Shown here: one piece after another, positions 1-64,000 of the stretch
Layout of the letters: every line of letters begins with the position of its first letter
Position numbering within the stretch: the first letter of the stretch is position 1
From: Tubulanus polymorphus
Taxonomy: Eukaryota; Animalia; Nemertea
Reading direction: 5' to 3'
NCBI RefSeq assembly: GCF_964204645.1
Contig: NC_134035.1
Location: forward strand, 8,092,451-8,156,450
Length of the DNA stretch: 64,000 nt
Made by a program: the position numbers and the translations under genes
The notes under the pieces: model-generated
Told to the model about the DNA's origin: nothing
The model's database searches: none
Seen by the model: only the letters and a program-made list of their open reading frames with translations

Positions 1-447
1 TTCACAATATATTACCTCGGATAATCTGTGACTTTTACCAAGCTACGTGCATAAAAATGACATTATTCTAAATTTCTATGAAGAAATCTAGTTCAAAAGT
101 AATAGTAAATACTATGTAGGCCTACACTAAATATTGTTGTAGGGTAACTCACTGTAATTTCGGAAGACCACGTAATTTCGAAAATCATCCGTCAAAACAG
201 CGCATCCGAAAATACCTTCCGAAATTACGTGGAGTTACCCTAAAAAGTATCATCTGTTTTCATTTAGGTTTCATGCTTAAGTTTGATTTAAAACTGAACT
301 TAGGGGGGGGGGCAATTTTACCAGGTGGGGTTTTAACCCAGAGGAATGTTTACCGAGAAGGGATTATTACCTGACATTCATTTCTTTCCATTCTCTCCTT
401 TTGTAGATCGTTACTAGACGAGAATCAGCGTGGAGTATAAAACTCGT

Positions 448-3400
448 ATGAGCACTCTACCCGCGTCCGGTGGTCCGCCACCGGCGGGTAAGAGAAAAGA
501 GATCTATAAATACGAGGCGCCGTGGACGGTATACAGTATGAACTGGAGCGTACGGCCGGATAAACGATTCAGACTCGCTCTCGGTAGCTTCGTCGAGGAG
601 TATAATAATCGGGTACGCCTCGCCTAATCCTACACCTAATGTCTATTTATTTTTTTCGCCTGACATCGTTTTCTTTCAGGATATTTCACATCGTTTTTAG
701 CGACTCTACTGAATGCTACTCTCCTGATTTGTGCTTAGTTTTCACAAAAAATGTCAGTGTACTGCGTTGAAAAGTACTAACTTTTGAATTAACTGACATG
801 TCATCCCAAATTAATGCGTCACGCGAATTGGCGCGATGCTAAATGTCGATTAGTTAAAAACCAAGAACAATCTGGATAATAAATAGAGAATGGAATTTTT
901 CACATTTTCTCTAGCAAAATACTCGGAAATTGTCGGCAATGAGAGGATTTATTGAAGATGTCGAGATGTTCAGGGACCCAGTTCCAGAGTTCTGAGTTGA
1001 ATTTGACTCTAGAGTTAAAACGTTGAAAATGAACTGATTTTAACTCAGAGTTAACTCTAACTCACAACTGTGGAACTGGCTCCTGATCTGTAATTCATCG
1101 AGATGTTATTGATTATTGCAGGTTCAGATAGTGTCGTTGGATGAAGAGACGTCTGAGTTCACCGGTCGCAGTACGTTCGACCACCCGTATCCAACTACAA
1201 AAATAATGTGGATACCTGATAGTGTATGTTGAATTATTGTTTTCTTATTTTTAACATAACTTACGAGACGAGTAGTACTGTATAGGTTAACTATATATTT
1301 GACGCACGAGGTTTCGCTTCTAATGAATGAATAAATAGTTACCCTATACAGTACTACTCGTCTCGTTACTTATTTTAAACCTGGTTAACACGGCTACTTT
1401 ACAAATATTTTTAACATATTCACCTTTATCCACCATTTTGCAAAAGAAATGTATGATGGTGTGTAAGAAAGACTGGTCCCATTCCCATTTTCGATAATTG
1501 AAAAAATCACGCTTGAAATACTTCTTGACTAAAATGTAGGAATTTTGAATTCATGTGATTGTTGGAGCATCGTTCTTAAATCATATACACGTGTACAACG
1601 TATATGCAAAATTTGACTAAATTACTCCTTCGCCCATGAATCCGAACCCTAGTCGTAACTTAACTTACCAACGAATAATTATTGTCTTCTTTTTTACAGA
1701 AAGGAGTTTTCCCAGATTTAGTGGCTACGAGTGGAGATTATCTACGCGTATGGAGAGTCGGTGATACGGAAACTAGACTCGAGTGTCTTTTGAACAACGT
1801 ACGTAGTACTTAACCGTCTTTAGTTATTAACCCTTTCAGTGTGTCTACACCGCAGTGTGGTGTACGAATCAGTGATGGATTTTGCTAGTACACCGCACTG
1901 CGGTGTATTGATTTAATTAGTAATTACTAATTATCTCTATTGAAAGATGGCAGCACCTGGCAAACAAAGTGAAATATTAGGAACTAACGATACACCGCGC
2001 CGCTGTGTAGAGGCACTATAGTGGTATTCCCGTTATTCAACACACTAGGGTGGAATTTTTCAGAATTATCAAATTATCTTCAGCACTATAGGGTAGTAAT
2101 TAGCCAGCTAGGAAAGGGTTAATCTATTGTTAGGTGATCTTTATTTAGTAACCTTGTCTTTGTTAATGCGAGGCTTCAATCATCACCAGCTCATGGTTTG
2201 TGAAGATATGTCCACACACTTGCCGATAAGGACTATTTCTATTTACAGGGTTCTCTAATCAATGAGAAATGGGGTACAGCAGTGAACTGAATCTATTCTA
2301 AGGCCTTAAATAGTGTTGAATTTTGTGGGTGGCTAGTTAACTGACAGAAGCAGTCCTTCGGAAAGTAGGCCATAATACGAAGAAGTGACTTCGAGCCCGG
2401 ACTCACTTGGGCCATATCATCCAAACAATTCGGAATCAAGCGGAATATTCGGAATCAAGCCCACAGACTGTAGTATTGGGTATTTGTGTTGTTGTTGTTA
2501 TTTCGAGCACACACACAATTCAATCTCTATAAACCACTATAGCATGACCTATATAGAAAACACCAGTTGAAAATCGCATCATCACCCGCCAGCAGTGGTG
2601 CGGTGCGTTAGTGCGCGCGTTATTTATGAATTCATTAATGAAGGGAATAATAATATCTTTGTCTGCGAAAAAACGTTTTGTCTGAATAGTTAACCGAATA
2701 GAACTCTAGTTGCCGGGGGATGGGAACATCGGCTAACTAATACTGGTAGCTTTAACGGGTAATTTCTATATCGAAATAGTTTTGTTAAAAAAAGTTGGCT
2801 TGCATCGGATCTCGCGGGACCGATGAATTCCCTCCGAGGTCGGCGCAAAATCCGGGAGCAGGGATAGGTTGATATCTCGATGAATTGAAGAGGCGAATTT
2901 TAAGGTTTAAACCGGTGATCTACATACCTGATCATACTCCGATGAACCCGGGTATAAAGGCCAGCCGAGGAAGAGTTCAGCAATCACAGAATTCCCTGTC
3001 ATGTATGCCAAATCTGACAACTGTAGGTGCTGTGAATTAGTAATCACTTTTCGGAGGTTGGCAGCCCCGGGCATTTCTATTTGTATCGATTCGGTATTTA
3101 ATTTCTTTGTAAGCTACAACTCTATCATTGAAATCATTGAATAGCAGCAATGAATTTTGATGTAATTTCTGTGTTTTTTCCTGCTCTTTTAGAATAAAAA
3201 TTCGGATTTCTGCGCTCCGCTGACGTCATTCGATTGGAACGAAGTCGATCCTAATTTACTGGGCACGTCGAGTATCGATACGACGTGTACTATATGGGGT
3301 CTCGAGGTAAGTGTCGTTGAACTATTAAACAAACGTATTTCAGCTACAATTCCCTAGAGAGTTTTTATCTCGGCACAGAGATCCTTCATTCTAAGTATCC

Positions 3401-6400
3401 TGCCACTTCAAAGTTTGCTTTTGATTTAAGTTTCTAATCACCGAAAAAACACCGAGAACATCTTCTAACGATTAAACCGGAGATCACTTGTAGCCTGTCA
3501 ATATAGTTCCCTTTCAATTTCGAGTCAAATTTGACTCAAGAGTTAAGACATTGAAAATGATCTGATTTTAACTCTCAGAGTTAAATCACAACTGTAATGC
3601 ATGCCAGGATACTGCCAAAATCAGGGGCGGATCCAGGGGCATGTTGGGAACATGACGACCAATAAAAAGGGCATATCTTAATTTAGGGCGGAAAGGCGGA
3701 TAGCCAAATTGAGCGCCGCAAGCACAAAATGCAACTGAGGGGGTCCTCCCCGGAAATTCTACTATCATTTAAGAGCTTTCTGAGCATCTCTATTCAAGAA
3801 ATAAAGGTTATATATTTAGGAAAAATATTGTCCCGTATGTCGGGTGGAAGCAACGGCAAATTTTGATGCAGACAGAAAAAATAAAAAGGGCACCGTCTTA
3901 AACCGCCCCTGAAAATGGAGCCCTGCATACCAGACAAATGATTGTTGATGACGTTTATCTTTGCTTTTTTAGACTGGACAAGTTATCGGTCGCGTGAATC
4001 TAGTTTCGGGACACGTAAAAACCCAATTGATCGCGCACGATAAAGAGGTTTACGATATTGCATTTAGTCGAGCGGGCGGCGGTCGTGATATGTTCGCCAG
4101 TGTTGGTAAGTCTGAATATGTTTCCGTAGCAGTTCAAACATCAGCAGTTAGGCGTTTACGACAATTGTCCCCGTGATTATTGCCCTCAGCACATTTGCCC
4201 CCTCTCCCAAAAATCTTTATTAATCTGGTTCCTAAGTACTTAACTTCAGCAAATCAAAAACTTAATCAGTCCTGGAGTGATTATATTATCACTTACCAAA
4301 TCAAAATAAATGGAGTCCACTTATTAGTGCATTAGTTAATGTTGACTGATTTATTGGAATTAGTTAGTTTTAGTGTTACTATAGCCGATCAAAAACTTAA
4401 TGAATCAGTCCCAAAGTAATTAGCTACACTAAGCTTAGTTAATAAGTTAGTTTGCTTTGTTTGTCTAATTAATTAGAAATAAGTTTCTGTGTTACTATAA
4501 GATTTAATAGATTATAATGGATTTAATTCGAGGTAATTGTCCTGATAGGGTTTAGAAGATGAATGGATGATCAGATGAATAGATGATGATATGTTTCTCC
4601 TTGAATTTCTAACCACAGGCGCTGATGGATCCGTTCGTATGTTCGATCTCCGTCATTTAGAACATTCGACTATTATTTACGAAGATCATCACCATCATCC
4701 GTTGTTACGTCTGGCGTGGAATAAACAGGATCCGAATTATCTAGCAACGATGGCCATGGATGCGATGGAGGTTCGTTTACGATAGTATTACAGGGTGGGT
4801 CCTTAGGACCCCTTCATTCTTTAAAAAATCCTTCTCTAAATGGAAAATGCTTGAAAACTGAGCAAAATGCCTGAAATTTCTTAAAAGCGCTTTCAATTTT
4901 GAGAAATAGGCAATTACAAATTTTTGGCTCCATGGCAAGCAGACTCAACTGTTTGAAACAATAGAACTATATAAAGATATCAATGGTCAAATAGAATTAG
5001 ATTAGATTAAGATCTTGAGTTAACAAATTGAGTTTACTCGCAATCTCTTTCTTAATCAATCCTGCTTAATTCGTCAGTTGGTTTTCGCAAGACTCCAAGA
5101 ACGAACTTAGACTCGAGCAGGAAAAAAATCCTGGAGGCTATGAGGCATATTGACATCGAGTTACGATCAATATGTGCGATAATCCTCCGACATTTAGATT
5201 AATTATGTTTTACTCCTGTTAGATTTTGTGCGATTTCTCGTTTTAAGATCGAGGCGAGAAACTGACTACTCGGCAGAGTGGCAGGAAAAATTAAATATAC
5301 AGGAGTCACAGCAGCACGGCGATCTTGAGTGTCAATCGTTGTGTGCTTAACCCTCCTACAATTATAGATACAGAGTAGAGAACAAACTCGCTCAATTCAG
5401 ATCATTTAGAACTAATGATATTCATCGGGTTTATGAGTGAGAAATCTGAATTAATCGCTGCCGGCTACGAATAAACGCGTACTTCCAGTTCTGTCACAGT
5501 GTCACTACAAATATATTCGTAGCTGTTTACTTCCTATTCACAGGATGCTTCCTGGGTTCAGTTTCACAAAAAAATAAGAACGCCCAAAAATCTATTTAAG
5601 ACAAACTGAATAATGAAATCGGTTCGATTTGTCATCCTCGCTTGCCAGGGGTCCGGTATCACTCCCGCACTCGCTTCCACCAGCCCCCTGGCCTCACGAA
5701 GCGTGATTTCATTACTGGCGCTGTTGTGCATGACGTCATACATCGATTTGCGAAATATTTCCTTGTTCGGTTAAACGTTCGCTGATTGGTCCATTTAACG
5801 GGAAAACCAACAGAAGCCCAATGTCGTTTGTTACAAGCGCTGTGATTGGTACGACTGGATTCTGGTTGGCTAGTAATGACTCCAACGACTCGTGAGGTCA
5901 AGGGGTTCGGGGAACAGCTTTAGCGTAGTGGGTTTGAATCCCTTGACGGGTGAAGATGTGATTTGTGGGAGTTGATCCTTTTTGTAAGACAGCTAAAAGC
6001 CAGTCCGGGCCATTCAACGCACGTCTAAAATGAATGTTTTCTGGTTTCGTTTAGGTGATCATACTGGATGTACGAGTGCCGTGTACACCTGTAGCTAGAC
6101 TCAATAATCACCGAGCGTGTGTGAACGGTATCGCATGGGCTCCGCATTCGAGTTGCCACATATGTACGGCAGGTATGTAAGAACTGTCAATTATCGATTT
6201 AAGCTTTTGGTTTTCGAGTGATGGAAAATGCTAGTTAATGAATCCAAACTTGGGACGTATGATTCTTCGGATATGACAGGGTCCCAACGACTCCTTAATT
6301 CCTTACAGGGATGAAAATCTTCCGACCATAGACGGATTTCCGACCTTATCTAACATTTTCTTTATTCCTGAGAACAGTGTAAATCACCTCAATCGCTTTG

Positions 6401-7010
6401 ATCACCTAAATCGCAGGCGTCACATCAGAGCGCTCCGTAGTTAGGAGTGCTCCTTAAGATGGTTTTCGGCAGTTGTTAGCACAACTGTGGAGTCGGAGAA
6501 ACCAATATGGCATCTCATTCAAAAAGCGGCTCTAATTCAGGCCCAAACTATTAAGATTTTGACCATAAGGTAGTAAGTTTTTTGGCTAAAAGTTACTGAT
6601 TTTTGTTCCTCAAAAATTCTTTAAAAAAAAAAAATTTTCCGACTTTTTCAATATGGGCCGTTTTCATCCCTGTCCTTACAAAATCCTTCAAAATGGAAAT
6701 TAAAACTCGAAACTCCTTAACTTTGATCACGCAGACAAAGACACATGTCCCAACAGTGGCTAATAATTGGGAGTTTCGTACGCGTTCAAAAATATCTCCT
6801 TATTTCTGATCTATTACATTTCTTTTTTCCAACGTAGCCGACGATCACCAAGCGTTGATCTGGGATATACAGCAGATGCCTCGCGCGATCGAAGACCCGA
6901 TACTAGCGTATACGGGCGCCGGCGAAATTAATCAGATACAGTGGTCGTCGACGCAGCCCGACTGGATCGCCATCTGTTACAGCCACTGCCTCGAGATTCT
7001 GCGAGTTTGA
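448..7010 (+). CDS. DCAF7: DDB1- and CUL4-associated factor 7 (WDR68/AN11 family WD40 protein), complete, 8 coding exons
   Basis: Exons 448-612, 1122-1223, 1700-1798, 3193-3306, 3973-4105, 4619-4770, 6055-6172, 6838-7010 join in frame at GT-AG junctions. Peptides [71 protein letters not shown] and the C-terminus CLEILRV* are typical of DCAF7. An acceptor at 405-406 implies a 5' UTR exon further upstream. Confidence 0.97.
1827..2122. mobile_element. piggyBac-type MITE (family A), copy 1
   Basis: TTAA-CCCTTTC...GAAAGGG-TTAA, about 290 bp, internal palindrome TACACCGCACTGCGGTGTA; coordinates include the TTAA TSDs. Confidence 0.88.
3622..3911. repeat. AGGGGCGGATCCAG-type MITE
   Basis: Termini CAGGGGCGGATCC / CCGCCCCTG; similar ends at about 26823-27082, 38700-38902, 21475-21778 and 15390-15620. 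Confidence 0.6.
5632..5958. repeat. Dispersed repeat (family E)
   Basis: 5' part TCATCCTCGCTTGCCAGGGG...CCACCAGCCCCCTGG recurs at about 45492-45550; 3' part recurs inverted at about 15628-15830. Confidence 0.7.
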
Positions 7011-7239
7011 CATGAATACAAGTGACCGCTAGTGACACGAGTTCGTGTATTCTACATTCTCCTGGTTACCGATCAGAAAATACGGGGGTTGAATTTCGCA
7101 AGATCGACACCATCGAGTTTAACACCTCTCGTTAACTGTTCGTCGTGTTATAACACGATTTTGGTGTTGTATAAAAGTGGAGCGCAGATTTGCTCGTCGA
7201 TTTGAAAATTGAATCTTTTAATAACGAATTTCAGAAGAT

Positions 7240-7533
7240 TTAACCCTTTCAGTGCTGACTAATCAATACCCTATAGTGTTGGAGATAATTTGAAAATTTT
7301 AAGAAATTCCACCCTAGTCTGTTGAATAACGGGAATACTGCTATAGTGCGTCTACATCGCGGCGCAGTGTATCGTTAGTATCTAGTATTTCACTATGTTT
7401 GACAGTTGCTGCCATTTTTCAAGAGGGATAATTACTAATTATTAATTACATCAATACACCACAGTGCGGTGTACTAGCAAAATCTATCACTGATTTACAC
7501 CGCACTGCGGTGTAGATGCACTGAAAGGGTTAA
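7240..7533. mobile_element. piggyBac-type MITE (family A), copy 2
   Basis: TTAA CCCTTTCAGTG ... CACTGAAAGGG TTAA; opposite orientation to copy 1; 230 bp after the DCAF7 stop. Confidence 0.9.
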
Positions 7534-7553
7534 ACCGTCGGACTGGTTTCTTG

Positions 7554-8278
7554 GGGACCGTTCATTACGTACATACGCAAGCCCTAGGCAGGACCTCAAT
7601 GGCAATAGCGTACGATCTGCGTTTATTTACACAAAGTGTACGTACTTAATAGATCAAAGTGCAAGTTCTACTGTATAATCTTGTAGTAGCCTGGCTACTC
7701 ATCTGTAGTATTAGTTCAGCCATGAGTCTGGAACATAATGAATTCAATGCCCCTTTTAAAAGGGTGTATCCTCCTAGTAAATCCCTCCCAAGAGGGGCAA
7801 GCAATATGGCGTGATATTAAAGTCTCAAATTTAGAATTTATTCATACTATAATAAAACGACCAGTAGACAACAGGTGCATGTTTATGTTTTATACTACAT
7901 GATCAATCATTGCGGAGGTCGACCTTGCGACGCGATCATCGCGTTGCGTCACAAGTGGGAGCAACTAGTCGACTGTGTGCGACTAGTTGCTCCCAGTCGC
8001 AAGAGCACGTAGGTCGGTTGCGACGGTCGCGTCACGTCGCAGAAAGTAGAACATGTGCGACTCATTGCTACTGGCGTCGTTGGCAGTCGCAAGGTAGCGT
8101 AGGTCGGTTGGTTGTTGCAACGCGATCGTCGCTGGCGGTTGCAGTGAGTTGCAAGCCATAGCAAGGCCGACCTATGCCCTTAGGTAGGAGTATCGGCAAT
8201 ATACCGATAGGTATAGGCGCAAAGTAGGAGCTTGAAAAAAGGTACTATTTTTTGCGTACGTACTGAATGAACGGTCCC
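7554..8278. mobile_element. PIF/Harbinger-like MITE containing a nested GC-rich inverted-repeat element
   Basis: TIRs GGGACCGTTCATT..GTAC / GTAC..AATGAACGGTCCC with 3-bp flanking repeat TTG. Nested segment about 7916-8172 is bounded by AGGTCGACCTTGC / GCAAGGCCGACCT and is rich in GTCGC/GCGAC. Confidence 0.7.
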
Positions 8279-9153
8279 TTGAAGGTTTCTTAGGTTCATA
8301 CCGAAATGGGCATTGCTCGACACGACTCCAGTGATAATGTGGATGTAAAATGAGTTATAGGGGGAGGGGGGTGCTGAACGGATGTAGTAGCTTTAAAAAA
8401 GATCGATATTGTCCGTGTAACGTGTATTTATGGAATGTGTTATTATTAATATTTGGTGTTTTTCTAGTAGTTATATTCAAACTTTTCTATAAGAATGCCA
8501 GTGTTTTGTAATGAAATAGGGGAAAAAATATTTTAATCGAAAAACAAAAGTCGTCGGACTAGTGTAAAATGTACAAAACCCGCGAATAATATTCGATCGT
8601 AATTTATTAGATTTGCGTCACGCGCAAAATATCGGCGAGACGCGTATTTTTAATTTACGATGTATTTTATTGTATTATTGAATCAAATGTACTGACCGAA
8701 GTCGTATAAATATTTGAGAAGTTTGGAAGGCGAGAATACGGTAGACTCAGTTTGTCCCGGATCTCGGTACGCGAATTCCGTGGTAGTCGGATCAGGGATA
8801 GGTTATTAATATCACGATGTATTCGAAAATTTGTAGTTTAAAGTCCGAGGCACGCGATAATCTGAGGCAATCAAATCTGGGACTAACAACGGAGTCTACC
8901 GAATATATTGAACGGCAGAGTTATGCGACCAAATTAGAAATGAAATGATTATACTATAGGACTAGGGATGAAGTACCTGAAATGTAAATAAACTTACTAA
9001 ACTTGTACAGTCTATCCATTGTCGTGCATGTACAATGATTATGTATATTATTATTATTAATATTATTATTATTACACCACTTATACATAATGTATTAACC
9101 ACCTCGCTGTTATTTGATGTCTTTGTTTCTGAATTCGAAATTTCATTTCTCCA

Positions 9154-9434
9154 TTAACCCTTTCAATGCTGACTAATCAATACCCTAAAGTGCTGGAGAT
9201 AATTTGAAAATTTAAAAAAATTCCACCCTAGTGTGTTGAACAACGGGAATACAGTGTAGGGTGCAGTGTATCGTTAGTTACTAATATTTCACTATGTCTG
9301 ACAGATGCTGCCATCTTTCAACAGAGATAATAACTAAATACCAATTCCACCAATACACCGCAGTGCGGTGTACTAGCAAAATCCATCACTGATTCATACA
9401 CCGCACTGCAGTGTAGACGCACTGAAAGGGTTAA
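9154..9434. mobile_element. piggyBac-type MITE (family A), copy 3
   Basis: Same TIRs, TTAA TSD and internal sequence as 7240-7533. Confidence 0.9.
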
Positions 9435-11031
9435 CGTTATGTAGGATTTAATCATGCAATGATTCACCTAGACTTTTCATTATCACGAAACATGTCATGA
9501 AACTATTGTAGCTCGTAGGCCTAACCTGTACTCGAGTTCGGCTAGGGTTTAGACGTTAACATTGAACTTTTGATCTCTGGTGATATGTTCGGTTTCATTT
9601 GGATGCGTTTGTTGTCCGATGATCTTCGACCGATGAAGTCAAGAATTTGGCCGCGAACATTTTTTCCCGCATCTCGCCGTGCGTACTACATTTGAATGAT
9701 TTGGAGTCAGTAAAATAAAGTTTAACCCGCTTAATCCGGATCAGTTAAATCGGCGATTCCGATCTAATCTGGTCATTATTTATGGTCCAACGTAATGCTA
9801 CGGTAGATAATGATAATACCTGTTGTGTATTTGGGCTAATCAGGTAAGGTTTCGTACCCTGGGAGTTTCATGATGCCATCAGGTTTGAATCTCTGCCGAG
9901 GGAGGATGGCGTGCGTGAAATGCTATGTTTTATTATAAAACATGAAATAAATCCAGTTTATGAGAAATCCATATAATACATGTCATAAACTAGATTTATT
10001 TCATTGGTCCCGAATGATCCGAATTAGGGGGGTTCAACTGTTGAATAATATCTCAATGAGGCTGCTGTTTTCTCAAGACTTCAGTTTCCCAGATCTCTAT
10101 AATGGATAATAGTGAGGTTTTGCTGTAATATTTATTTTCAGTCAAATGTCATCTTAGAATATTCTGTATTGCGTGTTGGGTACACCATCATTGTCATTTG
10201 TAACAAAAATTCATTTTATAATAAAATTCATGTCATTATTGTAATTTCTTAGCAATTCAAATCTCTTCTGATTGACAGATCTATATTGCGGTGGTTGGGA
10301 GGATAAGAATTTGGTCTCAATGCAGCATTTGACCCAGTTCTTGGTGGACAGCAGCATTCCTTGGCCAATCATTCCATCTGTAGTATATTCCAGGCATTTA
10401 AGAATGGATATTGGTAACTTGAACAATTGCATCCAGGGGCTCTGTGTATCATTTGCATAAACCCAGACGAGGCAGGTACTTATTTCAACATTCCTCCTCT
10501 TCACCGCGGATATCAGGTTGTAGCTGCTGTTTTCCTTTTACCTGAGAGTAATCATTGCCAAATGATTACTTGAGCCTTTTACTAAATACACACCAGCCTC
10601 AGCCCTGCAGACCTACCAGTATTAGTGCATGCCACCATTCCGTCATATATTAGACTACCTATAGACTACTTCATAGACTACAAAGTGGTTTGGTCAAATT
10701 ATGATGGGAAATGCTTCATACCATGAATGTTTAATGCAATCCTGTGAATCTAACTGTTAGATTCACAGGATTGCATTAAACAGTAATATAGAAATTCCAA
10801 AAATCAATATGCATTTTCATCCTGACTTGTAGCATTGTCAGCCTGTAACCACTTCACCATGAATTCCAAAATATTCTGCGATTAAAATTAAAATTCTTTT
10901 ATTATCCTTGTAAAATGCAATATATTCCACCGCGATGCAATTATCGCTGAAGATCTTAAAAGACCACGACTCTGGTCAAGATGTAAGCATAATAGAAAGA
11001 TTCTAGTAGATATGTAGTGACTGTCGTCAGT

Positions 11032-14000
11032 TCAGCAGCCGTTTTTCGATTTCGCTAATGTTTTTCTCGCCATTTCGAGCACGCCTTCATACGTTTTATT
11101 GCCGCCGATGAATCCGGAAGCGTGTACGAATATGCATCCGGGAATTCCGCTTATCTTCGACAGCTCGTCGTCGCGAATGCCTCTCCATTCTTCTAACAGT
11201 GATAATCTAAACAAATATGAAAATATATCCGATAAGTCATAAGTGAATAAGAATCATGCACTTGACCTTCTCTCTGACTCTAAAACTATGACTTACACTT
11301 AGTAAATTGAACTGCCAATACAAATTGGGATTCGAAAATAGGAATGATTTAACAAGTTGGCCACTTTTATTCGATGTTTACTTCACTTTTTCCCTATTCC
11401 CCTGACATGCGTCTTGTTTACCCTGACATAGTCAGCTAAGAATCCAATCAATTCAGACAGTCAAATATGTACAAGACATTGACAGAAACTGATTTTGTGC
11501 GCAATCTCAGATTTTGAACTATTTTACAGAATTCCCTGAATGCAGGGACATGTCCGGACCCCTGCTTCGCCATTGGGGTGACCCTCTTCATCAAGTCATT
11601 ACAATCTGTAAATTTGACACTCATCCTCTCAGAAATTGCAACCTTACGGATGTATTTCTTTAAAAATAGCTAAAACCGAGGTAGAACCATACAGAACCCC
11701 AATAGAGACCTTTGACTTGGCTACGCTATCTGGGAAGACAAACATTTAGAATACATATTCTAGCGTTTGAATTTAGTATAAGATAGGTATACAGTCAACC
11801 CCCAATTTACTGCCCACATCGGTGCAGAACTATTTTGGCGGTACAGCGAGTATGGTGGCATATCGGGGTGTTTTACTATGTATTTGAATAGAGATGTACA
11901 TTTCGAAAACCTATAATCTTTCCTCCTGAACGTCGGCCTTCCAAATTTCCTAGATCTGCCGCCTTACCTGGGGATACTATAATAGTATTGTATGTAATGG
12001 CTGCCCGGAGTCAGAAGTGGCTCTAACCACTCTCCCTCACTGATATACAAGTACAGTCAAACCACGATATACTGCCCTCCCATATACCACCACCCCCGCC
12101 TACCGCCAGGTTTTCTAAATGTACATCTCTATATTCAAATACATAGTAAAACACCCCGATATGCCACCATACTCGCTGTACCGCCAAAATAATTCTGCAC
12201 CGATGTAGGCAGTATATTGGGGGTTGACTGTATACATATCTTATAGTAAATTTAAACACTATAGAATATGTATTCTAAATGTTCGTCTTAATACCTGTTC
12301 TCAAAACTCCCTAACACTATCGGCACACACTGCACTCGCCAATTTCCATTCTGATCGGCGAACAAGAAAAACTTTGTCGTGCCTTCTATACCCTGTTCTT
12401 CCTCGATCGTGAACAAATGATCCTTCCACGGGCATCCGCCTTGCATCAGCACGACAATTTCTCCGCTATCATCGACCTAACAACATTGTTAACGGTAAGA
12501 TAAATCCTTTTTGACAGTCTCCGAAAATTATGAGGAAAGTTTTACGACAATAATAACCTGAAATCGCTTTTCGAATGCCGACTCGACGATTGTCCTCGCT
12601 GGCCACCAGCCTTTGACAAAATATTCCAATCGATCCATGAATTCGCCTCCAACTAGGTCCATTGCCTTGTTAAACCTTTTCTGGAATTGCAATAAAAAAA
12701 CAGACCGATTATACAACAGATTGCTGATCATATGCTGTACAGGACAAAAAATTAAAAATTTGCTGTTATTTTCAAGGAAGTAGTTATTATACGTAGATCT
12801 AATAATAGATTAAATGTATAAACTTTGATTTTGCTGAAACATTTATAAACATTCACCAAACATTCAAAATATCAATAACAGCCTTTCTGCTATGAAATTC
12901 GAGCTACAATCTTACAGTTATATCAACTTCTTTTTCGTTCCATCGCGGGTTCAAATGTCCGATCCTTGAGCCGATAGTTGTAGTAACTGCATACCTGTTA
13001 TTGGTAAGATATAAAGAGTGGAATGAAAAACTACATTAACAAAGTCCGGAAATGCTTGTAAATTCTGTGACACAAAAGACACTGAATATCTAAACTATGA
13101 GGCTGTCTGTAGGCCTATTGCTTTCTTTGATGATAAATAATGTTATATATGATAATAATAATCAATTATTTTCTTAATATAGCGTGATATCTACACAGCA
13201 TAAATCTCTGCACGTTTCATAAGATGGGAAAATAGATTAAAATGCAATCATTGGTGAAATACTCGACATATGAAAACATTTAGAAAAATAGGTTCGTTCA
13301 AAAGTATGTTTTCTTCAATTTTGATATAAAAGTATCAACTCAGGGTTTCCAGTGGTAAGGCCAGGGTAAAAAGAAGCACTAAGAAGGACTTTTTCAGCAA
13401 TTTTAGGCAAAAGGACGGACTTTTTGACTCGAAAAGAAGTACTTTTCAGTTAAATGAGGGCCTATAAGGAAGCATTTTCGCAAAGCCTTTGCCGGGATAC
13501 TACTCCTGTAGACCAATCATATATACCAGGCTAATTCCATAACACTTTCCTGTATATTCAATCAAATTTGGAAGGACTTTTTTATCAAAAAGAAGAACAA
13601 AGATGATGTTTGTCCAAACTTTTTACAATAGAAGGACAAAGAAGGACTTGGAAGGACCGCTGGAAACCCTGCAACTGTATTGGTTCATTCCCAGTTTTTT
13701 CTGGATTAATTAATTTGTGTTGATGCTCAATTTCCGCGTATTCCCTAACAAACCCACGCACCACACCTGCCGGGAACGAAACAAGGGGTTTGATTTTGAA
13801 ATCCGAAATCAAAGGACGGATTCCCGATACAACTGGATGATTTGTTGAATTCACATAATTTTTGTTTAAATCGAAGAAAACGTCTCATTCAACTCTTTGA
13901 GTTCAATTTTTCCACTGAATCCGGAAGTGAATCAGACTGGTTTCTATCCAACACTGACCTCGGTTTTCCGCCCGTTTCGTACTGATCCACTCCGTTGTCG

Positions 14001-16425
14001 ACGGCGTCGATTTCCTCGACGAACATCTCATACATTTTGTCGTAAAATCGCTCCAATTTCTCCGGCGACAAATCGATCGCGAGAGTTTTAAACGCCTGCT
14101 CAATGACTCGGTGTCCGAAGTGCAGGTACACCAGGCCGGCGCTGCTCAGTTTCGTCGTCCATTTCTTTTCCGGTCGAAGTGTATTCATAGTGTGCGCGAA
14201 CTCTCTGAAATATTTTTGAAAACCGTGAAACGTCGACATAGGTGGATCAGGGAGGGGTGCGCCCCCAAAAATCAACTGCTCACTGACTATAAAATATTCA
14301 AACTGCTAGAATTCAAGAATTCAGTCAAAACGCAAAAAATTCTTCGTTTTTTCTCCATAATCGTGGGTTTTCTTCAATTGAATCATAAACAGTCACTGGT
14401 CTATGGAAACCGGTGATGTCCAATGAATGGCAGGACTAGGTTGCAGTGGGTGAATTTGACTATATTCCTAAAAATTACTGGTCAATAATCTGCCAACGAA
14501 GTAGCAAGCATTGCACATGAGAAGCTCAGTAAAAAGAGGGTCAAGGGTCCTCCCCAGGAAAATTTTGAAGTCGTTTTCCTTGTATCTAAGGCATTCTGGA
14601 CATGTCAGATTATATACTTCCAAAAAATATGTTAGTCACATTTTTTACTGACTATATTCCCGAATACAGTGGAATATAGCATGGATCATCAGCACGCAAA
14701 ACAAATCTTGTTACCTCTGGTGATGATCATATCTGTGAGTATCCGGGCTGTAAACTCCGCCTACGTCAACAACAATGTCACAAGTTTCTAAAATCTCCGG
14801 TTTACGACTCCTGAAATATTGGTAATTGTTCTGCTTAAAATAACATGTTTCTCATATAGGCATATTCCAGGGCCGAGTTCCATTAAAAGGATTAGCTAGT
14901 AAAATCGTTTTAACGTGGAAGAAATCAAATAGATTTTAGAATCATTTCGGCTTAGGAAAATGTTTGTTTCAATTGTTGTCTTGATCGAAAAGATGAAGTA
15001 CCTTTCAGAAACTTTTTGCAAAAACAAATATTAAAATAGAAAGAAATATTAAGTAGGACTTAAGGGCACACCCTTTAAGTACCTACACCACAAAGGACAT
15101 TACATATCTAAACTAAGAGCCTGTCTGTATATCGGGGGCCTACTGCCTTCTTTGATGGTAATTGGTACATCTAGGCCTACCTAATGATTTCGGCATTTTT
15201 ATAAGCGGGCAGCGTCTTCAGCATGTAACATGCAAATACTTCATCGCAGTGAAATGTACCGTCGTGTGTTCCAATCTTGATACGATCACCTGCAGCAGCT
15301 GCCATTACTGAAATATAAATCGAATTCAAATCTAAATCAATGATACTGAAGATGTCTGGGCTGCCAATAAGAAGTAGGCCTATATACACAGGCGTGGATT
15401 CAGGGGGGTGCTAGAGATAAAGCAACCCCCTTGGAAAATATCTTTTGTTTATTCATTTTCAGTTTTACAACAGTACATTTCATAAAACAAGGTAAATTTG
15501 AAAATGATTAAGCAGTGCCTGAAACGATGTCCTTGAATTCATGAAAATAGGACTGATTTTTTACAAATCTTCGGGGGATGACCTGCAGATCACCCCCCTT
15601 TGATAATACTGGATTGGCCTCACTGCTGCATCTTTACCCATCAAGCAATTTAAACTCACTAAGCTAAAGCCGTTCCCCGAACCCCTTGACTTCACAAGTC
15701 GTCGGAGTTGTAACTAGCCGACCAGAATCCAGTAGGGCCAATCAAAGTGCTTGTAACAACATTGTAACGCCCCGACATTGGCTTCTGTTGAATTTCCGTT
15801 AAAATCGACCAATCAGCGAACATTTCGCAAGTAGTAGTTAAGGTTATATGACATCATGCGCAAAAGCGCCAGTAATGATATTGCGCATCGTAAGGCCTGG
15901 AGGGCTGGTTGAAGCGAATTTGAGGTAATACCGGACACCCACAAACGCGGATGTCTCTGCCGATTACAGGGGCAAAATTGATGAACCAGGACCTCTGACC
16001 GGGACCAGGCAGGAACCCTAACATTTTTTCACATTCGTTCAATTGGCTTTATATGCACATGTCCCAGATTCTTCAAATAATTTCTTATCTTTGACTTTGT
16101 TTTGAAAAAGTCAGAAGAAAAGATAGTCAGTAACTACTGTCTGTGGTTTAGTTTCACATCGGATATTTTCACAAACAATTCGACTATAAAAAGCTTACCA
16201 CCAACGATCAGGTAACTAAAACTAAAGAAAAGAATGAAAGTGAAAGAAAGAATTAAAGAAGGATGGATTGGAAGTTTAATTATTCGGATTCTTATATTAG
16301 TTTTTTAAGGCTTAAGTTTTAAGTTCTTTGTTTCACTTACTATTATGGATTCTTAATGCAAATACACGTTTAACCTTCGGATGAGTGGCCGGGAATCTAG
16401 AAAACACTTTCAAAATGCAGTTCAT
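11032..16425 (-). CDS. MYG1: MYG1 exonuclease (UPF0160 family), 8 coding exons including a putative targeting-peptide first exon
   Basis: Minus-strand exons 16425-16341, 15307-15181, 14810-14715, 14204-13959, 12994-12916, 12680-12558, 12476-12295, 11206-11032 join in frame. Family motifs: [70 protein letters not shown]. The first exon is less certain; a second ATG lies at 15305. Confidence 0.94.
12054..12230. mobile_element. Tc1/mariner-type MITE in the last MYG1 intron
   Basis: TA-CAGTCAAACC...GGGGTTGACTG-TA; part of it is duplicated in inverted orientation at about 11790-11912. Confidence 0.75.
13341..13671. mobile_element. TIR element with 5-bp TSD (hAT-like CAGGG termini)
   Basis: CAACT-CAGGGTTTCCAGTGGT...ACCGCTGGAAACCCTG-CAACT; internal AAGAAGGAC-type subrepeats. 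Confidence 0.75.
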
Positions 16426-16587
16426 AAAATACTGTTTAACACAGAAACAGAAACTATTTAATTCAATTCAATTCAATAGACTGGGCGGCGCGTGAGGGAC
16501 TCGGAGCCGCGTCGGGCATTAGAAATAAATTCAAATTATACTTTATTGATCGTAATTATGTCTGCGCTAGGCAAGTGAGGGCAATTA

Positions 16588-16601
16588 GTAGCCATGGCAA
16601 T
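16588..16601. promoter_or_regulatory. RFX X-box-like motif in the MYG1/LOXHD1 divergent promoter region
   Basis: GTAGCCATGGCAAT matches 12/14 positions of the palindromic X-box GTTGCCATGGCAAC. Confidence 0.5.
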
Positions 16602-17581
16602 TACGATAAACAGTACTCTAACAGTAGTACTGAAAATCAGATGGCGCGCCCGTATGTAAAAACACAGTCCATGTCCACATATAGAAAACAATGAATTAAA
16701 TGCACATTTTTAAATCTCAAGGCAAGAAAGCCCTTCAAAGATTCTGAGAGTAAAAAACAAAAGGTAAAAGGTTTGGATTTTTAACATAGGGGCCTAATCA
16801 ATTCATTGATGATATTGTTGTAACTGTATTTTTTTGGGCCTGATATGATACAAACCTGATTTGAAACCATCTCTCTGAAGAATTCAAGATGCACCATTGC
16901 CGTTTTAATTAAAGGTCGTCTTTTTACCAGTCTTTGCCGGACACAGTAGTCATAAGTAGTCAGTAACCTCTCTGTGACTGTGGTTTAGTTTCACGATCAG
17001 ATATTTTCACATAAGCCCATCCGATTATAAAAAGCTTATCAGTATCACCAACGATTAGCTAGGTAACTTACTAAGTCATAAGCACATTACATATAGTGCC
17101 TACCGGTCTTGTGTCGCACGATTCTGTTTCTGTTTCTTTACGTTGACGTACCAACTCTGGCGTTGGATGTCAACGGTGGTGAGAGGGCGAAGTGTCTATT
17201 ATTGAGGGGACGAGCAAGTGAGTTCTTCGGAACTCAGCTGCCGAAAATCCTAGTTTCATTAGCCCTACGCTGTTATCAAGATGGTTCCACCTAAGTGTAG
17301 TCCTAACGAAAAATTAGTTTTTGTTCTGGTTGTTTTCTGTATGCGGGACAATGAAACCGCGAATGTTTTTTAAACTGTACCTTTCAACCGGGTTTGAGCT
17401 TTCGTAATCAAATAGGCGCTTTGAACAACAGTTCGACTGCGGTTTATGTCATTAACTGGACTTGTGCTTAGTTTATGTAAAGTTTTTTAGCCGTCCTACA
17501 GGCTTATAGGCCTACTGGATTTTCTAACATTTCTAGGATTCCCATTTCTAGGATTCGGGGCGTCAACTGAAAAAAGGCAGA

Positions 17582-20500
17582 ATGCAGTCAAACTACCCGG
17601 TCACGTATACAAACTCTGAAGGGATGAAATGGGCGATGCAACAAACTACGATTACATCTTTCAAAGCCGATAAAGCCCACAACCCGCACCCACCGTTTGC
17701 CGCTAAATATGGCCGAAAGATTCGTCCTACTTCAGGTTAGTCGATCAAGCTGTTCCTGTTGTCTTAGAAGATACTCAAAGTTGTGCCCCATTTTTATTTA
17801 AAAGTACTTCTTCATACAGGGTGGGATTTTGTTGAAAAACCATCTAAAATAGCTAATTTGGCATTGGCATTTAATTTCTTTGATGAAGACTGCGTCGAAA
17901 TTCGTCGGCAGGAAGACTTAAGACTCTGTTTCTGTTTCTGTTTCATGTTGTGTAGCTCCTGCAGCAGGTCGCTCGGAACCGTGGCATCAAGTTAACTATA
18001 ACGCTCCTCAACCAAGAAAACGCTGTCATATTTCATTAAACCATCAAAATCTTGAGTCTAAAGTCAGCAGGCACGCTCCATATGCCGGTATGTACTTTTG
18101 TTTTTTCCACAAGATGCACTTAATTGTGCTTTAATACCATCTGACATGTTTAATCCAAGATTCAGTTGCTCAAATATTGGTAAACCCGGTAAAAGTATTG
18201 GGCGTATGTTTATGTCAAATATGGTCATTCTTTTAGCATTTTGGACGAATATTTAGTCTACATGTTCATCACCACCCATCGTGTTATACACAGAGTGCTA
18301 GATGTAAAATTCATTTCTGAATTTGTCAGTTATTTCCGCTGGTAAACTTCGAAATCTATAAATATGTATATATTTTCAGCTCGTAAATACGACTCCGCTG
18401 TATTTACGTCGAACGTCGCGCGACCGATGTCTTCTCTACCCGATTATAATCCACTTCACGATCCACATTTACAAGATTATTACGAGAAAAGATTCGCGCG
18501 AGCGTTATTATCGGCGCAGCAGGTTAGTCAGTGTTTCATTGCATCATCCCTAGCATTTTAACAGGGTGGCCACTCATATGGAATTCAGGGAAATCAGGGA
18601 AAAATCAGGGAATTTGATTTTCACCTAAAAAGTCATGGAATAGTCAGAGAATTTTATGAAGAAGGTCAAAATCATGGAAAAGTCAGGGAAAATGGTTTTT
18701 ATGCACGTCAAAAATACATTCCTTTTCTAAAAATTCGAAATGAAATATACCGTAGTTGAGACAACTTTGGTCATGGAATTTTGGTAAATGTTCAAGGAAA
18801 AGTCATGGAAAAGCCAGGGAAAAACAATCTCAGATAAAAGTGGCTTCCCTGTTAAAGGTAACCGGTATTATATCCTATTCAGGGACGGATCTAGGAAAAT
18901 TGAAAGGGGGGTCAGGAATGAAGGAAAAGGCGTTCTTATGAAGAAGGCAACCAGTAGTCAATAAGTAGTTTCAATAGTTATAAGGTGCTTGTATGTATTT
19001 CAGAAGCAGACGCTTCGTAGACGGGCATCGTCAATTATATCAGCAGCAGGCGGTGCTGACGCCGGAAAGAAAGGCAAACAGAAAATTGCGTTGTACAAAG
19101 TCGCGGTGACCACCGGCGACCGAAAAGCTGCCGGAACTGACGCCCGGGTATTCATCCAGTTGAAAGGCACGAAAAATCGCATGCCGAAAATACGCCTGTT
19201 CAAAAAGACGACCGCCAGTAAAGACCCGCGCAAAGATCCGTTTAAATTCGCGCGTGGTACGACTCATATATTCAAAGTAAAAGCGAACGAACTAGGTGAA
19301 CTGAAATCATGTGTTATTGAGGTGAGTTAAGAGTAAAAATATGAATGTACATTATTTAGTGTACATTCACCCCCACACCACTCCTAGTAACGAGGAGTGG
19401 TGTGGTGTGAGTGGTCATAGCAAAAATTGGCCACTTCTGCCCTTGTACGTAATGCTTTAAATTGTGTACTGGGGGTTTGAAAATCAGCAAATATTTACAA
19501 ACATAATCTATGAGCGATCTTTTGCCTAACTGCTTTCCGTTGAAGAACAAGTCTGAACTTTAGCCGGATTGATGACTCCTGACTGCAGTTTAGATGTAGA
19601 GATATAGGCTTGGGTCAATTATAATATCAATTTGCAAGTGTCAAATATAATCGTAAATAGTTATCTAAAACTGCGCTGTGATGGTGTTACATTTTTCAGC
19701 ACGACGGCCTGGAGAAAAAGCACAGCTGGTTTCTAGAAAGCGTTGAAGTTGTTAACGTAACAACAGGCACGTCGTGGATGTTCCTTTGTCAACAGTGGTT
19801 GTCCTTACACGAGGCCGACTGCCAACTTTCTCGGGAACTTTTCGCTAAAAAGTCAATCAAAACAGGTTTGCATCCGTTGACACCATCAGGTTTTGGCCTT
19901 ATTGTAAATACAATAAATTTTCCATTTTGAATATAGTAAATAGTGGGTCGATCTTGATGAAACGTGGGTACAATGTTATTATGGGTTCTATTTGTGCAGT
20001 GCAATGAATGGGCTCAGTGCACCACCTAGCGGCAGAACTAGGCCTTAAAACCCCCGTTTTTCAGCGGCATGACCTTGAAGATGATCTCATAACTTAGGAA
20101 CGGGGTCGAAATTCATAATGTTGTCTCGACAAAATTTTGCTATTGGGCCTAGATACAACATAGGGCCTATCCAAAATGCAATAAGAACTAACGCATCAGA
20201 GTTTGAGTTTGTGCCCGACAACCATTGTCGCTTGTTTGTTCTGTTAAATGAAAGTATTTGGAAATTCGGCATGATTTTGTCTGTTTGACCGGGAAATTTT
20301 CATTCAATCTCCATTGATTGTAGAGTATGAAGTGACCGTCGTTACGGGCGATGGTATCGGAGCGGGCACCGACGCGAACGTCTTTTTATCGATTTTCGGT
20401 AAAAGCGGCGTCCTGTCGAAGGTTCATCTGAAAACGGCCGCGAGAAAACCTTTCCAGCGTAGTCAAAGCGATATATTCTCGTTGAAAGGAAACTGCCTCG

Positions 20501-23500
20501 GCCCTTTGCACAAAATCAGGTATGTACTTAAAGTTTTAGAATGTCCAAAAAGTTTTTTCGATTTATCAAGAACTCTGAAAACCATTTCATTATTGTACCG
20601 GTACCTTGACTTGAAGAAATTTGAAAAAACTGGAAAATTATCTGAAAAAATGATGAATTATCAAGGTTCATTATGATGCCATGCTTCTTAATGCCACTGC
20701 TCACATAACGGCAACATTTTTAAGTCAACAAATTCGCTTGACAGTCCTACTTAAATTCAATGAAAATACAATTCTTTATTCGCTATTTGTTATAACGCCA
20801 TGTTTTCATTGGTCCTAACAGTACATTATAAAGGACTTTTACTGTATTTTTTCATCGAAAAAGCTGATTGTATGGATGTGAAAACTACATTCAGCTCATC
20901 GATCTGACCATTGATGCTTTTATGTTTTCAACACATCAATTATCAATGATATTTCTCTGCTATTCAGAATTCAGCATGATAATACCGGAATCGGACCCGG
21001 TTGGTTTCTCGATCGCGTCGTCATCACCGATCTTAAACACCCGAAATGGAAGTATTTCTTCCCGTGTAATCAGTGGCTGTCGCGTACGGAAGGCGATCGC
21101 GCCATTAGCCGCGATTTGATCGGTTCGCAAGATCCGCTGGCTTCGCGAAGAGGTATGTGCTCGTACTCGTCTAATAACTTCTTTAATACAACATCTGTTT
21201 ACGCAATGTACGTTCTTTGAAAGGATCTGTTATCACATATGAATGACACATGTATCATATAGCTGACATCTTTTCTGAAAAGGTTTATAAGTAATTATGA
21301 ACATTTTCTTATCTTGCACTCAATTTTGGATTCCATAAACAATTTGGACTGTCTATCATACGATTGTAGAAAAATCCCACGAAGAAAAAAATAATAGAAT
21401 AGTAATGATTAGTCGCAATTCTCTACTATCAGGCATTTTCAAAACTTTTTGACTGCATGTTCACTCTCAATACAAGGGTGGATCTAGGATTCTTTGAAGG
21501 GGTGGACCTGAAGCAGCCGTTGCACCCTATATGGAACCGTATTTCCAGTATATATGCTGACCCCTTAGGGGTACTTTATTTAAAAAGGGCAAATTTAGCT
21601 ATAATCATGAAAATCACGAGGGCTAAAAGCATGAAACATTGGTGGGGTTTCTGGCGGCCCTGTAACAGAAAGTTTAGGATAGAAAGGGGCTTTTCTGGCC
21701 TTTATGAGGACCCATTTGGATTTATATTTTATCTTTCTCTAGACTTTTTGGTGGGCACAGTAAATCCGCTCTTGACCCTTTTAGTTTTCCTTTGAAATTG
21801 TGGGTTTTCTTGATAAATTCAAACTATGGCAATGCTTTTTAATACACATACAAATTTCCACTCTACACTTCTGTAATATTTCTGCTTTGTGTCACTTTGC
21901 GTCAGGCATTTTGCAAATTCATGCTCATATATTTTTCATCTTATTTTATCGCTCACTCAGGTGCTGGTAAGTAGACTATTTTGTATACGATCATGTGTTA
22001 ATCTGTTTTGTTCTGTGTTGACGACCTTTATGAACCATTAAGCACCCAGGGGTGAATCCAGGCTACAAGAAATCACTTGCTATCAAAAACTGTAAAAAGA
22101 TGCCCAGCCACATAGTTTTGTACTCACCCCTGGTATACTTTGGTATCGGGTGCATGTAATTAATTAACGATTGAATGTTGATGAGGACCCCGTCGTGCCA
22201 CCAACTATCCGGCCAGACATTGTGCATAACGATAGGACAATTTTAAATTTAGTTTCACTTTCAATAAACTTTCATCTAGACTTTTTAAAGGGGGGTCAGA
22301 CAGCGGTATGTCATACATTGCATCGTTGCCGCAAGCGTAAACCTTAAATGACGCAGCTGACTGCGGTGTCCTCATTGCTTATCAAAATTCTTTTTGAAAT
22401 GACGTGTAATGCTGGTTTAGTGCATGTTGCCGCTTAAATCAATTGTGTTGCTGATATCTATTTAATGTTAATTATCTATCCCGCATGGAATAGAAAGTTA
22501 TGACCAACTTCTCATCCTTAGCCGTGTGTCGAGCTTGGTCCTAAAATCTATTATCTTTATAGAATTGTCAGATTTAGTTCCGTTTCGTCCATATTGAACT
22601 AATACATCGATATATTTTACAATGTAGCCAGCAAATACATGGTGACAGTGTACACCGGAACTGTACGAGGGGCTGGCACTGACGCCAATGTCATTTTACA
22701 AATGTTCGGCTCACTCGGCGACTCCGGAGAAATTAAACTCAACAACAGCAAAAATAATTTCGAGAAAGGACAGTAAGTTTATCGAAAATTTAACTGATAT
22801 TCTATTCATTCACACAATCAATCCACAATCAATCCATCAATCCTCCCACGTTGAGATTCGAACATCTGGTTATGCGGGGTTGCCGCTGACCTGGAAAACT
22901 CAGGGAATCAGAGAAATCTAGAAAGTAGTCCTGGAAAACTCGCGGAATTTGAAACATTTTGTTAAAAAAAACCTATCCAAGGGAATTTCGATATGTTAAT
23001 TGACCACGTGTTTCTTAATCAATATGTGATTCATAAGAATTGATTTTAAACCGAAAAATTGCCCGGATTCACTCTGGGAATTTTGTGATGTAACGTGAAA
23101 ATGTCAGAGAAAACTCGAATAGGTGTCCACCCTGCTACGGTACAAATCTCTTCTATCTACGGTACGAAACCTCACCGTGCTAAAATCTCAGAATTTGTAT
23201 GATATTTTCTTGCCTGTGAGCTTTCTCAAATGAAGACCAATTTCTGATTCACTGCCATCCAGTTAGCTACAAAAGGTGTTTGTTACATGGCGATGTCTTA
23301 CCATGTCAACAGGATAAATCCCAGCAATGAGCTGATTTTTTAAATTTTTGCAAATGGAAAACGTTTTTTTCTGAAGCGCATGTAATGAGTAACTTGTATT
23401 TATAGGAAAGATGAGTTCACAGTGTCGTGTCCTCACATCGGAAAACTTGATCGCATTCGTATCGGTCATGACAACAAAGGACCAGCGCCAGGCTGGTTTT

Positions 23501-26500
23501 TGGATAAAGTAAGTTCTTTCATTCCTGACCAATCAAACCCGCATACCAGCGCATTATAGGGTTGAAACATTGATAAAACGTGAGATTTGAATAATTGCCC
23601 TGTTCTCGCTCAAATTTTAACTCAATTTATTCATGTAGATTATCGTCGACGATATGGAAATGAGTAAAGTGTACGAATTTCCTTGTAATCGTTGGTTTTC
23701 GCGTACAGAAGACGATGGCCGCATACAGCGAGATCTGATTCCGGGTGTCGGCACTGATGATGCTCCTGCAGGTAATGATAACATAGTATGATACTATAGT
23801 ATATACTACATGTAGTAGCGGAAATATGGGAAATATTTGTAATGTCTACATTTGAGCCGATTAAATGCGTTTTCAATCGATCAGCATTCGTTAAATCTGG
23901 ATTCAGATGAATTTTTTTGCCTACACTAGACGTCAAATTACCAACTAGACTAGCGTACACTGGCATGCAAGTCTATTATCATTTGAATATCTTGACGAGC
24001 CTGTATTTATTGTTGCGATCTACTCTAAAAGAATCAAGATTAAACAAATGTGGATTCATTGATTCGTGTAGACAGTGCTCAAGTAATTGTTTTCCAAACT
24101 CTAGTATAGTCATAGGTCCCGATACACTTGACAAATTATTTAGTCTGTATCTGTTTGGATCTGATAGTGATCCTATCAATGAGCTGCGATGGCTTCGGGA
24201 ACAAACAAATTTACGATCGTTTGATACTGGAGTATATGTTTGCAACGAAATACAGATATGAATGTATGTACACTTCACGTGTGTTTCATTGCAGGTGTGC
24301 CGTATCGAATCACCGTGACGACCGGTGATAAACCTCTCGCCGGTACGTCCGCTCAGGTTTTCATTATCATGTACGGCGGAAAATCCGGCGAAGAAACGAG
24401 CGGAAAAATTTGGCTCGATACCGGGAAATTCGAGCGAGGAAAAACGGACATATTCAACGTCGAAGTTGCTAAAGTGCTGAGTCCTTTGTCGAGAATCGAT
24501 ATGGGGCACGATAACTCTGGCCCGGGAGCCGGCTGGTTTTTAGAAAGTGTAAGTTTTAAACATATTGCATTCGATTATTTGAGATTTCAATGTCGGGTTC
24601 GGAGGCAAAATCTACGAGTCATACAAAATGTTTAGCCCTTTCAGTGGGTCTACACCACAGTGCGGTGTATGAATCGGTGATGGATTTTGCGAGTACACCG
24701 CACTGCGGTGTATTGATTTAAGTAGTTATTAGTAATTATCTCTCTTGAAAAATGGCAGCACCTGTCAAACATTGTGAAATACTAGTAACTAACGATACAC
24801 CGCGCCATTCCCTTTATTCAACACACTAGGGTGGAATTTCTAAAAAATTTCAAATTATCTCCAGCACTATAGGCTATTGATTAGTCAGCACTGAAAGGGT
24901 TAAGGGCAAGAAAAAAAGAGAGCCAGTGAAAATGTGAAATGATTGAAAAATAATGCAATCTAGGGCCAATTACAGCTGTTATGAAATTTATGAGTTTCCA
25001 AAATCAAGCCCTTTTTCAAATTTTTCTCTACGAAATGGTATCTTATTTCTGAGTAGAAATTCATTGTTTTAACATAATTTTGTGGAAAATTTGTATTTCT
25101 ATAAAATTGTACCCTTCATGAATAAGAGGCAATCGAAATTTTAAGGCTCGTAACACCCCCTTGATTTGAACTCGTTGTTTTACATTCTGCATGTTATACA
25201 TGCAGGTTGTCGTGAAATGTGCGAGTATCGGAATGGAACAAACATTCGATTGCCACAAATGGTTATCGTTAGATAATGACGACGGCTTGATCGAACGAAC
25301 TCTGTACGAAACTAAATCCTTACGTAAAACTGGAAAGAAAGGTACGTTTTACCTCCTTATTTAGGTTTTAGCTAAATCACTGTCATTCCACCACCAGTGA
25401 ATAGCCAAATTTCTGCATGAGTCGTATTGAATATTTTGGACTAGCTTCTAGACTTGCAATGTTGAATTTATTGCCTAAGTCGGATTTTCACATAATTCAG
25501 ACAGAAATCCCTTTTGAAGAACAGAATTAAGCAGACTGCTGTGTTTGGTTCTGTTTTAAAATTGAGGCGATTCGATGACTATTGATTTCAATTGAATTGA
25601 TTAATCAGACAGCTGCTTTTTGTTTTGAGCCGCTATACACATCGTTCATTTTCTAAGTTGCCACTTTTCTGTTCGATTGATAGCTACGACTTGGTTCGCT
25701 TGGGTCGTCACGTCGGACGTAAGAAGCGCCGGAACCGACGCGAACGTGTCGATCGTTTTATACGGCGACAAAGGAAAGTCCGATGTGATTCCGATCACCA
25801 GTAAGGGCGACGGTTTCGAACGCGGGCAGACGGATAAGGTCAAGGTCGAATCGAGCGAAGTAGGAATTCCGTACAAACTGCGCGTACAACATGATAACAG
25901 TGGCCAGTACGCCGGATGGCATCTTGATAAGGTGAGTGTTTTCAGTCGGGTTGTAGAGCAAGACCCACAGTTGATAATTTAACAATTTTGAACAGAGATT
26001 TTAGTTTCTCTAATGCTGAGAAGATTCGTGAAATGATAGTACGATATAATGGTTAGATTCGTAGACCGGGTGTAGAATGAATATGAGATGAGTAGTACTG
26101 TATAGGTTAACTAGTTTATTTTAACGCACGGGCTTTTGCTACTAATGTATTGTAGCTTCATCTGGTAAATGAGTGATGAAGCTGCTATACATTACTAGTA
26201 ATAGCAAACGTTTGTGTATCAAATAAAATAGTTAACCGTTAAAGTAAACTATTCTTCTCGTATTTATTCTGATGATGAAGTTTAGTCAAAACTTTGAAAC
26301 TGTCAGAAAGAATTGTTAAATCATCAAATGTTGGTTTTGCTCATTAACTCAGAAATACAGAGATTAATATCAGTTGTGTTGTATAGTATTGATTTCGATG
26401 TTGTAGGGGTCTTTACAGGCGTTTAATCTTTGTAGCTGAATTTGATTTTTCCTTCGTGTTTTTCTGTTCATATTTCAGCCTACTACTAATCTGAAAAAAT

Positions 26501-29500
26501 GTGCAATAATGAATGTTCACACATTTGCAGATTGAGTTGGAGAATATGAGCACTCAGAAACGCTATACGTTCAAATGCGGTAAATGGTTGGCATACGACG
26601 AAGATGGTCACACTATCGTACGTGAAATGCCCGCGGAAGGAGCTGGAATTAAGAAACCGTTAAAACGTACGTCTAGACTGATACACTCCTTGAAAAGGTG
26701 TTATATCCTGAAGTAGACTCCACTTGGCTCAGATCTTGCTGGACCGAAAAATTGTTGAGGCAGGCAAATTCTGGAGCAGTCAGAAAAATGATTGTTCGTC
26801 AGCACGTGAATGGGATTAGATACAGGGGCAGATTTAGGGTCAGATTCAGGGAGGGGCGCACCCCCAAAATAGGGCACATCATATAATGATTAGGGCACCC
26901 CGAAAGAAAGCTCCTCTGAAAACATTAACATTTGGAAATACAGAGGAGAAACTTATGAATTTAAACGTTTTATGTAAAGGTGTCAGTATGATATATTTCA
27001 TTTTGCCCTAAAATTTCTGTGCAACATGATATCTTTAAGGAGGATTGCGCATCCCCTGCACCCTCCCCTTGGATCAGCCCCTGACATAAATTTCATTAGA
27101 ATTTTGACTGCCGCACATGATAAACCTAGGCCATTAGGGTCTACTGTACATGTATGCACTGGTAAAAATGTGGGAAGCGAAACTACTGAACTACCATGTC
27201 AAATTGGTTGTTTACGTTCATGTTTTTAAGTGAAAAATTATGAAGTGGAAGTATACACCGGCGACAAGAAACATGCGGGTACCGACGCTCACGTCTTCCT
27301 TAATCTATTCGGTGAACAAGGCGACACCGGCGAACGACCGTTGAAACATTCACTCGAGAACCAGAACAAATTCGAACGAGGAAAGGTAACGAGAAAACTA
27401 ACGAGAACGTTTATCGATGACTTGAAAAATTACACATTGCTTGAATATTGTCGAGAATGATATGATTTAAGTTGTAAGGGTCAATGATATTATTTTGGAT
27501 TCGAATATATCGATAATTGAATTGAACCTACTGGGGACTAGTCCAGCCACAATCTATTGATGATGTAGTGTACATCCTCTCAAATTATAATTATCAAAAT
27601 TTATCATTAATAAAATACGAGTTATGATGATAAAATAAATGCCAAAATTTTCTATCATGATTATTGTTATTTTGAGGTGCCAATATTGATGACATAGTGC
27701 ACATTGACTCACATAGAACCCCTTCAATAACGCATAGTAGTTATCAATATAAATATATATATAAACGTTATTGTAATGATTTTTATGGCGTCAAAAAATA
27801 TTCTTATTGTTGCCAAATATCTTAACGCGTGTGCGTCTGCTAAAACGGTATGGCAAAAATTGTACTTACGAATCACATTATTTTTACTCTGCAGACGGAC
27901 AAATTTCTGATCGAGGCCGTAGATTTGAAACAATTGACGAAAATCCGAGTAGGCCACGACGGTAAACGGCCCGGCGCCGGTTGGTATCTTGATAAGATCG
28001 TCGTCAAAGATCCCGACAAACCGAAACAGGAATATTTGTTCGAATGTAACAGGTTAGTGCGAGGTATCTGTGGAAATCATTTGGGCCATGGTTGTTTGGT
28101 TGAATAGTAACTCATTGAGTTTGATTCACAAAGCCGAATTTGAACTGACACCTTGGGAACTGACACCAGAATATGTCTGATAGGATTGATATCCTTGATT
28201 TTCAATTATAACTTATAGTTTATTTTCTCCAATGTTTTGAATTTTTGCTCAGATAAGTTAAGATTTGAAACCTTTATAAAAATGAATTACTGTGTATCAT
28301 TAAAAAAATTCTGCGTTATTTATACATGTTTTATAATGTTTTTATGATTGAGTCACGGGAACTGATTCTGCATTTCACATTTTAAAAGCTAAAAGTTTAC
28401 AATATTTGTAGGTGGTTAGCATTTGATGAAGATGATGGACTTATTGTGCGAGAAATCACAATTTCTGGATCCCAGCATCTTGAATGTAAGTACTTCAGCA
28501 AATAAAAGATATTTATTTGCCTACCTTTTTTTATCAAAATATAGTATACTTAAGGAATTTCGTGTGATGTACAATATACAAAGGATGAATAATGGCTAAG
28601 AATAGAAAAAATTCGATATTTCATTGTCATTACATGAATAAGAATCAGAGAATTTCACCTTACGAATCTACTTCTAAGTCTATCCCTATTTCATATCATG
28701 GTGGATGATTTCAAATATGGCAGTCGTATTGAAATTCTCCTTAATCCAGCAAATTTGAAGGTATATTTTTTGAAATGTTCAGTCTATTTCTCGTATTCTA
28801 GCGACGTCGTACCACGTGAAAGTACGAACCGGCGACGTTCGCAACGCGGGAACTGACGCGAAAGTTTGGATGATATTGTTCGGGTCGGGCGGCGACACGG
28901 GGCGTCTGTGGCTACGTCGGTCCGATAATACGTACAATAAATTCGAACGCGGTCGCACGGACTTGTTCACGCTGGAAGCGACTGATATCGGCACGGTAAG
29001 ATATCTTAACGACGATACGTTTTTCTTTATATCGAATGGAAACTATAACATATGATATCCATATATCCGCACCCCCTTTCCCTTAGACCCCCATCCTTAT
29101 CTCTATATACAGAAGCCGAAAGAAAAAAATCATAAAGTCATGTTGATTTTCTTACTATACAGATCTTGCACGTTGTAATGTCTCAGTTTGCTTGTCCATA
29201 GCCATACGTAACAACAAAAGATAATCCGGGGATGCAGTTCTACAGTTGTGACGTAGAGTTTAACAAATCAGTTGAAGTCAGTATTTTCAATGTTTTAGTC
29301 ATATTTCAAATCACAACTGTGGAACTGGGTGAGAAAATTGTCATTATATGAAAACACCTCCCGTAGTGAACACCCCTTTGTAGTCAACACCTCCCTTAAT
29401 GAACACCATTTGCCCGGTCCCAAAATTTTCTTATCTAGAATACATGCATCAGTTCCTCCCTATATTGTGAACGGTGAACATAACCTGATCCTCTCTATAG

Positions 29501-32500
29501 TGAGCACCCCTCCAAAGTGAACGTTTGGCTCAAATCTATAGTGTTCGCTGTTGGCAGGTTTTACTGTACAAGAAAAACTCGTGATCTGTTCAATTTCAAA
29601 TCCACATGCTGGTAATGTCCTTGTCCATTCTAAAAGTGTGAAGCAAGACAATTTGTTCGTTTATCGGTAATAAATGTTTAACTTATATGTATTTAACACA
29701 ATGTGTATCTTGTATTCAAATATTTGCACACCGCACCGAAACAGATTACAAAGCTTAGGGTCGCTTTAGACGACGACGATGATGATTCAGGTTTGGTAGG
29801 TTTATGTAGCCGATGTCTGTCTGTCTGTTTCCTGTGTCTGTGTACAACAATGTTGCTTTTTTATAGAAAAGGATTATTCTCGATTACGAAATTTGTACAT
29901 TTCCCATGATATAGTTACCTATAACTATAAGACAGCGTACTTTTCCTAATTAACCGAAAGGGTTAATAATGGGTAATAGATCGAAAAGGGCACAGTTTTA
30001 TCCCTAATGAGGCAATTAACAGACATTCTTACCGAAATGAGTGGATAGAGGGTCCTGCCCCAGAAAATTGAACTTGAACTCATATTTAGTGCATTATGAG
30101 CTATTTTTATGCGCTACATGAGGTCCCTACTAGTTAAGTTGATATTTTTCTTCATACTGGTATAGATACAATCTGAACTGTGAGCTGGGTCCAGTATCAG
30201 GAAAAAATTCAAATTTCTTGTTTTGCCGCTTTTGGTTTAGCTTCAACTTTCTCATGAAACCAGACTCGGCACACTAGCTCCAGTTTTAATGAATATGTAC
30301 GTACCAGCACCAGAGATTGTTCAATAATCCTTTTCTGGAAAGAAGTTGGTCTAATAATTACATCTTTTTTAGTTGTTACTCTCCGTTCCATAGAGGAATA
30401 TCTACCTCGAGTAACCAGATAGAATTAGACTCTGTTGGAAGGGAGAGTGATATATGACTGTCTTTGTTACAGGGTACTTTATTTCCGGTTATTCAGTAGT
30501 GGTTCTCCGTTTAGGTTATTTTACGATAATATTGTACATTATGATAGTTTAGTAGATAGTTTGTCGATTCATCGTTGAGTTATAATATATTTAGTTGCGT
30601 CGTGCTATCCAGTCGCTATATCGATTCTAATTTTGGTTTAATCTTACTCGTACTCGTCCATGGTTTTATGCTTATGACGGTGAAATGGATAGTTTTTAGA
30701 AAATGTTTGCGTTGATTTCGATGATTTGTATAGAAAATTAATCATTTCTGTGATTGGTGATGATAATTTGGAATGACTGAACACTGCGTGTAATCATACC
30801 ACAGCCACGATCACACTATGTCGTGTAGAACGTTCTTAATTTAGTCATTTCCAATTGAGAATGGACCAAGCGTTGACACTAGCGAGAATCTGTCCATTCG
30901 ATTTTAGAACCGACCGATTAAGATCGACCAAAAAGACCGATTCCAGGTCCGTTCTAAATTTAGTCACATACCATTGCTCTGTGTGTGAATAGAAACTTTG
31001 CTAGGCAAACACAGTTTAACTGGACCAGTGATACCAGCTGATTGAAAAACATGTGTGTGGGATGCACAGCATTGATTTGTTCCATTCATATCGGTCAAAT
31101 TAGAATGGACTAACTAGCGACGGTGTGAACGTGGATTATGATTGCGACGAAAAATTTATATTATGTTTCTTGAAGTGCATGGTGCATGTTGAAACATATC
31201 ACTCGGTACTTACTATTCATATTGATAAAAACGCATGGATTTGATGAAATCACAAGCACCACAAATATGGGATTCGTAGGGGATTTTAAGTATAGTAAAC
31301 TCCGAACTCGAATCAATTGTGACCAGCGATTTTTGTTAGAGTCAGAGTGCCCATTGATTGAGCAAAAACATTCCAATGATGGGGACTTCCATAACTGCAA
31401 ATCTAATGAAATGTTGATGATATGTTAATGAAATGTTGATGAAATGTTGATGAAATGTTAATGAAATGCTAATGAAATGTTGATAAAATGTTAACGATAT
31501 TAATGTAATGTTAACGAAATGTTTATTTTATGGTTATATAGATTGAACGAATGCAGATTGGTCACGACGGAACGCTAGCCGGAGCCGGTTGGTTCCTCGA
31601 CGAGGTTCTTGTCGACGTGCCGTCGCGTGGTGAATATTACCGCTTCGCCGCTCATCGTTGGCTCGATAAAACGGAAGGAGATGGATTGACGGAAATAGAA
31701 CTCGAACCGGCTGATGTCAGGAAAGGCGAAAGATGTAAGTTTGAAAACGTAACTCAAACAAAATTTCGAGGATTTTTGAGTCAATGATTTTCATAGCGAT
31801 ATTCAGGCAATTTTGTGTAACGTATATCATGAAAACATCACGGAACACTCGGGGAATTTGTAATTAATTGGTGTTACTAGTCAACACGATATGGTTCAAC
31901 ATCAAATTATTTGAACACATGCGAAGATGATGGTGCTTTGAAAGATGATGGCGTGAAATATTTTTCAAAAATTAAACATATTTTTCAGTTTTGCCGTACG
32001 AGGTGACGGTTTGGACCGGAACGAAACGTGGAGCCGGAACCGATGCTAATGTATTCATACAGATGTACGGAGAGAACGGAAAAACCGAGGAATATAAACT
32101 TCGTAATCGAACGGACAACTTCGAATCTGGACAAGTCGACAAGTTTAAGGTGTGTTTGTATTGTATTTTGCCCATAATTACTGCTGCTGATTTTAATCTA
32201 TATATGTTGAATGAATGTTCATATTTGTATAGCGCCGATTTCACTGTAATCAGTGTTCAAAGGCGCTCCCCAGCGGTACAGAGGCGACAGGTAAAAAGAA
32301 ATGTTTTAAGTCCGGTTTTAAATCGTAATGTTGTAGGTTTCAACAAGTCAATCTATTCTCCACGTCTCAGTGTGGCTATTGTACTATGCTCTGTGATATT
32401 TTGGAATGAACTTCCCGGAAGCTATGGTTTTCATTTTCGATTTCAATTTTGCTTTTTCCAGATCGAAGCAGCTGATATTGGACATCTAATTAAGATGCGA

Positions 32501-35500
32501 GTTGGCCACGATGGTAAAGGTGCCTTTGCCGGATGGTACTTAGAAAAAGTATGTACTCTTCATTCATCAAGGAATTGAATAAGACACTTTGATTGATTTG
32601 ATGACAATAGCGAGCAGTGTCTCTGCTGGTTGTCTAAAATTCAGTCAAATGTTGCCACTGATGTACCTAGTTGATATAAAATGAAGAAAAGCTATCAACT
32701 CCTATGCGATCCTGTTATTTGACGCCATAAAAATTCTTGCAGATAATATTAAGCATTATGTTACGTATTTACTTTTCAAGGTGTCAGTAAGCTTTCATGT
32801 TCAAAACTGATTTTCAGTTTTGTTACTATTTTATAACTAGAAATACTGATTTGATATGTTTGATGCATACAGAAATATGAAAGATATTACAAAGGGTCTT
32901 ACTGTTGATTACTGATTAGTTTGGACATTTTTTTTCATATTTCAATGTAATGTCACTGAAAAATTTTCAATTTGTCACTGATAGCACTTTTCAGAGTTAG
33001 GCAGCCCTGCAGGTTAGCTTTTTTGTTCACACTTCATTTGACTTTCATGTGGCCTAATCGTTTGGAATTTTTTTTTTTTCAATCAGATTCTCGTCCAAAG
33101 AACAGCCATTTCGAAACGCGTATCTAGCGCTCGAGGTTCGAAGAAAAAGCGTTCGGCATTGGCCCGAAGAACGAACGTTAATCTATCCGACGACGAGGAG
33201 AGCGTGGCTTCGTCGCAGCGATGCGAAGGCGACCTCGAAGAGTACTGGTTCGTCGCGAATCGCTGGTTCGCTAAAGGCGAAGACGACGGGAAGATCGTTC
33301 GCGAATTACTACCTACAACCCCTGATGGGAGACAACTAAACGTCGGTTTGGAAGGTTTGTATTCCATTTATTCATCGTTATCAGTATATAGACATGTAAG
33401 AGAGGCTTTAACCCTTTCAGTGTGTATACACCGGGTGTAGTGTATGAATCGGTGATGGATTTTGCTAGTACACCGCACTGCGGTGTATTGGTGTGATTAG
33501 TAATTAGTTTATATCTCTATTGAAAGATGGCAGCACCTGTCAAACTTAGTGAAATATTAGTTACTAACGATACACTGCGCCGCGATGTAGACGTACTATA
33601 GCGGTATTCCCGTTATTCAACACACTAGGGCAGAACTTTTCAAAATTTTCAAATTATCTCCAGCACTATTGGGTATTGATTAGTCAGCACTTAAAGGGTT
33701 AAGCAAATTTTATTGCTTTAGATGTCTAGACCTGTAGCACGTAGGTAATAAATCTTCTTGTATTAATATCATTTTAAAGATTGTGACGAAGTGCATCTTT
33801 TATTTGATTACTACAAAACATTTCGGTCTTCCTACTCAATTGATGAAGGCTTGAAGGTCGAAACGTTGTGTAGTAATCAAATACAAGATGCACTTCGTCA
33901 CAATCTCTGTATTGATTTTAATACATCTCACCGGAGGTGAGGGGAACAAGATATATATCACATCAATCAATCTCCTTGGCCCAGTTCCACTGTTCTGAAT
34001 TAAGATTTGATTGACTGATAGAGTAAAATCAGAGATATCGGATAAACTGACCACTGCAGAGTTGATTCTATTAACACTGTAGGCCTATTGAGTTTCATGA
34101 AAAAATTAAAGCTTACAACAGTTTGAATGGTTGTCCTCATAAGAAACATGAAGTAACTAATATAGCAACCACCGGTAAACCAAAAATTTCAATCAAACTT
34201 TATCATGAAAATGTCCCTGAAAATCATCATTTTAAATTCACAAACAAATGAATTGATTGATGAGATGAGTATCAAATGTATCATTTTGGTTGCAGAGTTG
34301 GAGTACGTGATCAAACTGAAAACAGGTGATAAATATGGAGCCGGCACGGACGCCAATGTTTACATCAATATAACCGGAGATAAAGGAGATACTGGTGAAA
34401 GACAACTCAAACAATCCAACAATGTCAACAAATTTGAGAGAAATATGGTACGTTTTCGCGGAAGTATCTTGAATTCATTAAAATACGGGATTATATTTGA
34501 CTTTTGAGTCCTCGGTTGAAGCAATGAAAATGAACTCATTCCAAAATTTGAACCAAATCTAAGTTCCATCCTCCCGCAGTGATTTGAACCAGGTCGTACC
34601 GCAAGACTCTGCCTTGGTATAAGCCTTGTGGCTTACTGCTGATAATCATTCAGGTGCTTAGAATCTCTATCAAAGGAAGATGGCTACCGCTAGGTCCTGG
34701 GTTGAAAATAATTTAATTTATAGAGCTAATTACGTATAATTGATATCGTTCAACTGGTTTGTTGAAAAGGTGAAAGCATATACAGTTAGTAAATTTGGTC
34801 TTGTGTCTATATTGCAGGAGGACATTTTCCATTTGAAACTTGTTGAACTCGGTCGGTTGAGAAAGTTGAAAATTCGTCACGATAATGCGGGTGGAGGCGG
34901 TGCGTGGTATTTAGATTACATCGAGATTACAGATCCGAAATCAAAAGAAGTGTAAGTAAAGTTAAGAATAAAACTTGTTTCTTTTGAATAAACTGTCGGG
35001 CCTTAAGAAACTTTGAAGTAACTGCTCATTGAAGACTCCAACTTAAAGAATAGTCTTAGTCTGTTTTTGTAAGGATTTTTTTTTACGACCTATTTTGGAT
35101 TACATCAGGAATGCGATTTATTTGTAGATATTTCTTCCCTTGTCAACGATGGCTGGCTATTGGTGAAGATGACGGTCAAATCAGCCGAGAACTTGTGCCG
35201 GTCGATGCCGCCTTGAAAGCTAAATTGCAACAAAAAGACAAAAAAGCCGTGAGAAACGAAATCGCTCTCGAAACAAAAGGTATTCATTATTCTTAGTGGG
35301 AATCGAATATGATACAGATCATTATGGACATCATCTCTGCTCATCATCTCTGCACAAACTATTTTCACATGCAGTAGTATACTTGCCATGAAGTCAATTG
35401 CCTTGAAAAATTGTGTGCCTCAAACAAAATCTTGGAATATTTTCCTACTCCAGTTCATGTAATGGCCACCTATTGTCGCTTTGATTGCCCTAAAATTTGC

Positions 35501-38500
35501 TTGCCTCTCAGAAACCATAGATTCTTCTGTGTGTTATTATGTTGGATTGTTTCAATTTGTATATTGGTGGAGAAATTAATAAGAAATGATTTACTTTTTG
35601 ACGCTAGTACAGATTTTAGATAAAAAGATAGGGGTAGCAGCAGAAAAGGGCACCTGTGGGTAGCCAACTGTAAATGCGAATGATCTAGTTTGAATACCCG
35701 ATGAACTTACAGGCCACCCCTTAGGGCAGGATGTTTCGCGGTTTGCTACTAGAGTAGGATCAGAAATATCAAACTTTGTTTATTTTAGCCGCAATGCAGA
35801 CGTACCATGTATACGTTACTACCGGCGATAAATGGGGCGCGGGAACAGACGCGAACGTTTTCATTTATCTGTTCGGCGAATTGGACACGACCGGACAAGT
35901 CTTCTTGAAGTCGTCGAAAACGTACAACAACAAATTCGAAAGGAACCACACGGACGAATTCATAATCGAGGCAGTCGACATCGGTGACCTGCAGAAGATC
36001 AAGTAAGCAATTCAATAAGATCATTAGTGAAAACGAATTTCAATTTGATAATGATTCAGCTATTGTGGCCTGCAAAGATCTGTTCGGATTGCTAATGTAA
36101 TGCCATGATATATACGTTGTTGGTTTTAAACTTGTGATATGTCCTCTACATCAGAGTCCGGCTGTTTTATTGTGATACCACAGCATTCCGTGTTAAATAT
36201 CTTCTTAAATTACACAACATTTATCCCAATATTCATTCCAAATGCCATACATGAACTAGCTCAAGAATTTCATCTTTTGAATAGGATCGGCCATGATGAT
36301 TACGGTGGCGGTGCCGATTGGTTCTTGGACAAAGTCGAAATCGATTGTCCGGCGCTCGGTAAAAAGTGGGTTTTCCCGTGCGGTCGATGGCTCGGACGAG
36401 GGGAAGATGACGGATTGCTGGAGCGTGAATTATTCCCGCAAGAATTAGCTACCGAAGAATACACTCCATGTAAGTTGTGGGCGTGAGGGACCCCAGCTCC
36501 AGTCAAGACGGCTATAGAAAAAACAGATTTGAATCTTTATTAAGTTTTAATTGTCAATACCTATCTTAAGTAGGTCTTGGGCAATTACGGTTACAAGTTA
36601 TTTTGTTCTGAATTAACACCATGCATCTAGGTATTAGTTATACACAAAGAGTAAATTATTTTATATTTTGCCCAGGTATTCCCTATGAAATTACTACTTA
36701 CACTAGTGATATGGGAAGTGCTTCTACCGATGCCGATGTGTTTGTCGTTCTCTACGGAGTTGATACATGTACAGAGCAGAAATCGCTGTGCTCTTCGAAG
36801 CAAGAACGTAAAAAATGTTTCCGTCGCGGGCAAAAAGATAAATTTGTCGTCGAGGTAAGTCTGATTATTGTAGGACAGTTCAATCTTCCAGTATCCATTT
36901 GGTGGCAGTGGTTCCAGGGTGCGGATCCAGAGGTAAAACCTGAGGGTCTTAAAATGATTTGTAGGGCTAGATTAAGAAATAGGCATTGACATTGTAGAAT
37001 AGCCCAGAAAATAGGTCGTTAAAAGATGCGATCTGGGGCAATTTCATCTGTGTCTTATCAAAACTACAGAATTTCACAAATTCTTTTTAAAAGATGGTAT
37101 CCCTTTGAGAATAGAAATGGCCATTTCCAAAATTTTGTCAAAATTATGCCTGTGACTGAAATTTTACCCTTGCAAAATTTTTCTACGACAAAATTGTGCC
37201 TTTATACCGTATTTAAGGAGAAAAAAGGGTTTTAGATTTTGGTTATTAAAACATTGGACTGTTCCTCATTACAATCCACATGGTACTGGGTAACGGTACT
37301 GAATTATGAATTATAATCATTATGATTATTGAATGAATTACAGTTGGAAGATGTCGGAGATAAGATCGAGAAATTACGAATCGGTCACGACGGAACCGGG
37401 TTCGGAGCTGGTTGGCATCTGAACAAAGTGGAAATTCGCAAGTTGAAGGAAGATGTTCATGTAAGTATCATCATCGTGGCTGTGCATTTTTCAAACCAAG
37501 GGTTTAATTTCTGTATACAGAATTCATCGTTTTTGGCCTAAAGGCGATCTAATTATCTGAAAAATAGCATTAGGCCTATTTGGTAACAAAACGTTTCTTA
37601 AAAAGTCACTTAAGTACTATAGCTAAAAGGTACTGGCCACAGTTTTGTGGGGCAAGTGAGGATTCCACGATATCCGCCAGGCTCGTAGTTTCACTAGCGA
37701 TTATATAAGATATATATCACTAGTCAAATGGTAATGATCCAGCCAGTGTAAACATTGTAATAACCGATTTATATTGAATGAACTAATTGATATTTGTGGT
37801 GCATATTATTAATTACAGCAATCTGGATCGGTAAATTTCTATTATATGTTTAATCATTAACGGTAAAATGTTGTCAATTTTCATTTCGCTTAAAACTCGG
37901 TTGCGAAACGATTTGATCGTTGTGATTTATTTTCAGTCGATGTTGTAAAGATATATCTGATCGTATAGATATCATTGTCGTCTGTCAACATGCTGTTTAA
38001 TTCTACCGATTTCTATCATAACGCTTTTCATATTTTTCATTCTTCAGTCCGGTGTTGGTCGATAAGAGGTATTATCGTTATGTTTATATGAATGATACTT
38101 CCCCTCGCGGATTCGCGCACGTGCCGTGTGTACATCCGTGCATGTCCTGCATGTTTGTGGCGACGCATGGTTATTCGAATCGAAAAGATTATGATTTTGT
38201 TATTCGGGATCCGGTTCCGCAGTTTCTTGATTTCAATCTAGAGCACAAAAACGAAAAGATTAAATCTAAATCACAGGTTGCCAAAAATCCAAACCGATCG
38301 TTGGGTCGTAAGGAATCAGAACCAGTTGCCGAGTTTTCAGTCACGGAATTTTTGCGATACGAGTGCATGTAAGATGGTTAAGACTGATCGCAAACCCATC
38401 GTAAGCCAATTGGACCTGTTCTATTGTTACCTTAGTGTACTTACAACCAATGGTAAGGTTGCTACCAATCTACAGCATCGCGCACATGATCACATGACTT

Positions 38501-41500
38501 GAGCGATCAGCTCAAAATAATTGTGGATCGGATCTTAGTGCCACCTGAGTTTGGCTTAACCCTAGAGAGTTAGGAGTTTACCGTGAACTATTGAACTGGA
38601 TCCTGAGGCCGTTTTGTTAGCTTTATCTTGAGAAGTAACTAGAATTTTTGTATAAAATGAATGTGCGAGAAATCTGAAATAATGTTCGGTAATAATTAGA
38701 GGCTGATCCTTGGGGAGGTGCAGGGGGATGGGCACCCCCTAAAAGAGGCAAGTTGCGCTGAAATTTTGCAGGGAAATGAAAATTATTGAACTAATGCCTC
38801 AAGAGGTTTAAATTCATAAGCTTGTTCTGTGTATTTCCAAATAGAAATCTGCCCTTTTTGGGGGGTTCTCCCCTCCCTGAATCAGGCCATAGATCTGCCC
38901 CTGATAAAACAGATATCATCAAGGTGTTTGATTGATTTGATATTTTACTGTTTACACTGATACATTTTGAGAGTAAAGCGCCGTTATTCGTATGCAATAA
39001 TTCTAGTTACCACTGCAACAGGTTTATGTAGCCCATTGGGTGAATACCCCAAAATTGTATAAATACAATGTGGTATCTTAATGTTTGAGCAACTGGCTTA
39101 GGTGCATAGACATTGCAGATGATCTTCATTTTAAGAAGAGATCGGATGCATTTGAAAATTGCTTTAGTCTTGGGATTTTATAGATAATTGTGGAGTTTAT
39201 TTTACATATTGACTGTATCAACCAAGTGAGGATCAATTAGCATTTCAAATCTTTTTATTTTGGCCATATTCGGCGCGTATTCTTATCAGCTTATGATGGG
39301 AACAGTTGGTTTTATTTCCTGATTTATTTGTTGGTTGTATCATATAGTAGTATGTAGGAGAAAGTATATTTTGTTCTGGAAAAATGTTTCAGATTAACGA
39401 AATGCCAGATTTCAGTGACGATGAAGTGAGTTAGTATTGTAGTATTCTGACCAACTTGTAGCAACCCTTCCTCGCATGATGTCGAAAAAACTGAAATTCT
39501 TAAGATTAAAATCGATATAAGATCAATTATAACGATGATTATTTAGATTTGCGTCAAATCTTTGTCGCGTGCATGAATGATTTCCGATGAAACCTTATGC
39601 TAATTCATTGAAACTATAATTAATCAAATTCTCACAAAGCCTTGATGATTTATGATTATGAAAGATGTACATGGAAAAAAATTTTCTTCGTGATCGTCAG
39701 GTTCAATCAATCAGTTTTGATACCCGGTTTATCCTTAAATGATTTTTCAACCCCCATGATGAAAGCATGAATACTCTTACCTTTTACAATGACCAGTGCA
39801 TGACAACTATTTATTGCTGTCAGTAGTTAATGTATAGGGTAGGTCCGCACAACTTGCAACAGCGTTTATGTTTAGCAGTCGTGAGTTTGTGAAGTGGTTT
39901 ACCCAGTACACTAAACTCTACTTAGTAAAAATTGATAGATTGATCTAAAATGAGAATCAAAGAATTGGAAAAGGTTGCGGCGATCTAAATCAAGAGGTTG
40001 ATCATTTAAATTCAGTGAGTTAGCCTTTTTAAAGATATACAGAGCGGATTGTATTTATATATTCAGCTTATTACGGCTATTCCTGTAATTTGGGTGACAA
40101 GTTTTAGCTTGACAAAATCAAGTTTGAATTGTTGTCCTCATTGAAACTATTGAGTAAACCAATAGCAACTAAACTTGAAATTTGAGTATGACTCGTAAAA
40201 GTGAATTGAATTTTTACCGGTGATTTTTCCAGGCTTCGACGTCGTACGTGTTTCCGTGTAATCGTTGGTTGTCTCGTTCAGACGAGGATGGCGAAATCGT
40301 CCGTGAACTCATTCCTCAATCCGTATTCGAAGAGAAAGCTCTCAAAGACGGCACGATTAAGAAAAAAGAAATGAAACGCGATGCATCGTTGGAAAGTAAG
40401 TATTGTGTATACGCCTCTACGCCACAGGTGCTCAATTAGTTTGCTGATTTGTTGAGTCAAATCCAAACCCGCAATTCTGGATGTTGGTCCTGAACTTGAT
40501 GTCTTCTTTCTTGTTTGTACAGTGGAATCTCGTTACAGCGAACTTCACGGTACCAGAAAATATGTTCGTTATAACCAATAGGTTGTTATATCCAGAATGA
40601 AATTAATTAAAATTTCTTTGCTTGGACGAAATTCTATATTTGTTATATCTGGTGAATTTTTGTATCTAAGTTCGTTATAACGAGGTCCCGCTGTATGTAC
40701 GTACAGGGAGAGTGAGATACAATGTACTTTATATCCGGTATGCCCATAGGAGACACAGCAAATTCATCGATACAAGCTAACCCTCCCTGCAGCCATCTTA
40801 CAAAGTCTTATGGTTATATTCAGATCAATTTCAGTCTAATATACCTTAATTATGTATTATGAAAAAGCTCAGTCTATGTAGAATTATGTCAGACTCTCTA
40901 TAGTGGGGTGACATTCTATTTTGGCAGTGCGCGTCGTGCGCTTTCCCTCGTTAGTGCTCTACACACTTCAAATTACATGAGATTTCTTTTAAACTTGGTA
41001 TGTGTAATGGGGTAGGTCCATGGATGAAACCTATTGAAAATCAGCTTTCTCGCTCTACCAATATGGCTGCTCTGGCGGACATCTTGAATTTCTTGTTATC
41101 GCTCTATACACATCATATAACGTACAATTTCTTTTAAACTTGGTATGTGTAATGGGGTAGGTCCATGGATGAAACCTATTGAAAAAAAAGCTTTCTTGCT
41201 CTTCCAATATGGCTGCTCTGGCGGACATCTTGAATTTCTTGTTAGCGCTCTATACACATCAAGTAACATACAATTTCTTTTAAACTTAGTATGTGTAATG
41301 GGGTAGATCCATGGATGAAACCAAATCGCAAATCAGCTTTCATGCCTAAGTCATCATTTGGATATAGATCATCAACATTATGACGGTCCCAGTATGACGA
41401 CTAAAGCGAATTCAACCAGTCAATTTTATATAGCCTATAATTTTGTGACGCGGATGATAACTTATATGTATATTTCTTGAATTTTTCTAGAGAAAATATA

Positions 41501-44500
41501 CACGGTATCCGTGTATACTGGTGATGTGAAACGAGGTGGAACAGATGCGAATGTTTTCATGATTATGTATGGAGATAAAGGTGATTCCGGTGAACGAAAA
41601 CTACTCAAATCGGAAACTCATCGAGATAAATTTGAAAGAGCTCAGGTGAGAATAGAAGCAATTCAGTCAGTTTTCATTCCTGTTACCATGTATCGTGTTC
41701 TTAATTTCTTATCATTTATTTGGTGTGTCCCGTCAAACCCACCACACTTGCCGGGAACGTCAATCAGGGCTAAGATAAAATGTACTGAAATCAGTAGAAT
41801 CTATTTGAGAAATCCAGTTCCGGATCTAGTATACAATCCTTATCAGTTTGTCCATTCATTTCTCGAAGAGTTGAAATTTACTTTTCTGAGAATATTTCAA
41901 ATTTTCAAAAATATTTTTGAGATTGTTCAAGAGCAGAATCTAGATCCAGGATTTCTTATTTCTTCGGACCCTTTGCTCCTCTGAAAATCTTCTGGTGAAA
42001 AAACACATTTTCCCTGACTTATACGAAAAAATGTATAATGATCAATGTACCTTTTCATAATTCAGATGGACAGATTTGCCGTTGAAGCAGTCGATCTCGG
42101 CAAGTTGTACAAGATTAAAATACGACACGACAATTCAATGCCATCACCGGCTTGGTTCCTCGATCGCGTCGAAATACTCGACCCGAGCGATCAGGAGAAT
42201 CATATATTCCACTGCGAGCGATGGCTAGCGAAAAATATCGACGACGGGAAACTTGAACGCACTCTTTACGTGAAGGTACGGTCACTTAATTAGAATATGC
42301 CGTTATTATACCTTACACTGCTGATGAAAATTTGGAAATGTTTGGAAAATTCCACTGCCGCGGTGTATAATGGGCTATACCTGCCTCTACACCACAACGC
42401 GATGTAGGCTATGTTAGCCATACAGCTTTATTTACCCTGCAATGCGTATTACGGATGTATCGCTGTATTGCATCTACCCTGCACTCTTGTGCATTGTTAG
42501 CTGCTAATAATTCACAATGTTTTACATGCGCTGCTATCTCTCAATAGAGATTTGAACTAGTTACATATTAATACTTCGCACCACAGGGCAACACAATATG
42601 AAGAGGGTCAGTTGCACACCGCATAACAGGGTATATGCAGCGAAAGGATTTACTTCATGAGTTTTGATGCAGTTCACGCAATTTTCATTTACTGACTGGT
42701 ACAAAATCAAAATTTGAATTGTTATTGTTTCAGGGCTATGACGGTGAAATGTCAAGTACGAGCACAATCAGATCGTCGAGAATTGGCTCAATGTCGAGTA
42801 TGGACTCGATGCGAACTCATGAACCGTTTGCGAAAAGTCCACGCATGCGCCGACATTCGACGATCCAGGAAGAACCAGAAGGGCCAAGTAAGTATCGGAG
42901 CTTAGAACAAAACAACTTAGCAAGAATGCTTTAAAAGTTGCCATTTTGTGACAAGTGAGACCTAGGCCCGAGTATTTTCGAAATAACTTTCCCCTGAAAT
43001 GAACACTGAAATTCTTACTGGAAGGGTCTCATATCGCTGAAGAAATTCAAGCTTAAAAGGGTGCAGTTTTAATAGTTATTGATATTGAACATTTAAAGTA
43101 TGTTACAATACTTACTACCAGTGTGAACCAAGAACTTTAGCTGAACTGTTTGGTGAAACTGGACCCTGATGTATCGTCTTTCTCTCCCTGATAAACTGCT
43201 GTTAAAGAACAACAATCGTTCATTTGTAGCTGTACCTTACACTGTTCGTGTTACCACCGGTGATGGCCAAGATTGCGGCACCGATTCTCGCGCGTGGATC
43301 AAAATAATCGGTCCGAAGGGTAAACACAGCGGTAAATTGTCTCTGGATCTCGCTCAAAAACAACGTTTCGAACCCGGTTCGACGGATCTGTTCTCCATCG
43401 AGGCCACAGACGTGGATGAAGTCAAGAAAATTCAGGTAAAATCGATAACCCAGAAGGTTCCAAGATTATTGAAATAATTTATCCGTTAAGAATGGGCTTG
43501 GCTCAAAGTCAAACAACTATAGTACATGCGCGCTTCATCAGGATACAGCCTATGATAGAACAGTACGCAGGCAACATAGTATTATACAATACAATACAAT
43601 GAATTTTATTCACATAGAAACAATTACGTACAATACAGTATATATGTATATAAACATATATACAACACTACGAAGGCCCAGCATAGCGTAAGAGGCTGCA
43701 TGACGCTGGTACCTTACACCCTGTTATATGCTTTCCGTGAAATAAATTTGAACTTGAACTTGAACCCGAGGGAAATATGAAAAAAGAAACTTCAAAGGCT
43801 GTCCCATCATGAGGTTGAAACGAACTGAATTGAATGAAATAATCCAATATGGTTTGTCATGCTCGGGAAACCAAAGATTCAAACGATGTTAAGCAAAGTT
43901 AAGAATATTCAGTTAGCTCTGTTGTATTTCAGGTCGGACATGACGGTGAAAAACCCGGGTCGGGTTGGTTCGTTAAAGACATCGAGATTGACATGCCGAC
44001 TAAAGGCAAACATTATACGTTCAACTGTCGCACGTGGTTGGCGAAAGATAAGGGCGACGGTAAAACGGAAAAGATGTTCAGCGTTAACGACGGACAAAGC
44101 GTCGTCACTTCATATAAACCATGTAAGTTTATTTTCCGGCAGCAGTTATGATGATTATTTCCGTGGGATTTCCGATTGCAACTCAAATGAGGAACCTTGT
44201 CGTGTCATCAGCTCTCCCGTGCTTGAAGGCGCCTGTCAAAAATTACCTCTTATCTAAGATTTTAGCTGCCTCATAAATTATAGGGCAAATCGTGTCCCTC
44301 AGATTGATGTTTAGGCTGTATATATAGCGAAATTTTTATTCAGCATAAAATATGAGAAAGATCGATTTTCATTGAAACTGAGAAGAAATCCGGCATCGTT
44401 GTCCTAAACCTGGTGGATACAAGCCGAATCCACAGTATTTCACAGAGAATTGCGTTTTCAATTTCCTATTTTCCGATCTTATGTAAATTGCAAAGATTAC

Positions 44501-47500
44501 TATGTAGATATTGCGCTATAGCAAGAAAATAAATTAATATTATTATCATTATTATTATTATGTTTGCCAAAGTCGAACATAGAGTCCTGGATCCAGTTCC
44601 ACAGTTGTGAGTTAGATTTTACTCTGAGTTAAAGTTATTTCATTTTCAATGTTTTAACTCAGAGTCAAATCTTAACTTACAACTGTGGAACCGGGCCCTG
44701 GGGACAGTTGCTCAAAGGTTGGTTAAAGATAACCGGCGGATGAATACTGTAGTATCAATGAACTTTTAAATGTCACCATGTCAACTATCCACTGGTTAAC
44801 TCGAACCAACTTTGAGACTCCTGATTAGGATAAGATTTATCGATGATATTTTTTTTAGTGGTGCCTTACGAGTGCACAGTATTCACCGGCGATGTAGCGA
44901 AGGCAGGAACAGACGGCGAAATTTTCATAAAAGTTTTCGGCGAAAACGGTTCAACGGACGATACAAAACTGGATAAATCCGGTGACAGATTCGAACGCGC
45001 TAAAGTCGATCATTTGAAGGTGAGACAAATGAATAATTCAGATTTCTTGAGTTATAACTAGAATCCATGAAACAAGGAAACAATAGATAGTTGAATATGA
45101 CAATTAGAGCTAAAAAGTTCCACTGACCGTAGATATTTAGCATTAGGTGATGTGTGAATGTGGCCAACGTCTATAGTGGAGCTGACTTACAAATATTCAA
45201 ATTTCAAATACAAAATTTTCTTTGGGTAATAGCTAAAAATCTTTTTACTTCTGTTCAGTTGGAATTAGAAGATGTCGGTGCTCTGAAGAAGCTGAGAGTG
45301 TGGCTGAATGAAAAGGGAAGCAGAAATGATTGGAATTTGGAAAAGGTAACTATTGTCAAAACTTGAAACACAGGATCCAGTTCTTCATTTGTGAGCTAAT
45401 ATCAATTAACTCATTGTAAATGAACTGATCTAACTTACAGCTGTGGAACTGGACCCTGGTCTAGGTACACTGCAAAAAGCCTATACATATTCATCCTCGC
45501 TTGCCAGGGGTTCGGTATCGCTCCCGAACTTGCTTCCACCAGCCCCCTGGTTTATGTATGTCGATTGGCTCGTATTCATATCAGTGCTGTTTATTTTCAC
45601 CTTTTGTAGATAATGTTGCGTAATATGAACACTGGAGATTTGACGACATTTGAATGTCATAATTGGTTGAGTAAAAATCTCGGTGATGGAAAACTGTCTC
45701 GTGATCTGCCGGCTATGGTCAGAGGAAAATCACAAGTTGCCAGTAGGTTTACGTAAACATTTCGAATAAAATATCAGCGTAACATTTCTTACTGATACAC
45801 GAAACAGTAGATGTTTTGAAATGTGGCTGCCTCCATGAATCAGCCTATGACATCATCAGATTGCTTCAGTAACAATTAGCTCAAATGCCAGGGGTCATGA
45901 AAGAAGCGTTCACGTTCGCGACCCTGTTTAAACTAATTCTTTCACCACCACGCATAGATGTTTAAGTGGGGCCTGTCGCCGAACAGCAATCCATGTGACT
46001 GTGGCCAACCCCAGACAATGCAACACCTCCTCGAGTGTCCGCTCCTAGAAGAACCCTGCTCTAGACGAGACCTGGCAGCCTACAACACCACCGCCAAGCT
46101 GTGTGTCCAGCAATGGAAGGGCTCCATTTAGATTTGTACCTGGACACGATAAATAAATAAATAAGCTCAAATGGAAATCATTCTAATGTCCCTAAGGCCA
46201 TCTAGCAATGTGATAGGGATTTTAATGGAGGTAGCCATCTTTTCGTTAAGGTTCCTTATTTAAATCATACAAATGTATTGTAAATATACTTCTCGAGGTC
46301 TTGTTTGCCAACAATTGCTGGAGACATGCCATATATTGCAACAAAAGATAATCAGGAGATTCACAAACTTCAATGAAAATTTCTTGATTTGTGTTTGGTA
46401 TAGTCACATTGAAAAACCACATGGCTGCTAGAATATGCTCGAGAAAAGAATTCATTCCTCCTCAAACATTTTTACGATATTTCTCATTTCAGAAACTTCG
46501 TATCGAGTGAACGTGAAGACGAGCGATGTATCGGGTGCCGGAACCGACGCGAACGTGTTCGTCGTTATCTTCGGAGCGAACGGCGATTCCGGAGAACTTC
46601 ACTTGAAAACATCGGAAACGTTTAAAGATCCGTTCGAAAACAATCAGCTGGACGTGTTCACGTTTAAAGATGTGCTGTCACTCGGGGAACTGGCTAAACT
46701 CAGAGTCTGGCACGATAACAAAGGTAACAGATATTATATTATATGTACATTGACAAATTAATGTTGCCTATTAACGCGCATCCTCCTTTTAAACCTCTTT
46801 CTTATGATATTTGAATGCTGTAACTGTGAATCAGGCATCTTTCCCTGGAGAGAAGTGACATTGGTATTATTACCTAAGCCTATATATCTGTTACTGTGTA
46901 TCAGTCATCTCTCCCTGGAGAGAAGTGGCATTTGTATTATTACCCCTAGTCTATATCTGTAACTGTGTATCAGTCATTTCTCCCTGGAGAGAAATGACAT
47001 TGGTATTATTACCCCTAGCCTATATCTGTAACTGTGTATCAGTCATTTCTCCCTGGAGAGAAATGACAATGGTATTATTCCCCCTAGCCTATATATCTGT
47101 TACTGTGTGACATTCATCTCTCCCTGGAGAGAAGTGACATTGGTATTATTACCTAAGCCTATATATCTGTTACTGTGTATCATTTATCTCTCCCTGGAGA
47201 GAAGTGACAGTATTATTACCCCTAGTCTATATCTGTAACTGTGTAGTATCAGTAATCTCTCCCTGAGGATAGAGATGTAGCGCTAGGGCTGTTACTGAGT
47301 GCGCTGGAATTTTCTCTGGGGGGAGAAAAGTCGATATGAGTAAGTGTCGTAGGACCCTGTGGTACTGTGTGGGCATCAACCATTGACCTAGCATCCTACA
47401 CCTATCACACTGCTTCGTATTACGCACACATTGTAGTATAGCTTTCTGATATTCTGCATAATCCGTTATCTTATATAATGATGATTGTTGATTTGTAAAT

Positions 47501-50500
47501 AGGATTTGGTGCTGCTTGGCATTTGAACTATATCGAAGTAGTCGATCTGCGTACGGATAAGAAATACATGTTCCCTTGCGACCGATGGCTGTCGAAGTCT
47601 GACGATGATAAACAAACCATCAGAGAATTGACGTGCGTTACGAAGCCGACTGATTCTCCGAAAAGAGCGAAAATGTGTAAGTAGTAGTTGTCAATGACGT
47701 TCAGCGTCAACGATGATAGATACCATTGAAATTCAAAATTAGAGTTAAAACTCAAATACTGTAATTAGTACGTTACTTCATTAGAGAAACATATCTTTAT
47801 TCAGCATTTAGAAAAGTGCAGTATTTGTGACTGACATTCGTTCATACATACATTTGACCCGATCAAAAATGTCAGACCAAACCCATGCCAAATTTTAGTA
47901 TTGGTCAACATATTCCTTGTGAATGCAAACTGGTTCTGGAAGTGACTCTCTCCTCACTTGCCACGGCATCATTTCAATAGCATTGTGATTTTAACAAAAA
48001 GTTATGCTATGGTCTATTTTTGTAGCGTATGAAATTTCAATCAGTACTAGTGATAAACGAGATGCCGGTATGATCCACAATGCTTGGATTATACTCGTCG
48101 GCGAGAAATCCTCGTCGAAAGAGCTGATCTTCGAGAACAGCGCGAAAAATAAGATCTTGCGAAAGTAAGTACATGACGTAAATTAACCCTTTCAGTGCTG
48201 ACTAATTAATACCCTATAGTGCTGGAGATAATTTGAAAATTTTAAGAAATTCCACCCTAGTGTGTTGAATAACGGGAATAGCACTGTACTTGTCTACACC
48301 GCGGTGCGGTGTATTGTCAGTTACTAATATTTCACTATGTTTGACAGGTGCTGCCATTTTTCAAGAGAGATAATTACTAATTAATAATTACATCAATACA
48401 CTGCAGTGCGGTGTACTAGCAAAATCTATCACTGATTTATACACTGCATTGCGGTGTAGACGCACTGAAAGGGTTAATGTAAATTGAAAATAATGTAAAT
48501 TAATGTAAATTCTTCGAGAACTGAACGGTATAAATTGCTTGAGAAGAACAATTTCTAAACGATAGTAAACGAATTTTAACTCAGGGACAAAATCTGAGGG
48601 TCATCGATGTCCTCGTTGAAAAGACTGATAAATTGGATTTCAATCTTCATTTTTCAGAGGCCAAACCGATTCGATGAAATTTGTGACGAAAAATCTCGGA
48701 AAACTAGAAAAATGCATCGTCGGAGCGGTCGAGCGAGAGGATCGTCCGATTGGTGGACCGGGTGATCGCGACAGTCTGTGGCATTGTCACGAAATCATCG
48801 TTACCGATCTCAGTACCGGAGACAAGTGAGTTTTTCTTTTCCGAAAACTGCTATAGATTTTCGTATTTTTTCGCATTGAAAAACAGAGGGGACAGAAAAT
48901 AATATTTTTGTTATTTTCATTATTATCCTGGTTTGAACGAGTTACCGAATAGACCAGTACCACTATAGGCGGAGTCTACTGTATATTCTTTAAGAGGGTA
49001 ATGCTATATATTTATCAGTATTTAAACTATTTCTTCAGGTTTGTGTTTCCGTGTAAGAATTGGATTGGTATCGAATCAGAGATTAACAAGAAACAGGGTA
49101 TGACGTTAGAACTGAAGAAAGTCGAACAAAGTATCGTCTCGGCGACTAGACGTAAGTTATAACCGTTGATGAAACACTCTCTTCGTGTTGTAAACATAAT
49201 ATCAAATCCCACTCTAAGAATAAGATCATTCAGAATTCTTAACTTAAGCTAGTATTTTGGAAAGGGTTTAGTCGAAACCATGGAATGAATAGTTGCTCAA
49301 GGAAACATTTCAGAGTTGTTTTATTCTTACTGTGGGATTTTAAATCATTCTTTGAATTATTCAATACTGTCTCAGTAAGATCGCGATATCTGAGATGAGA
49401 CGATAAAGGTGAAAATCCACAATCGATGAAAGACTTAGAAGTTTATTTTAAATACTAGAAATATTTTGGCGTGGTAGAAGGGTTTTCTAGTATTTTAGAT
49501 AAACTATCACTAAAGACTATCATCAGACCGTTATCACATCAGACCTGATAATGGATATTCATGCATGTACATGTACGAATTTCGTTTTCAGAACTCGCTT
49601 CTGTCAAATACGAGGTGATCGTTCACACGGGAAATAAATTCGGCTGCGGAACGAACGCGAACGTATTCATCACGATCTACGGATCGAACGGAGACTCCGG
49701 TCGACGTCCGTTGACGCAGAAATTCCGCGATCTGTTCGAACGAAACCAGACCGATCGATTCCAACTAGAGATGCTAGATTTAGGTGAGCAGCTTAGTTGC
49801 GTACATGTATAGCGTTCAACCTGGCTTAGAACATTGAAGTCGGGACCGTAATTATAAATGAACTTCATCCAAATGAACTTCAGCGATGACGCCATATGAA
49901 TAAAAGAATGTTGCAAGGAAGTTCTAGGGGTTGATCTTGGGGTAGTTTTGGGGGCATGGACCCCTGCCTTCCCATTTTGTCAAGACAGAAATTGTCATAA
50001 CCTGTAAATAAGACATCCTCTTGAATATTGCATTATTTCAGCATCGATGCTTTACCTAATCTAATGCTAATGCCGTAATTCCCTTTTCTTTTGGTAACAT
50101 TTTCCATTTTTCCAAGTTCCACTCCTAAAATCAAGATTACAGTTAAACCTGCTTAATCAGGACGAGTTGACACCAATGAATTCCATCCCGTTATTGAGAA
50201 ATCCTAATTAAACATATTTTTGCATACATTGATGTAAATGAAATGGAGACGAGATCAAAATCTGGATTAAGCCAAAATCAATGTATATGTACTGGTATAA
50301 CACAAGTATATAACGATACGATATAGAATTTGTGTTTTGTTTCAGGTGACATTGTCAAGGCGAAAATCGAACACGATAACTCCGGTTTCAGTCCGGGCTG
50401 GTATCTAGATCACGTGGAAATCATCAATATGGGCACGAATAAAACGTGGACGCTGCCGTGCGAAAAATGGTTCGATAAGAAGCAAGGCGACGGTGAAATC

Positions 50501-50527
50501 TGTCGCGAGCTTTTCCCTCGAGATTGA
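17582..50527 (+). CDS. LOXHD1: Lipoxygenase homology domain-containing protein 1 (tandem PLAT/LH2 repeats), about 45 exons, 17 PLAT repeats
   Basis: Phase-consistent exons start at 17582, 17956, 18380, 19004, 19700, 20324, 20968, 22628, 23406, 23639, 24295, 25206, 25684, 26531, 27231, 27895, 28412, 28802, 31542, 31989, 32462, 33087, 34296, 34818, 35128, 35789, 36285, 36676, 37344, 40233, 41491, 42066, 42734, 43230, 43933, 44859, 45259, 45610, 46493, 47503, 48026, 48658, 49039, 49592, 50346; stop TGA ends at 50527. Repeated PLAT signature [14 protein letters not shown]...G..GD.G...FERG..D.F...IGHD..G...GW.L...F.C.RWL...EDDG...REL. The first three exons are less certain. Confidence 0.95.
18562..18851. 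mobile_element. CAGGGTGGCCAC-type MITE with TCAGGGAA subrepeats
   Basis: Termini CAGGGTGGCCAC / GTGGCTTCCCTG; related pieces at about 22876-23134, 11358-11560 and 54105-54245. Confidence 0.65.
24631..24903. mobile_element. piggyBac-type MITE (family A), copy 4
   Basis: TTAG CCCTTTCAGTG ... CACTGAAAGGG TTAA in a LOXHD1 intron. Confidence 0.88.
31404..31521. repeat. Degenerate 11-bp tandem repeat (ATGAAATGTT[G/A])n
   Basis: About 10 units directly upstream of the acceptor at 31541. Confidence 0.85.
32800..33011. repeat. Dispersed repeat, inverted copy at about 63642-63846
   Basis: GATAGCACTTTTCAGA..GGCAGCCCTGCA and about 200 bp upstream align with the reverse complement of 63642-63846. Confidence 0.7.
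33408..33702. mobile_element. piggyBac-type MITE (family A), copy 5
   Basis: TTAA CCCTTTCAGTG ... CACTTAAAGGG TTAA. Confidence 0.9.
40520..40693. mobile_element. Tc1/mariner-type MITE (family C)
   Basis: TA-CAGTGGAATCTCGTTA...TAACGAGGTCCCGCTG-TA; homologous to 50572-50735 and 52135-52307. Confidence 0.8.
40955..41342. repeat. Tandem array of about 146-bp units (about 2.7 copies), likely inside a Helentron/DINE-like element
   Basis: TTTTAAACTT(G/A)GTATGTGTAATGGGGTAG recurs at about 40987, 41132 and 41278. Confidence 0.8.
44586..44700. repeat. Short palindromic MITE (family B, about 110 bp)
   Basis: GGATCCAGTTCCACAGTTGTGAGTT...AACTTACAACTGTGGAACCGGGCC; related copies at about 972-1085, 3525-3600, 29230-29328, 38208-38603 and 45371-45458. 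Confidence 0.7.
45888..46163 (+). mobile_element. Short non-autonomous non-LTR retroelement (Ingi/Vingi-like), internally deleted
   Basis: 10-bp direct repeat AGCTCAAATG at 45878-45887 and 46164-46173; 3' (TAAA)n tail; ORF 45958-46131 [28 protein letters not shown]... resembles the C-terminal zinc knuckle of Ingi/Vingi-type ORFs; ribozyme-like 5' end. Confidence 0.85.
45891..45944 (+). ncRNA. Minimal HDV-like (double-pseudoknot) self-cleaving ribozyme
   Basis: P1 GGGGUC(45891-45896)/GACCCU(45920-45925) with a G1-U wobble; P2 UGAAAGAA(45898-45905)/UUCUUUCA(45937-45944); P3 GCG/CGC closing L3 UUCACGUU; single G at 45926 for P1.1; vestigial P4 UUUAAA; J4/2 CUAA with the predicted catalytic C at 45933. 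Confidence 0.85.
46818..47265. repeat. Minisatellite, about 69-70 bp x about 6.5
   Basis: CTGT(A/T)ACTGTG starts units at 46818, 46888, 46957, 47026, 47097, 47167 and 47233. Confidence 0.92.
48183..48477. mobile_element. piggyBac-type MITE (family A), copy 6
   Basis: TTAA CCCTTTCAGTG ... CACTGAAAGGG TTAA, inserted about 20 nt after a LOXHD1 donor site. Confidence 0.9.
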
Positions 50528-50571
50528 AAAAAATGAAATACTCTATTCTAGTGATATATAATATATACATA

Positions 50572-50735
50572 CAGCGGAACCTCGTTATAACGAACTCTGA
50601 TACAACGATTCCCTTGTAAAATTGTGCCCTGAGTAAGAGAATTCAATTATTTTCATACTGGGTATAACAAACTTTCGGTTAAATAACGAACAGATTTTCT
50701 GGTCCCGTGTAGTTCGTTGTAACGAAGTTTCGCTG
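50572..50735. mobile_element. Tc1/mariner-type MITE (family C), 45 nt after the LOXHD1 stop
   Basis: TA-CAGCGGAACCTCGTTATAACGAAC...GTTCGTTGTAACGAAGTTTCGCTG-TA. Confidence 0.82.
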
Positions 50736-52134
50736 TACGTCTAAATACTGGCAGCTGAGCTGATTGTAGAATATACTTGTAGTCCTATTGTTTCGTAGTT
50801 ACGCTTTACATATCATTCACGCAAAAACCATTTCATTTGTATGTACAATTTTACACCGATTCGTCTTGTGATAAATGCACAAACTTGCCTTTAAGACAGT
50901 CCCGACCTGCTCAAATAATCTGCCTTCATTCAGAGTTTAGAGGCGTTGATTAAAGCCTCGTGCTCTAAGGCGGGTTTTGATCGAACGTTTTCCGGCATAA
51001 GGATAGCAATTCCGGATTACAAACACTCTACCGGTTTACGGACTTATGCTATTTCGGAATAGGTAGAGTGTATTCTAGTCGAAATCGAATGCGCCAGATG
51101 AGTATTCCGCAGTCAGTAGAGACTGATCAAACCCTGCCTCAATAGATGCTTAAGATACAAAAAATATAAGTTTTGATATGATAGGAATCGTTGAGATAAA
51201 CTTGATGGATAAAATCAAAACAGTGATCTATGTTTGTTAAGAATTTAAAGATTTTAATACAGTGTTTTTGTTAAGTGACTTTAATCATGTATCCGTCCAT
51301 GTTGTAAAAGAGTATAGTTTTAAATATCTATATCACTATTCTAGACTCAGAAATCTTAAGTTATGTACTTTGCAAATAGAAATATTAAGCTTCCTGTTTT
51401 TATCACTGTTATTCTACATTGTTCATTTTACATCACTTACAATTTTAGATTTATCGCTTTATTTTATACCAAAATTCATCAAAACCAGTGTTTACATATA
51501 CATTTTCATGGAAGTGAATGCGAGTTATAATGTTTAGGTATTGTCTGTGTTAATGCTAGGCCTTATTGTCACACTGTTTCAACAGAAGGGATGATAATAT
51601 GGTTGCCAGGACAAAAACTGGCTGAATTCAACAATTGAACTTTTTGTCTATCTAAACCTGGGTCAAAAGCCTTCTTCCACTTGTTTGCAGGTCTTATGTA
51701 TAGAAATAAATGGTCTGTGTATTTTTGAACATTGTATACTTGTTTTGTTATTGTATATTTTAAAATGAAAAAATAAATATAATCATTCTCACAATAACGA
51801 TGATTTGATAAGCGATTCTGTGTTTTTGGAAATTATGTCTCACCTCCACATGCTTCAGGCTAGTTTTTCTTTTCACTTCATTTAATGTAGTCAATGCACA
51901 CCTTGCCTAGATTATATCTGTTATCATTCAGTAACAGAATTTTTTCCACTGATTCTACAGTTGGTTTCTTGTTTATTGTCACAATCACACCGAATTGTCG
52001 AGTATCAGATCCGAATCAAATTCAGTACGTGCGTCTAATCAGAGCATGCGCTCACACGTAAACCACTCACTCAATACTAAACAAGCATAGGGAGTACTGT
52101 ACCCCCCTATATATCCAGGGAATTGACTATGGTA

Positions 52135-52307
52135 CAGCGGAACCTCGTTATAACGAACTTGGATACAACGATTCATCGGATATAACAAAATATAGAATTA
52201 CCTCGCAATTTAACTACCCGGTAATTTCATATTGGATAAAACGAACTATCGGTTATAAGGAACATATTTTCTGGTCCCATGAAGTTCGCTGTAACGAAGT
52301 TCCACTG
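52135..52307. mobile_element. Tc1/mariner-type MITE (family C)
   Basis: TA-CAGCGGAACCTCGTTATAACGAAC...GTAACGAAGTTCCACTG-TA. Confidence 0.82.
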
Positions 52308-52581
52308 TAATAACATCTGATGCATCAAATAAATGTCGAAGACAAAAAATTCATATTTTCATATCTTTATTATTGATATGAATATGAAATCAAAGCATTT
52401 ACAGTTAACATAACAATGAATTAACAGTAAAACAACAATGCTTCACGGCACGAGATAAAAATTGCAATTCGGCCCGTTGTGTTTAATGAGTGTCCCGATT
52501 AATAAGCATTCACGATACATCGGCTTCTAGTAACTATAGACAAACCGATTATTCTGACAGGTTTTATAATAGTCTATCAGA

Positions 52582-55500
52582 TCACAGAGGATCTTTATTA
52601 ACCGACAGGATTGCGAACGTTGATTTATCGACTATAACCGGTGAATCGGTGCGACTTGAAACCGACGTCGTCGATGGAATCAGTTGACTGCCCTGTTTTT
52701 GCCACATATCAATAGCTCGATTAACGACCGCATCAGCCGTATCGACACTCATCTGAAAATAGTAAAAATATTACATTTCAATGGATGGGGAATCGATGAT
52801 GGTAAACTTCAGTGTTCTAAAAGAATGTAAAAATGAACTAAAATTATATGAATAGATGTAACTATTTAATGCATGTAATCCTACTACAAATATACTGCAG
52901 AACAGTACCTCAAGCAAACGTCTGACGATCGCTGCTACATAAAAATTACCAAATTTAAACTAGTTGATTATGGTCCCAAATGCTGGGAAAACACATCTGA
53001 GCATCAACTAGAAATATAACATTTTTCGAACTCCCCGGACCCCCATTCCTGATGTGGGCTCGTGCCTTCGGTGCTCGTTTTCTGAGCACCGCCATGTTTT
53101 AATTTCAACCCAGCGAGAACACTGAACTTAATAACATTTCATCCATAAATCCCCATTTGACATCATGAATTTATCCGTGATGACATCAAATGTGGTACCG
53201 GCAATGCTACTACTAGGGCGAACAAAATTCCATCAAAATCTGCCAGGTTTGCTACTTCTTTAAACTCAATTAAAATCTAACGATCATTTCTCGAATTCTA
53301 TACATGATGTACATAAAACATGCCATGTATGAACTTCGAATCTACGCTTATCTAGAAGCATGATTTGCCTAGATTCCTAGATGACTGGAAATTGAGATCA
53401 TTTAAGTAAACTAAACATGAACTAAATGTAGTTTGTGATCAAGCATATACCGAATTGATTACCGGTTTATTTAGCTTTGATTCCGATGTCTTTTTAATAA
53501 ACACACATTCCCGATGGAACAAAGAAAACCAAAATTCTTAAAATACCAATCATTCAATTCAGACATTCATAGATTATTGTGTACGGTAAGTTGCATCTCA
53601 TAATTACTAATAGTACCTTTTGTAGAAAGCTAACAATACTGTTTGAATCAGTCATCGACAGCAGCGATCTTTTATGCGTCAGAAACAGCGAAACTGCTAC
53701 AAACGCGAGTACTGTGAACGAACCAGCTATCACTTTATCCCAAATACTAGAAAACAGAAACGCAAAACACAATTAGATCAGGAATAGCCTTGTCCTAGTC
53801 ATATGGACAGCGGTTGGCTCTAGGAACACTTCAAAACCATACCACTGATCATTTTGAACCTCGTACCTTTCAAAGCTGCTTTCGGGAAGGATGTTAGCGA
53901 ACGCGCAACGAAACCACATGTCCAGCGGTAGTTTTTCGAATAATCGATGAGCTGACAAATGATTGACGATTCGGCCGTCTTTGTCCTCTTTTTTCAGATA
54001 TTGATCAGTCTGCTCGATCTAACAATGAGGGAAAAACTTCAATTCAGAGGATCATAAAATCAAAAGTCCTTAAAGCTGACTACTACAATGGCGAGATATC
54101 TCAGTGTGGCCACTTTTATTTGACTCCCTTTTTCCCCTGGACTATTCCCAGACATGCGCATTGTTTTCCCTGACTTGATCTGCTAGGAATCCAATCAATC
54201 AACACAGTCAATTACGTAAGACATAGATGGAAACTGTTTGATTTTATGCACATGAATACGTGAACACATGAATACATGTATACATGAATACGTGTACAGC
54301 AATCGCATTAATTATCCCCGACTTATTCGTGAGTCTACATATATCATCTTTAATAAAAGAGTGTTTCTTAATCCACCGTAAAAATGCAGTTTTAATTGTC
54401 AACTCTCCACTGGTTAACTCTAACCAACTATCGAGAAACTTCTACCTCCAGGTATTTAACCTCAGCAGTTCGGATCTTCCTACTTACCAAACTAGGGAAA
54501 AGATGTCGCGATTTCATGATGTGTTTGTGGAGTTTGTAAGACAGCCAGAATCGTTCGGCCTTTGCCTCACAGATCTCGCCCGTACCGGTGGCGATGTGAA
54601 CGAACGCTTGATTTTCGGGCGATGACATCTGTAACATAGACGAGCTATAAAGTCAAAAGCGAACCAAACAATGAGCATCGGAAAAAGTAAAATCTAAAGC
54701 AAGCGTAAAAGTCTGTCGTTCCATTTTAATATTTGGATAAACGAAATAATTCAATTTGAATATTTTTTATTGATATTTTAGGATATTTTTTTCGGTTTTA
54801 ATACTACTCACCAGATGGCGATGATCAAAGGGTAGAATACCGTCCTCGACTAAGTAAACTTTGAGGAAAACCTCCGGTTCGGGAGCGTGTTCCGACACTA
54901 CTTGCGTAACTTGTAGACAGCGCAGTAATTCATTATACTGTTCACTTCGCTGAGTCATAGCGAATTCGTGCACCTCTTGATGCGCGGGTAACACACCTAC
55001 AACAACAGATAACATTCAATAACCATAACGAAGTGGCTACTTTATCGACGTCGTAAATTCTACTTTTACAATGGTTTATATCGAATTTGATTGATTATTA
55101 TGGTCTTGAGGGTGAGAAGAGGGTCCAGAGGCTTAGGTTTCCGTTTCACAATTAGGGATAGGGTTAGGGTAAGGTTGAGTGCTATACGTAGTTAAAACAT
55201 TTGGTGGATTCTCAGCGAGCTCGTTGATCTGGAGGGGACATGTTACGTTTGCAATCTGCTGGCCCAGGTTTCGCTCTCGATCTATTTTCTCTAACTGTGT
55301 TCTACACATTTTCTTCGAATTTTCTCTGTCGCGCGCCTCAGAGTGCATGAGCAACGTGAATTGGCCAATCAGAATGAAACGTTGTAAATATAACTGGTGT
55401 TGTCCGTCTACGCGATATAGTAAAAATAGCCTGAGCGAATTCATTAACTCAACAACTGATCAACCTGATTCAGACTATTCGCACCGACGGACAGAGAGTC

Positions 55501-55786
55501 TGATCATTTTGTCTCACTTCCTTTAAAAATCATTTCATCACATTGCTGATTGAGCGGTCAATAAAGTTAATTTGAATTGAATTGTCTTACCGAGCAGCAC
55601 TTTCCAGGCTAAAATCCGATATACAACAGGCACTGGGAATCTCAGACTGAACTGGCACAGTTTTGTCAGATCGAGCGGTTGTTCCTTCAGCAGTATTTCA
55701 AGCGACTTTTTTTCTTCGACGCCGCGAAAGCCGACTTTTTCATAATATTGCGAACGAAAATTGCGCTCAGAGACATCGGCCGCCAT
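52582..55786 (-). CDS. TBC1D7: TBC1 domain family member 7 (TSC complex subunit), 6 coding exons
   Basis: Exons 55786-55591, 54996-54812, 54628-54488, 54018-53867, 53746-53617, 52752-52582. The N-terminus [33 protein letters not shown] and the motifs WF.CAFA.ILPESS and IWDKVIAGS are characteristic of TBC1D7. Confidence 0.95.
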
Positions 55787-56295
55787 GTTGTTTACTAATG
55801 GAAACCGGAAGTTAGCAAGTTCAAATTAGTTTTTATTGCGAAAACAAAAAAATATATTGGCCTGCCCATACTTTATTTTACACTGATTCCGGAAATGCAA
55901 AATCTGTTAAGTGAAATCAACAAGAGATAAGATCGGTTATTTTAATCTAGACCTGCAGGTGCTGCCTTCTATAGCCATTGCTGTTTAAAAAAATGCCTAT
56001 CAATGCCCAAAAGGCCTTCAAAATACATCAATCTTCAAAATGCATCGATAATTTATTCGTTGGTATGGTATTTTTTACAGAATGGGGTTATTCTTTAATT
56101 TGTCTCATCTTAAACTCAAAATCTACAGGTATTAGAGGGAAAACACACAATTTACAGATGTTGTTATAACATTATAAATGTAGAGAATTTACAAATTCGA
56201 TACAAAAAACTTGTTTAAATGAACAAACAGCAATAACATAGTAACTAATTTGGACTATCTATCTATGTCATTATCATTTTCTATAGGTTATTGAG

Positions 56296-56442
56296 CTGCC
56301 ACCTGGCGATAAAAATGTCTACTACATTTTTATGAATGAAGCCGCTGGTCACGTGACACGCGGTGTGGTTCATTCATAAAAATGGAATGCGTTGAGAAAC
56401 TGAATGAACGAACACAATGCCCATTCATGATGAATGACGTCA
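56296..56442. promoter_or_regulatory. Motif cluster in the TBC1D7 / TNFR-like divergent promoter (CTCF-like, CLEAR/E-box, CRE)
   Basis: CTGCCACCTGGCG 56296-56308, GTCACGTGAC 56348-56357, TGACGTCA 56435-56442; also ETS-like CCGGAAGT at 55805-55812 just upstream of the TBC1D7 ATG. Confidence 0.5.
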
Positions 56443-57058
56443 GTTTCTAGTTTAGTAACTTGCCCGAACTTGTCGAGTTGCACGCCGGCTACATATACGG
56501 ATATTGCTTCATCACACCTGTTTATATCGGCGAGGAAAGATAGTCAGTAGACTGAAAAGAATTGTCGAGAAGAAACGAAGTTATAGCCCTTAATTGATTC
56601 GAAGAAAACGTAAAAAATCTCAGGTAATTTGCTGCAGCTTCGAAACCTTATTTGGAAACAACAAAGACCGGTTGCAATAATGACATACTCTGATATCTAA
56701 TAGTAATGTACTGAACGTTTTAAGGACGTTTTTATAGCATCCGAAAAGTGAGCAAAAACGGTCACTGACAAAAGTTGACCAAGTTGTCAGTAAAAGGCTT
56801 ATGGCGTCAATTTATGACAATTTTACTGACTGCAGTTGGGTGCACTGAAATGAAAAGATGTAAGAAACAACTTATCATAATTTTGCTTTGGTACAATTGG
56901 TCCCTGAGCCAACGCAAAAAAAACTACTGAAAGCAGCAAATAGTCTGATCATTACTTGACCTTTTTAGGAACCGTTTAAAAAAGTAACACAATGACTGGC
57001 GATAACAAGAAAAACATAATATTTTACTATTTGGTGATGATATTTCAATTTTTTTAGG

Positions 57059-59135
57059 ATGAAGCAGTCTTCGAGGTATTTTCTGATATGCGTATTGTTG
57101 CTCGGTGTGGCGTTCACGAGCACCCGATCATCCACAACTCCGGTTGGTAAAAAAGCCGAAAATTCATCGTTGGACATCGTCGCCGACGATCGGGAGAAAA
57201 TGGACGACAGCCGCGGCGTAGAACCGGTTAAAATTCCGCGGTGTCCGACCGGCTATTACTTCAACGTGAACGAGCGAATCTGTAAGAATTGCACGACGTG
57301 CGGAATTCACGATATTCTGAATAATCTGTGCGCTACGTGCGGTCGTGCTTACCACCTGACGCTGAAATTCTTCCGCAAAGATAACGCGAACGAGGATTCG
57401 TCGGTCGACGGCGGCTCGGCCGGGCGAACGAAGGAGAACGACGACAGTCGAATTTATCGATTCGTCGTCGGTGATGATACCGATGATGAGGATGACGATA
57501 CAACCATAGGTGAGTCCTCATTGAAGATTCGGTCAGATGAGATTTTAAAGATTGTTCCCCGCAGAAGTCCCCCTACTCCCTTTGGAAAACTTAAAAATAT
57601 CAAAATAATACTTGCCAGTGCGGAGATATTTAAAAATTTGATATGATTTACCTCTAATCCTGGAAGTTCATGGCTGTATTGGTTGGGATGTTTATTGCTT
57701 TAGAAGCACCAGTCACAATAATATGCGCATGCTTCCGAAACTTCGTTGATTTTGAGGCCAAACTGTTGGAAAACCACAAATATGAGTCTTGAATTAGAAA
57801 TTGCTTCTTTTAGCATCTCATTTTCAAAAATTCTCTGCACAAGTCGTGTACCTCACGTAAAAATCAACCCCCCTCACGAAGACAGGGCTTGCTACAGTCC
57901 CGCAGTTATTTTATTCAGAGCTAATGTTTGAAGTTTAGAATACTAACTGATGTATAAGACTTCGTTTTATTTATCAAACTTTAATCTTTTCCAGATGTTT
58001 TGCCGACGAGTAATGACACATTCTGGAAGAGATTTTCGATGTGTCTGATCGGTATTTTGGCGTGCGTTATGGTTCTGTTCGTGTTGTTCGTCATCGTCGC
58101 TTGCCGTAGAGATGTCGCTGAATTGCGGGCGAAATCAAATACGATCGGTAAATAATTTTTTGTTTATAGACGATGCCGGTTAAACCACCGGGCTACCCCT
58201 ACGGATATTTCATTCCGCAGATGCAGTATCTGTATATTTTTGTTTTGGAACTAGTCAAAAATTAACCCTTGATGTACACCGCCAAAATCCTAAATCACCT
58301 AAACTATTTGTACCTAATTTAGACAGTTTTCTAAAGAAATGATTAAATTTTTCGTCTGCAATATATCGCAGAATAGGGAAGTAGAATAGTAGAATAGTTA
58401 ACTATTCTAAAAGAAATGTAAGGATAGTAGAATAGGGGAGTAGAATAGTAGAATAGTAGAATAGTTAACTATTCTAAAAGAAATGTAAAGATAGTAGAAT
58501 AGGGGAGTAGAATAGTAGAATAGTAGAATAGTTAACTATTCTAAAAGATATGTAAAGATAGTAGAATAGGGAAGTAGAATAGTAGAATAGTTAACTATAC
58601 AACTATAATAAGATCCCGCACCATTTGACATAATGAAATGACATTGAAATGTATTGTCGCACCGAATGATAATCGTGTTTCTTCTTGTTCTGTAGAGTTA
58701 TTGAGCAGTAGAGCGAGGCTGTTTTCGAGAGATTGCGTGTTGAACGAGTACGTATTGAATCAGCAGCTATTGCTTCCGTCATCCGCCATCACATCCGGCG
58801 ATAAACAACAACCCGAAATCCGTATCGCGCCCGACGGCACTCAGTTCATCGACGAGATATTCACGCAGGAAGACAGCGCCGGTAAACGCGTCGCGACGGC
58901 GTTCCGTCTGCCGTTGCTAGACGACGAGCGGGCGAATGAAGGCGCCGGTGATGAGAACGATACGAACGCCGGGCGGGCCGGTAGAACGAGCTCGCTGTGG
59001 ACGGAGATGAACTATAAAACGAATCAATCTCTGCAGAAGATCGATCTCGGTAACGTTACTCCTTCGCGGAGTCGCCCAGCGTCGGCCATCTTGCCGTCGA
59101 CATCGCGACTGGGCAACGCTCCGTCGCCGGTCTAA
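57059..59135 (+). CDS. Type I membrane protein with one BCMA/TACI-like cysteine-rich domain (TNF-receptor-like), about 347 aa
   Basis: Exons 57059-57509, 57995-58147, 58696-59135 join in phase 1. Signal peptide MKQSSRYFLICVLLLGVAFT, cysteine cluster CPTGYYFNVNERICKNCTTCGIHDILNNLCATC, acidic stalk, TM segment FSMCLIGILACVMVLFVLFVIVAC followed by RR, cytoplasmic tail ending SPV*. A probable 5' UTR exon ends at the donor after 56623. Confidence 0.75.
58370..58597. repeat. Minisatellite of about 60-67 bp x about 3.5, built on an AGTAGAAT subunit
   Basis: GAATAGGG(G/A)AGTAGAATAGTAGAATAGTTAACTATTCTAAAAGA.ATGTAA.GATAGTA repeated. Confidence 0.9.
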
Positions 59136-59628
59136 TCGAGTTGCTTCCATATTAATGTCTCGCTGGCTGTGCATGCATTTTCAAATTGTATACTATGGCT
59201 TTCACCGAATCATTCCATTAAAAACATTTTGCTCGCAGTTTTAAACTGGTCTGTCTGTCGAGTCAAGTAACGAGTCCGATATACGTCTCAGTCTGGTACA
59301 GGTGTTGATCGTTTGAAAAACAAAAAATGATGTATGCATTTCATACGAGATTGATAGTATTTTTTTGTAAGATCTTTGATGAAAAACTGTACGTTTTATA
59401 ATGAGTCGGTTTAGTACAGATCGGCTATCACAGCTATTGTTAGTTAGTTTTAGAGAAAAGATTTAGTGTTTTTCTACGCGCGTATCAATGCAATACATTA
59501 TAGTCAATATATCGAATGACGTGGGTTAGTTAATACCAGTTTGAAATCCAGTTCGTGAAATACTTTCGATTCGTTGCGATTATTTCGGTACGTTAGCTTT
59601 CTGACCGAAGGCAGCTTCGCGTTGCGTC

Positions 59629-59896
59629 TTAACCCTTAGGTGCTGACTGATAGATTAATCCCCGAAAGATTTGGACATAATTTGAGAATTAAAAAAGAAA
59701 TATTCAACCCCAGAGTTTTGAATAAGGAGCATAACCGCTTAAGTGCAACTGTGTATCGTTAGTTATTAATATTTCACTATGTTTGACTGGTGCTGCCATC
59801 TTTCAATAGAGATAAAAGCTAATTTTATACACAGTCATTTGATGCACTCACAAAGTCCATCACCGCACTATCGAGTAGACATGCTGAAAGGGTTAA
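59629..59896. mobile_element. piggyBac-type MITE (family A), diverged copy 7
   Basis: TTAA CCCTTAGGTG ... CTGAAAGGG TTAA with the shared core GTGTATCGTTAGTTA.TAATATTTCACTATGTTTGAC.GGTGCTGCCATCTTTCAA. Confidence 0.8.
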
Positions 59897-61610
59897 GGGG
59901 CGTAGTCAGTCTTCATATTTTCTGATATCACCGACACGATGGACGAACTCGGGTTTATACGAACTTGACTAATGTGTTCATGGAGTACTGTAAATCTCCT
60001 TTAACAAGGGAAAGAATATAGAATGTACTGATTCAGTCTGCCTGAATGTACCCATGTTAGAAGTGGTTTAGCCTTAAGTTGGATCTCGAACTGAGGCGGA
60101 AGGGGTGAGGAATCGTGGTTTATTTGAGTTTTGTTCGTTTTATTCATGAATTATATAGTATCTTTTGTTGTTGTTTTTATGACGTATTTATTTCGAAAGC
60201 GTAGCTTTGTATAAATTACCACTAGTAGTATTTAGCTTTAAAATTGTAAATAATCGACGCGAAATGTAGTTAGATTAAACATTAATGAAAATGACGATGT
60301 TTTGTATAACGAATTATGAAGTTAGTTGATTGACGCATTCGCTGCCAAAAGCTGGTCTATACTGACGGGACGGGCTGGTAGAACCCAACTAGATATTGTC
60401 TGGCAGCAGGCCTACAGAGCAAAATGATTGATCAAGCACCTTGGGGTTTTGGTGCGAAGTAATTTCTATTCATAATTACAATCCGACTGCAAAGCTATTG
60501 GTAGCGAATGGGTTCATGATCAGACTACATTGATAGAAGGTGCGTTAACTGAAACTATGGCTGCCAAAGCATTTTACTATACATATGTAATCTTTAATTA
60601 AACGACTGTGCTATATAATGTATAGCCGTTTCATTATAAAGTTTGTGAGCGTATGCAAGGGCTTACTTGAAATCAAGTGAACAATTTGATTAATTTTCTC
60701 ACAATTTTCAGCGATCACATGTATGTATTTTTCATTGTATATTATTACGCATTTTGAATTTACTGCATTTTGTATTTGTATACGACACACTGTTTCGAGA
60801 ATTTGTGTACACATTGCTTTTTGAGATAAAAATATATTATTTGGAGTTTCTTCATTAAATCGTAGACTTATTGTTGTCATTTGTTGATGAGGGTCTCGTT
60901 CTTCAGAAGTGGAGTAGCGTCAGTTGGACTGAAAAACAGGGGCGGCTCTAGGAACATTTGAAGGAGGGGTCCACAAGAAAGGAAAAGACATTTGTTGGAT
61001 AAAGCAGCCATGCTTCTATCTTAAACTTCCCACCCTCATCCAGGCCTACAATAATGAATGATATTGGTTTGGTGTAGGTTCCACTTCAGTTTTTAGGCGA
61101 GACATTGCCACTATGAGAACTTTTTGACAAGAAAACCGCATCCATGATCCTTCTTGGCTTCCAACCTATCAACATTTTCTGAACTTCACCAGTCCAGACA
61201 AACTAAGGCAGGCTTCAAGATTGGAGAAATCTTTTTTTTTAAATTCTTGATTTGTCCCAACACCGTATAACAAGGGTACACTGTATTCTAATCTGTAACA
61301 GAGTTATGAAACCTATGACTATTATGTAAATCATATGATAGCCACATGTATTCTAAAACTATACATATATTTCTGGCAAACAAGGAATCCATATTCTTTA
61401 TGCAAAATTATTGACTTTATTACACAATATTTATTACAAATAATTTTGAAGTAACAATCAAAATGCTAAATGCATGTACGGTATTCGGCCAGTACCACAA
61501 TAAGTTCGGCACAAGCTTTGCTTCATTGTTTAACACGATCGAACATAATGTTTAAATCATCAGTACGCTTTAAACTGAAAGTTCATACTGATAGCGATTG
61601 GTGATGCTTT

Positions 61611-63505
61611 TTAATCGTAAGCTAGACGGAAGTTTTTTTCCTGTTCGATACGTCGGGTCTCGGCCAACTTTGAAATTTCATCCACTTTTCGTTGCAGCAT
61701 AGCTGAAAAACATAGAAAAGCGCGATAAAAATTGTATCATTTTGTCGGAAATTGCATCGAACAGATGCCATCAATAGTGATTATAAAGGCTCACCTGAAT
61801 TTTGGTCCACCCACTGTAGTGAATCCATATGAGCATTTAATATCCGAGCTATTTGATAAATCTGAAAAATAGGAATTGGTTTTGATTATGAGTCTATGGA
61901 TCCCAGGAACAATATGAAGTGATTCACTATCGTGGAAATACAAAATAAAAACATAGACTTAATGAATATCATTCCAAAATTCAAAACGTGTTAAGGAGTT
62001 TAGTGCTAATTCTTAAATTCAAAAAGTTGATAAGAGGTTTTTGAAAATATTTTTTTTCTGAATCTTGCAGAGTTTTCGAGGAATCAATGAGTAGTATTGA
62101 TGGCTGTTACTGTATAGTACCCCGGTATGTTAGTAGTTTTATGTCGGGTATCTATTCCTGAATAAATAAGCTACAGAAATACTTCGCAAATCAGCAGAAT
62201 GAACGGTAATGCTTACTGGATCACTGGAGTCTTGGCTGGAGTTCGACGTATTCAAATGTTCCACGATTTCCTTCAAGTCTCCGACCATTCGCTTCAATTG
62301 CGCATCTATATTTTCTGCCAGTTGATACCTAAAAGAAAGTCGGGTGAATGAAATTATTCCGGCCAGATCGTAAATTACTGATGTGAAATCTTGTTGCGTA
62401 ACAAATAATAATCCATCGGTCTTATCTTGAACTACAGTACATGCCAGAGAGCTAGGCAAATAGAGGTTGTGCAGCCATATTCCTCTTTTACTTGACTTTA
62501 AAAATTTATTTACATGACAAACCGTCCCTCAGTCCTCAAATTAGCCGCCATCACATAGAGACGATCTAATTAGAGAGCGTGTTCATGCGTAAATCACCCA
62601 CTCGATACTAAACAATGCTTAAACAAGGCAAAGTGAGTCACTTCCGGAACCAGTTGCAATTCAGATGCAATAATTTGAACTATGTTGAGATTTGGCTCGG
62701 GCCTGGTCCGACGATAGGTCCGATAACAGGCATGGGCCCATTTGGCACCATTTCTCAAAATCAGATATGATTTGGGTTCTTTGATTAGAAGTAGTTAGGA
62801 GTAGAATCAACAAGTAGAATGAGAATCATCGTTCATATTTTTTCCTTACGTGTGTTCGCGTTCTAAATCGGCGTGTTGCGAGTAGCCGATCGGCGGCAGT
62901 TCTTCGACAGCTTTCTCAATCGGCGTCAGCATCTCTTCCAATTCCTTCTGTTGCGATTGTATGAAATCGAGTTCGTGATCGAGTCGTTTCTGGTCGTGTT
63001 TGACTTTCTCGACGTCGATGTTCAACTGCGTTATCTACGGAAGTCGTAATCGAGAACACGAATAATTAGACTAAATCATGATGATAAGCGATTGAAAAAT
63101 AAATACCTCTTATCATTCTTCCAAAACGAATACAAATTTTTCATGTACAGAGCGATTGATGTTTTACTCATAAAAATGTTCAAAGGAGCTAGCGCGCTCT
63201 TTCGAATAAAAAAGTCTTAAAATCTTTTTGAAAATTAACTGTTTTTCACAACGAATAATCAAGTGTTTAGTGGCACGATCTGGTAAATGCTGGTACCCCG
63301 CTGACTTTCAAACGAAATGCCAGAACAACGAATAAAATTCACCTTATCGCCATTTTCGATAAGCAGACGATCCCAAGCGTTGACCTGCGTAGCTTGTTGT
63401 AAAAACATCTTCTCCTGTTCTTCCAGTTCGAGCGTCCACTTATTGATCGCTTCTTCCAACTGTCGATAGTTCATGGCCGGTAGAGGCTGAGCTGTCGAAG
63501 CGGTT
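61611..63505 (-). CDS. NUP62: Nucleoporin Nup62, C-terminal coiled-coil exons (5' FG part lies beyond the window)
   Basis: Exons 63505-63343, 63034-62850, 62328-62217, 61861-61795, 61702-61611 give MNYRQLEEAINKWTLELEEQEK..QATQVNAWDRLLIENGDK, RLDHELDFIQSQQKELEE, YQLAENIDAQLKRM, ILNAHMDSLQWVDQNS, the Nsp1/Nup62 C-terminal domain. Confidence 0.95.
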
Positions 63506-64000
63506 CTGAAAAAAATTACGACGTATCGGTATCAACTCCTTCCATAGAGATCATTCATTTATTACGTACGCATAAAGTCTTCATTTTCAATTTACTGTCT
63601 GATGTTCTGAATTTCAGGTTTTTCAATTAGGAAAACATAAGTGCAGGGCTGCCTTCATCTGAAAAGTGCTATCACTAACAAATTGAATCTCTTTCAGTAG
63701 CGTTTCATTGGAATGTGAAAGAAAACATTCAAATCAATCAGTAATCAACAGTTAGATCCTTAGTAACATCTTTCATATTTCGGTAATGCTTCAAACAAAT
63801 CAAATCAGTATTTCTCATTACAAAATAGCAACAAATACTGAAAATGAGGAACAGTTGGCGGCTCTGTAAATGGCGTTTCGTTCACTTGCCTTTCAGCGAT
63901 GCCAGACTATATACCTGATATCTGTAGAAGTTTTCATGAAAAATTAGGTTAATTGGACATAAGAATAGTAGCTTCAATCGAAAATGAACTCGAAATTATT

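Follow-up and report, generated by a model that had tools for sequence, protein, structure and literature searches.

An HDV-like ribozyme motif as the probable 5′ head of a bipartite LINE copy in an intron of a LOXHD1-like gene of Tubulanus polymorphus

The host intron and the ribozyme motif

Host exons were searched singly and unjoined. The + strand of the window (the whole stretch of 64,000 nucleotides that was analysed) holds at least 12 PLAT starts, at least 10 of them upstream of the intron considered here (a lower bound); with at least 12 such starts the host is consistent with a LOXHD1-like gene. For splicing, four read runs were used, all in the form of assembled contigs, among which neither RNA ends nor an empty-site allele were seen. 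A contig of run X4 carries the joints 45017>45257, 45343>45608/10, 45742>46493 and 46721>47501, all GT..AG on the + strand. The host gene is expressed, and at least some of its transcripts have 45743-46492 spliced out in the normal way. The parts of the gene that frame the ribozyme are:

45610-45742 (+), preceding host exon, in which a PLAT repeat ends; joints of the spliced contig at 45343>45608 (cut +2) and 45742>46493
45743-46492 (+), host intron, 750 nt, GT..AG, with the insertion described below inside it in sense orientation
46493-46721 (+), following host exon, in which the next PLAT repeat begins (46495-46719 matches Pfam PLAT at E=3.7e-13)

An earlier note, made from the letters of the window, had placed an HDV-like ribozyme in this intron, sense to the pre-mRNA, 148 nt downstream of an exon ending at 45742. 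Sense orientation and intronic placement were both borne out by the spliced RNA contig (GT..AG on +), which joins 45742 to 46493 and thereby also fixes the exon end and the distance. In the intron, 148 nt precede the predicted cut and 602 nt follow it up to the 3′ splice site. In each of the four runs, the summed word depth of the contigs rose into the thousands or tens of thousands at 44534-44884, 45470-45586 and 46874-47224, a sign that the neighbouring introns hold repeats of very high copy number.

Direct reading of the sequence gave the following elements, in agreement with each of those listed in the earlier note:

45891-45944 (+), HDV-like ribozyme motif, 54 nt, all elements in order and ungapped
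45890/45891 (+), predicted cut site, between these two positions
45891-45896 with 45920-45925 (+), P1, GGGGUC / GACCCU, 6 bp, including a G1·U wobble (G45891·U45925)
45897 (+), J1/2, a single A
45898-45905 with 45937-45944 (+), P2, UGAAAGAA / UUCUUUCA, perfect 8 bp
45906-45908 with 45917-45919 (+), P3, GCG / CGC
45909-45916 (+), L3, UUCACGUU, 8 nt
45926 (+), J1/4, one G after P1′
45927-45932 (+), P4 remnant, UUUAAA, six A/U bases at the place of P4
45933-45936 (+), J4/2, CUAA, with C45933 at the catalytic position

The elements follow one another in the nested double-pseudoknot order P1-J1/2-P2-P3-L3-P3′-P1′-J1/4-(P4)-J4/2-P2′. Both bases required for P1.1 are present (C45911 in L3 and G45926 in J1/4), as is the catalytic C45933, and the L3 has one U more than that of its relatives. 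G1 closes P1 through a G·U wobble, as it does in two of the relatives introduced below (L070 and L071). The motif is a real HDV-like ribozyme fold, an assignment upheld by the topology, the G1·U pair, the catalytic C and the covarying helices of the relatives; catalytic self-cleavage itself is predicted.

The nested minimum-free-energy fold of the motif gave z = 0.56, a value that carries no information in the case of a pseudoknot. In that fold the G-run of P1 pairs with CCACC downstream. A CCAC(C/A)-type motif stands right after P2′ in every family member (window 45945-45951), and it might act as an alternative-pairing or leader element.

The retroposon insertion that holds the ribozyme

The ribozyme is the first feature of a retroposed unit of 273-276 nt that combines a LINE head with a LINE tail. 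Around the motif, the unit and its borders are made up as follows:

45878-45887 (+), 5′ target-site duplication, AGCTCAAATG, a perfect 10-bp repeat with the identical 10-mer at 46164-46173
45888-45890 (+), CCA, three additional nucleotides that separate the 5′ repeat from G1, not conserved upstream of the relatives' ribozymes
45945-45957 (+), LINE 5′UTR remnant beginning CCACCAC, 13 nt, bounded downstream by the internal-deletion junction, which lies at the ATG or close to it; the CCAC-type motif occurs in all relatives
45958-46131 (+), 57-codon open frame, ATG plus the last LINE ORF codons, with a CxC..H..C knuckle and the stop TAG at 46129-46131
46132-46163 (+), 18-nt 3′UTR and (TAAA)n tail (tail 46150-46163); the copy on contig C5 has the same tail
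46164-46173 (+), 3′ target-site duplication, AGCTCAAATG, directly after the tail

G1 thus lies 3 nt in from the 5′ duplication repeat, and the CCA at 45888-45890 probably arose at the 5′ junction, either by untemplated addition or through microhomology. Over its 204 nt, the segment 45957-46160 matches the 3′ end of the C5 copy (L002/L038) at 97.5% identity; the C5 copy is a 2.15 kb, 5′-truncated element on contig C5 with an RVT_1 reverse transcriptase (RT) and a 13-bp target-site duplication of its own. The 57-codon frame gave a 97% tblastn-type match to residues 408-465 of the RT ORF, and a Pfam search of the frame at 45958-46131 returned no domain. The internal deletion is joined at what is an internal Met codon in the LINE, and the ATG is in phase with the zinc-knuckle C-terminus.

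A second copy in the same assembly (L005, contig C19) is older; it has a ribozyme-like head and the same LINE 3′ region, has lost P2′ and carries a different internal deletion. Another intact ribozyme was not found in the assembly by searches with the P3-L3 pattern, the reverse transcriptase and covariance models, and neither was an amplified non-autonomous family: the window structure is single-copy, and L005 is a different deletion derivative. A full-length copy of the exact LINE family was likewise not found in the assembly, where the best remaining reverse-transcriptase match has 32% identity, so that in this genome the evidence tying head to LINE comes from the duplication, from L005 and from relatives in other genomes.

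The preferred reading, at a probability of about 0.8, is that the ribozyme is the 5′ head of a bipartite (internally deleted) non-LTR copy that was retroposed in sense orientation into an intron of the multi-PLAT, LOXHD1-like gene. Weighing against it are the three bases that part G1 from the duplication, a P1 of 6 bp, the additional U of L3, the shortened P4 and an Rfam score of 27.1 bits, under the threshold of 35. The earlier note had pointed to non-LTR elements as carriers of HDV-like ribozymes, and this connection was confirmed by finding the motif at the head of a duplication-bounded LINE copy. HDV-like ribozymes have been described at the 5′ ends of R1, R2, R4, RTE, Ingi/L1Tc and LOA elements, where they free the element RNA from co-transcripts (PMC3774820, PMC3185411, PMC5786205), and bipartite non-autonomous derivatives that retain head and tail only are known for RTE, Ingi, Vingi and R2 (PMC5786205; PMC3774820). 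By analogy, the window copy fits this published scheme of LINE heads and bipartite derivatives completely. With the LINE-head ribozymes (R2, R4, R1, RTE, LOA, L1Tc/Ingi) it shares a double pseudoknot that comes first in the RNA and cuts at its own 5′ edge, with an ORF start close behind (PMC3774820, PMC3185411, PMC5786205); it differs in a P4 of 6 nt, and its LINE may be RTE-like or Vingi-like. With bipartite LINEs and SIDEs (R2 SIDEs, NARTc, RIME, Bov-A and derivatives of Vingi-1_EE) it shares the retained ribozyme head, the RT-recognised 3′ end and the flanking duplication (PMC5786205; Eickbush 2012, as cited there), whereas the window copy is single and unamplified and has retained 57 codons in frame with the C-terminus of the LINE.

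Under this scheme the ribozyme in the RNA of the source element would cut just 5′ of G1, which would release the element RNA from the upstream co-transcript and set its 5′ end, while the whole catalytic fold would remain on the RNA and be copied into each new full-length insertion. The template RNA of the window copy would have begun at the cleavage site G1, a few bases being added at the junction; a 5′ boundary 3 nt from the predicted cut is what would be expected if the template began there. At the window locus the ribozyme is then most likely a passenger and, if active, would incidentally cleave the host pre-mRNA as well, 148 nt downstream of the start of the intron. Cleavage of host pre-mRNA in competition with splicing, as the earlier note suggested, is possible.

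Judged from its sequence, the insertion is young, given its 97.5% identity to another copy and its perfect duplication, and the intactness of the ribozyme is put down to the youth of the copy rather than to selection at the locus. The CPEB3-style framing of the intronic feature in the earlier note was not supported, the motif being the 5′ terminus of a young, duplication-bounded retroposon; it is not a host-evolved intronic ribozyme. A regulatory ribozyme selected by the host, which would tune LOXHD1-like mRNA through competition with splicing, could draw on the sense orientation, on the location in an intron that is spliced, 148 nt past its 5′ splice site, on the CPEB3-like core and on a report that the Cpeb3 ribozyme modulates its host mRNA (PMC10919898). 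It is nevertheless very improbable, since the ribozyme sits inside a retroposon with a perfect duplication and a near-identical sister copy, since normally spliced RNA is present, and since the cut is followed by only 602 nt of intron, against a downstream intron of 9931 nt (9.9 kb) for the Cpeb3 ribozyme, whose half-life is 2-3 min (PMC10919898). A selected host role is unlikely for so young an insertion.

Chance expectation, relatives and covariation

A custom descriptor for the HDV-like topology was scanned over the window and over 38.4 Mb of first-order Markov sequence of window composition. In the window it matched the ribozyme site and one weak, AT-rich site at 20108. The 38.4 Mb of simulated sequence gave 38 loose matches (about 1 per Mb of strand), 2 matches with a P2 of at least 8 bp and none with a P2 of at least 8 bp plus at least 4 G-C pairs in P1. 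At the stringency of the window motif the chance expectation is about 0.007 or fewer per window, and over the 268-Mb genome a few tens are possible; since a stringent motif may therefore occur by chance genome-wide, context is needed to decide. An Rfam scan of the window at gathering thresholds gave no match. At permissive settings the sole meaningful match was CPEB3_ribozyme (RF00622), at 27.1 bits against a gathering threshold of 35 bits (E=2e-5 locally, 0.005 genome-wide).

Genome-wide, a P3-L3 word search allowing 1 mismatch hit 51 places, with HDV-like context only at the window copy. RF00622 and an own covariance model (R1) applied to the whole genome found only the window copy and the decayed L005, with 59-150 candidates scored and limited sensitivity. 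A genome-wide HDV-like search of the kind that the earlier note had proposed thus recovered the window copy but no second intact one among the 59-150 candidates scored.

Relatives of the RT ORF, 45-58% identical, were found in amphioxus, teleost fishes, a psyllid and many other assemblies. Contigs were fetched for several RT matches and for N-terminal (APE) matches in metagenomes, and in full-length relatives a ribozyme stands 25-60 nt upstream of the start of the APE+RT ORF. The ribozymes in relatives are:

L070, 4675-4744, 25 nt before the ATG; near-duplication around an element of about 3.9 kb
L071, 4266-4346, 27 nt before the APE ORF; P1 of 6 bp
L072 (Diaphorina citri), 4161-4272, P3 GCC/GGC and a long L3
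L074, 5-111, a 24-nt hairpin-capable insert in the 5′ strand of P1
L075, 94-200, a 24-nt hairpin-capable insert in the 5′ strand of P1
L076, U at position 1
L081 (Aldrovandia affinis, a fish), P4 remnant of 6 nt as in the window copy; 5′ strand of P1 missing
L083, 3528-3609
L084, 2360-2444, ahead of an intact 998-residue ORF; truncated within P2

The insert of L074 and L075 interrupts GGGG...GUC, an odd place for an insertion in an HDV-like ribozyme. In the Diaphorina ribozyme L3 begins UCCUCG and its loop holds about 54 nt, while P1′ is followed by CUGGGCAAC; these words resemble the genomic HDV ribozyme rather than CPEB3. A ribozyme was not found at L069, L073, L078, L080, L082, L085 or the C5 copy, which are truncated, rearranged or too divergent. 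At L085:2200-2520 a tandem repeat with units of about 33 nt, and no recognisable ribozyme, precedes a 1007-residue LINE ORF.

For covariation, an alignment of 6 sequences (A3) was used; a MAFFT alignment (A2) was set aside, as L070 was misaligned in it. In A3, 93% of cells are paired. P2 is 100% paired and changed on both sides in 5/8 pairs, P1 has 2 compensatory pairs and P3 is invariant. Compensatory pairs number 7 in total, where shuffled controls gave 2.8 (1/500) and slid ones 0-3, and the catalytic C of J4/2 and the C of L3 are invariant columns. Conservation and covariation among genomic copies, on which the earlier note had let its assignment depend, were thus found: P1 and P2 covary and the catalytic C does not vary among the 6 aligned sequences. 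At the level of sequence, these comparisons establish that a real ribozyme family has been conserved at the 5′ ends of a compact clade of APE+RT LINEs.

A biologically meaningless chance match to the descriptor, for which the rate of loose matches in simulated sequence and the second, weak match at 20108 could be cited, is effectively refuted by the ribozymes at L070, L071 and L083 together with the covariation in A3. The low expectation at the motif's stringency, the position of the site at the exact 5′ edge of a duplication-bounded retroposon and the covarying homologues upstream of related LINE ORFs in several organisms all speak against it.

The same relatives bear on the size of the motif and on its activity. 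The earlier note had called the ribozyme unusually compact for an animal example. The claim was right as to size, but the 6-nt P4 remnant is, by comparison with the fish copy, a family trait, and P4-less HDV-like ribozymes have already been described from metagenomes and phages (PMC10879173). Those ribozymes (drz-Mtgn and the phage theta ribozymes) are alike in length, at about 50-55 nt, and in the short linker that replaces P4 (PMC10879173); they come from metagenomes or phages in a tRNA or unclear context, whereas the window ribozyme belongs to an animal genome and a LINE 5′ end.

Given the same LINE origin, the window copy might be a relic that is catalytically dead or very slow. Such a relic would agree with a 6-nt P4 remnant that cannot form a stable helix, with the 6-bp P1 and 8-nt L3, which are likewise suspect, with the alternative pairing of the P1 G-run in the minimum-free-energy fold and with the visibly damaged 5′ ends of many relatives. 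On the other side, every position of the core that does not vary within the family is kept by the window copy, the P1 of L071 is also 6 bp, a fish lineage with the same P4 remnant suggests that this form is carried by active elements, and P4-less ribozymes are known (PMC10879173). A dead copy is accordingly regarded as unlikely, and the preferred reading remains that of a LINE head with its predicted activity.

Resemblance to the CPEB3 ribozyme and significance

The gathering threshold of the RF00622 model, 35 bits, was exceeded by three of the LINE heads, all from ENA assemblies: L083 (50.0 bits), L070 (39.8 bits) and L084 (38.0 bits). Below it were L071 (31.4 bits), L074 (31.0 bits), L075 (30.5 bits) and the window copy (27.1 bits). 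L083 and the CPEB3 consensus agree along a run that spans P3, L3 and P1′ and extends into the base of P4, and also in UGCGAAU before P2′. The heads over the threshold share with CPEB3 the core, the P4 base (CAG...UG) and the P2-proximal pairs, of which the P4 base and the P2-proximal pairs are positions that catalysis would not be expected to fix.

The CPEB3 ribozyme is also intronic and sense-oriented. Its P3-L3-P3′ is identical to that of the window copy but for the one extra U in the window L3, and 13/13 positions of this stretch are identical in L070, L074, L075 and L083; further likenesses are the P2-proximal AGAA/UUCU and CCCUGU after P1. The window copy differs from it in having no P4 helix, in a J4/2 of CUAA (CGAA in CPEB3) and in its setting, a mobile element within an intron of a PLAT-repeat gene, whereas CPEB3 is a conserved mammalian host locus. 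The CPEB3 ribozyme has been reported only from mammals, and a 2021 study gave no known outgroup outside them (PMC8233481). The heads of L083, L070 and L084 are candidates for a non-mammalian outgroup or source of the CPEB3 ribozyme.

That the 5′ ribozyme of the compact LINEs is the missing non-mammalian relative, and that of CPEB3 an exapted LINE head, is put forward tentatively, at somewhat less than even odds. The R2 and HDV ribozymes share 21/27 core nucleotides, and convergence of the core is documented (PMC8256844). The link is held at this level because of such convergence, because the Diaphorina ribozyme has HDV-like core words and because the link may already be noted in the literature of 2009-2011.

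Heading a LINE is a known use of HDV-like ribozymes, to which the window copy adds. What had appeared to be a special intronic ribozyme becomes an ordinary retrotransposon head, and the locus shows, as captured in nature, how a host gene can begin to acquire an intronic self-cleaving RNA. A ribozyme family is defined and tied to a compact LINE clade of fishes, amphioxus, insects and marine invertebrates, and a P4-less, minimal HDV-like form is shown in animal mobile elements. For the origin of the CPEB3 ribozyme, described as confined to mammals in the literature covered, the family offers testable outgroups; if the proposed link is true, the intronic ribozyme of CPEB3 would have arisen from a LINE head like the window copy, freshly inserted on the sense strand of an intron.
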